From a virus (Duplodnaviria > Caudoviricetes): a stretch of 44,537 nt of DNA. The notes under the pieces are model-generated. The model did no database searches. It worked only from the letters and a program-made list of their open reading frames with translations, and had not been told where the DNA came from. The stretch spans positions 1 to 44,537 of the IMG/VR virus record IMGVR_UViG_3300043753_000013. One strand, given 5' to 3'. Numbering within the stretch: position 1 is the stretch's first letter; every line of letters starts with the position of its first letter. This document shows positions 1-44,537 of this stretch, one piece after another. The translations under genes and the position numbers were made by a program.

Positions 1-127
1 ACCGCTACAACAATGTCGGTCTCGACTGGTCGAATCCAACTTCCGTCACGGTCTCTGGCTGGCTCGACACCAATCAGCGAAAAATGAAGGAAGACATCAG
101 GGATCGGGACGAACTCGAATCTGACGG
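1..127 (+). repeat. Terminal direct repeat, copy 1 (circular assembly overlap)
   Basis: 1-127 is identical to 44411-44537 and lies inside a gene. Confidence 0.95.
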
Positions 128-284
128 AAACGCCTTCTTGCCGGCCGGGACGGATGTCCGCGGCACTGATCGCCTCATCATCAACGGGATTACCTATCAG
201 GTCTACGGCATCCCGGCTCCGGTCTATCGACCGGGATGGGGGCTTCATCATATTGAGTGCCGCATCAAGCGGTACGCAGGATGA
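1..284 (+). CDS. Head-closure/head-tail joining protein, 3' part (gene starts at 44350 and crosses the junction; about 114 aa)
   Basis: Frame is continuous from ATG 44350 (MSLDQILSIPIVIQRSGPGPDRYNN...); lies after the head-tail adaptor; typical DRL..G.TY.V.G.P...HH.E motif. Confidence 0.8.
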   Translation, partial: RYNNVGLDWSNPTSVTVSGWLDTNQRKMKEDIRDRDELESDGNAFLPAGTDVRGTDRLIINGITYQVYGIPAPVYRPGWGLHHIECRIKRYAG

Positions 285-694
285 GCCGTTTTGTGCTTGA
301 CCAGTCATGGGTGACTGAGGAGCTATATCAGAATGCTGCCCTACAGGATCTCGTCTCTGACACCGGTGAAGCCATCAGGGCCGAAGCTGTGCGTCTCGCA
401 GATCGAATCTCCGTCACGGGATCGTTCCGAAACTCGATCCATGGTGAGCTACTAAGCGCCAAGAACGGCGCCCCTTTCTATCGCGTCTGGTCCGATGACC
501 CTGGCGCTCTGGCAATCGAATTCGGTACCGCCAAGGGCCATAAGCCTCATCGGGTCCTTGGGCAAGCCATTGGCAAATGGTACGACGTCAACACGATGAG
601 ACATCCCGCGGTTGATCGGAAGCGCCGTAAGCGCAAAATCGAAAAATCCATTGATGCGTGGGTCGCATCCGTCCTCAAGAACAAGGGGAAGTGA
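281..694 (+). CDS. HK97 gp10-like neck/tail-completion protein
   Basis: TG.FRNSI and ALAIEFGT motifs; synteny; ATGA overlap with upstream stop. Confidence 0.7.
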   Translation: MSRFVLDQSWVTEELYQNAALQDLVSDTGEAIRAEAVRLADRISVTGSFRNSIHGELLSAKNGAPFYRVWSDDPGALAIEFGTAKGHKPHRVLGQAIGKWYDVNTMRHPAVDRKRRKRKIEKSIDAWVASVLKNKGK

Positions 695-1107
695 TGACCG
701 CTCCCGTTCTTCCTGATGCCGAAGACGTCCTGATTCAGTGGCTCTCAGCGCAAAGCGCGCTTGTCGGAGTCACGGTTTGCAGCAGTCTCCCGATTTCGTA
801 CGACGGCAGTCAGCGCGTGGTCCGCATCAATCGCCTTGGCGGTCCTGCCGATTTTCTCGGACACATCGACCGGCCACGGTTCGATGTCGACTGCTACGGC
901 CCATTCAAGGCCAGTGCATGGGATCTCACGGCGCTTGTGCGCCGGCTACTGCTGACGGATCTGATCCAAGGCGCCAATCTCTCTCAATGGTCGTGCTCGA
1001 TTTCCAACGTCCGTGAGGACGTTGGGCCCCAGTGGCTTGATGAGCCTGACTATCCCCCTGCTGGCCGGTACCTCACTCAAATCACGGCCGTAACCCACTC
1101 AGCCTAG
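694..1107 (+). CDS. Tail terminator protein
   Basis: PDAE..L, R.GG and DRPRFDVDCYG motifs; immediately upstream of the major tail gene. Confidence 0.75.
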   Translation: MTAPVLPDAEDVLIQWLSAQSALVGVTVCSSLPISYDGSQRVVRINRLGGPADFLGHIDRPRFDVDCYGPFKASAWDLTALVRRLLLTDLIQGANLSQWSCSISNVREDVGPQWLDEPDYPPAGRYLTQITAVTHSA

Positions 1108-1118
1108 GAGGGCTAAAT

Positions 1119-1694
1119 ATGGCTGTAACTGGCCAGACTACATCTCAGATTCGGGTGGCTGGCAACGGCCACCTTTACGTTGCCCCTGTCGGAACTGTTG
1201 CCCCAACCGACGTTGTCACTGCTTGGGGCGCCGGCTGGCAGGATCTCGGTTTCACCGATGAATCAGGCGTCGTCGTAGGCAAGAAGGACAGCTGGGATTC
1301 CATCAATCTCTGGCAGACCACTGTAGCTGCCCGGATGGTCCCGAAGAGCCGTGCCTTTACTGCCAAGTTCACGCTTGAGCAGATCAACGCGGTGACCTTG
1401 CCCCTTTGGGCTGGCGGTGGTGTTGTGCAGACCAATGGTGCCAGCGGCTATCTCTACACCATCTCTGAGACTCTCCAGTCCTATGAGAGGGCCCTTGGGA
1501 TTGAGTGGACTGACAACAACGGTGCGATCACTACTCGAATCATCATTCCGCGTGGTCAGGTCTCCGATACTACGGATATTTCGCTGACCCGCGATAAGGC
1601 GGCGTCTCTCGGCATCACCTATGACGCCCTCGGCATCGATGGAGTGACTCCGCTGGTCTATTGGTACAGCAATGATCCTTCCCTGACTCCCTGA
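1119..1694 (+). CDS. Major tail (tube) protein
   Basis: AGGAGG RBS; G.LYVAPVGT..P...W.DLG..DE.GV motif typical of actinophage tail tube proteins. Confidence 0.88.
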   Translation: MAVTGQTTSQIRVAGNGHLYVAPVGTVAPTDVVTAWGAGWQDLGFTDESGVVVGKKDSWDSINLWQTTVAARMVPKSRAFTAKFTLEQINAVTLPLWAGGGVVQTNGASGYLYTISETLQSYERALGIEWTDNNGAITTRIIIPRGQVSDTTDISLTRDKAASLGITYDALGIDGVTPLVYWYSNDPSLTP

Positions 1695-1713
1695 TCTCTT
1701 TTTTGCCATCAAA

Positions 1714-1727
1714 CGCAACGCTTGACA
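1714..1727 (+). promoter_or_regulatory. 14-bp operator/stoperator-like site CGCAACGCTTGACA
   Basis: Exact copy of the genome-wide motif; intergenic; oriented with transcription. Confidence 0.7.
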
Positions 1728-1751
1728 GTCTCTCTTGGAGGTAGCTTCCTA

Positions 1752-2057
1752 ATGGTTTTTGATGTCAACGCCGCCCGCGCTCAGCGCCTTGAGGCGCACG
1801 GCGCCTCCTTCGATTTCGTCCTTGATGGTGAGAGCTTTTCTCTCCCGACTGAGCTTGATGTAACTGCGCTGGAGAAGATGAAGTCTCTTGACGAGACCGA
1901 TCTTCGTGGCGTCCTTGGCGCCGTAATGGGCGATGCGAGCGCGGTTGAGCGCCTTTTTGCCCACAAGCTCTCTGTCCAGGACGTTAAGGCCGTGCTTGAC
2001 GCCTGGCGCGCGGCGACTGGCGCGAGCGTGGGGGAAGGCTCGCCCTCTGCGAGCTGA
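1752..2057 (+). CDS. Tail assembly chaperone (gpG-like)
   Basis: Between major tail and tape measure genes; GGAGG RBS; ends just after a GGGGGAA slippery site. Confidence 0.85.
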   Translation: MVFDVNAARAQRLEAHGASFDFVLDGESFSLPTELDVTALEKMKSLDETDLRGVLGAVMGDASAVERLFAHKLSVQDVKAVLDAWRAATGASVGEGSPSAS

Positions 2058-2419
2058 TTGAAAAGCACGCAGAGGCTCTAGAGGTTGACCTGCCCCGCTA
2101 CTACGGGGTGGACATCTACGAATGGCATCGAGGAAAAATCTCTACCCGTCGCATGCTCAATTGGATTCGGCGACTACCGGCGGATTCTGAGCTGTCGAAG
2201 GAGATCCACGGGATCTCCCCGGAAGAGGCCTCCTGGTCTCGGACCGATCACCTTCTGGCGATTGCCGCTGATCATCTGGCAGTCGGAAATTGGATGTTTG
2301 CGTCCGCGAATTCCGATGACACCCCTGAGCGTCCCATTCCGATTCCGCGTCCCGGCTCCGAGCCGGACGTGATGCCCGAAAGCTCTGTCGCCGACCAGGC
2401 GGCTTTTTTTATGTCCTAG
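2030..2419 (+). CDS. Tail assembly chaperone extension (gpGT) via programmed -1 frameshift
   Basis: GGGGGAA at 2030-2036; the -1 frame is open from there to 2419 (GRLALCELIEKHAEALEVDLPRYYGVDI...). Confidence 0.8.
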   Translation, partial: GGRLALCELIEKHAEALEVDLPRYYGVDIYEWHRGKISTRRMLNWIRRLPADSELSKEIHGISPEEASWSRTDHLLAIAADHLAVGNWMFASANSDDTPERPIPIPRPGSEPDVMPESSVADQAAFFMS

Positions 2420-2434
2420 GTGAGGTGAGATTTG

Positions 2435-5400
2435 ATGGCGGGTAGTACTGCCGCGCGGTCCGCGGGTGTTGCTTACATCGATCTTGCCGTAGGCGACACG
2501 AAGAAACTTCTTGACGGTATCAATCAGGTGGTTCGTCAGGCTGCTGACGCCGCCCAGGCGGAGCTAGGTCGGGGACTCGATGTCTCCGGCCATGTCGGAT
2601 CCTTTTCGGCGGTTGTTGACGCGGCTGAGTCTGCATCTCAGGCCGCGGCGACAGCCATCTCCGAAGGGCTCAAGGGCTCCGTACAAGAGTCTTCGGCGGT
2701 CATCGCCGAGAGCATTACCGAGACTGTCTCAGAGGCTGCTACAGCGGCCTCTGCATCCCTTGTAAGTACTCTTGCGGATGCCGGCCGACAGGCCGGCGAA
2801 CAGCTGGCCCTGGACTTTGAAGAGGCCACCCGAGATGTCCAATTGCCCCTCTTCGATGAAGAGGCGGTTACTCAGGCAACCGAGCAAGCGCGGATAGCCG
2901 CTGAAGAGCTTGCTCGTGAATTCAACATCCAGCTTGCACGCGACATGGACGCGTCGAACGCGTCCCTCGGGAATGTCTTCTCATCCTTCCATTTTCAGGG
3001 ACTGACGGAGGAAGCCAAGGGCCTTTCGGATGCCCTGACTGGCGGCCTTCGATTTGCCGCTACTGGAGTCGGAGGCATTGCCTCCGATATGGGTAGCACC
3101 ATCTTTGCGAAGCTCAAGGCTGCTGGCGATCAGGGCGGCAGCGCCATGACGAAGTCCTTCGAGGAATTCAAACAGGGTGTTACCTACTCGGTCGGATCCT
3201 GGGGTATCGGCTTCGCCATCGGCAACTCGATCTCAACTGCGGTGTCTTCCGCGCTGAGCTTCGCCAAGAGCGCGGTTATCGACTTCAACTCACAGTTGCA
3301 GTCGTCGCAGATTTCTTTCGGGACCCTGCTGGGATCCGACTCTGCCGGCTCGGACATGCTCAACCAGATCAAGCAATTTGCGTTGTCGACGCCGTATCAG
3401 TTCGGTGACCTGATTACTGCTTCTCAGAAGCTTCTTGCCCTCGGCATCAGTGCCAAGAACATTATCCCCGATCTTCGTGGTCTGGGTGATGCGACTTCCG
3501 CCCTTGGGGGCGACTCAGCAAAGCTCAACGAAGTCACCAACATTTTTGGTGAGATGCAGAGCAAGGGCCAGATCATGGAAGCTCAGATTCGTGAGCTTCA
3601 GATCCGCGGCATCCCGGCGCTCCAGATTCTCGCCAATGAGTACGGCGTCAGTACGACGCAATTTCAGGGCATGGTCAAGCAAGGCAAGATCATGGCTGAC
3701 GATGCCCTGCCGAAGCTGATTGATGGCCTTGAGCACGGGACGAAGTCCACCCAGGCTATGGGTGGCGAAATGGCGAAGCAGAGCCTCACCTTCAAGGGCT
3801 CAATGTCCAACCTGAAGGATGGGGTAACGCAGTTCGCCGCCGGTGCCGGGAAGCCGGTCTTCGATTTGGTGAATGGCCTCACTGCGAAGCTTGCCAGCAT
3901 GGCTTCTGGCGGACAGCTTCAGAGGTTTATTGGCCCGATATCGAGCGGCATCACTCGTGGAATCGGGGATGCCGAGCGATTCGTTTCGAAGCTAGTCTCC
4001 GATCTGCGGCCGGCAGCTCCACTAGTCAAGGATCTCGTAGAGGGATTCGGCAAGTTCTCCATTGCTCGATCCATCTTCCAGGCTCTTGGTCCGGCGATTC
4101 TCGTCGTTGCGCAGGCCATCGGGGCCATTGGACACAACCAAATTGCCGCGAAGGTCATTGCCGACCTGGTACAGGGCTTTCTGGCGCTGACGGCCGCACA
4201 GAAGGCCTTCAACGTCGTTATGGCTATCACGGACGCGTTGATGGACATGAGCTTGTTCGGGCAAATTGCTCTCGGCGTCACGCTACTCGTTGTTGGCTTC
4301 GTTGCTCTCTACCAGCACTCAAAAACGTTCCGAAACATCCTCGCCGGCATCGGCGATGTTGCGAAGATTGTTTGGTCTGCGCTGGTAACGGCGTTCGACG
4401 CCGTGGTGCACTTCTTTGCTCGGATCTTCAGTAGCGGCCCTGCCAAGGACTTTGCCGCAGGAGTCATGACGTCCATAAAGACGGTTGGATCCGTCTTTGT
4501 CTGGCTCTGGAGCAATGTCCTTTCGCCGACTGCTTCGGCGATCGGAGCGATATTTGTTTGGCTTTGGAGAAACGTTTTTGCGCCGGTCGTCTCAGCGATC
4601 GTCGCGAGCGTCAAGTTTGTCGGTGGCATCTTTGTTTGGCTGTGGCAGAACGTCATTAAGCCAGTCGTCGATGGAATCTGGTTCGCGCTGCGGCTGCTGT
4701 TCGTCCTTATATTTACGTTGCTGGTCACGCCGTTCGTAATTGCCTATCACATCCTGGAGCCGTACCTCAAGGCACTGGGACAGGCCTTCTCCTGGGCTTT
4801 TAGCGAGATAGCCAAGGGAGCCGAATGGCTCTGGAAGAACGCCCTCAAACCTGCCTTTGACGCCGTCGCTGGCGGCGCAATGTGGCTTTGGAAAAATGCC
4901 TTGCAGCCAGCATTTGATGCGATAGCCGGTCTCTTTACCGGCAAGATCTCAACGGTCATCGCGAAGTTCTGGCACAGCGATATTGAGCCCGCCTTCAAGG
5001 CGATCGCAGGCCTGGCAATGTGGCTGTGGAAGAACATTCTTGAACCTGACTTCCTCGGCATCTATCTGCTTCTCGGCTGGCTCGGATCCGTCTTTGTCTG
5101 GCTCTGGAAAGAGGCTATTAAGCCGGCCTTCGACGCCATAGCTGATGCAGCTGTTTGGCTGTGGAAGAATGCTCTTGGCCCCGCCTTCGGCTACATCTAC
5201 GATGGCGTCCACTGGCTCTACGATGAGGCAATCAAGCCCGTCTTCGACCTCATCGGTAAGGCGGCCAAGTGGCTCTACGACAATGCCTTGAAGCCAGCAT
5301 TCGACGATTTCGTCAACGGACTCAAGGTCATCGGAGACTGGGCGAAGAAGCTCTATGACGAAGATATCAAGCCGGTCTTCGACAAGGTCGGCAAGGTCAT

Positions 5401-6724
5401 CTCCGAGACTCTATCGGATGCCAAAAAGGGCTTTGATGATGCTGTCTCTGGTATCAAGTCCGCGTGGGGCGGACTGGTCGACGTCCTGAAGGGCCCCGTC
5501 TCCTTCCTGGTCAATACTGTTTATACCAACGGTATTGAGGAAGTCTGGAATTACATTGCGGACAAGGTCGGCATTCCGAAGTTGCCGGACGCTCCACACT
5601 TTGCTGATGGTGGTGTTGTTGCCGGCCCGCGGTCTGCGGGCGACTGGATTCCGCTCTATGCCACTGCCGGCGAAGGCATCCTGACAGTCGATGAGATGGC
5701 CGCCCTCGGCGGCCCTTCTGGATTCGCAGCACTGCGGTCCTTGCTGGGCAACAACGGGACTTCGTCCCGGGATGGCCATTTCAAGGATGGCGGAATCGTC
5801 GACTCTCTCTGGAATAAGGTGAAGAGCGGCGCGAAGACGCTTGGAAACGGGCTCAGTGATGGTCTCGGATCCTTGGAGTCTTTCGCTTCCCGGATCACGA
5901 CAGGCGCGCTTCAGGGCGTCGCCAAGGACATGCTTCAGCCCGTTCTCAATGGACTGAGCGACATGATGCCTGGTCCGCAGACCACGCTGAAGAACTTGAT
6001 CACCGGGATTCCAAAGGCTCTCGTCGACAAGCTTCTCGGATGGTTTGGCCAGAAGGACCAAAGCGATCAGAAGAAGGCCGCGGCCGGCGTTCCGGCCGAC
6101 GTTGCTGAATGGATTAGTCAGGCCGAGACTGCTGCTGGTGTCGGTATCGATTGGACTGCTGGTCTTGCTCAGATCATCAGCCATGAGTCTGGTGGCAACC
6201 CAATGGCCATCAACTTGACGGACAGCAATGCCGCAGCCGGCGATCCGAGCCGCGGCCTCATGCAGACCATCATGAGCACCTTTGAATCCTTCCGGCTTCC
6301 GAGCCTGCCGGACGATATCTATGATCCGATCTCCAATATCGTGGCCGGAATTTTTTACATCAAAAACCGCTATGGATCCATCGGCAATGTTCCCGGCCTC
6401 AAGGCGCTGGCCGCTGGTCGGCCCTACGTTGGTTATGCGACTGGAACCGATTCCGCGATGCCTGGTTGGGCATGGGTCGGCGAAAACGGCCCGGAACTGA
6501 TGAAGTTCTCCGGCGGGGAGAGCGTTGTTCCTTCTCGGCAGAGCATCGATATTGCTCGCCAGTGGACGGCTCCCCGGTATTCGTCTCCGGAGCACGGCAG
6601 TCAGCCGGCACCAATCGTCAACGTGTTCATTGATGGCGAGAAGTTCGATGGTCGCATCGACGTCAAGATTGATCGGAACAACAGTCAGTTGGCCCAAATC
6701 CTGAACGGGGGTGTCATGGCGTGA
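2435..6724 (+). CDS. Tape measure protein with C-terminal lytic transglycosylase (SLT-like) domain
   Basis: About 1430 aa; tape-measure domain (FA..TPY), periodic WLW repeats, HESGGNP.AIN..D.NA..G.PSRGLMQ motif. Confidence 0.95.
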   Translation: MAGSTAARSAGVAYIDLAVGDTKKLLDGINQVVRQAADAAQAELGRGLDVSGHVGSFSAVVDAAESASQAAATAISEGLKGSVQESSAVIAESITETVSEAATAASASLVSTLADAGRQAGEQLALDFEEATRDVQLPLFDEEAVTQATEQARIAAEELAREFNIQLARDMDASNASLGNVFSSFHFQGLTEEAKGLSDALTGGLRFAATGVGGIASDMGSTIFAKLKAAGDQGGSAMTKSFEEFKQGVTYSVGSWGIGFAIGNSISTAVSSALSFAKSAVIDFNSQLQSSQISFGTLLGSDSAGSDMLNQIKQFALSTPYQFGDLITASQKLLALGISAKNIIPDLRGLGDATSALGGDSAKLNEVTNIFGEMQSKGQIMEAQIRELQIRGIPALQILANEYGVSTTQFQGMVKQGKIMADDALPKLIDGLEHGTKSTQAMGGEMAKQSLTFKGSMSNLKDGVTQFAAGAGKPVFDLVNGLTAKLASMASGGQLQRFIGPISSGITRGIGDAERFVSKLVSDLRPAAPLVKDLVEGFGKFSIARSIFQALGPAILVVAQAIGAIGHNQIAAKVIADLVQGFLALTAAQKAFNVVMAITDALMDMSLFGQIALGVTLLVVGFVALYQHSKTFRNILAGIGDVAKIVWSALVTAFDAVVHFFARIFSSGPAKDFAAGVMTSIKTVGSVFVWLWSNVLSPTASAIGAIFVWLWRNVFAPVVSAIVASVKFVGGIFVWLWQNVIKPVVDGIWFALRLLFVLIFTLLVTPFVIAYHILEPYLKALGQAFSWAFSEIAKGAEWLWKNALKPAFDAVAGGAMWLWKNALQPAFDAIAGLFTGKISTVIAKFWHSDIEPAFKAIAGLAMWLWKNILEPDFLGIYLLLGWLGSVFVWLWKEAIKPAFDAIADAAVWLWKNALGPAFGYIYDGVHWLYDEAIKPVFDLIGKAAKWLYDNALKPAFDDFVNGLKVIGDWAKKLYDEDIKPVFDKVGKVISETLSDAKKGFDDAVSGIKSAWGGLVDVLKGPVSFLVNTVYTNGIEEVWNYIADKVGIPKLPDAPHFADGGVVAGPRSAGDWIPLYATAGEGILTVDEMAALGGPSGFAALRSLLGNNGTSSRDGHFKDGGIVDSLWNKVKSGAKTLGNGLSDGLGSLESFASRITTGALQGVAKDMLQPVLNGLSDMMPGPQTTLKNLITGIPKALVDKLLGWFGQKDQSDQKKAAAGVPADVAEWISQAETAAGVGIDWTAGLAQIISHESGGNPMAINLTDSNAAAGDPSRGLMQTIMSTFESFRLPSLPDDIYDPISNIVAGIFYIKNRYGSIGNVPGLKALAAGRPYVGYATGTDSAMPGWAWVGENGPELMKFSGGESVVPSRQSIDIARQWTAPRYSSPEHGSQPAPIVNVFIDGEKFDGRIDVKIDRNNSQLAQILNGGVMA

Positions 6725-7539
6725 CGTTGGTCATCACTGGCACCCCCAATCAGGGGCTTGCCTACATTTCCCTATCGGTCTCTGGTCTCACCGGATACGA
6801 CACGGTGGCAGTCCAGAGGACGAACGCTGACGGCTCTCAGGTCATCATTCGATCCTGCAACTACGTCAGCACCGGTGGTGCTGATAGCTGGGCTGGGTTC
6901 GATCTTGAGGCCTCTCTCGGCGTCAACGTCACATACACGGTGATTGCCCAGACACACAATGCTGACGGGTCGATTACGACAGGGTCCGCATCGAGCGGCC
7001 CCGTGATGATCCCGACTCAGAACGGCGTTGGCTGGCTCAAGAACCTCTCCCAGGCCGCGCTGAACGCGCAAGTCAGTCTTCAGGCCCTATCGGACGTCAA
7101 AACAGATGCAAGGACGCAGATCTATCCGGTCATCGGCAGGAAGAATCCCGTCGTGATCTCGGACGTCCGTGGCGGACGGACCGGATCCGTCAGCCTTATG
7201 ACGACTGGGACAACTGACTATCAGGCTGTCTCTGCTCTTCTGGCATCTGGCACGACGCTCTTCCTCCAGGCCACTCCTGCTGACGGCCTCGCCGATCTCT
7301 ACTTTGTGGCTGGATCCGTGACGGAGCATCGGCCGGCAGACGTCAGTACGGACTTCACGAGGATCTGGACTGTCGATTTCACCGAGGTCGATTCGCCATC
7401 TGGGGCCCTCACGTCGATTCCCGGCAACTCGTACGCCGCCGTGGTCTCTTTCGGAACCTATCAGGCCCTCCTCAACGACCGAGCAACGTATCTCGATGTC
7501 CTCAACACGCCTTACGGTTCTGGACCTGGTGGTGCTTGA
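6721..7539 (+). CDS. Minor tail protein (distal tail-like)
   Basis: Directly follows the tape measure gene; V.GR..PVV.SDVR motif. Confidence 0.7.
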   Translation: MTLVITGTPNQGLAYISLSVSGLTGYDTVAVQRTNADGSQVIIRSCNYVSTGGADSWAGFDLEASLGVNVTYTVIAQTHNADGSITTGSASSGPVMIPTQNGVGWLKNLSQAALNAQVSLQALSDVKTDARTQIYPVIGRKNPVVISDVRGGRTGSVSLMTTGTTDYQAVSALLASGTTLFLQATPADGLADLYFVAGSVTEHRPADVSTDFTRIWTVDFTEVDSPSGALTSIPGNSYAAVVSFGTYQALLNDRATYLDVLNTPYGSGPGGA

Positions 7540-8738
7540 TGCAGCCTGTCTCAAGCCGCTTTCTGGCGGCCCTCAGGGGGCCATACGTTCGAACCGTAAC
7601 GGCTGATCTCTACTACAGCCGCGCACTCGTTGTATCTGGCCTTCCGATCGTGGATGGGTCCATCACGGTAGACCGGACGAGTAAAACTCGCCGGTCCGGA
7701 TCAGTGACGATCGGTGATCCGACTTTCTATCCCACCTTCGCTGGCTCCCCTCTCGCGCCATATGGCGCTGAGCTGAATATCAAATGGGGCATCCGCTACC
7801 CGGATGGTACGACCGAGAACGTCAGTCTCGGATGGTTCAGAATCCAGGATGTGAGTCAGGAGACGGCGCCTTCACAGTCCAATGGCGGTCTCCCTGTCGT
7901 CGACTTTTTTGACCGCTCTCAGGCGGTCGATGATGCAGGATTTCTTGACCCTATCGACCGTGGCGGCGTCAGAGTAACCAGTCTCCTGACTCACCTGATT
8001 CAGGATGTCGTTCCTTATGCTGCGGTCAGCATCTCTTCGGGCCTCGTCGACGGGACCGTCCCCGGAGGGGTGACATTTGATGGGTCTCGGTGGGATGCCG
8101 TCACGGCATGCGCCGGCTATCTCTTGGCGGACGCCTACTTTGACGTCACTGGAAATCTTGCAGTCGTCCCCGTTCCGAGTCTCACTCAGTCGACTCCGAC
8201 CAGTGCAGCAGTTTGGACAATGGATGCGAGCACGCCGGCCGCGGTAGCGGCAGGCGGATCCTCGACAGGCGTCCTGGTTTCCGCGAAGCGATCCGTCTCC
8301 CGTGCTGGCGTCTACAACGCGGTCAGCGCCTACGGCGCAACTACCGGAAGTGCGGCTCCGCCTACCGGCTACGCCGTTGATACCGACCCCCGGAGCCCGA
8401 CCTATTTCGGTCCCTCACCAAACTATGGGAATCCTGCCTCGAATAGCGCCTTCGGCGCTCAGACCTACCGATACTCGAACAATCTCCTGACGACGAATGC
8501 CCAGTGCCAGGCAGCTGCTCAAACGCAGCTGTCCAACTTCCTTGGTCTTGCTCGAAGTCTCTCCTTCGTCACCTGTCCGAATCCGGCCCTTGAGGCCGGA
8601 GACATTGTTCAGGTGGTCTACCCCGACGGAAAGAAGGAGCTTCATCTATTGGACTCCTTCACAATTCCCCTGGGGCCTTCGGCACAGTTTTCCGGCACGA
8701 CCAGGACTCTTACCTATCAGCTGAGTGGGGGAACGTAA
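7539..8738 (+). CDS. Minor tail/baseplate hub protein (DUF5047-like)
   Basis: M.PVS.RFL.AL start; GSITVDR...RRSG and LAPYG.EL motifs; C-terminal PNPALEAGD. Confidence 0.75.
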   Translation: MQPVSSRFLAALRGPYVRTVTADLYYSRALVVSGLPIVDGSITVDRTSKTRRSGSVTIGDPTFYPTFAGSPLAPYGAELNIKWGIRYPDGTTENVSLGWFRIQDVSQETAPSQSNGGLPVVDFFDRSQAVDDAGFLDPIDRGGVRVTSLLTHLIQDVVPYAAVSISSGLVDGTVPGGVTFDGSRWDAVTACAGYLLADAYFDVTGNLAVVPVPSLTQSTPTSAAVWTMDASTPAAVAAGGSSTGVLVSAKRSVSRAGVYNAVSAYGATTGSAAPPTGYAVDTDPRSPTYFGPSPNYGNPASNSAFGAQTYRYSNNLLTTNAQCQAAAQTQLSNFLGLARSLSFVTCPNPALEAGDIVQVVYPDGKKELHLLDSFTIPLGPSAQFSGTTRTLTYQLSGGT

Positions 8739-9049
8739 TGACGGCTTCCAGGGGCCTACAGCGCCTTGCGCGGGCAATCGCCCAGAGCCCACGGAACAGC
8801 CCGGTAGCGGCCGGCGTAGACGGCGCCATGAGGTTCTATAGCGGGATCTTTCAGGGGTCCGAAACGGTCGACTCGAATCTTTCCCGCATCACGATCGGGT
8901 CCAACAGCTTCCGATTCGTCCCACGCCTCTCTGGCGCATGGTCGTCCCCACCAAATCCGGGGACGACCCTTCTTATCGGCTCCCTGAAGGGGAGCCTCAT
9001 CATTCTCGGCGCCCAAGCGGGCGATGTAACAAAGGCGGTTTCTTCATGA
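8738..9049 (+). CDS. Minor tail protein (putative spike)
   Basis: Coupled to neighbouring genes within the tail module. Confidence 0.55.
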   Translation: MTASRGLQRLARAIAQSPRNSPVAAGVDGAMRFYSGIFQGSETVDSNLSRITIGSNSFRFVPRLSGAWSSPPNPGTTLLIGSLKGSLIILGAQAGDVTKAVSS

Positions 9050-9441
9050 CTAATCCTGCTCCTACGTGGACTCCCCTTACTGCGTATGACAACTTCAATC
9101 CGCCGATTCCGACCAACCTGGATCCGAACTGGACTTACCCGGACTACGTGACGACCGGCATCGAACCGGTCGTCACCGGCATTCCTGCGGGGACCCCCAA
9201 CTATCCGGTGTTCCATATTGGTCGAGTCATTGACCAGGGTGCAGATGCCGGCACTTGGAAGGTCCGGACCCAGGATGGCTGGCTGCTGGATAGTTTCCTT
9301 CCGCATGCTAGCTATTCGGTCGGAGACTTCATGCTCCTTGTGGTTTGTGGGCAATGGGCGGTTGACCTCGGTCAGCGGACCTATCTCCCGGCGACTCCGC
9401 CGATTCCCGCATATGTGCCGGCCCCGCCGGTCACTCCGTAA
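9046..9441 (+). CDS. Minor tail protein, Pro-rich
   Basis: ATGA overlap with upstream gene; tail module. Confidence 0.55.
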   Translation: MTNPAPTWTPLTAYDNFNPPIPTNLDPNWTYPDYVTTGIEPVVTGIPAGTPNYPVFHIGRVIDQGADAGTWKVRTQDGWLLDSFLPHASYSVGDFMLLVVCGQWAVDLGQRTYLPATPPIPAYVPAPPVTP

Positions 9442-9449
9442 GGAGCTAA

Positions 9450-10082
9450 GTGTCAGCTAATACCCCTAAGGCCGGGCTCACTTATCCAGCGCTATCGGAT
9501 CCCCCGAACATTCCTCAGAATCTGAATGTCCTGGCGACCCAGCTCGATGGAATGATCGTTCCGACCTATGCGACCGCTGCGGCACAAACCGCAGCCAATC
9601 CGACGCCGAAGGCGGGAGACGTCTGCTACCGCTCCGATCTCGTCTGCTATGAGACATACAACGGCTCCGCCTGGATTCCCTTCGGCACATCTGCATGGAC
9701 GGCCTTCACTCCAGTCTGGAATGGGGTCCAAACGATGGGATCGGCCGTCTCTGCTGGCCGCTATCGCCAAATGGGCAAAACGGTTGACTTGATCGCTTCG
9801 CTGACTTATGGCGCCAATTCTGTGTGGGGTTCCGGAGCTGTCACGGTCAACCTTCCAGCCGCCGCTTCTTCGGCTGGTGGGGCTCACTGGATCGGCGGTG
9901 GCGTCTTCGTGACGTCCAGCACCTGGACCAACTTGACATGCGAGATCAGCGCAGGCAACAACACTGTCCACATCCACGCTCTCAACGCCTCGAATCAGGC
10001 GTTGGAGGAGGTCTATCAGGCCGGCCTTTCGTGGGCCACTGGATCAGTCGCGAATCTGCAAATAACCTACGAGATTCCCTAA
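9450..10082 (+). CDS. Tail fibre/receptor-binding-like protein
   Basis: T...GL.YP..SD.PNIP N-terminus; W..FTP.W...GRY...GKTV beta-rich C-terminus; AAGGAG RBS. Confidence 0.7.
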   Translation: MSANTPKAGLTYPALSDPPNIPQNLNVLATQLDGMIVPTYATAAAQTAANPTPKAGDVCYRSDLVCYETYNGSAWIPFGTSAWTAFTPVWNGVQTMGSAVSAGRYRQMGKTVDLIASLTYGANSVWGSGAVTVNLPAAASSAGGAHWIGGGVFVTSSTWTNLTCEISAGNNTVHIHALNASNQALEEVYQAGLSWATGSVANLQITYEIP

Positions 10083-10091
10083 GGAGGTTTC

Positions 10092-10928
10092 ATGCCCCTG
10101 ACGGGCCTTGATATCGCGTGGGCTCGACCCACGGACTCAGACATTCTCGGGACTGGCGCGCGCTTCGTGGCGCGCTATCTCAGTCCAGACGCCTCGAAGA
10201 ACATTACTGCTGCTGAAGTCCAGGGCTACCCTCACGACGGAATCTCTGTTGTCGTTGTTTGGGAGTCTACCGCTCAGCGAATGCTTGATGGACATGCGGC
10301 CGGCGTCGCCGACGCACAGGCCGCGGAGGCCGAAAGGAAGGCTGTCGGCCTTCCCGATGATCAGGCTATCTACTTCGCCTGTGACTTCGATGTTCAGGGC
10401 GGCCAGTTCTCAACTATCAACGACTACATGCGTGGCGTGAATTCTGTCATCGGCCTGAATCGTTCCGGTTTCTATGGCGGCTACTACGCGGTTGAGAACG
10501 TTGCCGCAGCGCCGACCACTGCCACGTACTTCTGGCAGGCGGATGCCTGGTCTAACGGCAGATGGAGTGCCCACGCGAATATCCGCCAGGATGGCGGGAC
10601 GGCAATCGGCGGCTCCGCCGATATCGACCATGCGATGACCGATGACTATGGACAATACCCGCGGCCTCAGGCCGCTGCCCCTCAGGAGGATGACTTGCTT
10701 ACTCAGGCCATGATCGATCTCTGGAATGGCATGTTCTGGGGCTTCAAGAATCAGCTCGACAAGCTGACCCCTCAGATCGCTGACATTCAGGCGAAGGTCG
10801 ATGCGCTGCCCGCGATGCAGACTGCCATCATTCAGGCGATCGGTGATTCCAAGCTGACCGCCGCCGATATTCAGGCGGCTCTTGCCAATGGGACTCTCAA
10901 GGTTCAGGTTTCCGTTCAGGCTGCCTGA
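10092..10928 (+). CDS. Endolysin, DUF1906/GH25-like glycoside hydrolase
   Basis: G..FVARYLS...KN, VWE, IYFACDFD, G.YGGY and WQ..AWS.G motifs. Confidence 0.85.
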   Translation: MPLTGLDIAWARPTDSDILGTGARFVARYLSPDASKNITAAEVQGYPHDGISVVVVWESTAQRMLDGHAAGVADAQAAEAERKAVGLPDDQAIYFACDFDVQGGQFSTINDYMRGVNSVIGLNRSGFYGGYYAVENVAAAPTTATYFWQADAWSNGRWSAHANIRQDGGTAIGGSADIDHAMTDDYGQYPRPQAAAPQEDDLLTQAMIDLWNGMFWGFKNQLDKLTPQIADIQAKVDALPAMQTAIIQAIGDSKLTAADIQAALANGTLKVQVSVQAA

Positions 10929-10955
10929 TCTCAACCCCTCTTGATTGGAGTATCA

Positions 10956-11327
10956 ATGACTGTTCTTGCCTCTTTCCCCGACCTTCTGACTCTCGTCCTG
11001 TCGGGCGTGACTGCCCACAATGGTCTTCAGATCCTGGCCAGCCGGCTGAACCGCGTTGCGACCGTGGTGGACCAGGGCGACGTCAAGACTCTGGCTCACG
11101 ACGCTCACGGCGTCGCTGACTGGGTCCAGACCCATGATCCGGCTCTTGCAAAGGCCGCTGAGGCTGAAGCCCTGCGCCTGAAGGGTGAGGCCATGGCGGA
11201 GGTGGTCAAGGTTCGACACGATGCGGCTGAGGAGATTCGCAAGCTTGCGACCGCCGTTGAGTCGGCCGCAACTGCCCTGCCTGTCACTCCGGTTGAGGCT
11301 CCGCCGGCTACTCCGGCGGGTAGCTGA
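10956..11327 (+). CDS. Lysis-cassette protein (possible holin/spanin-like)
   Basis: Follows the endolysin; hydrophobic N-terminus then coiled coil. Confidence 0.45.
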   Translation: MTVLASFPDLLTLVLSGVTAHNGLQILASRLNRVATVVDQGDVKTLAHDAHGVADWVQTHDPALAKAAEAEALRLKGEAMAEVVKVRHDAAEEIRKLATAVESAATALPVTPVEAPPATPAGS

Positions 11328-11611
11328 TGGGAGAGCCCGAAACCTCGATCGTCACGCTACGAGACATGTATGACGTCCTGATCGGGACCCGCGATGACGT
11401 TCGAGACCTCAAGACGGCCATGGGCGGTACAACCGCCCGAGTAGACGATCACGAGACTCGGATCCGAACCCTTGAGGCCAATCAGGGTGACTACGTCACC
11501 GAGGACGACATGAGAGACAAGTCAGGTCACAGCCTGATGCGCACAGGAGTCGTGTCGGGTCTCGTATCAACGGCCCTCGGTCTCGTTGAGTTCCTGATCC
11601 TGCACCACTGA
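11327..11611 (+). CDS. Membrane protein (holin-like; coiled coil plus C-terminal TM helix)
   Basis: DHETRIRTLE coiled coil and hydrophobic C-terminus, common in actinophage lysis cassettes. Confidence 0.55.
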   Translation: MGEPETSIVTLRDMYDVLIGTRDDVRDLKTAMGGTTARVDDHETRIRTLEANQGDYVTEDDMRDKSGHSLMRTGVVSGLVSTALGLVEFLILHH

Positions 11612-11620
11612 GCAAAAGAC

Positions 11621-11651
11621 AAAGCCCCCGCCTTTCGGCGGGGGCTCTTTT
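11621..11651. terminator. Bidirectional intrinsic terminator
   Basis: AAAGCCCCCGCC-TTTC-GGCGGGGGCTCTTTT between convergent genes. Confidence 0.85.
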
Positions 11652-11666
11652 GCGTTTGGCCTCAGA

Positions 11667-11861
11667 TCACGCGAAGTAGTCGAACTCCCCGGCCTTGACG
11701 CCCTTGATGAAGGCCGCCATCTTGCCGCGGTCGGTGGTAACGATGACGTTCGGGTCATCGCTCTCCCGCATCACAATTTTATCGCCAGCAATGGCAACCT
11801 CGATGCAGTTACTGTTGTTCCCCTGCGAGAAGCTCGACTTCTGCCACTGGTAATCCTTCAT
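11667..11861 (-). CDS. DUF397 domain protein (BldB/Scr2-like)
   Basis: WQKSSFS....NCIEVA......RESDDP...........F..GVKAGEF signature. Confidence 0.9.
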   Translation of the reverse strand: MKDYQWQKSSFSQGNNSNCIEVAIAGDKIVMRESDDPNVIVTTDRGKMAAFIKGVKAGEFDYFA

Positions 11862-11871
11862 GCTTTCCCCT

Positions 11872-12750
11872 TCACAGTTGATACATTACGTGCTGAACCA
11901 AACCCCAAGAGTCGCGCTCAGCGCGCTCTCGAAGACTCATCGTTTCAATTGGCGAGAGCGAGAGCTTCGCCAGCTGATCGAAAGTCGCTCGATAGCTATC
12001 GATCTTCTCTGTCGTGGCAAGGAACTCTGCCCGATCCGGATGGTCGATCCCAATCGTCGTCAGTCGAGGCTCGTCCGGCTCGCAAATGAAGAAAGACGCG
12101 GCGTACGGGCTGTAGCCCTCAGCCGTGAACGGCATGATCTGAATCGTGATGTTTGGCCGTTCAGCCATCTCTATCAGATGCAGTAGTTGGCCTCGACTGA
12201 CGTCGCGTCCCGGGAATCTTGCTTGAAGTGCGGCCTCATGAATCACAAAGTGACACTCGGGAGCGTCCGACTTTTCGAGGATCCTTTGACGCTCAAGCCG
12301 GAAAGCTAGTCCAGATTCAGGGTCGCTGGTGGGTGTGTAGGTGTGGGCGAAGACCGCCCGAACGTAGTCCTCAGTCTGCAGTAGTCCCGGAATGTGGAAG
12401 GTCTCGTAGTTGATGATTCGCCTTGAGCTTGCTTCCATCTCTGCCAAGTCAAGCGCGTACTGTGGCATCCGCTTCTGGTGACTGGCCCACCAGGCAGCAA
12501 CGTTGGGTGAGCCCAACTCAAGTAGACCACCGATGAACGCCTCATCTTTGCACCCGTAGGCAACCATGAGGGCTCTCACACGATCGGGTGAAATCGCGGT
12601 CCGCCCCGACTCGATGTGGCTCAAGTGCGGTGTGCTCATGTCGATCAAGGCGCCGGCCTCGCGGAGCGTTGTGCCAGCGTGCTCCCTCGCGCTACGAAGC
12701 TCAGCTCCGAGGCGGCGTTGCCGCTCGGTGACAGTGGTTCTGAGAGCCAT
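11872..12750 (-). CDS. XRE-family HTH regulator with DUF5753 domain (WhiJ/Scr1-like)
   Basis: T.RQRRLGAELR..RE N-terminal HTH; E...IPGLLQTEDY.RA, RL.RQ.IL and VIHEAAL motifs. Confidence 0.92.
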   Translation of the reverse strand: MALRTTVTERQRRLGAELRSAREHAGTTLREAGALIDMSTPHLSHIESGRTAISPDRVRALMVAYGCKDEAFIGGLLELGSPNVAAWWASHQKRMPQYALDLAEMEASSRRIINYETFHIPGLLQTEDYVRAVFAHTYTPTSDPESGLAFRLERQRILEKSDAPECHFVIHEAALQARFPGRDVSRGQLLHLIEMAERPNITIQIMPFTAEGYSPYAASFFICEPDEPRLTTIGIDHPDRAEFLATTEKIDSYRATFDQLAKLSLSPIETMSLRERAERDSWGLVQHVMYQL

Positions 12751-12941
12751 CCCGTGACCTCCCCTCTGGAGTGCAGTCTCGCGGCTGGACGGCCCAACGC
12801 GCCAGCCGCCGACGGTTGATGACTCTAGATCAACTTCTGTCAGTTCGGGCGAGTGGGTTGCAAAGTTTTACCACGGAGCCCTACCGTCTGTATCGAGGCG
12901 CCTACGCCATGGGTGCCAAAGCCCCGTGACGGAGGACACTC

Positions 12942-13358
12942 ATGTCTGCTCTCGTTACTGAGCCAAAGGAAGATCATTGGCTCACTGCAGATCTACTCGC
13001 GCCGGCTAGCGCGCGGCGCCGAACCGAGGACTTCTTGGCCGCGTACGGGCTCACCGCCCTCCAGGACGATGGGCTGTACGTGGTCTCGGAGCTGGTCAAC
13101 AACGCTGTGAAGCACGGTAGTCGGGTAGGCGGACGCGTACTGCTTACCCTAAGGGCTCCCGATCGTGCGGAGCTGCACGTCTCAGTCTGGGACAGCAAGG
13201 CCATCCCCTGGCTGATCATTCGCGATGCAGCCCTGGACGCGGAGCGCGGCCGCGGACTTCAGATCGTGTCAACCCTCTGTCATTCGTGGGGACTTGATAA
13301 TCGAGGCGACCACGGCAAGACCGTGTGGGCCATCCTCAAGCCGGAGGGAGCGTCGTGA
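12942..13358 (+). CDS. HATPase_c ATP-binding protein (AbaA/RsbW-like)
   Basis: AR......L, VVSELVNNAVKHG, V.D, E.GRGL.IV, WG and GKTVWA motifs; GGAGG RBS. Confidence 0.9.
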   Translation: MSALVTEPKEDHWLTADLLAPASARRRTEDFLAAYGLTALQDDGLYVVSELVNNAVKHGSRVGGRVLLTLRAPDRAELHVSVWDSKAIPWLIIRDAALDAERGRGLQIVSTLCHSWGLDNRGDHGKTVWAILKPEGAS

Positions 13359-13663
13359 GCGCGAACGAAGGACAGTCAGTGTTCAACCACAGGCAAGCCT
13401 TGATCGAACTTCGTCGCCTGGGACGCAGGCTCGATCTCCAGGTGACTGAGCAGACCGGCTCCACGCCGGCGGCGCTGGATGCCACGCTTCGCCTGATGAA
13501 GCAGGTGCACACGGAGATTGAACTCTCCATCGGCGCCAGCATGTTGGCTGTCGCGCGTCGCCGCGCGCCTGCCCGCGCCGGCGCTCCCAAGATGCCGCGT
13601 AGCGGCTCCAACGCCCCCGCGGGCGGAACTGGAAGAGCCCCCGCGGGACGGCCTCATCTCTAG
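13355..13663 (+). CDS. Hypothetical protein
   Basis: GTGA overlap with the HATPase stop; GGAGGGAG RBS. Confidence 0.55.
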   Translation: MSANEGQSVFNHRQALIELRRLGRRLDLQVTEQTGSTPAALDATLRLMKQVHTEIELSIGASMLAVARRRAPARAGAPKMPRSGSNAPAGGTGRAPAGRPHL

Positions 13664-13697
13664 GCGTGCCCCCGTCGTCCGGAGATGAGGCCACTAG

Positions 13698-13733
13698 GAG
13701 ACCCCGGTCGTTCCCCCCTTAGACCGGGGTCTC
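13698..13733 (+). terminator. 12-bp stem-loop (terminator or processing site)
   Basis: GAGACCCCGGTC...GACCGGGGTCTC, intergenic. Confidence 0.55.
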
Positions 13734-13755
13734 TCCGTCACTGAGGAGAGGTGAG

Positions 13756-14115
13756 ATGGCCTATTACGACGCGTCCGATGATGACGAGTTAGATCGACTC
13801 TTAGCCGACTTCGAAGAGGAGCGTGCCGTGTCGGTACTAGAAGGCGAGGAAGATCCGAGTCGCGGACCGTGTCGGTGCCGCTACCGGAATGCGGGAGGGT
13901 GCGTGGAGGATCTTCTCATCGACGATGACGACACGCTGACCGACGCGGCCGGCCGCGTCGTGATCATCGAGGAACGACAGCGCATCCACGATCCGGTCAC
14001 GGGCGAGATCAGGATGACCGCATTCATCGTCCGTGGTCGGCGACAACCCGGTACGGACGTGACGTCCTGGGCGATCTGCTGTCGGAAAACTCCACCCCCG
14101 GCTCCGCCGGCATGA
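13756..14115 (+). CDS. Hypothetical acidic/Cys-containing protein
   Basis: GAGGTG RBS; 119-aa ORF. Confidence 0.6.
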   Translation: MAYYDASDDDELDRLLADFEEERAVSVLEGEEDPSRGPCRCRYRNAGGCVEDLLIDDDDTLTDAAGRVVIIEERQRIHDPVTGEIRMTAFIVRGRRQPGTDVTSWAICCRKTPPPAPPA

Positions 14116-14175
14116 GGTAGACTCATCGTCAATGATGTTTCTTACGTTCGAATGCCTTCGCGAGGAAACACAGAG

Positions 14176-14210
14176 AAGCCCCCGGCCAACAGGCCGGGGG
14201 CTTTGTTCTT
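14176..14210. terminator. Bidirectional terminator
   Basis: AAGCCCCCGGCC-AACA-GGCCGGGGGCTTT at the convergence of the cassette and the early arm. Confidence 0.8.
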
Positions 14211-14216
14211 GCCGGA

Positions 14217-14402
14217 CTACTCCTTTGTCACCTTCTCAACCACGATGTCATAGAAGTCCGTGTCTTGATGCTTGGTTCCGATCCAAATGAGCACCTTGAC
14301 GGTCCGCGTGACGTCATCAATGTCGTCGCCCAAGTGCACTTGGGCGTAACCATCCCCATCGGGATCATCGTCGATGAACATCGTGATCTTGTACTTAGCC
14401 AT
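14217..14402 (-). CDS. Hypothetical protein
   Basis: Last gene of the leftward operon; GAGG RBS. Confidence 0.6.
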   Translation of the reverse strand: MAKYKITMFIDDDPDGDGYAQVHLGDDIDDVTRTVKVLIWIGTKHQDTDFYDIVVEKVTKE

Positions 14403-14964
14403 GCTGAATGATCCTCTCGTAGCAGATCGCATAACCGATCAGGTCGACGATCGAGTCTCGATGGCCTGGAGTACCGATCAGCCGACTGATCTTCAGCTGC
14501 CCCATGGCAAGAGCCACTTCGAGGGGCTGGACCTCCCGACCGAAGATGGCCGACCACTCCTTGGCAGTACGCCTGAAATCGTCTCCAGGATGGCCGTAGA
14601 CGGCCTCCCTCTCCCCGTTCCGCACAATCCGTGCCGCGGTCATCTCCGCCGGCTCCGTCTGGTCGGCATCGGCGTGATAGACGATCTCCAGGCCGAGGGC
14701 CTGGGCGAGAAGGTACTCAAGGCGAGCCCCTTCAGAGTCCTGCCATCCGGGGAGCATGAAGACCATGGATGCTCGAAGCAGCATCTTGATATCTGCCCTC
14801 ATGTACTCGGAGAGGCCCCGAGACTGATCTCCGTCGAAGTTCTCCGCCGGATTGAGAACGACCATGCCAGCTTGACGGAGGCTGTCCGCGGTCGAGTTGA
14901 AGAGATCGTAGTTGAAGTTCGGCTTGCCCCTCATCGGGCCGGAGATGTAGACGGCATCAGTCAA
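14395..14964 (-). CDS. DUF4406 (nucleoside deoxyribosyltransferase-like) plus DUF6378-like fusion
   Basis: VYISGPM.G..NFN...F, LNPAE and LPGW..S.GA.LE motifs, then R...YG.P...F...A..WS and KISR....H.DS..D..GYA; TTG start after GGGAGA. Confidence 0.75.
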   Translation of the reverse strand: MTDAVYISGPMRGKPNFNYDLFNSTADSLRQAGMVVLNPAENFDGDQSRGLSEYMRADIKMLLRASMVFMLPGWQDSEGARLEYLLAQALGLEIVYHADADQTEPAEMTAARIVRNGEREAVYGHPGDDFRRTAKEWSAIFGREVQPLEVALAMGQLKISRLIGTPGHRDSIVDLIGYAICYERIIQHG

Positions 14965-15229
14965 CGTGATTCTCCCATCGGTCGAAGAAGTCCGACGACG
15001 CGTCGAATACGTCGGAGACTCCATCAATGGCCGCGCAGATTGCCTGGATCTTCTTGATGCTCCCGGCGGTGGGCTTGGTTGCCGTCTTCGCACCCTCATC
15101 TGGATAAGCGAGGTGGCAACGGCCTTCGGCGATGTCACCGAAGGCGTCCGCAATTAGCCGAAGCTCAGACTGAGTGAACTCCATGGTGTAAGTCGGCTCG
15201 GCTTCGCTGCTGGCAATGAACTTAGCCAT
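14957..15229 (-). CDS. Hypothetical protein
   Basis: Tightly packed in the leftward operon. Confidence 0.6.
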   Translation of the reverse strand: MAKFIASSEAEPTYTMEFTQSELRLIADAFGDIAEGRCHLAYPDEGAKTATKPTAGSIKKIQAICAAIDGVSDVFDASSDFFDRWENHVD

Positions 15230-15497
15230 TGGTCACCGCCGTGATGTTCTCGATGTTCGGCCACGCGGGATGTCCACTACGCTTCTTGGAGCTAGACCCT
15301 CGAATCCCGCAGACCTGGACGCGGGTCACCATGTGGGGAACACGCTGCCGCGTGTGCCAGTCGTAGCGTTCTTCCTCACGCTCTTCGATAGAGAGAACTT
15401 CGCCTTCTACCACTTCGGTCGAATCACCGTATCGAGTTGAGTAGAAGACCGTGTCCCGGACCCCGTACTCATTTCCCCGCCAGTCAGTGAGTCGCAT
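15222..15497 (-). CDS. Hypothetical protein
   Basis: GGAGG RBS; D.RGNE..V.D.V.Y pattern. Confidence 0.6.
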   Translation of the reverse strand: MRLTDWRGNEYGVRDTVFYSTRYGDSTEVVEGEVLSIEEREEERYDWHTRQRVPHMVTRVQVCGIRGSSSKKRSGHPAWPNIENITAVTNG

Positions 15498-15864
15498 GGT
15501 CAACTACCTCCGTCACTGGGATGCCGGCCCGACGTGCTGCGCCGGCTGAGTGCTCCGTCCCGCGGCTCATGCCGGGGACAATGAAGGCGATGCAGAGATC
15601 GGCGCCGAGACTGACCATCTCGGCGTTTCGCTTGAATCCAGCGCTCTTTCCGAACTGATTCCAGTCCGCGGGATGGCGCTCTTCGGTGATGTCCGGGTGC
15701 GTCTCGCACCACTCGCGGACCATTCGATCCGCCCCGTAGGGGCAGTCTCCATGGACGATCGTTAGGGGCCTTTCGGGATGAAGCCGTGTCGTCTCATACC
15801 AGAGGACGGCTTCGAGCCGAACGCGGTCCGTCCATCGGCGCGAGCCGGTGATGAGGATCCTCAC
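15484..15864 (-). CDS. DUF2493/YspA SLOG-family protein
   Basis: RILITGSR.W, IVHGDC..GAD, HPADW..GK.AG..RN.EMV and SRGT motifs. Confidence 0.85.
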   Translation of the reverse strand: MRILITGSRRWTDRVRLEAVLWYETTRLHPERPLTIVHGDCPYGADRMVREWCETHPDITEERHPADWNQFGKSAGFKRNAEMVSLGADLCIAFIVPGMSRGTEHSAGAARRAGIPVTEVVDHATH

Positions 15865-16115
15865 TCGGCCGGGCCATTCTCGGCGATCCTCGCCGCATCG
15901 TCGTAGCAATCCCGCTCATCGCGGGAGATCGGCCACTCGTCGTCTTCACGGCGTGCCTGCCCGCGGGCGGCAATATCATTCGAGACGATCTCCCGAACCT
16001 TCGCCTCGATGTCTTCGACGAATCCTGCTTCTCGATACGCCTTATCGCCATACCAGCCTTCGAAAATCTCCCAGACTTCCGGACTGATCTTGTATTCGTC
16101 GCCGTCGATCTTCAT
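15861..16115 (-). CDS. Hypothetical protein
   Basis: AAGGAG RBS; coupled to neighbours. Confidence 0.6.
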   Translation of the reverse strand: MKIDGDEYKISPEVWEIFEGWYGDKAYREAGFVEDIEAKVREIVSNDIAARGQARREDDEWPISRDERDCYDDAARIAENGPAE

Positions 16116-16357
16116 CGATACATCTCCTTGAAGCGGATTCGAAACTTCTTCATTCGGTCCAGCCGGAAAACGATGAGCGACCCGTCCCACTGGACAAACG
16201 CAAGGAATTGGCGGTCGGATCGGATCGATGACATCTGCCGCTCAACGTCTTTCCGCGTCGTCCCGTCTTCAAGGGTGATCTCTTCCGCGGTGCCGTCTTG
16301 CCAAGTCGCTTCGACATAGACAGTTGTGTACGGCTCGCGCTTGCGAGACTCCGTCAT
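16112..16357 (-). CDS. Hypothetical protein
   Basis: ATGA overlaps. Confidence 0.55.
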   Translation of the reverse strand: MTESRKREPYTTVYVEATWQDGTAEEITLEDGTTRKDVERQMSSIRSDRQFLAFVQWDGSLIVFRLDRMKKFRIRFKEMYR

Positions 16358-16467
16358 CGCTTCTCGCGCTCCCATCTCTTCGCGGTTCTCATGAGCTGTC
16401 GGACAACGCCCGGGGCAATGCCCCGGGCGAGCCATCGGTCGATCAGCCGGCGGTAGCCGTCAGACAC
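16354..16467 (-). CDS. Small hypothetical protein (37 aa)
   Basis: Manual translation MSDGYRRLIDRWLARG...; overlaps both neighbours by a few bases. Confidence 0.4.
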   Translation of the reverse strand: MSDGYRRLIDRWLARGIAPGVVRQLMRTAKRWEREKR

Positions 16468-16624
16468 TGTTCTTGGCGACACTGATGAAGATGCCACCGA
16501 GGACAGTCACCAGAAGCCACTTCAGATAGGAGACAGCGGGGAAGAGGAACCAGAAGCCTGCGGCGATCGCGGCATAAATAGCCAGCATGACAAGAAGGAA
16601 CAGGACAACGACCAGGGTCTTCAA
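16460..16624 (-). CDS. Small membrane protein (54 aa)
   Basis: AGGAGG RBS then TTG; two hydrophobic stretches. Confidence 0.55.
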   Translation of the reverse strand: MKTLVVVLFLLVMLAIYAAIAAGFWFLFPAVSYLKWLLVTVLGGIFISVAKNSV

Positions 16625-16633
16625 AAGTCCTCC

Positions 16634-17242
16634 TTAGACCGCGGCCGGCATGCGGCCGACCTTCCGAGATCCGGGCCCGTCGTGATCGACAGTCGCGCGA
16701 TGCACGCGCTCATTGACTCGCTGAGTCAGAGTGTCAACGGCTCGATCGACCGCCTTTCGGGCGGCATCAGTCGGGTATTCCTCTTCGTCCCTAAAGCGGC
16801 GCGTGAGTCGCACCTGATCCATGCCGGACAGCGAAGCAAAAGCTTCGTCGAGGTCCCACAAGGCAACGCAGATGTGCTCATAGACGGCTAGGTGCGTCTT
16901 GTCATCCGGTCCCGTCGGGACCGTCGTCTCCCGTAGGGATTCATCCCAGTAGGCGTGAGTCAGGAGCAATCGAACTTCTGCGGGCGTGTAGAGGTATTGG
17001 GCCGTTCGAAGCGTGTAGTCGTATCGCTCCTTGGACGCGTACCGCGTCGCTGCGCGGCCCATAAAGGCCGCCACAAGGCTCTGATTGGCCGGATAGTCCG
17101 CCAGGATCTCGGGATGCTCCACAAGGGCCGCCACGGCCTCTTGAGACATGTCATCGGCTTCAATCCCCGGCCACCGTCGGGCCATGTTCTTTCCGACTCG
17201 CAGGGCGAGTGAATGAATCTCGGCCCAGTCGATCTCTGTCAC
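16634..17242 (-). CDS. Sigma-factor-like transcriptional regulator
   Basis: A.RWP.IE.DD..QE, Y..KER, Y.Y...EVR.LL and D...A...L motifs typical of actinophage sigma-like proteins. Confidence 0.7.
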   Translation of the reverse strand: MTEIDWAEIHSLALRVGKNMARRWPGIEADDMSQEAVAALVEHPEILADYPANQSLVAAFMGRAATRYASKERYDYTLRTAQYLYTPAEVRLLLTHAYWDESLRETTVPTGPDDKTHLAVYEHICVALWDLDEAFASLSGMDQVRLTRRFRDEEEYPTDAARKAVDRAVDTLTQRVNERVHRATVDHDGPGSRKVGRMPAAV

Positions 17243-17607
17243 TCGCTCACCTTCTTGTAGTCGTCAACCTGCTGGGCAAAATCGAAGTCGCCGGATTCAT
17301 CCCGGATGATGTACCCGAAGTCGCCATCCTTGTCCGGGGACTGGGAGACGGCCTCAATCGTGTAGTCGTCATAGCCATCGTTGACCTTGTCGCCTACTGC
17401 GAACTTCGGCGCCCGGATTCGGGTGTAAAGTTCGCTATTCTCGAAGTGCTCAATCGGGGCAACGCCCATAACCCCGAGGGAGGAGGCGCTAGGCCGCTCA
17501 AAGTTCACGTAGGTTCGCGCCTTCCAAACGAAGGACTCTGAGAGGATCTCGGTAATGGAGCCAATCGAGTTACTCCGGTACTTCCGTCCCGTCCAAGCCT
17601 CAGTCAT
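17239..17607 (-). CDS. Hypothetical protein
   Basis: GGGAGGGAG RBS; PKF.VGDKV SH3-like pattern. Confidence 0.6.
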   Translation of the reverse strand: MTEAWTGRKYRSNSIGSITEILSESFVWKARTYVNFERPSASSLGVMGVAPIEHFENSELYTRIRAPKFAVGDKVNDGYDDYTIEAVSQSPDKDGDFGYIIRDESGDFDFAQQVDDYKKVSE

Positions 17608-18365
17608 CGGTACTCCCTCCCTGCGACCGTGAAACGGCCGTTCTCGATGTAGACCACCTCGGGCCGGACTCGCCGGCCAGTCACATGCAAGAGGCCGAAC
17701 GCCTGCTGCCAGTTGGCGGCGCCAGTGGCGAGATATCCAGCTCGCCTCATGTTCATCAGATTGCCGACTTCCATTGCCCACAGGCGATTCGTCTTGCCGT
17801 TGTAGCCCCGGTCCCATGGCTCAAGGCCGGCTCGATGGGTGTGACCGCAGGCAACGGATTTGCCAATCTTCCTCACGAGACTCATTGCCGTTCCCGCGGG
17901 CCGGGAACTGATGCTTGCCCCCTTATTCCCGTGAGTTGAAACCCATCCAGGAGCCACGTCATAGAAGGTCGGTAGAGTCTCGATTCCGAACTCGGCATGC
18001 CGAAGCATCGTGTCGTATGAGATTCCCTCATAGCCGTGGAGCCACGGTGTGTAGCGCTTGACGGAATCTTGGACTCGGAGATCGTGATTGCCGAGATGGC
18101 GCTTCCAGGCGCCGTCGAAGACATTCCGCACCTTCGCCTGGATCTCATGAGCCTTCTTCAGGTCCCGCCCGAGACTGGTGTCGAATTCCTGGGCAGTGCC
18201 CTTGCTCCATCGGGATGGGGGAGCGAAGTCCATCCAATCGCCGATGTCGACGATCGTTGAAGGCTGATAGTCCTTGACGAATCCGATCAGGGCGTTGACC
18301 GCCCGGTCATCCTGCTCGGGAATCTGTGTATCGGGCCAGATCAGGATCGTCTCAGTACGCGTCAC
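17604..18365 (-). CDS. Calcineurin-like metallophosphoesterase
   Basis: DTQ.P, GD..D, GNHD, HG and GHTHR motifs. Confidence 0.88.
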   Translation of the reverse strand: MTRTETILIWPDTQIPEQDDRAVNALIGFVKDYQPSTIVDIGDWMDFAPPSRWSKGTAQEFDTSLGRDLKKAHEIQAKVRNVFDGAWKRHLGNHDLRVQDSVKRYTPWLHGYEGISYDTMLRHAEFGIETLPTFYDVAPGWVSTHGNKGASISSRPAGTAMSLVRKIGKSVACGHTHRAGLEPWDRGYNGKTNRLWAMEVGNLMNMRRAGYLATGAANWQQAFGLLHVTGRRVRPEVVYIENGRFTVAGREYR

Positions 18366-18576
18366 GAAGGCTCCATCCGAGAGTGTTCTCAAGAAAAGCA
18401 ATCGCAAGTTGTCGTGCTAGACCCTTCTGAAGGCCAGCCTCAATGGCGTCAACCTCGATGCCTACGGCAAGTTCGCTCATCGCCCGCATCCGCATGCGGG
18501 TATCGTTCATTACTGCTTGGACCTGATCCTCTGTGATCCCTGCTTCAAGAGACCGAAAGAGATCCCCGGCGCTCAA
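18352..18576 (-). CDS. Hypothetical protein
   Basis: AGGAGGAG RBS then TTG. Confidence 0.6.
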   Translation of the reverse strand: MSAGDLFRSLEAGITEDQVQAVMNDTRMRMRAMSELAVGIEVDAIEAGLQKGLARQLAIAFLENTLGWSLRDAY

Positions 18577-18613
18577 TGCTCCTCCTAGATGTCAAGAGTT
18601 AAGTAAATGGGCA

Positions 18614-19258
18614 CTAAAGACCAAGCTTGGCCCGGAGAGCTTCAGGCCCGTTCTCCAAGACGAAAGAGTTCACGTCGTGCCCCTCGGGCATCAGAACTGT
18701 CCTTGCCGACGAGACATCAGATCCGATCACGTGGGCCAGTTGCTGGCCCTCTCCAGAATCGTCATGGTCAGCCAGGACGAAGACTGCGTCATAGCCCTTG
18801 AAGCATCGGCCCCAAAAGCTCTTCCACGCCTTGACTCCGGGGATCCCTACGGCCGGTATGCCGGCCTGTACGGCGGTCATCGCGTCCATCTCCCCTTCGC
18901 AGATTGCGATATAGGGAGAGTCAATGTCCAGCGCTGGCGTATTGAACATACGCCGGCTTACACCGGATGGCCATTGGTATTTGTCGGTGTGGATCCCCTT
19001 GCAGTCCTCATGGACGATGCATCGGAATGAGGCCCCACAGACCCCGCCAAGAGTTTGATACGGGATGACGAGACGTCCGATGTACTGCTCATGCCCCGGA
19101 TAGGGGTCGACGACTACGCCGAGCTGAAAGGATTGAGCGCTGTCCGCGGACAGGCCGCGCTTCGTCAGATAGGCTTGCGCGGCGTCGCTGGACGGCAGAG
19201 CCGCCACGTATCTCTCCGCTGCTGAATTGTAGAGTTCCTTCAGCGAATTCGACGGCAC
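18614..19258 (-). CDS. DNA primase, TOPRIM part
   Basis: YL..RGL, RLVIPY, ICEGEMDA, GIPG and D.D..G...DVN motifs. Confidence 0.9.
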   Translation of the reverse strand: MPSNSLKELYNSAAERYVAALPSSDAAQAYLTKRGLSADSAQSFQLGVVVDPYPGHEQYIGRLVIPYQTLGGVCGASFRCIVHEDCKGIHTDKYQWPSGVSRRMFNTPALDIDSPYIAICEGEMDAMTAVQAGIPAVGIPGVKAWKSFWGRCFKGYDAVFVLADHDDSGEGQQLAHVIGSDVSSARTVLMPEGHDVNSFVLENGPEALRAKLGL

Positions 19259-19490
19259 TACGGAAATCGCAACTCTCCTCCCTCATGATGATGGCCCATG
19301 AGTCGCCAGAGGCGTCACAGACGAAGCACTGAAAATAGTTGGCTTCGAGGTTGATGCTTGCGGATGGATTCCGCTCCCGGTGAAACGGGCACCTGATCTT
19401 GATCCATCCCCAGCGCTCCGGCACCACCACATCCGGGTGATAGTGCCGGAGAACGTCTGCAATCGGAGGCTTAGTCGGCGACTCGCTCAT
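19089..19490 (-). CDS. DNA primase, CHC2 zinc-binding part
   Basis: CPFH.ERNPSAS.....F.CF.C...GD motif. Confidence 0.88.
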   Translation of the reverse strand: MSESPTKPPIADVLRHYHPDVVVPERWGWIKIRCPFHRERNPSASINLEANYFQCFVCDASGDSWAIIMREESCDFRSAVEFAEGTLQFSSGEIRGGSAVQRRRASLSDEARPVRGQRSILSARRSRRPLSGA

Positions 19491-19830
19491 ACTCGGAAGT
19501 CTTTACCCACCAAAGGCCGGATGGACCATTAGCCTCTACGGCGTAGTCCCCGTCAATTTCGACCACCTTGGCAATCTCGCCCTTCTTGAAGTGCGAGTTG
19601 CTCGGACGGTCGCTCAGGATCCGAATCTGATCCCCAACCTTCAGCGGCTCCGTATTCGCCTTAGCCGCTACTTCCTCTTCCTCGCCAGGGATCTCAACTA
19701 CAATGCGGCCCAACACGATCTGAATCGGGTAGTCATTCCCTGAGTGGCCGGATGCGCCGGCCACCGCATCACTGAGCCATCCGAGATCCGCAGTAGTCAG
19801 GTTCTCGCCCGCCAAACTGATGGTTATCAC
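19471..19830 (-). CDS. Hypothetical protein
   Basis: Operon packing; LKVGD.IRI SH3-like C-terminus. Confidence 0.6.
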   Translation of the reverse strand: MITISLAGENLTTADLGWLSDAVAGASGHSGNDYPIQIVLGRIVVEIPGEEEEVAAKANTEPLKVGDQIRILSDRPSNSHFKKGEIAKVVEIDGDYAVEANGPSGLWWVKTSEYERVAD

Positions 19831-20261
19831 TTGGAAGAATCCCCCTCAGAGTTGATGACCTCAACCGCAGAGACCCATCGGCACTTGTCGCCAAAATCAA
19901 CGTAGTAAGGCCAATCGGCGTCATCTGCATCGATATCGAGGAGACTCCCAAGTTGGCCACCGATGACGCCTCCACCTGCCGACTTTCCGATGGCTCGGAC
20001 GCGAACACCAATCTCCGGGCCCGCTTCAGCGGCCAAAACTGCGGGCGTCTTATAAGTCACGATTCCACTGCCGAGGTGCGCGAATCGGTGCTGATCGACC
20101 CCGGCCCGCTCAAGGGCCTGCCAGATTTCGCCCACAATCTCCCTTGCGCCAGCTCCATTGACGCGGCGATAGACGAGATCGAGCAGGAATGCTGCCTCAT
20201 CCTCATCAAGTATCAGGAGGTAGCTCTTCTGAACGACGGTCTTCTCTTCGGCGGTAGCCAT
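19827..20261 (-). CDS. Hypothetical protein
   Basis: Operon packing. Confidence 0.6.
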   Translation of the reverse strand: MATAEEKTVVQKSYLLILDEDEAAFLLDLVYRRVNGAGAREIVGEIWQALERAGVDQHRFAHLGSGIVTYKTPAVLAAEAGPEIGVRVRAIGKSAGGGVIGGQLGSLLDIDADDADWPYYVDFGDKCRWVSAVEVINSEGDSSK

Positions 20262-20476
20262 CAGCTCTCATTCCTCTCATCGAAGTACGCACCGATTACG
20301 GCATCGATCTTCGCCACATCGACCTTCGTTGCCGTGATGTTGCCGGCGTCCTTTCGGACGCCAGTCATGTGACGAACCATCATTCGCGCCTGGCGCGATC
20401 CGCCAGCGATAACGTGGGCATTGACGAATTCACCGGGCTGGACTTCGTCAGTCCTGGTCACGTAATAGAGCGCCAT
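20261..20476 (-). CDS. Hypothetical protein
   Basis: AAGGAG RBS; MALYYVTRTD... Confidence 0.6.
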   Translation of the reverse strand: MALYYVTRTDEVQPGEFVNAHVIAGGSRQARMMVRHMTGVRKDAGNITATKVDVAKIDAVIGAYFDERNES

Positions 20477-20477
20477 T

Positions 20478-20897
20478 TCAGGCCGTCTCCTTCTGGTAGT
20501 AGCGATCCCCGATGTGTTTCCGCGCCGGCGGCGCATCGAGATAGTCAGCAGCAGATCGGAGAACTTCGGGACGATCCCGCGCGGCAGTCAGTAGCCGCGA
20601 GTTGCACATGTTGCAGAGAAGACCGCGGACAAGGTTTGTCTTGTGATCGTGGTCGACGGCGAGTCGGTATCGCCGCTTACCGCGGCAGATAGCGCATGAG
20701 CCGCCTTGAGCGGCCAGTAGAGCGTCATACTCTCCGGGCCCGAGACCGTAGGTCTCCTGGACTCTCTGAGCGTGCCTGCCGGCTGATCTGGCCGCCTTTC
20801 GGCAGGCAGAGCAAGTATGACCCCGGGATGAGGTGAAGAATCTTTCAGCGCGATTCTTGCCGCACTTCTTACAGGGACGAGTTGATGTTCTCGTCAT
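20478..20897 (-). CDS. Endonuclease VII (Holliday junction resolvase-like)
   Basis: YGL...EY..L...Q.G.CAIC, LAVDHDH..G/NLVRGLLC..CN motifs. Confidence 0.92.
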   Translation of the reverse strand: MTRTSTRPCKKCGKNRAERFFTSSRGHTCSACRKAARSAGRHAQRVQETYGLGPGEYDALLAAQGGSCAICRGKRRYRLAVDHDHKTNLVRGLLCNMCNSRLLTAARDRPEVLRSAADYLDAPPARKHIGDRYYQKETA

Positions 20898-20998
20898 CGG
20901 CCCTTGATGGAGCCAAGGGCGACGAACAGGAAGAGCGCCACCAGCAACGCAACGGATCCGATGACAAATCCCAAGACGAAGAGAGCGAAGTCAATCAC
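20894..20998 (-). CDS. Small membrane protein (34 aa)
   Basis: Manual translation MIDFALFVLGFVIGSVALLVALFLFVALGSIKGR; 4-bp overlaps. Confidence 0.5.
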   Translation of the reverse strand: MIDFALFVLGFVIGSVALLVALFLFVALGSIKGR

Positions 20999-21132
20999 TT
21001 AGTGAAGTCCTTGCCGCGCTTGCGCTCGCTGCGAGCCTTCGCGCGCTTACCGGCGCGGTTCGTCGGGAACTTCGGCTTCGCCGGCTCCATCAGCTTCGCC
21101 ATTGCATCAGTCATCCAAATCTGATAGTCCAT
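20995..21132 (-). CDS. Small basic hypothetical protein (45 aa)
   Basis: AAGGAG RBS; manual translation. Confidence 0.5.
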   Translation of the reverse strand: MDYQIWMTDAMAKLMEPAKPKFPTNRAGKRAKARSERKRGKDFTK

Positions 21133-21140
21133 GATGCTCC

Positions 21141-21944
21141 TTAGCCAACAAGCTGCATCCGCTCCGGAATGTAGCTCAGTCGAATGACATTCCTTGCCGC
21201 GGGATCCGCCTTACCCCCGCGATTCTTTACCGCATTGACCCCGATGATCTGCCGACCGGAATCGATGTCGATCTGATCGCTCGCATTGTGCAGCGTCAGA
21301 ACGACTTCCGGGACTCGTCCGATCTGGCCCCGAAGGCCAGAGAGGGGAACGGGCACATTTCCGTCGTTGTAGGTCCCTTGCACGTGGTGCAATGCGATGA
21401 CTGCTGCCCCAGATTCACGGGCAATGTCGTGAAGGAAGTTGCTTGCCTCTTCGAGAGCGGCCGTGTCGGTTGCTCCGCCACCCATGTCGAGATTCGAGAT
21501 GTTGTCGACCACGATGAGTCTTGGCCACATCCCGTAGACCATGGCGTACGCCTTGAGCTCATCTTCGATGTCGTCTGGAGTCGGAGACGATTTGAAGTCG
21601 TAGCGGATGAAGTTGGCTTCGCTCAGCGTGGCATCGATGGTGTCCGTCTTGCCGTGAAGGATGGCATTCCCAATGTCCTCGGTTCGCCATCCGGTCAGCA
21701 TTGCTGCTGCCCGGCAGTACATCTCGAATCGATCGGAGTCAGCCGAAAAGTAGTAGGTCGGAACCTTAGCCTTCGTGGCTATCGTCTGGGCGAGGACAGA
21801 CTTGCCGATTCCAGGAGCGGCAGAGATCAGAGCGAACTGTCCCTGCCGGATAAAGATGCCGGCTTCCTCGAAAGACTGGAAGATCGTCGGGAGGGGTTTA
21901 CCAGCATCACCACGCTGGTTTTTGGCTTGCACGAGGGTTTCTAT
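21141..21944 (-). CDS. DnaB-like helicase (RecA-fold ATPase); start at ATA 21944 or GTG 21932
   Basis: Walker A AAPGIGKS, Walker B LIVVDN, LHH and VKNR.G motifs. Confidence 0.88.
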   Translation of the reverse strand: METLVQAKNQRGDAGKPLPTIFQSFEEAGIFIRQGQFALISAAPGIGKSVLAQTIATKAKVPTYYFSADSDRFEMYCRAAAMLTGWRTEDIGNAILHGKTDTIDATLSEANFIRYDFKSSPTPDDIEDELKAYAMVYGMWPRLIVVDNISNLDMGGGATDTAALEEASNFLHDIARESGAAVIALHHVQGTYNDGNVPVPLSGLRGQIGRVPEVVLTLHNASDQIDIDSGRQIIGVNAVKNRGGKADPAARNVIRLSYIPERMQLVG

Positions 21945-21962
21945 AGCGTCTCCCTCTGGGGT

Positions 21963-21987
21963 AAAGCCTGCCCTTTTCGGGGCAGGC
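21963..21987 (-). terminator. Stem-loop (terminator/attenuator) upstream of the helicase
   Basis: GCCTGCCCC-GAAA-AGGGCAGGC-TTT on the minus strand. Confidence 0.55.
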
Positions 21988-22001
21988 TGTCAAGCGTTGC
22001 G
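21988..22001 (-). promoter_or_regulatory. 14-bp operator/stoperator-like site
   Basis: Exact TGTCAAGCGTTGCG. Confidence 0.7.
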
Positions 22002-22017
22002 TTTGAAGCCAAAAAAA

Positions 22018-22554
22018 TTAGCCGTTCTCAGGCTTGCACTGACCGGGCCCCTGCGGGGCAGGGCAAACCCACATGCTGTACGGACGGCCATTCTTCTGAC
22101 TGGTGCCGCTCTTGTAGATGCGCTGACCGTGAGGACAAGTCGGGGTCGGCCCAACCCCGCCGGTCTGAGGCGGGGTTGCGTACTGCTGAGGCGGAGCGTT
22201 GTACTGCTGGGCAGGCATGCTGTACTGCTGCTGATCCGGCGCGGGAGCGCCGTAACCCGTGGTCGGATGCTGAGGCTGGTAAGCCTGCGGAACCGGAGGA
22301 GCCGCGGCGGGAGCCGCGGGAGCTGCCTCAGCCGGCAGACCGGCGCCAGCAAGGAAGCCCCCGCGGAAGTCGGTCAGCGCTCGGCCGACATCAACGCCGA
22401 CCCGAGCGACATCGCCGGTGAGACCAGCAAGCTCTTGGCCATTCGAAGCGCGCACGGTCAGCATGGGTGCGCCGGGAACCTCGGGGATCTTGAAGTTGAC
22501 ACTGATCGGGGCCTCGCTGTGCGAGGGAACGGGGACACCATAGGGATTCGTCAA
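22018..22554 (-). CDS. Pro/Gln-rich protein with C-terminal CPHG...C..C Zn-ribbon (possible ssDNA-binding/recombination protein)
   Basis: AGGAGA RBS then TTG; sits between the exonuclease and helicase as in related actinophages. Confidence 0.6.
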   Translation of the reverse strand: MTNPYGVPVPSHSEAPISVNFKIPEVPGAPMLTVRASNGQELAGLTGDVARVGVDVGRALTDFRGGFLAGAGLPAEAAPAAPAAAPPVPQAYQPQHPTTGYGAPAPDQQQYSMPAQQYNAPPQQYATPPQTGGVGPTPTCPHGQRIYKSGTSQKNGRPYSMWVCPAPQGPGQCKPENG

Positions 22555-22565
22555 GTTAGGTTCTC

Positions 22566-23378
22566 CTAACGGGAGTTGGGATCGTACTGGACACCGCCGA
22601 CGGCGGTGCACCACTGGGAGACGCCGCAGAGGTTGCGGCACTTGTCAGTAGGGTTCGGGACGAAAATGCCGGCCCTGACGCCGGCGTCCATCTGCGCGTA
22701 CCACGCGCCTACCCGCTCCGCGGTGTAGGGATGGAGATCAATGATGCCATCCGGCTTCGCCTTCTTGGCGAGCCAGAAGTCTCCCCAATAGGCCCTGATG
22801 CCGTACTCGGCCTCCAGTGCCAGATCATAGGTGGCCAACTGGAGAGGAGAGTTGTAGCTAGACCCAGTCTTCAAGTCTCTGACGACCGGCCGGCCGTCCT
22901 TCGTCACAATGACCTGATCGATATAGACGATAACAGGGACCTCTGACAGCGTGAACTCAATTTCTAGCTCAACCGCTAGGCGCCCATCGGGCGCGACCCA
23001 GATAGTTTCACCAGACTCTGACACGTAGTCAAGGTATCGAAGGACTTGGTCCTTGCCTTCATCGTATCGGAGTTCAATGTCGGTTTCCGGCCTGCGCCGG
23101 CCGCCTGTCATCCATACTGACAGATCGGGCTGACGCTCATAATCCTTCATGATGGACTCAGCCCATGCCGCCTCAAAGGCGGCGATGCACTCATCCGGGC
23201 TGAGGGTCCGTCCGGACCTCTCATACGCCTCTACAGCGGCATGGAATGCGGTGCCGTGAGTGAACCATGCCGCGGGTCGGCTTGGGGCCTTGACGACCCG
23301 TTCTAGCTCATATGCGGTCCCACAGCTAGCCCAAGATTTGAGCTGCGAGAAGGACCTTCGTTTCCGCGGTGCGAGCAA
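22566..23378 (-). CDS. Cas4/RecB-family PD-(D/E)XK exonuclease
   Basis: RSFSQ....C, GTAFH, E, ID, DLKTG, QL..Y and C..C.V...C motifs. Confidence 0.9.
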   Translation of the reverse strand: MLAPRKRRSFSQLKSWASCGTAYELERVVKAPSRPAAWFTHGTAFHAAVEAYERSGRTLSPDECIAAFEAAWAESIMKDYERQPDLSVWMTGGRRRPETDIELRYDEGKDQVLRYLDYVSESGETIWVAPDGRLAVELEIEFTLSEVPVIVYIDQVIVTKDGRPVVRDLKTGSSYNSPLQLATYDLALEAEYGIRAYWGDFWLAKKAKPDGIIDLHPYTAERVGAWYAQMDAGVRAGIFVPNPTDKCRNLCGVSQWCTAVGGVQYDPNSR

Positions 23379-23685
23379 GCGCTACCCCCTTCTGATAGGT
23401 CCACAAGTAGTAGATCTTGCAATTCCGAGCCTGATGGCCGAAGCCGTTTGGCGCGCTCTCCGCGCGCTCGAAGGTGACGTCATCTGGGAGGAGCGCCATC
23501 ATCTCGGCGAGATCCTCAGCTTCCGTGTGCTCACTGACCATGAGCCAGTAGCAGCTAGCGTGCATGTACCTGACGACAATCAGGCGTCCCCATGGTGGGT
23601 TGTCATAGATGATGGTCGCGCCGGCCTCAGGACCGGCGTGTTTGCGAACTAGATCCTCCATGGTCACGCGCTGTTCGTCGGTCAT
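23326..23685 (-). CDS. Hypothetical protein
   Basis: First ORF downstream of a leftward promoter. Confidence 0.5.
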   Translation of the reverse strand: MTDEQRVTMEDLVRKHAGPEAGATIIYDNPPWGRLIVVRYMHASCYWLMVSEHTEAEDLAEMMALLPDDVTFERAESAPNGFGHQARNCKIYYLWTYQKGVALARTAETKVLLAAQILG

Positions 23686-23768
23686 ACTGCCCACATGCCC
23701 CCCTCTGTGAAGGTGTGACACCAGCTCCACGCAAGCGGAAGGCACCTTGCATGTTCGGCGTGATCAAG

Positions 23769-23804
23769 ATCATACGTTGATCACTGCGGATGTCAAGCGT
23801 TGCG
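23769..23804 (-). promoter_or_regulatory. Leftward promoter TTGACA-N16-TATGAT overlapped by a 14-bp operator
   Basis: -35 at 23791-23796, -10 at 23769-23774, operator at 23791-23804. Confidence 0.65.
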
Positions 23805-23874
23805 TTAAATGTCAACAATTTGGGCCAGTCGGCATGTAGCCGCTGGCCCTGGGCTGTTCGGGTTCGCTTGCTTC

Positions 23875-24411
23875 CTACCACAGCTCCGGAATGGTGACCG
23901 TCAAGTTCTCCGGCAGGGAGAGCACTGCACGTTGGATGGGAGTTATTGGCGGTGCATCGTCAGGCCACCGAATCACCAGCCGGCCATCCGCGGCGGTCCG
24001 CGGCACGTACTCCAGCCTGAGACCCGGAGGCGATTCCGCCTCAACCGCGGTCAGGATACGTCCCTGGCGAAGAGTCGTCCACCAGCTTTTCAGGCGCATC
24101 TCCCTGTATCCCCCCGCAAGGGGATTCTTCACATCATCAGGGGCTTCTAGATTAACCTGACGCCGAATGTGCGCATAGAGCATCAATGCCGGCGCGTCAG
24201 AAAGATACTTTCGCCCAATCTGCCAAGGCAGATATTTGGAATAGTCCAAGGCTGCATTTCCGCCATGTGGCCTATTCATGCCTGCAAAGCGACGGCTAAC
24301 ATTCGACTTGTTAACGCCGTACTTTGCCGCAATTTCTCCGTACGACAGGCCATCAATGTAGTGATCGCGCAGAAGGGCACTATCCTCCGGAAGCTTGCTT
24401 GGCATGGGCAT
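23875..24411 (-). CDS. Immunity repressor (L5 gp71-like HTH)
   Basis: HTH GLSYGEIAAKYGVNKSNVSRR, LPW, RL..W and YVPR...DG.LVIRWP motifs; beside attP and integrase. Confidence 0.8.
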   Translation of the reverse strand: MPMPSKLPEDSALLRDHYIDGLSYGEIAAKYGVNKSNVSRRFAGMNRPHGGNAALDYSKYLPWQIGRKYLSDAPALMLYAHIRRQVNLEAPDDVKNPLAGGYREMRLKSWWTTLRQGRILTAVEAESPPGLRLEYVPRTAADGRLVIRWPDDAPPITPIQRAVLSLPENLTVTIPELW

Positions 24412-24488
24412 TGGAGTGAGGCCCCTCAAATCGACTCGGAGTATTGGCATGGCTACCTGAAGACAGTAAAGCCTGCCTGACAATCTCC

Positions 24489-24502
24489 TGTCAAGCGTTG
24501 CG
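24489..24502 (-). promoter_or_regulatory. 14-bp operator upstream of the repressor
   Basis: Exact TGTCAAGCGTTGCG. Confidence 0.7.
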
Positions 24503-24799
24503 CTATGCGAGTAGCTCGTTACGAGCTAAGAGGACGTCAAGAGATCACCAAACCCGAACATGGGTTCGATGGGGACGGCTGGCATATGCCACGATGTTGC
24601 TCTATGTCATGTGATCGTTACGGAATGGCAAAGCCTTGATGGGGCCTTAAGGGATCATGGTCGCCAACTTGGATCTTGCTTGCGGCGCGCCTAGGCCGGC
24701 GGACAGCCCGTTCCCCGAGCTAGCCATGAGCCTTGGGGGCGGCCAAACCGGCCCTGACCTGCGGAAACGCACTATGCACATCTTTGCTTGACATGGCAC

Positions 24800-24846
24800 C
24801 AGTGGATTGATAGAAGTCATAAGTGACAGGATGCGTATCCCACACT
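24800..24846. other. Predicted attP (crossover near 24821-24823)
   Basis: Point where yyaL similarity stops abruptly (SCH|L*); imperfect dyad GTCAT-AA-GTGAC; adjacent to the serine integrase. Confidence 0.6.
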
Positions 24847-24972
24847 CAAGAGGATGGGCACATCCCGCCGCTTAGCTTCTTCGATCGCCTCCTCTCCCCA
24901 TGGCCACCAGTCCACTGGGTTGGTGGCGTGCTGGAGAAGGTATGGCGACGTCGCGTTCGCGAGTCGATTCAT
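24817..24972 (-). pseudogene. yyaL: 5' fragment (51 codons) of host thioredoxin-domain gene yyaL/DUF255; probable gene-restoring segment
   Basis: [50 protein letters not shown] matches the conserved YyaL N-terminus up to the CHWC motif. Confidence 0.85.
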
Positions 24973-25000
24973 AGCGCCAGTCTGGCATAGGAGGGGACCT

Positions 25001-26695
25001 TTGACCGGTAAGCCAAGCGCGAGTCCAGATGATCCCGATGCCGCCTTCGCGGCAGCCCTCACGGAGCTGTCGAGTCGGACGGCTCCCGCCAAGCCTGACA
25101 GCGACCCCCTCATCGACATGCAGGAGCGTGGGGTCCCTGCCGGCTTGCCCACCCCTGAAGAGTGCATCAATCAGGGGATCATCTGCCTCATCGCCTATGC
25201 GCGGATCTCCGACACTCGGAAGAAGGGCGATAAGAAGGGAGTCGAAAATCAGCATGCCACCTGTCGCGACATCGTACGTGGACACAAGCATTCGAAGCTC
25301 CTAATCGTTCGACGCTACACAGACAACGATCTGTCTGCGGCAAAGGATGACTACCGAGCCGACTTCGAATCGATGCTTGCGGATCTAAACCGCGGCATAA
25401 CCGAGACCGGACATCCCGTCGGCGGAATCATATGCGTTGACGAAGACCGGATCTATCGCCTCCCCTCTCAATGGGAGCGTTTCGTAAATGCCTTCCGGTC
25501 GCGGACAGCACGGTTCTACGTCGATGACGCCGGAACGCAGGATCTCTACGCGGAAGGCGCCGAGATTCGCGGCCTCATGAACGTTGCCATCAGCATGGGC
25601 GAGATCCGAAAAAAGAAGAGTCGGACCCGTCGTTGGCACGCCGGACAGGCGCGCCGCGGAATACCTCACACCGGAGGCCGGCCCTTTGGCTGGCGCGAGG
25701 GCGGAATGGAGCTGGAACCGGAAGAAGCCAAGGTCACCAAAGAGGCCATCAAGCTCTGCAAGGCCGGCGCCCAATGGGCCACAATTCGAAATCTCTACGA
25801 AAAGTCAGGGATTCCCACGCGAAAAGGCGGCCCTTGGCGCGTGCAGACCGTAAAACAAATAGTGGTCAGTCCGCGCAATGCCGGGCTTCGAACGATCAAC
25901 GGGGAACTCTACCGAGATGAGGACGGTAGTTACAAGATTGGCGAATGGGAGCGCCTTTGTGAGCCCGCTGACATGGAGGAGGTATGGGAGCGTTATAAGC
26001 CCAGGGTCCGGAAACCCAAAAGCCTTCTCCCCACGGCCGACGACCAAAAGCAGCGCGCTGCTGGGCAGCTGCACGACAAGGCGACCAAATACCTCCTTTC
26101 GCATCGTGTGCGGTGCGGAAAAGTTCGGGACGACACAAGGCGTCCTTGCCTCACCCCAATGAGGGGGACCGTCGACAGCAAGGGGGTTGCTGGCTACCGC
26201 TACGTATGCCCCCCCAAAAGTGAGGGCGGCTGTGGCGGAACTGGCCGGCACGGGCCAAAGCTTGACGATCTCATCGTCAGTCTCGTATTGGCGAGGATGA
26301 AGGAAAGGGCGGCTGTTCAGCACGACAGCGCCCCGTGGGACAAGGAAAACGAGCTCTCATCCAAAGAGGCCCAGCTAGACACACTAAACACCCGCTGGCT
26401 TTCGCCAGCCAGCGAAGAGGAACGCATCTCGGATGAGCGGTATTTCAAGCTCTCGGGACTCCTGGAAGACCAGGTTCGCGCTCTTAGGGCGGAAAAGAAG
26501 GCTTGGGATCTGTCCAACGTATCCAAGCGAACCAAAGCCGCAGATGTGGAACGTCACTGGAACTACGATCTAGACCTTCGACAGAAGCGCGCCGTGATAG
26601 CCGAGATGTTCCAAGAGATCATCGTTCTTCCCGCCGGTCGCGGAAGCACGGTGTTCAGGCCAGAGCTCATCAAGGTTCTATGGCGGGAAGACTAG
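25001..26695 (+). CDS. int: Large serine integrase
   Basis: YARISD catalytic Ser, DND.SA, R..F..ML and DR..R motifs, recombinase domain, Zn-ribbon, coiled coil; AGGAGGGG RBS before TTG 25001. Confidence 0.93.
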
Positions 26696-26819
26696 GAGGG
26701 GAATTCCACCCCAACTACTTTCCCTATACGGTCCCACTTTTTCTGATCCCACGTCGGAGCCGTTTGAAGCGCATTGGCTACCCAAACGGCCCATGGGTCT
26801 CGGTCCTTCATGGGTAGGT

Positions 26820-26846
26820 CGGGCGCCCCCGAGGGGGCGCCCGTTT
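26820..26846. terminator. Terminator between convergent int and early arm
   Basis: CGGGCGCCCCC-GA-GGGGGCGCCCG-TTT. Confidence 0.75.
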
Positions 26847-26849
26847 CCA

Positions 26850-27497
26850 TTAGCTCCACATTCCCTCAGGCCCAATCTGATCTGACTGGCCGGCGGCCTC
26901 TCGGTCAACCGGCATGATGGCCCCGATGAACGTCTCCCCGATCTTCACGAGAATCGGCTCCGCAGGATCTGCGATGTAGAGATCGGCGATCGTCTCGCCG
27001 GAATGCTTCACCTTCCCGAACCGCGCCATAAGCGCGGGATCAATCAGAAGAGCCTCAGGGATGGCTGGAGAGACGCGCTCAAGGCGCGTCAGCATCCCGT
27101 CTACCCGATTCCAGAGATCGGCCGGCTGACGCTGGCCTGAGGCATCGAGGAACGGCATCCATGCATCGTTCTCATCCTCAACCGACATGCCGTCGCCATG
27201 TCGGATCTGGAGCCGGACCTCTTCCTTCTTCTTTCCCCGCGCAATCTTGTCCAGCGTTAGAAGGTCTTCGCGGGAGAGATCGATAGAGACAACTGGAGAC
27301 GAGTCGGACGTCTCGAATACTGAGTGATCTCGACCAGTCGAGTAGAGATCCGTTGCCGTGATCTGGAGGTAGCCGATAGTCCCATTCATTGCGAATGTGA
27401 CCCGACACACCTTCGCCGCAGACCTTGCCGGCATGAACGCAAGCGCATTGTGCGTAAGCCTCGCAAGCTCAGGCGCTGCAATCGAGAACTGAATCAT
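26850..27497 (-). CDS. Sliding-clamp (beta subunit)-like protein
   Basis: L..TATD.Y motif and C-terminal P..VKIG..F.G.IMPV, like phage beta-clamp-like proteins; about 215 aa. Confidence 0.55.
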   Translation of the reverse strand: MIQFSIAAPELARLTHNALAFMPARSAAKVCRVTFAMNGTIGYLQITATDLYSTGRDHSVFETSDSSPVVSIDLSREDLLTLDKIARGKKKEEVRLQIRHGDGMSVEDENDAWMPFLDASGQRQPADLWNRVDGMLTRLERVSPAIPEALLIDPALMARFGKVKHSGETIADLYIADPAEPILVKIGETFIGAIMPVDREAAGQSDQIGPEGMWS

Positions 27498-27870
27498 CCG
27501 GCCAGTCACTCTCCCACCCAATAGAGCTGTCATCAGTCCAGGGGATCTCTTCGAGTCCGAGATCAAATGCCGCAGCAATCCGATGATGGCCGTTGTGAAC
27601 TTCGCGGCCATAGATGAGGACCGGGATTCCGATTCCGTGATGACGAATCGAGTCCATGAGGTCTTCGTAATGGGAGTCGCTTCGCTTGATCTCCAGGACG
27701 TCACGGACTGTAGAAATCTGTTCGAAGCTTCGGGAGCCACAGCACCAAAGCGTGTCAAACCAGCTATTGATCCTGGCAAGCTGCCCGCATCCGGTGCATC
27801 GGTCGTAGGCGCCAGCATCGCCGGCCTGAAAGTCCAGCACCTCCGAGAGAAGGATCATTCCGATCGTCAC
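27469..27870 (-). CDS. ParB/Srx-like N-terminal domain protein
   Basis: L.DSIR..GI..PV......NGHHR..AA..LG...IP motif. Confidence 0.75.
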   Translation of the reverse strand: MTIGMILLSEVLDFQAGDAGAYDRCTGCGQLARINSWFDTLWCCGSRSFEQISTVRDVLEIKRSDSHYEDLMDSIRHHGIGIPVLIYGREVHNGHHRIAAAFDLGLEEIPWTDDSSIGWESDWPDDSVLDCSA

Positions 27871-28061
27871 AGGCTCATCTCCAGCTGTCGAGCGTTCCGA
27901 ACGATCTGATAGGCCGCGGCAATCTGCCGCGCATGGTGCATCGCCTTCTTCGGGCCTTCCATGTGATAGGTCATCTCCAGCCAGAAAACGGCCTGATCAT
28001 GCTTGATCTCATTCTTGAATCGACGGATAACCTTGATGACGTCGGCGAGAGAGATTTCCAC
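27867..28061 (-). CDS. Hypothetical protein
   Basis: GTGA overlap with the downstream gene. Confidence 0.55.
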   Translation of the reverse strand: MEISLADVIKVIRRFKNEIKHDQAVFWLEMTYHMEGPKKAMHHARQIAAAYQIVRNARQLEMSL

Positions 28062-28072
28062 GAGCGTGCCTT

Positions 28073-28210
28073 TCAGGCGTTGCGAGAGATGGACTTGGCG
28101 AAGCGCGCCTGCCGGCGCGTCAGAGTGCGACCCTTCTCAACCCATCGCCTCTCGGCGGTGCCGCTCCCGCGGCGCATCTTCCGAATGGCCTTCTTGGACT
28201 GCTCGCTCAT
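28073..28210 (-). CDS. Small basic hypothetical protein (45 aa)
   Basis: AGGAGA RBS directly after an operator; manual translation. Confidence 0.5.
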   Translation of the reverse strand: MSEQSKKAIRKMRRGSGTAERRWVEKGRTLTRRQARFAKSISRNA

Positions 28211-28219
28211 GACTTCTCC

Positions 28220-28233
28220 TGTCAAGCGTTGCG
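28220..28233 (-). promoter_or_regulatory. 14-bp operator/stoperator-like site
   Basis: Exact TGTCAAGCGTTGCG. Confidence 0.7.
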
Positions 28234-28291
28234 TTTGAAGTGCAAGGAATGGCGCCCCATCGGGCGCCCGACTGTGCTGCTTCCGACCCTT

Positions 28292-28328
28292 AGACTGGAC
28301 TCGATGACTCCGCTTGTCAAGCGTTGCG
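28292..28328 (-). promoter_or_regulatory. Operator (28315-28328) overlapping a candidate promoter TTGACA-N17-CAGTCT
   Basis: Exact 14-mer plus a correctly spaced Streptomyces-like -10. Confidence 0.55.
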
Positions 28329-28330
28329 GT

Positions 28331-31165
28331 TCAGGCCAAAAGAGAGAGCCCCGAACCGAACAGGGTGAACTGCCCATAGGACTCACGTTTGGCCAGGTCA
28401 GAGACGGTGTCTGACAGACCCTCGTACTGTCGAGTTAGGTCAGTCCGTCGACCAAGACAGTCCAGTGCGCCGGCCGACAGCAGCGCCTCGAAGACGCGCT
28501 TGTTCACGATGCTCGTGCCCACTCTGGCCAACAGGTCAACCAGGCCCCCATACGAGCCGTAAGCGGCCCTCTCGGACACGATCTGATCCGCTGCCATCCC
28601 GACGCCCTTGATGGCCCCTAGACCGTGAAGGATGGTGCCCTGAGCTGGCGTGTAGTCGGCATTGGAGACATTGACGTCGGGGGAACGAACCTGGATCCCC
28701 ATCCTCTGACACTCTGCCAAATAGGCCGGAGTCTGATCCTGGTCTGGAGACTTGTCCGATTCTGCAGTTAGGACCGCAGCCATGTACTCGGCTGGATAAT
28801 GGGCCTTCAGATAGGCAGTCCAGTACGAGATCAGGCCGTAGGCCGCCGAGTGAGCTTTATTGAAGGCGTAGTCAGCAAATGGCACCAGGACATCCCAGAG
28901 AGTCCTGATCGCGTCCTCCGAGTACCCATTCTGCCTCATGCCAGCACTGAAAGGCTCGAACTCCGCATCGAGGACTTCCTTCTTCTTCTTGCCCATGGCC
29001 TTTCGAAGAAGGTCGGCGTTGCCAACAGAATAGCCGGCTACGGCCTGAGCTGCCTTAGTCACTTGCTCCTGATAGACGATGACACCATAAGTCTCCGCCA
29101 GGATCGGATCAAGTGCCGAAGAAAGCTCCGGATGGATCGGCTCTACGGGCTCTCGCCCGTTTTTCCTGTCTGCATAGGCGTAATGCGCTTTGACTCCCAT
29201 TGGGCCAGGACGATAGAGGGCAAGGACAGCACTAATATCCTCAAATCCGGTCGGACGCATACGCTGAAGAAGTTTCCGCATGGGGCCTGAATCAAGCTGG
29301 AATACTCCAAGCGTCTGCCCTCGGGACAGCAGTGCAAAAGTCGCCTGATCATCCAATGGTAGTCGCAACAGGTCAACATCTCTGTCATGGTTCCGTTGCA
29401 CCTCCTTCAGGCAATCATCGATGATGCTGAGGTTATTCAGCCCCAGGAAATCCATCTTCAGGAGTCCGAGAGCTTCGCAGGTTGGGTAGTCAAACTGCGT
29501 GATGGTGCCGCCATCCTTGTTGCTCCACAGCGGCACATGGTCAATCAGGGCTTCGGCAGAAATGATGACGCCGGCAGCATGAACCCCGGACTGGCGAACC
29601 AGTCCTTCGATTCCGAGTGCGGAGGCGTAGACGCGTTGGTAGTCATCAGACGAGCTGAGTAGCTGCCGAAAACCCTTTGCATCTCGGTATCGCTCGTGCT
29701 CAGGATTCGTGACGCACTCCAGAGGTGCATCCTTGCCCATGATAGGGGCCGGGAAAGCTTTACTGAGAGCGTCACCGACTTCATACCCGAAGCCGAGGAC
29801 GCGTGCACTGTCCTTGATTGCGGCTTTCGCCTTGATGATACCGAACGTTGCGATTTGGGCGACCTTCTCAGATCCCCATCGACGCGCAACATACTCGATC
29901 ACTTCTCCTCTACGTCGGTCGTCAAAATCGATATCGATGTCTGGCATGGAAACGCGCTCTGGATTCAGGAATCGCTCGAACATCAGATCATGCTCGATGG
30001 GATCCAAATCGGTGATACTCAGAGCGTAGGAAACAAGAGATCCAGCAGCGCTCCCGCGGCCCGGCCCTACTCGGATCCCCTGATTCTTGGCCCATGAGAT
30101 GAAGTCAGCTACTACGAGGAAATACGAGACGAAACCCATCGAAACAATGACGCCGAGTTCATACTCTGCCCTCTCGATTCGATCCCGTGGGATGCCCCGC
30201 GGGTAACGCCCCTGAAGGCCCCTGTAGACCTCCGTGCGGAGCCAGAGTTCCTCTGTCCAGCCTGCTGTCACGGGGAACCGTGGCAGCAGCTCCTGGCGCT
30301 CAAAGGACACATTGCAGCGCTCAGCGATCCTCAGAGTGTTGTCACACGCTTCAGGCAAATCAGCCCAGAGTCGACGCATTTCGTCCGGGGACCGGAGCCA
30401 GTAGCCCTCGCCATTGAATCGGAACCGGTCCTCCTGGTCGATGGTCGCCTGAGTCCCGACACACAGAAGCAGATCGTGAGCTGGCCCCTGATCGGCCGTA
30501 ACGTAATGACTGTCATTGGTCGCCAGAAGGGGGAGCGATAGCTCCCGTGCCAGCCTCAGAAGATCGTCCCGAATGCGCCGCTCGATGTCGATCCCATGGT
30601 CCATCAGTTCGACGAAAAGATTGCCGGGGTTGAGGATGTCGCGCAGCCTGCCGGCCGCGGCCTTCGCTTCGTCGTACTGGCCGAGCCTCAGTCGAGTCTG
30701 AACCTCTCCACCAGGACATCCGGTTGTGCCGATGAGTCCACGGGAATGCTCTGCCAGAAGCTCCAAATCAATCCGCGGCTTGTAGTACTGGCCTTCGGAA
30801 TAGCTCCGAGACGAGAGCCGGAAGAGGTTGCGCATACCCTCAGCGGTCTCGGATAGCAGCGTCATATGAGTGTAGGCGCCACGACCCGAGACATCGTCAT
30901 CTCGCTGGCTCGCGTTTCCCCAGTGCACCGGGGACCGCTCCTGACGACTTCCAGGGGCTACATACGCCTCAAGGCCGATGATGGCCTTTACGCCGGCCTC
31001 ACGGCCGGCTTGCCAGAACGCATAGGCGCCATGAAGGTTTCCATGGTCCGTCATCGCGATAGCCGGCATGCCCATCTGTGCCGCGGAATGAAAGAGCGGC
31101 CCCAACCGGGCCGCTCCATCAAGCATGCTGAACATTGTGTGGTTGTGAAGATGGACGAAGGTCAT
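28331..31165 (-). CDS. dnaE: DNA polymerase III alpha subunit (DnaE), C-terminally shortened
   Basis: PHP domain HLHNHT.FS.LDGA, GRGSAAGS, PDIDIDF, HAAG and FNKAH motifs; ends with clamp motif QFTLF. Confidence 0.97.
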   Translation of the reverse strand: MTFVHLHNHTMFSMLDGAARLGPLFHSAAQMGMPAIAMTDHGNLHGAYAFWQAGREAGVKAIIGLEAYVAPGSRQERSPVHWGNASQRDDDVSGRGAYTHMTLLSETAEGMRNLFRLSSRSYSEGQYYKPRIDLELLAEHSRGLIGTTGCPGGEVQTRLRLGQYDEAKAAAGRLRDILNPGNLFVELMDHGIDIERRIRDDLLRLARELSLPLLATNDSHYVTADQGPAHDLLLCVGTQATIDQEDRFRFNGEGYWLRSPDEMRRLWADLPEACDNTLRIAERCNVSFERQELLPRFPVTAGWTEELWLRTEVYRGLQGRYPRGIPRDRIERAEYELGVIVSMGFVSYFLVVADFISWAKNQGIRVGPGRGSAAGSLVSYALSITDLDPIEHDLMFERFLNPERVSMPDIDIDFDDRRRGEVIEYVARRWGSEKVAQIATFGIIKAKAAIKDSARVLGFGYEVGDALSKAFPAPIMGKDAPLECVTNPEHERYRDAKGFRQLLSSSDDYQRVYASALGIEGLVRQSGVHAAGVIISAEALIDHVPLWSNKDGGTITQFDYPTCEALGLLKMDFLGLNNLSIIDDCLKEVQRNHDRDVDLLRLPLDDQATFALLSRGQTLGVFQLDSGPMRKLLQRMRPTGFEDISAVLALYRPGPMGVKAHYAYADRKNGREPVEPIHPELSSALDPILAETYGVIVYQEQVTKAAQAVAGYSVGNADLLRKAMGKKKKEVLDAEFEPFSAGMRQNGYSEDAIRTLWDVLVPFADYAFNKAHSAAYGLISYWTAYLKAHYPAEYMAAVLTAESDKSPDQDQTPAYLAECQRMGIQVRSPDVNVSNADYTPAQGTILHGLGAIKGVGMAADQIVSERAAYGSYGGLVDLLARVGTSIVNKRVFEALLSAGALDCLGRRTDLTRQYEGLSDTVSDLAKRESYGQFTLFGSGLSLLA

Positions 31166-31320
31166 TCGCCGTCCGGATCATCGGGCCAAACGAATCCCTC
31201 GCAGGCCTGATCGGACCAGTTGTGATTACCTTTGCGAATTCCGCAGCGAACGCACTCAACGGCGGTCAGGACAATGGGCCCCCGGCCCTCCCATGGGAAT
31301 TCTGCTTCGATGGATTCCAC
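31162..31320 (-). CDS. Small Cys/His hypothetical protein (52 aa)
   Basis: GGAAGG RBS; ATGA overlap with dnaE. Confidence 0.5.
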   Translation of the reverse strand: MESIEAEFPWEGRGPIVLTAVECVRCGIRKGNHNWSDQACEGFVWPDDPDGE

Positions 31321-31322
31321 GT

Positions 31323-31556
31323 CTAGCCTTCCTTCCACTGTACGTCGAGATCGCTGATGAATTCTTTCAGCAGCTCCTCAGCAAGCTTCTCAGTATCCTC
31401 TCGCGACGGAACATCTTCGAAGTTCGCTTCTTCGTTCTGGTGCTCTTCGCAGTATGCGCGGCCGGGAAGCGAGTCATTATTGCAGCGACCCGCAACATAC
31501 GGCCATGTCTCCTTCGGATTCAAGTGGTTGCACTGAATGACGTTGACGTTGATCAT
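31323..31556 (-). CDS. Hypothetical protein (C..C..YCEEH)
   Basis: AAGGAG RBS. Confidence 0.55.
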   Translation of the reverse strand: MINVNVIQCNHLNPKETWPYVAGRCNNDSLPGRAYCEEHQNEEANFEDVPSREDTEKLAEELLKEFISDLDVQWKEG

Positions 31557-31558
31557 CT

Positions 31559-31888
31559 CTACTCCTTGAGATGTACTCCGGATCGGGTGTTGAACCGCGC
31601 GCACCAGTCGCGCGCCTTCTTCTCATCTTCAACGGACGAGACCATCTCGACACCATCAGTCGTCACGATCGTGACGGTGACTTCTCCTGGCTTCTGCCAA
31701 CCACGCTGTATGGCTGATCGGGTCAGGGTGCCCCGCGGGGCACCCGTTGAGACGCTAGCCTGAGCGCCTGTCAGCCGGCCGCCTCTGCGGCCTACAGAGA
31801 CCCTGTCAGACCTGATCTGGACCTTGATGCCCAGCTTCTTGCCATCGGACCGCAAGAGCTGATCAGAGACGAACTGTCTGAAGGACAT
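31559..31888 (-). CDS. Hypothetical protein
   Basis: GGGGGAG RBS. Confidence 0.6.
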   Translation of the reverse strand: MSFRQFVSDQLLRSDGKKLGIKVQIRSDRVSVGRRGGRLTGAQASVSTGAPRGTLTRSAIQRGWQKPGEVTVTIVTTDGVEMVSSVEDEKKARDWCARFNTRSGVHLKE

Positions 31889-31941
31889 GGCTCCCCCTTG
31901 AAGGTAGTGGGGGGGAGCCTAGACCTCGGGACCGACGGTTG

Positions 31942-32103
31942 TCAGTCTTCCGGGCACTCATGCCGTGCGGCAGACTGGATCAGCCGTCCGAGATGTGTCA
32001 CGAAGGAATCACCCGAGATGATCTCTTCGCACACGGTGTGAATGATCTGGATCTTGTTGTTCTCGACCCGAACCCGGAAGTCCATCGGGGCGAAGTCCGT
32101 CAC
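31942..32103 (-). CDS. Small hypothetical protein (53 aa)
   Basis: AAGGAG RBS; manual translation. Confidence 0.45.
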   Translation of the reverse strand: MTDFAPMDFRVRVENNKIQIIHTVCEEIISGDSFVTHLGRLIQSAARHECPED

Positions 32104-32228
32104 TTCTTCTCCTTGATGATCCGCTCGCCTGTTCGATGCTGGCAGCAGCAGGAATCAGGCCACTCACACCGATTATGGCGCCTCGGCTTCTTCCTGTCTG
32201 CTGCTTCGCGACATTGCCGGCAGATCAC
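32100..32228 (-). CDS. Small Cys-rich protein (MICRQC...H..C...CCCQH)
   Basis: Manual translation; GTGA overlaps on both sides. Confidence 0.5.
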   Translation of the reverse strand: MICRQCREAADRKKPRRHNRCEWPDSCCCQHRTGERIIKEKK

Positions 32229-32428
32229 TCGTCTTCCCACCTGTGCGCCTCAGCGCACTCGATGTGAGCAAAGAGGAGCGGCCGATTCGGGCCTGAGCGA
32301 ACGCGCCCAACGGGCTTCATCCTGCCCTCCCCATCACCCGGACAGTAGACGCATTCCTGCCCATCGAGCTGGGCAGTGTTCATCTCCGCCACGGGCGGGA
32401 GGTTGAACGGGTAGAGATGGATCGTCAC
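32225..32428 (-). CDS. Hypothetical Zn-finger-like protein
   Basis: CVYC...H.EC; GAGGAG RBS. Confidence 0.55.
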   Translation of the reverse strand: MTIHLYPFNLPPVAEMNTAQLDGQECVYCPGDGEGRMKPVGRVRSGPNRPLLFAHIECAEAHRWEDE

Positions 32429-32429
32429 G

Positions 32430-32618
32430 TCAGTTCTCCTCAACGAGGTTCACGCTGGCCAACTCATGACCCAGTCGAAAGCTCCGAACTCCCTCGTTCA
32501 TGCCTCGGAACGAGACTTCAAACGAGACCCAAGCACCGTCGATAATGACCGGCGACTCAACTACTCGACCATCCCATAAGGCATCACCGGGAATCAGGTT
32601 TTCGACGCGCTTGATCAT
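32430..32618 (-). CDS. Hypothetical protein
   Basis: GAGGAG RBS; MIKRVENLIPGD... Confidence 0.55.
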   Translation of the reverse strand: MIKRVENLIPGDALWDGRVVESPVIIDGAWVSFEVSFRGMNEGVRSFRLGHELASVNLVEEN

Positions 32619-32619
32619 T

Positions 32620-32790
32620 TCAGTTCTCCTCAAGAGGATGCTTCGAGAGAATGGTGTACCAGCACCCGAGATCCGATTCGGCGTGGTCGCCACAGAGCTT
32701 AGCGGGGTACGGAAGGAGATCCGGGCCGTTCCGAAGAACGGCGCCATGCGTAGCGATATCCCCGCATCCGATCACGGTGCACTTAGCCAT
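32620..32790 (-). CDS. Hypothetical protein (C....C...LC..H)
   Basis: GGAG RBS. Confidence 0.55.
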   Translation of the reverse strand: MAKCTVIGCGDIATHGAVLRNGPDLLPYPAKLCGDHAESDLGCWYTILSKHPLEEN

Positions 32791-32791
32791 G

Positions 32792-33085
32792 TCAGTTCTC
32801 CGTCTCGGTGATGATGCCGCACTTCTTGCGCCAGTAGGCGCGAGCCGTCTCGGTCTTGGCCTTCTTGGCCATGTAGAGCCAGTTGGCGGGGATCTCGACG
32901 GTCTCACCCTTGGGGCAGTACTGAGTGGTCTTTCCGGGAACTGCTGCAGCCAACAGTGCCGCCGGCAGGCGGTTGAAGTCTCCGACTCCGCTGATCTTCA
33001 GATTGCAGTCACAGCCGTAGTGCACGACTCCACGCGATACGGCACCCTTGAGGACCTGAGCGCGGAACTGAAGCTTCTTCGACAT
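32792..33085 (-). CDS. Hypothetical protein
   Basis: GAGGG RBS. Confidence 0.6.
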   Translation of the reverse strand: MSKKLQFRAQVLKGAVSRGVVHYGCDCNLKISGVGDFNRLPAALLAAAVPGKTTQYCPKGETVEIPANWLYMAKKAKTETARAYWRKKCGIITETEN

Positions 33086-33117
33086 GACGTTTCCCTCGAC
33101 ATCGAGTGACGGATAGT

Positions 33118-33390
33118 TCAGGCGCGCTTAATCGTCTTCTTGTGGTGCTGCTTCAACGTCTTGTGCGTCGTGGTCTTGTGACTCGTCTTCTTGTGGTACC
33201 AAGACGCCTGAGAGGGCGTGGAATCGGTTGAACCACTGTCGGTGGAGCAAGAGGCCGGAATAGCCGGCGCCGAGTGGTTCTGAGCGCCGTAAGGCGCCTT
33301 GATGGCAGCGATGACGAAGAGGACCATCATCCCGGACACGATGATCGTGGCAATCCGGATCAAGCCCTTGGCAACAACGCGCTCCGACAT
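33118..33390 (-). CDS. Membrane protein with basic His/Lys tail
   Basis: N-terminal TM helix; AGGGGAG RBS. Confidence 0.6.
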   Translation of the reverse strand: MSERVVAKGLIRIATIIVSGMMVLFVIAAIKAPYGAQNHSAPAIPASCSTDSGSTDSTPSQASWYHKKTSHKTTTHKTLKQHHKKTIKRA

Positions 33391-33410
33391 GATGTCTCTC
33401 CCCTAGACTC

Positions 33411-33473
33411 TGGTCTGCCATCATCAGGCCCGGTAGACCATTCCCGGACGACGCCCCGAAGGGCGTTTCGGCT
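33411..33473 (-). ncRNA. Type II hammerhead ribozyme with pseudoknot
   Basis: GCC-GAAA-CGCCC(UUCG)GGGCG-UC-GUCCGG(loop containing UGGUCU)CCGGGC-CUGAUGA-U-GGC-AGACCA; core intact. Confidence 0.85.
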
Positions 33474-33608
33474 TTAGTGCTCGGTGGCGCTCTTCTCCAT
33501 CTCGGCCTTAGCCGCCGACTCTGCCTTGTCGAAGGCCTCACCGAAGTTGTAGCCCATCACGCGGAACTCTTCGAGCTTCTCGTTGAAGATCTCGTCAAAA
33601 GTGCGCAT
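33474..33608 (-). CDS. Small hypothetical protein (44 aa)
   Basis: GGGAG RBS; manual translation MRTFDEIFNEKLEEF... Confidence 0.55.
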   Translation of the reverse strand: MRTFDEIFNEKLEEFRVMGYNFGEAFDKAESAAKAEMEKSATEH

Positions 33609-33652
33609 CTCAGCTCCCGAGTGAGTTCCTGTCGTGCCTTCTGAGGAAGACT

Positions 33653-34315
33653 CTACGGCTCATCGCCCGACACTGTCAAGCGTTGCGTTTGAATGTGCGA
33701 CAGAAGCCTGTCGCCGATGTAGCGGGTGTACGACGGAGGGATAGCCTCCCGCAGGCCATCACGGCTCATCCAATCGACTTCCATGATCTCTCGCGCCAGG
33801 GATGCTCCGGTGAAGTTGCCGACGATCTGCATGTACTCTCCGGGCTTCACGCGCCGACCCATCTTGGCGCTCCTGGCGACGTGAGGACCATGCTCCGGAG
33901 CTTCGAAGGAGAAGCCGTTGCCGGCTTCGAAGAGCCTGTGACGATAGGTCCGGAGACCGAACATCGCTCCGCAGAGCATGACGGGATTGAGAAGGGGTGC
34001 ACCAGGGACGTTCTCAATCACGTAAGGCCTTCCAACCTTGACCAGCGCCTCTCGGAGTGGAGCAACCAGATCGGGATGGTCGTTCTTCCGGATCTTCTGA
34101 GCATTCGTGTAGAGCTGACACGGAGGGGAGCCCGTGATCACATCGAACTCATGGCCATGCTTCAGAACGAATTCAATGGCATCACCGCGGTAAAAATCAA
34201 ATGGGTACCGCGGCTGGGGCGCTATGTCAACCCCGACAACATAGAAGCCGGCGTCGTCATAACCCTTGCCGGCTCCGCCCTGGCAGCAGAAGAGATCGAG
34301 AAGCTTGGGCTTCAA
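33653..34315 (-). CDS. DNA (cytosine-5) methyltransferase
   Basis: LLDLFC..GG motif I, SPPCQ catalytic motif, IENV and RHRLFE motifs. Confidence 0.9.
   Translation of the reverse strand: MKPKLLDLFCCQGGAGKGYDDAGFYVVGVDIAPQPRYPFDFYRGDAIEFVLKHGHEFDVITGSPPCQLYTNAQKIRKNDHPDLVAPLREALVKVGRPYVIENVPGAPLLNPVMLCGAMFGLRTYRHRLFEAGNGFSFEAPEHGPHVARSAKMGRRVKPGEYMQIVGNFTGASLAREIMEVDWMSRDGLREAIPPSYTRYIGDRLLSHIQTQRLTVSGDEP
33674..33687 (-). promoter_or_regulatory. 14-bp operator/stoperator-like site in the 3' end of the methylase gene
   Basis: Exact TGTCAAGCGTTGCG. Confidence 0.65.
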
Positions 34316-34342
34316 TAGGTGTTCTCCTTAGTATGCGAGCGA

Positions 34343-34370
34343 GAAAGAGCCTAGGACCGAAGTCCTAGGC
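34343..34370 (-). terminator. Intrinsic terminator/attenuator
   Basis: GCCTAGGAC-TTCG-GTCCTAGGC-TCTTT on the minus strand. Confidence 0.7.
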
Positions 34371-34393
34371 CGCCAAGCGTTGCAAGTCAATGA

Positions 34394-34564
34394 TCAGTGA
34401 AAACCGAGTTCGCATTCACTGCAGGGCCACTTCTTCAATCCGAAGATGCGAATCGAGATAACCGTGTAGCCGGCCTTGCGACCGCTCTGAGCCCACTTGG
34501 GGCAGTCACCATCCCACTTGGTACCGTCGGGCCAAATGATGCGGAATCCCTTGCGGAGCTTCAT
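34394..34564 (-). CDS. Small hypothetical protein (56 aa), first gene of the early leftward operon
   Basis: GAAGG RBS; manual translation MKLRKGFRIIWPDG...C..C. Confidence 0.5.
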   Translation of the reverse strand: MKLRKGFRIIWPDGTKWDGDCPKWAQSGRKAGYTVISIRIFGLKKWPCSECELGFH

Positions 34565-34583
34565 GACAAACCTTCTTCGAGTC

Positions 34584-34644
34584 GGTCAAGCGTTGCGCTT
34601 GACCTCAAGCATGAACCAGGACTCGAAGCTTGTCAAGCGTTGCG
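34584..34644 (-). promoter_or_regulatory. Major early leftward promoter TTGACA-N17-CATGCT flanked by two operators (34631-34644, 34584-34597)
   Basis: Canonical spacing; one operator overlaps the -35 and the other lies just after the predicted start. Confidence 0.7.
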
Positions 34645-34773
34645 CTTCGCGCGACATCTTCGCAGGTCAGAGCACGTAGACCAAACCGTTACCAAGGACG
34701 ATGTCCTCTCCAGAACCGATGGACACCCATACATGGGGTGAGAGCTTCCCTCGCGGGCGCCTTACGCGCGCCC

Positions 34774-34874
34774 GTTAATTAATTATCTAATATATAAGGT
34801 AAAGACGAGACCTTTGGAGGTCTCGTCATCTGAGAGATATTAGATATCAAGCAACTGCCTTCAAGGCAGTTGCT
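34774..34874. repeat. AT-rich tract with two inverted repeats (34804-34827, 34850-34874)
   Basis: GACGAGACCT-TTGG-AGGTCTCGTC and AGCAACTGCCT-TCA-AGGCAGTTGCT. Confidence 0.8.
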
Positions 34875-35149
34875 ATTCAATGAATTGATTATCCGCGCGA
34901 GAGCGCGAATCAAGATCTCCGGTCACCGGTTTGAGTCTCCCGAGTGAAATGCTCCCACTCGGTTTCTGGAAGATTCCCGGTGACCGGAATTTCATTAACC
35001 CCGGATCTCTGGTGACGGCAAAACCTTTCGGTCCCAGGATTTGGATTAATCACCCGCCCTTGTGGGGCGGTTATTGGATATGCGGTCGCTACCCGGTAAG
35101 GGGCTAGATACACATTGGGTAGGTCGTGATTGCCTACCGCATATCTCTA

Positions 35150-35225
35150 CGGCCTATAGCTCAATCGGTAGAGCATCGGCCTCATAAGCCGAAAGATGTG
35201 AGTTCGAATCTCACTAGTCCAACCA
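35150..35225 (+). tRNA. tRNA with CAT anticodon (Met/fMet-like or Ile2)
   Basis: 76-nt cloverleaf: D stem GCTC/GAGC, anticodon arm TCGGC-CTCATAA-GCCGA, T arm GTGAG-TTCGAAT-CTCAC, encoded CCA. Confidence 0.88.
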
Positions 35226-35245
35226 AATAGGAGGGCCGATATTGT

Positions 35246-35551
35246 ATGGGCTCTCAATGGCAGGGTAGTAATCGCAGAAGTGAACTACCAACAAACTGGC
35301 CATCTATTCGCCAATCGATATTGGCAAGAGATGGATATCAGTGTACGTGGTGGATTGATACGACTTCACAGCGATGCATAGAGCGTGCGACTGATGTCGA
35401 TCACATCATTCCAGGCGGCTCTCATGAGCCGGCCAATCTACGGTCGCTCTGCGGATGGCATCACTCTAGGAAGTCTTCGCAGGAAGGCAATGCCGCGCGC
35501 ACGCGGCTGACGATGAAGCGGCCCAAGCCGCAGCATCCTGGACTGCTCTGA
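35246..35551 (+). CDS. HNH endonuclease (packaging-associated)
   Basis: R...L.RD...C, C...ATDVDH, NLR.LC..HH..KS motifs. Confidence 0.92.
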   Translation: MGSQWQGSNRRSELPTNWPSIRQSILARDGYQCTWWIDTTSQRCIERATDVDHIIPGGSHEPANLRSLCGWHHSRKSSQEGNAARTRLTMKRPKPQHPGLL

Positions 35552-35677
35552 CGTCCTGATCTCGATGAGGATCCCGGCCGGCTCTCTTAGCCGGACGGTT
35601 CACCCAGAGTGATGACTGGGATGGTCTGCCCTCTCAAAACTATGGGGGGGTAACCCCCTGACCTGCTCGTTTTTCCT

Positions 35678-35688
35678 CGGGACGAACC
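35678..35688. other. Candidate cos site (3' overhang CGGGACGAACC)
   Basis: Between HNH and terminase genes; preceded by GGGGGGGTAACCCCC; followed by TGCAGCC...TGTACG.GT, resembling actinophage left ends as recalled. Confidence 0.4.
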
Positions 35689-35743
35689 TGCAGCCCGAAG
35701 GATGTACGAGTCTGGGGACTTTGAGTCATGGAGGGGTCACACC

Positions 35744-35914
35744 GTGTCCGACCAGGCAATCGACAGCCTAGAAGCGCTCTACGACGCGCTTGATCGAGTC
35801 GAATCTAGGGCCGATCTACGCGAGATCCTGGAGTTCTGGTCCCCGCCCGACGAACCGAGCCGGCGGCTCGGACAAGGATTCATCTACGACACCTACAGGG
35901 GGATCAGTGACTGA
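35744..35914 (+). CDS. Small hypothetical protein
   Basis: GGAGGGG RBS then GTG. Confidence 0.5.
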   Translation: MSDQAIDSLEALYDALDRVESRADLREILEFWSPPDEPSRRLGQGFIYDTYRGISD

Positions 35915-36125
35915 TGAAGAGCTGAATCGACGCTTCGATCATCATCCGCCGGCAAACCGTGATGTTGCCTATCGGCATGAGCTCGTGCGCGAGACTTGCA
36001 AGGCGGTTGCAGCTTCATTCGATCTCAAGTTGCCCGAGAGCCGTGAAAAGGCTCTCGCACTGACGAAGGTCGAAGAGGCGATGTTCTGGGCCAATGCGGC
36101 AATCGCGCGCGAAGGCGCGCTGTGA
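35907..36125 (+). CDS. Acb2/Tad1-like helical-hairpin protein (putative signalling-nucleotide sponge)
   Basis: RF.HHPP....H..VR and P.SREKALALTK.EEAMFWANAAIAR signature. Confidence 0.7.
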   Translation: MTDEELNRRFDHHPPANRDVAYRHELVRETCKAVAASFDLKLPESREKALALTKVEEAMFWANAAIAREGAL

Positions 36126-36484
36126 TCGATCGCATCAAGGCCTTCAACGATGTGGCCGCCGAGAAGGTGACCGCGGCCCTCAGCAACATGTGGGCCGGCT
36201 ATCTCTTCGCCGCGATCTCTCTTGTTTCGCTGCCGGCAGTTCTCCGGACTCATGACGTCGTCGCCATTGTGGCTTGGCTCAGTCAGAACTTCATTCAGCT
36301 CGTTGCCCTCGCGATCCTCGGTGCCGGTCAGGATCGAGCCGCGGCCAAGGTGGCCGCAGAGATCCACGAGACTCATGATCTGGTGATGGAGGAGCTTCGG
36401 ATCCTGAGGGGCTCCGCCGCAATCGACGGGGAGAACGGGCAGCAGAACGACGAAGGCCCGACCATGGTCGGGCCTTCGGTCTGA
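36122..36484 (+). CDS. Membrane protein
   Basis: Two hydrophobic segments; W.SQ.FIQLV.L.I...GQ. Confidence 0.6.
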   Translation: MIDRIKAFNDVAAEKVTAALSNMWAGYLFAAISLVSLPAVLRTHDVVAIVAWLSQNFIQLVALAILGAGQDRAAAKVAAEIHETHDLVMEELRILRGSAAIDGENGQQNDEGPTMVGPSV

Positions 36485-36565
36485 GAGTGAGAGTTGTTCC
36501 TGCTGGCATCAGCCAATGCCAGCAGATCTCCCGAATCGCCTGAGTGAACCCGTCGTCGAACCTGA

Positions 36566-36642
36566 GGCGCATACCCGCGAACGCGGGGTCAACCTACTCA
36601 TGAAACGGGGCCATGAGCCATCCCCGCGAACGCGGGGCTGAT
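36566..36642 (-). CRISPR. Mini-array of two degenerate type I-E-like repeats with a 21-nt spacer; no cas genes
   Basis: ATCAGCCCCGCGTTCGCGGGGATGGCTC (36642-36615) and GTTGACCCCGCGTTCGCGGGTATGCGCC (36593-36566); CCCCGC/GCGGGG hairpin followed by an AT-starting handle. Confidence 0.6.
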
Positions 36643-36649
36643 GTCTCTG

Positions 36650-36679
36650 ACTATGCCACAGCCGCAGAGCGGCTGTCAT
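36650..36679 (-). promoter_or_regulatory. Candidate promoter ATGACA-N18-CATAGT for the mini-array, with internal palindrome ACAGCCGC-N3-GCGGCTGT
   Basis: The -10 lies 7 nt upstream of the first repeat. Confidence 0.45.
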
Positions 36680-36714
36680 CCGAACACGCAAGCTACAGAG
36701 GGGAGATGGTCACT

Positions 36715-37185
36715 ATGGCTGGTCGTGGACCGGCTCCGAAGCCGGCAGACCGGAAGCGCCGGCGCAACAACGCCGCCCCTACTACCTCTCTCTCCTCTGA
36801 TGGCTCGCTTCGTGGGAGCCCGCTCCCGCGGTCGGGTTGGATGATGAGGCTCGATGGTGAGTCGGCAGAGATGCCGTGGCCGGAGGCCACCAAGACATGG
36901 TGGCTTAACTGGCGCAAGTCTCCCCAGGCTGCCGCTTTCGCGGCCTCGGACTGGGATGTACTCCTAGAGACTGCTGTCTTGCATGCGCGGTTCTGGACTG
37001 GCGATCACGCCGTTGCCTCCGAACTCAGGCTCAGGGTCTCGAAGTTCGGAGCGACGCTGGAAGACCGCGCACGCTTGAAGATGGAGATCGACCAGGGCGA
37101 CGACGCTCCCGCGTCAACCACCTCAGATCCTGCGGTCCCGGACCTGACCGACTATCGCCGCCGCTACGCGGCTGGCAATGAATGA
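36715..37185 (+). CDS. terS: Terminase small subunit
   Basis: MAGRGPAPKP, WP..T..WW..W..SP and ELRLR..KFGAT.EDR.RL motifs. Confidence 0.85.
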   Translation: MAGRGPAPKPADRKRRRNNAAPTTSLSSDGSLRGSPLPRSGWMMRLDGESAEMPWPEATKTWWLNWRKSPQAAAFAASDWDVLLETAVLHARFWTGDHAVASELRLRVSKFGATLEDRARLKMEIDQGDDAPASTTSDPAVPDLTDYRRRYAAGNE

Positions 37186-38782
37186 AAAGCTAAGGCCGCT
37201 TCCCCCTGAGCAGACTCTTGGGTATCGAGTCCTTGACTGGTGCCGCGAGAATTTGATTCAGCCCGACGGCGAACATCAGGGCGAACCTTTCATTTTCACC
37301 GATGAGCAAGCGGCTTTCGTCACGCACTTCTACGGCGTCGATGACGCCGGACGATTCACTTTCCGTCGGGCAGTTCTCTCCCGCCCAAAGGGCTGGGGAA
37401 AAAGTCCTCTCCTTGCCGCGCTGTGTTGCGCGGAACTTCTTGGGCCGGTCGTCTACGCCGGCCGGGATGCTTCAGGGGAGCCGATTGGACGGCCTCAGCC
37501 GTCCCCGCTAGTTCAGCTTGCGGCAGTCAGCGAAGATCAGACGGCTAATACCTACGATCTCGTCAAGGAGATGCTGACCGGTCCCGCGGAGCGGAATCAT
37601 ACTGGACTCGATGTCGGCCTTACGCGCGTCTACAGCGCGACAGGCAAACTCGTCCAGGTCACCAGCAACTCGAAGAGTCGTGAAGGTCAGCGAACGACGT
37701 TCGCGGTATTGGATGAGACTCACCTCTGGAATCCGTCCAACGGCGGAGACCGGCTTGCGGCCGTCATCCGACGCAATCTTGCCAAGATGGATGGACGCAG
37801 TGTCGAGACCACGAATGCGTTTGTTCCTGGCGAAGAATCCGTTGCCGAGAAATCGGCTGAAGCGGCTCAGAAAGCCCGTGAGGGGCGCCTACGGCGTGAT
37901 GGTCTGCTCTACGACCATGTAGAGCCTCCCTTTGAGGTGGACAAGACTTCAGAGCGAAGCATTCGCGATGCCCTCTCCTTCGTCTATGGCGACGCGAAAG
38001 CCTGGATCAATTTCGATCGCATCATCGATGAGATCTGGGATCCGGCCACGGATCCTCAGGACAGTGATCGTTTTTATTTCAACATGATCACTGCAGCCAC
38101 TGACGCTTGGATAAGTCAGCCGGAATGGCTTGCCTGCCAGGATCACGAGAAGACGGTCGAGCCCGGTGACATCGTCACCTTGGGCTTTGATGGTTCCCGC
38201 AAGCGCATTCGCGGCGTGACCGATGCTACCGCGCTGATCGGTTGTCGCGTAAGCGACGGACACCTCTTCCAGATTGCGGTCTGGGAACAGCCCGAAGGGC
38301 CTGCCGGCGAAGGCTGGGAGGTTCCGATTATTGAAGTCCTCTCCGCTGTCGATGATGCCTTTGACCAATACACGGTGGTCGGTTTTTATGCCGACCCCGC
38401 AAAGTGGGAAGGGCACGTCAGCACATGGGAGGCTCGATATGGGCCTCGACTCAAGATCAAGGCTTCCGCTAACCACCCCATTGAATGGTGGATGACTGGC
38501 GGTAGGGCCAGTCTGACGGTTCGCGCGTTGGAGATCCTGCATAACGCGATCATCGATCAGGAGATGAGCCATGACGGCTCATTCGCATTGACGCGTCACA
38601 TGCTCAATGCCCGCCGGCGCGTTGGTCGCGCTGGTATCACGATCGCCAAAGACCATCCGTCCTCGCCACGAAAGATCGATGCGGCCATTTCCGCGACTCT
38701 CGCATTCAAGGCGCGCATGGACGCTCTCGCGTCCGGCGTGACCGAAACCAAGAAAAAGTCTCGCAAGCTCTACCGATTTTAG
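37178..38782 (+). CDS. terL: Terminase large subunit
   Basis: RPKGWGKSP Walker A, LDETHLW Walker B, LGFDGS nuclease and KIDAA motifs. Confidence 0.96.
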   Translation: MNEKLRPLPPEQTLGYRVLDWCRENLIQPDGEHQGEPFIFTDEQAAFVTHFYGVDDAGRFTFRRAVLSRPKGWGKSPLLAALCCAELLGPVVYAGRDASGEPIGRPQPSPLVQLAAVSEDQTANTYDLVKEMLTGPAERNHTGLDVGLTRVYSATGKLVQVTSNSKSREGQRTTFAVLDETHLWNPSNGGDRLAAVIRRNLAKMDGRSVETTNAFVPGEESVAEKSAEAAQKAREGRLRRDGLLYDHVEPPFEVDKTSERSIRDALSFVYGDAKAWINFDRIIDEIWDPATDPQDSDRFYFNMITAATDAWISQPEWLACQDHEKTVEPGDIVTLGFDGSRKRIRGVTDATALIGCRVSDGHLFQIAVWEQPEGPAGEGWEVPIIEVLSAVDDAFDQYTVVGFYADPAKWEGHVSTWEARYGPRLKIKASANHPIEWWMTGGRASLTVRALEILHNAIIDQEMSHDGSFALTRHMLNARRRVGRAGITIAKDHPSSPRKIDAAISATLAFKARMDALASGVTETKKKSRKLYRF

Positions 38783-38790
38783 GGGGTCGA

Positions 38791-40257
38791 GTGCTCAACG
38801 ACGCTAACACTCCGAGTGCCCCTGGTTGGTGGCTGCTGCGTCTTGGTACTGCGCTTGCCGCGGATACTGATCGACTTGCTACTCTGCAGCAGTATGACGA
38901 CGGAAATCATCCGCTGCCGACCGGCAACCGGAAGATGCGCGAAACCTATCATCGACTTCAAAAGATGAGCCGAAGCAACTACACGGGGCTTGTCGCTGAG
39001 GCAGTCCGAGAACGTCTCTCGGTCATGGGCTTCAGGACCGGCTCCGCCGGCTCCGAGAAGACGGATGAGGAAGCCTGGCGCATCTGGCAGGCGAATTCCT
39101 TGGATGCCGATAGCGCCATCGTTCATCATCAGGCTGGCGCGCTGGGACGCGCCTATGTGATCGTGGGTCCGGATCCTAAGGATTCTACAACTCCGATCAT
39201 CACCCCAGAGTCTCCACTTCAGGTGATACACGAATCGGACCCTGTCCGGCCGCGGAAGCTTCTTGCGGCCATGAAGACGTGGGTTGATGGGATCCAGAAT
39301 CGCCAACTAGCGATTCTCTACCTGCCGGACCTGATCGTCTATTTCCGGGCTGTCAAGGCCGGCGAGACGACCACCGCTTGGCAGGCAACAGCGTGGGAGC
39401 TGGACCCCGATAATGTGCCGGTTCCGAATCTGCTCGGTGAAGTCCCGGTAGTCCCGTTCATTAATCGCCGCGCCCGGCGCCCAATGGGCATGGGCGAGTT
39501 TGAGGACGTGACGGATATCCAAGACAGGATCAACGTCACTGCCCTTGATCGTCTTGTCACTCAGGCAATGCAGGCCTATCGACAGAGATGGGTCAAGGGG
39601 GTTGAAGTCGAGGATGAGAACGGAAATCCCCAGCGACCTTTTGATCCGGGTGCTGATCTCCTCTGGGTTGTCCCGGACGCCGATGCAGCCTTCGGCGACT
39701 TTCAGGCAACTGATCTAAAGCCGATCCTTTCAGCCGCATCCGCCGACATTAGAGATCTTGCGGCTATCAGCCGTACTCCGCCTCACTATCTGCTGGCGGA
39801 CATCGCCAATGTGTCCGGCGACGCTCTTGCGGCCGCGGAAAGCGGCTTGACGTCAAAGGTCAAAGATCGATCCGTTGAATTTGGCGAGTGTTGGGAGCGA
39901 GTCCTTCGGCTCGCCGGCCAGTACATCGGGACTGACGTTGGTCAAGACAGCACGGTCGTGTGGATGGATCCTGAGCGGCGGACGCTCGCAGAGCTAGCGG
40001 ACGCTGCCGTCAAATGGGAAGCCGCCGGCGTTCCATTCAGGGAGAGGATGGCTCTCCTGGGCTTCACTCCGTCGGAGATCGACAGGATGGAAGCCGAACG
40101 GATGAAGGACGCCCTGATGGCAGCCCTCTCTAATCCCATGGGTGTTGATCCGGGCGCCGCCCCGGGCGCTACCACGATGGCGCTCACGGATCCTGGCTCT
40201 TCCTCTCCGGCTCCGCCCGGACAGACTCCGCCGGCTCAATCGCGGGCGGCCAAGTGA
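38791..40257 (+). CDS. Portal protein (SPP1 gp6-like)
   Basis: Follows terL; W..WQAN.LD, VPVVPF.N, GEFE.V..IQDRIN and N.SGDAL.AAE motifs. Confidence 0.93.
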   Translation: MLNDANTPSAPGWWLLRLGTALAADTDRLATLQQYDDGNHPLPTGNRKMRETYHRLQKMSRSNYTGLVAEAVRERLSVMGFRTGSAGSEKTDEEAWRIWQANSLDADSAIVHHQAGALGRAYVIVGPDPKDSTTPIITPESPLQVIHESDPVRPRKLLAAMKTWVDGIQNRQLAILYLPDLIVYFRAVKAGETTTAWQATAWELDPDNVPVPNLLGEVPVVPFINRRARRPMGMGEFEDVTDIQDRINVTALDRLVTQAMQAYRQRWVKGVEVEDENGNPQRPFDPGADLLWVVPDADAAFGDFQATDLKPILSAASADIRDLAAISRTPPHYLLADIANVSGDALAAAESGLTSKVKDRSVEFGECWERVLRLAGQYIGTDVGQDSTVVWMDPERRTLAELADAAVKWEAAGVPFRERMALLGFTPSEIDRMEAERMKDALMAALSNPMGVDPGAAPGATTMALTDPGSSSPAPPGQTPPAQSRAAK

Positions 40258-40357
40258 GGCTTCTCTATCGTTCTGGATTTCGATACTACTGCCACCGAGA
40301 TGGCCTGATTCTCTGGTGGTGGCAGAGGTGCCCGCATAAGCCCCGGTGGTATCGCGG

Positions 40358-41176
40358 ATGACTACAGCTCTTGCTGTCAGGGCTTCGGCCGCGGTAGTAG
40401 CGACCAGGGCGAGGACTCTTCAGGCGGCTCGGGCCGCCTGGTTCTCAGTCCCGGACTACAAGGACGACGGTCTAGCCGCATGGCTCGACGTGATTGTCCC
40501 TCTCCTGATGGCAGGTCAACAGACCATCGCGTCCCTGACCGATATCTACATTGCCTCATCCCTCTCTGAGCTGTCTCAACAGATCGTGAACCCGGTTGGC
40601 ATCCCTGCCGAAATGGCCTCAGGTGCCGTACTCCGAAACGGAGTCTCGCCGGAGATCGAGTATGAGCGGCCCTTTAAGGAGATCTGGTATCAGCTCTCCC
40701 AAGACAAGGAGTTCGCTGATGCCGTGAGGCTTGGTGAACAACGCGCCATGACGATGATCTCAACTGATCTCCAGTTGGCTCGAACTCACTCAGCGCGGTA
40801 CGCGCTATCCCAGTCTGGTCCTGATCTCGGAGTCGTCGGCTATCGCCGCGTTCTCGGCTCTAGTCACTCCTGCGAGCTTTGCCAGATCGCAAGTACTCAG
40901 CGATATCACATCGCCGAGCTGATGCCCATCCATGCCAATTGCTCTTGCGGCGTCTCCCCGATTCTCGGAAACAAGGATCCCGGGCAGAGGATCGATAAGG
41001 CATACCTCTCTGGGGACGCCACGGCGTCTGATCAATCCGGGCGCTTCTCTCCGTACTTTGGCAATCACATCCTCGAAGTTCGACAGCACGGAGAACTAGG
41101 CCCGGTTCTCACGGTCCGCAACCAATCATTCCGCGGACCCAGCGACATTCCAGCGGCAGCCGAAACGGCGGCCTGA
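40358..41176 (+). CDS. MuF-like minor head/capsid maturation protein
   Basis: YRRV.....C..C..ASTQRY....L.PIH.NC.C.V.P motif. Confidence 0.75.
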   Translation: MTTALAVRASAAVVATRARTLQAARAAWFSVPDYKDDGLAAWLDVIVPLLMAGQQTIASLTDIYIASSLSELSQQIVNPVGIPAEMASGAVLRNGVSPEIEYERPFKEIWYQLSQDKEFADAVRLGEQRAMTMISTDLQLARTHSARYALSQSGPDLGVVGYRRVLGSSHSCELCQIASTQRYHIAELMPIHANCSCGVSPILGNKDPGQRIDKAYLSGDATASDQSGRFSPYFGNHILEVRQHGELGPVLTVRNQSFRGPSDIPAAAETAA

Positions 41177-41194
41177 CCCGAAACGGGAAATGAG

Positions 41195-41671
41195 ATGACT
41201 GACCCGAATCCTTCTGGCGCGACTCCGCCGAATGGCGATCCTTCGAACCCGACTCCGCCGGCCGGAGAGGTCGATTGGCAGAAGGAAGCCGAGAAGTGGA
41301 AGGCGCTTTCTCGGAAGAACGAGGAAAGCGCGAAGGCGAACGCTGGCGCTGCGGCTGAGCTTCAGACCATCAAGGACTCTCAGCTGAATGCTGAGCAGAA
41401 GGCCCAGAAGGCCGCTGAGAAGGCAGTAGCAGAAGCGACGGCCGCTAAGACGGAGCTAGCCCGATATCGCGTGGCAGCTTCCAAGGGTGTCCCCGCAGAG
41501 CTTCTGACTGGCGCCGATGAGACAACTCTCAATGCTCAGGCTGACGCGCTTCTTGCCTTTATGGGTCGGCAGACCCCGACTCCGCCCGTTCCGGACCTCG
41601 GACAGGGCAATAGGGGCGGTACTCCGCCCCAGGATCCCAACGCATGGCTTCGCCGGATGGCAGGCCGCTAA
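41195..41671 (+). CDS. Scaffolding protein
   Basis: WK..SRK.E motif, coiled coil, position before capsid; CCGAAACGG repeats upstream. Confidence 0.85.
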   Translation: MTDPNPSGATPPNGDPSNPTPPAGEVDWQKEAEKWKALSRKNEESAKANAGAAAELQTIKDSQLNAEQKAQKAAEKAVAEATAAKTELARYRVAASKGVPAELLTGADETTLNAQADALLAFMGRQTPTPPVPDLGQGNRGGTPPQDPNAWLRRMAGR

Positions 41672-41678
41672 AGCCTTA

Positions 41679-41713
41679 GCCCGTCTCCCATTAGCCCGGG
41701 AACGGGCTTTTTT
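41679..41713 (+). terminator. Stem-loop with U-tract between scaffold and capsid genes
   Basis: AGCCCGT...ACGGGCTTTTTT. Confidence 0.5.
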
Positions 41714-41730
41714 CATGGGAGGACTCAGCT

Positions 41731-42750
41731 TTGACTACCAACCCCTTTTCCGGTGGCCAGTATGGCTCCGGCCTCTACCGTAATGCCGGCACTCCGGCCG
41801 GTGGCGAGGCCCTTGTTCCTACTCCGGTCTCCGCTCAGATTATCCAGGAGCTGCCGACCGCATCGGCGGTTCTGTCCCGCGCACGCATGGCGCGCATGTC
41901 CGCGCTGACTCAGCGGCAGCCGGTCCTCTCTGTTCTGCCTCAGGCGTATTTTCTGAACTCCGGCGGTACGCCGGGTGGCGCTGACTATCAGCTGAAGAGC
42001 ACCACTCAGCAGCAGTGGAAAAACGTTCAGTTGGTCGCTGAAGAGCTTGCCGTGATTGTGCCGATTCCTCAGGCCTATCTCGATGATGCTCAGGTTGATA
42101 TTTGGGCTGAGGTGAAGCCCCGAATCGTTGAGGCTCTGGGTATCGCCATCGATTCGGCATGTCTTTTTGGCGTCAATCGGCCCACCACGTGGAGTACGGA
42201 CATCTATACCGCCGCGACCGCGGCCGGCAACACTGTGACTCCGCAGACCATGACTGGGGCAAGCGGTCCGGACATTGGCCAGGCAGTTACCCAGATGGGT
42301 ACCCAGCTGGTGAAGCAGGGTTATGCCATCAATGGCTTTGTCACTGCCCCTGGATTCGGTTGGACGCTGGCTGGCTATCGGTCTCCTCAGGGTCTGCCGA
42401 TTTATCAGCCGAATCCTGACGACACTCCCGGTGGTCGACTCTACGGCTTCGCTACGAGCGAGGCCGTAAACGGCGCCTTCGACCCCACGAAGGCTTCCCT
42501 GATCGCTGGTCAGTGGAGTAACGCCATTGTCGGCATGCGACAGGACATCAGCTTCACGATGCACACCGATGGTGTCATTCAGGATAACACCGGCGCAATC
42601 GTCCTGAACCTTATGCAGCAGGATTCAGTGGCCCTTCGTTGCGTTATGCGCCTCGGTTTCGCCACGGCTAACCCGGTGACCGCTCTGGGCGCCAAGCGTG
42701 GTACCTACTACCCGTTCAGCGTCATGAACACCGTTGCTTCTCTGACCTGA
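41731..42750 (+). CDS. Major capsid protein (HK97 fold)
   Basis: LVP......II, AEELAVIVPIP...LDD and NLMQQD.VALR...R.GF motifs; GGAGGA RBS then TTG. Confidence 0.93.
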   Translation: MTTNPFSGGQYGSGLYRNAGTPAGGEALVPTPVSAQIIQELPTASAVLSRARMARMSALTQRQPVLSVLPQAYFLNSGGTPGGADYQLKSTTQQQWKNVQLVAEELAVIVPIPQAYLDDAQVDIWAEVKPRIVEALGIAIDSACLFGVNRPTTWSTDIYTAATAAGNTVTPQTMTGASGPDIGQAVTQMGTQLVKQGYAINGFVTAPGFGWTLAGYRSPQGLPIYQPNPDDTPGGRLYGFATSEAVNGAFDPTKASLIAGQWSNAIVGMRQDISFTMHTDGVIQDNTGAIVLNLMQQDSVALRCVMRLGFATANPVTALGAKRGTYYPFSVMNTVASLT

Positions 42751-42767
42751 TTCTAGGAGGTTTGCCG

Positions 42768-43730
42768 GTGCGCGTGCTCGCGGCAGTTCATTGGTATGTG
42801 CCCCTTCATAACGGAGGGGCTGAAGTAATGCTCCACACGATGCTGCGTGCACTGGCAGACCGCGGTCACGAGATTCACGTCTTGGAGTCTCGTCCGCCGC
42901 TCGATGAGCGGTATCGGCATGACGGATACGTCGTTGACGGGATTCATGTCCATCCCCATCGGGACAAGGAAGACCTTCCCGAGATGATGGCGAATTCAGA
43001 CGTCATCGTGACGCATCTTGAGAATACGGCGCGAGCCGTTGTCCTCTCTCGTTGGATGCAGAAGCCCTGTTTCGTGCTTCTTCACAACGATGACGACAAC
43101 ACGCGGGCATGGTCGAACGATCGAGACATCTGGCAGGTCTACAACTCTGAATGGCTCCGTGAGGAGCTTGAGCCAACTCCACTGAGTTTCATTGTCCGTC
43201 CCCCGATTCTGTCGGAAGAGTACAAGACGACTCCGGGCGAGAAGATCACCCTGATCAACCTCTCCGAAGACAAGGGCTCGCGCATCTTCTATGAGATGGC
43301 CCGACGCATGCCGGAGACAGAATTTCTCGGCGTGGTCGGCGCTCATGGAGATCAGATCCGCGAGGATCTGCCCAACGTTGAGATCATTGAGCACACCGAC
43401 CCGCACAAGATGCGGGAGGTATACGGCAAGACTCGAATTCTGCTCATGCCCTCGGACTATGAGTCTTGGGGACGCGTTGGCGTTGAGGCCATGGCTTCGG
43501 GCATTCCGGTCATCGCATCCCCAACTCCCGGGCTGACAGAGTCACTTGGGGCCGCAGGCACTCTCGTCCCGCGGGATGACCTTGACGCCTGGGAGTCGGC
43601 TCTACGCCGGCTGATTGACGGACGATCCTGGCGCGCTGCCTCGAAGCGCGCTCTTGCTCGGTCGGCACAGCTTGATGCTCTCCGCGTTGAAGACCTTGCC
43701 GCATGGGTGGACGCCGTGGAGTCGGCATGA
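42768..43730 (+). CDS. Glycosyltransferase (GT-B, family 4-like)
   Basis: H.Y.P....GAE, KG and LLMPS.YESWGRVGVEAMASGIPVIA..PGL.E motifs. Confidence 0.92.
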   Translation: MRVLAAVHWYVPLHNGGAEVMLHTMLRALADRGHEIHVLESRPPLDERYRHDGYVVDGIHVHPHRDKEDLPEMMANSDVIVTHLENTARAVVLSRWMQKPCFVLLHNDDDNTRAWSNDRDIWQVYNSEWLREELEPTPLSFIVRPPILSEEYKTTPGEKITLINLSEDKGSRIFYEMARRMPETEFLGVVGAHGDQIREDLPNVEIIEHTDPHKMREVYGKTRILLMPSDYESWGRVGVEAMASGIPVIASPTPGLTESLGAAGTLVPRDDLDAWESALRRLIDGRSWRAASKRALARSAQLDALRVEDLAAWVDAVESA

Positions 43731-44353
43731 GTCTCCCAACTCTCGCCCAGATAGCGGATGTTCAGGCCCGCATGCCGAGGGCGATGACGACGGAAGAGAC
43801 GACCAGGGCGACGACGCTCCTAGTCGATGCTTCCGCCCGCGTGCGGGCTCATGTCCGTCAGACCATCAGTCAAATACAGACCACGGTCGTTCTGGCGCCG
43901 AATGACAATCAGGTCATCCTTCCGGAGCGGCCGATCATATCGGTCGACGCGGTAGCCCGCGTCAATGCTGATGGCAAGTCTTTCATGCCGTATTCCGTCT
44001 GGACTTTTGATGGCCGCGACACCCTCATGCTTGGTCCACCTTCGGCGATTATCAATGCGCCCCAGGTCTGGACCGATATGGATTGGTTCTGGAGAAATGT
44101 TACCTACCAGATCCAATACACCCATGGCTACACGAGCATTCCTGACGACATCGTCGGAATCGTTGCTTCGATGGTCATGCGAGTCATCATGGCGCCCGGA
44201 TCTCCGGGCGTGCAATCCGAGACTATCGGCGGATACAGCTACCGCATGATGGACGGCTATCCAACGGCAATCGTGACGCTGTCGAGCGATGAGGCTAAGT
44301 ATCTGACCCGCGTCTATGGCGGCCGGCGTAACCGGACGATTGAGTTGCGATGA
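43727..44353 (+). CDS. Head-to-tail adaptor
   Basis: LA...DV..R, LL.DASA.VR, YTHGY..IP.D and SETIGGYSY motifs. Confidence 0.85.
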   Translation: MSLPTLAQIADVQARMPRAMTTEETTRATTLLVDASARVRAHVRQTISQIQTTVVLAPNDNQVILPERPIISVDAVARVNADGKSFMPYSVWTFDGRDTLMLGPPSAIINAPQVWTDMDWFWRNVTYQIQYTHGYTSIPDDIVGIVASMVMRVIMAPGSPGVQSETIGGYSYRMMDGYPTAIVTLSSDEAKYLTRVYGGRRNRTIELR

Positions 44354-44537
44354 GCCTAGACCAAATCCTCTCCATCCCCATCGTGATTCAGCGGTCCGGC
44401 CCCGGGCCGGACCGCTACAACAATGTCGGTCTCGACTGGTCGAATCCAACTTCCGTCACGGTCTCTGGCTGGCTCGACACCAATCAGCGAAAAATGAAGG
44501 AAGACATCAGGGATCGGGACGAACTCGAATCTGACGG
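44350..44537 (+). CDS. Head-closure protein, 5' part (continues at window start)
   Basis: ATGA overlap with the adaptor stop; in frame with 84..284. Confidence 0.8.
   Translation, partial: MSLDQILSIPIVIQRSGPGPDRYNNVGLDWSNPTSVTVSGWLDTNQRKMKEDIRDRDELESD
44411..44537 (+). repeat. Terminal direct repeat, copy 2 (assembly overlap)
   Basis: Identical to 1-127. Confidence 0.95.

Follow-up and report, generated by a model that had tools for sequence, protein, structure and literature searches.

Introduction

Hosts with type I-E CRISPR-Cas systems can encode CreR or CreA mini-arrays, small guides against their own casA (bioRxiv 2023.03.10.532045; bioRxiv 2023.03.03.530964). Viruses carry comparable elements: a type I-E array of a Salmonella prophage represses Cas and belongs to the RNAs termed Cracr, and the same preprint lists 20 type I-E arrays together with targets in Actinomycetota (bioRxiv 2024.10.29.618823). 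Racrs (PMC10651486) and interviral mini-CRISPR arrays (PMC6858448) are further virus-borne forms.

Here we analyse a stretch of 44,537 nucleotides (“the window”), a complete 44.5-kb virus record with terminal repeats, in which two repeats of the type I-E kind lie antisense beside the terminase small subunit gene (terS). Judged from the sequence, this locus is a phage mini-array that likely makes a Cas-repressing RNA anti-CRISPR of the Cracr kind, a reading to which we assign a probability of about 0.68. Because its first spacer nearly copies the guide of host CreR, the RNA likely turns host Cascade into a repressor of its own cas genes.

Results

Phage and host

The window phage is a temperate siphophage from soil with a serine integrase and replication and virion modules, and its host family is Streptomycetaceae. 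The genus is probably Kitasatospora, because the best named relatives of the endolysin come from Kitasatospora, the closest integrated relative (TerL 94%) is a prophage in genome G437, and the Kitasatospora setae repeat, as listed in PMC4762764, is the host repeat of the clade targeted by the array. G437 belongs to a Streptomycetaceae genus with 167 genomes, which is also the genus of all five hosts matched below. A scan of 53 main ORFs (of 194 listed) turned up no cas gene, in agreement with the earlier description of the phage as lacking them.

Several other elements were noted in the window: a type II hammerhead ribozyme between two small ORFs (33409–33473, minus strand; 55 bits against a gathering score of 37, E 9.5e-9), a 6C-RNA-like double hairpin (13648–13738, plus strand) whose 41 bits fall below the gathering score of 47, a tRNA gene upstream of the HNH gene (35150–35222, plus strand), and an operator-like exact direct repeat of 16 nt with a palindromic core (34585–34600 and 34632–34647, with partial copies near 33680 and 34380). 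A solitary hairpin with a tail, a possible Racr, lies at 35040–35066 (minus strand) and another at L002:1400–1435 (minus strand) in a related phage; we take their tails to resemble a type I-C repeat.

An antisense mini-array beside terS

The promoter, the palindrome within it, both repeats and a perfect 10-bp hairpin, all reported in the preliminary description, are present on the minus strand in the order given there (Table 1). The promoter scan found two sites in 1.2 kb against 0.1 expected, with transcription predicted to start near 36642, and the repeat core occurs in two minus-strand copies (mirrored on the plus strand) against 0.03 expected. The inverted repeat in the promoter spacer may serve as an operator. 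Repeat 1 is close to the host repeats of loci L238–L254; repeat 2 shares its loop and stem end with the second repeat of host CreR genes, and the two are spaced 49 nt apart. The repeat–spacer order of the earlier description held, while its register shifted by one base: as host repeats measure 29 nt and host spacers 32 nt (1,386 of 1,441 spacers), spacer 1 is 20 rather than 21 nt long and the segment after repeat 2 is 39 rather than 40 nt. With its 20-nt spacer and divergent repeats the locus departs from canonical type I-E arrays, which in these hosts have the 32-nt spacers just counted. No Rfam family covers the array, and a decayed third repeat within the 39-nt segment, considered as a candidate, found no support in folding.

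Table 1. Features of the array and its surroundings in the window.
Feature	Position	Strand	Remarks
Conserved motif between HNH and terS	35677..35691	−	In 6 of 8 array-less and both array-bearing relatives
Acb2/Tad1-family sponge gene	35790..36125	+	PF24729, 61.3 bits against a cut-off of 27; domain in the last 60 aa
Perfect 14-bp palindrome, then pyrimidines	36451..36478	−	z −4.2; overlaps the end of ORF 36122–36484
10-bp hairpin without T-run	36500..36525		z −4.0
Second segment, 39 nt	36526..36564	−	Second guide or tail; target searches all negative
Repeat 2, degenerate	36565..36593	−	Folds a 5-bp stem only
Spacer 1, 20 nt, after the 8-nt handle	36594..36613	−	CreR mimic (putative)
Repeat 1, type I-E-like	36614..36642	−	6-bp stem, 4-nt loop, 8-nt handle
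Predicted promoter	36650..36679	−	−35, 18 nt, extended −10; promoter scan; hexamers invariant in L001 and L002
8-bp inverted repeat in promoter spacer	36658..36676		Arms invariant, 3-nt centre varies (three phages)
Terminase small subunit (terS)	36715..37185	+	PF25673; divergent from the array promoter

The 10-bp hairpin had been called a candidate terminator. It lacks a T-run, and the T-run terminator scan passed neither it nor the 14-bp palindrome further downstream. It possibly terminates transcription on either strand. The palindrome, which had been overlooked, is as good a candidate and likely terminates the antisense RNA; the arrays of two close relatives (L001 and L002) likewise end in a hairpin followed by pyrimidines. 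When all 211 nt are folded together, the structure of minimum energy pairs repeat 1 with repeat 2 in place of local hairpins, which would need co-transcriptional folding.

The fold is one of the points that favour reading the hairpins as features of the DNA or as incidental, that is, as terminase or repressor sites or as terminators that happen to resemble repeats. The location between HNH and terS is another, as packaging signals are often found there. We nevertheless regard this explanation as the least probable of those considered, in the light of the related phages. Twelve relatives have a TerL of at least 81%; the cassette is present in two and absent from eight, and the upstream DNA is incomplete in the other two. 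The eight array-less phages (TerL 81–83%), which have enough upstream DNA, show neither promoter nor palindrome nor stems, and the array hairpins are therefore not needed for packaging, the more so as six of the eight keep the motif at 35677..35691. This motif, separate from the array, is a packaging-signal candidate. The proposal that the hairpins might prove to be conserved terminase-binding DNA thus fails among these relatives. The opening 8 bases of the second segment recur at 35683–35690 (minus strand) in this motif, which eight close relatives keep; the observation is post hoc, and the site's PAM is not AAN.

An accessory cassette that exchanges its spacers

The two array-bearing relatives, L001 (TerS 84%) and the G437 prophage L002 (TerS 80%), carry the same promoter in the same place, followed by three and four degenerate repeats, respectively, unrelated spacers and a terminal hairpin. 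That repeats persist while spacers differ also speaks against a purely DNA-level role. Two soil runs contain another relative, which shares the promoter and first repeat yet has different spacers, and one of the two contains a contig identical to the window over 36000–37085. The cassette is accessory, with swappable spacers.

About 400 bp from the array lies an Acb2/Tad1-family gene, which also matches the Acb2 homolog of PDB 9ptq (E 3e-5) and whose true start is probably near 35910. This gene is present in L001, L002 and the array-less L078 as well. As it adjoins the array, the neighbourhood looks like an anti-defence spot, even though an array-less relative has the gene too.

A scan of viral sequences for type I-E repeats with a period of 42–56 nt returned 66 loci, 25 of which (symmetric REP-like pairs and ordinary long arrays) were left out, as was the duplicate L311. 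Of the 84 spacers retained, 50 are 20–21 nt long, a proportion to be read with the scan pattern's own preference for short periods. Sixteen records match repeat 1, including eight cultured Streptomyces phages. Streptomyces phages Cumberbatch and Ignacio contain unannotated, degenerate six-repeat type I-E arrays (L406:1990–2300 and L407:990–1300); their first unit opens with the same type of handle and the same five seed bases as the window array, and it had no 9/10 leader match in the cas loci examined. A recurrent family of 20-nt spacers with a common purine-rich core is present in several phages (L010, L025, L029, L037, L049, L050 and L057) and had no target in 186 cas loci.

Host CreR genes target a site upstream of casA

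We sampled 401 Streptomycetaceae genomes, found Cse1 in 196 of them and extracted 186 casA-proximal regions (116 plus 70). Following the definition of CreR in bioRxiv 2023.03.10.532045 and bioRxiv 2023.03.03.530964, a degenerate mini-array with a 10/10 seed and an AAN-flanked site nearby was detected in 35 of the 116 regions and in 11 of the 70 further loci. One type I-E clade of the Streptomycetaceae thus appears, on the sequence evidence, to possess a self-repressing mini-array with a PAM-flanked target just upstream of casA, which is new here. The site of this clade reads AAC-TGGCC-N-TGTTT or a near variant and precedes the Cse1 match by about 29 bp, and the CreR spacer is about 30 nt long in most of the clade. 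The CreR of G437 and the window array agree in 7 of 8 bases of the handle, in the first 6 bases of the spacer and in the loop of repeat 2. The window array aligns best to the CreR genes of the targeted clade (an alignment made without a null control), which also speaks against incidental hairpins.

Two side observations concern these loci. Cse1 matches often lie within open frames of 1,500–1,700 aa (L147–L176, genome table), suggesting Cas3–Cas8e fusions in Streptomycetaceae. Between cas3 and casA of G437, a CreTA-like unit (L426, G437:C1:6201150–6201900) forms a mini-array with a 20-nt spacer and a 49-nt period; the spacer matches an AAC site that precedes a small ORF for a hydrophobic product of about 79 aa.

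Spacer 1 matches the CreR site

Spacer 1 (TGGCC-C-CGTTT) pairs with the site TGGCC-N-TGTTT at 9 of 10 pairing positions, with a mismatch at position 7. The 9/10 match occurs in four loci (L245, L276, L286 and L288), with the same seed in L324; in these matched hosts, the site is flanked by AAC and is that of their own CreR. Among 33,163 AA-PAM sites in the 186 cas loci, five reached 9/10, four of which are the CreR site. Compared with CreR sites, an equally good match arose in 71 of 50,000 shuffles and from 60 of 89,052 phage 11-mers; when any leader PAM site was allowed, it arose in 191 of 20,000 shuffles. Compared with CreR itself, positions 1–5 and 8–11 match, position 6 is unpaired and position 7 is mismatched. 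Nine of the first 11 positions are thus shared when counted discontinuously, but not as an unbroken run; the Cracr criterion asks for at least 9 PAM-proximal bases in common with a host CreR/CreA spacer.

The 85 phage spacers gave 30 matches, 11 of them in casA leaders, where 2.6% of PAM sites lie; the 11 are not independent. Counted by spacer, 4 of the 85 matched a casA leader, whereas shuffling gave 0.69 and at most 4 in 300 rounds. About 80 of the 85 had no target in a casA leader, and many of these come from phages of other genera.

It is unlikely, in our judgement, that the array acts as a decoy alone, a CreR-derived scaffold that soaks up Cas6e and Cascade subunits as a Racr might and whose drifted seed no longer binds the leader. 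The mismatch at seed position 7, present in every matched leader, fits such drift, as does the lack of a perfect target in the 401 family and 167 genus genomes. Exact PAM plus seed gave 18 matches in the family genomes (about 30 with the reversed control), none in leader context, and the exact seed gave three in the genus genomes, none at casA; a loose leader pattern matched the 167 genomes less often than its control and was uninformative. Searching metagenomes for the target together with a CreR of exact seed gave four matches (one unrelated sequence of 36–39% GC, without repeats), and the 40 cas loci with the top Cse1 scores, which belong to other clades, gave no target. Nor do the three spacers of the L002 prophage find a target in their own host: the best match to the resident casA region was 7/10, and no exact PAM-plus-seed site occurs in the G437 genome, whose casA looks frameshifted. 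Competition is, moreover, part of the effect described in bioRxiv 2024.10.29.618823.

Against a decoy alone, the match of spacer 1 stops after position 11, where host CreR matches end (positions 1–11), and the same seed family is kept in the independent phages L008, L011 and L319; the unit of L319 is identical to repeat 1 plus spacer 1 at 34 of 37 positions and matches the site 10/10. One seed mismatch is tolerated by host regulatory RNAs (L247, L323 and L326, and a C-for-T case in G437), and Racrs, as described in PMC10651486, are solitary repeats. Pure sequestration would leave the match to the CreR site unexplained.

Possible targets elsewhere

A different destination for the guides, be it competing phages or further host promoters (for instance those of CRISPR-guarded toxin genes), seems to us very unlikely. 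In favour of this, relatives mix spacers of 20–21 nt with spacers of 30–33 nt, the CreTA-like unit of G437 has a spacer and period of the same length as the window array, relatives' spacers are about 8/10 like a host regulatory seed in L347, and in E. coli interference is possible with a 20-nt spacer that matches in full (PMC5159557). Spacer 1, however, already has a specific target, and the searches for others were negative. For the second segment, 116 loci offered no non-coding PAM site at 9/10, and 70 more loci gave no match; in the viral collection it had five matches, none with AAN, and none in the fetched viral loci. The best of the five, 19/20 in a head–tail gene that two identical fragments share, was judged to be chance; its PAM is not AAN. 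The 32-nt spacer of L001 matches only itself, and no PAM-flanked 9/10 self target was found. No near-full, PAM-flanked viral match of the interviral kind emerged from the viral-collection scan, which covered the second segment, or from BLAST, the method used for spacer 1.

Of the functions proposed in the preliminary description, the one in which a partially pairing guide represses a host promoter thus gains support from the 9/10 match to the CreR site upstream of casA, whereas targeting of competing phages is left without support.

Searching 1,441 host spacers against the phage gave a single strong match, to the array itself. G309, one of the matched hosts, has a normal 32-nt spacer (L262:5186–5217, G309:C58:28385–28416) whose reverse complement, counted by hand, is identical to repeat 1 plus spacer 1 at 27 of 32 positions and to G309's own CreR at 25 of 32. 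A related phage cassette may have been the source of this spacer, an origin that the two figures discriminate weakly.

Discussion

If the array makes a Cas-repressing RNA, the antisense promoter would drive a short transcript whose two stems host Cas6e would cut, releasing an RNA of 8 + 20 + 21 = 49 nt that contains the 20-nt spacer. Host Cascade assembled on this RNA would be shortened, with four Cas7 if it resembles the E. coli complex on 20-nt spacers (PMC5159557), and would be directed to the site, just ahead of casA, through which the host represses itself. Pairing there would involve the coding strand, in the interval from the predicted −10 to the ribosome site, as it does for host CreR; since only about 10 bases pair, binding without cutting would be expected. 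Transcription would be blocked and Cascade expression likely lowered, and the phage RNA would also compete with immune crRNAs.

A tentative and rather doubtful extension is that this promoter-driven cassette with swappable spacers borrows Cascade as a general programmable repressor, the casA guide being one case and other guides (the majority, for which no cas target was found) acting on toxin-guard or defence promoters or on the packaging motif of kin, while hosts acquire spacers against the cassette, as G309 may have done.

Under the Cas-repressing reading, both the self-repression of Cascade through CreR and its hijacking by viral Cracr RNAs would reach into Streptomycetaceae, about half of whose sampled genomes have type I-E systems (196/401), and the exact target site is named. 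As similar unannotated arrays are found in cultured Streptomyces phages, a native phage–host pair could replace E. coli as the setting for testing the class; for industrial actinomycetes, the finding bears on phage resistance and on genome editing with native type I-E systems.

The mechanism is not new, since hijacking of Cascade is already known from other phages. The novelty claimed earlier was overrated: the Cracr class, including type I-E and Actinomycetota candidates, is described in bioRxiv 2024.10.29.618823. Literature searches found no example from Streptomyces or an actinophage, and the main text of that preprint never names Streptomyces, although its Table S2 may list relatives.

Among the other described systems, the array shares with interviral mini-arrays (PMC6858448) a cas-less viral design that uses host effectors, but it has no full-length spacer, and a viral protospacer was not found. 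With Racrs (PMC10651486) it has in common that a phage carries a mimic of the repeat, able in principle to titrate Cas proteins, in a cluster with anti-defence genes; unlike these solitary repeats without a targeting spacer, it has two repeats that flank a host-matching spacer, which sets it outside that class. Host CreR/CreA mini-arrays (bioRxiv 2023.03.10.532045; bioRxiv 2023.03.03.530964), have the same order of repeat, spacer, repeat and hairpin, a 10–11-nt seed and a casA target, and host CreR is the probable source of the phage unit, which differs in residing in a phage with its own promoter and in a spacer shortened from about 30 to 20 nt.

The closest likeness is to CracrIE1 and CracrIE2 of the Salmonella prophage, described in bioRxiv 2024.10.29.618823. 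Both are virus-borne and cas-less with degenerate type I-E repeats and a terminal hairpin, have a short spacer (21–24 nt in Salmonella) with a partial match to host CreR and a PAM-flanked casA site, and adjoin another anti-defence gene, an Acr in Salmonella and the Acb2/Tad1 sponge here. The window array differs in its Streptomycetaceae host and AAC PAM and in pairing at 9/10 seed positions where CracrIE1 pairs 20 bp. Measured by what defines a Cracr, it resides on a mobile element, a whole virus record, and away from any CRISPR-Cas locus, its repeat-like units resemble the cognate host repeat in stem and 8-nt handle, its target in the matched hosts is an AAC-flanked site at the cas promoter region, some 29 bp before the Cse1 match, and its complementarity to that site is partial, with none past position 11.
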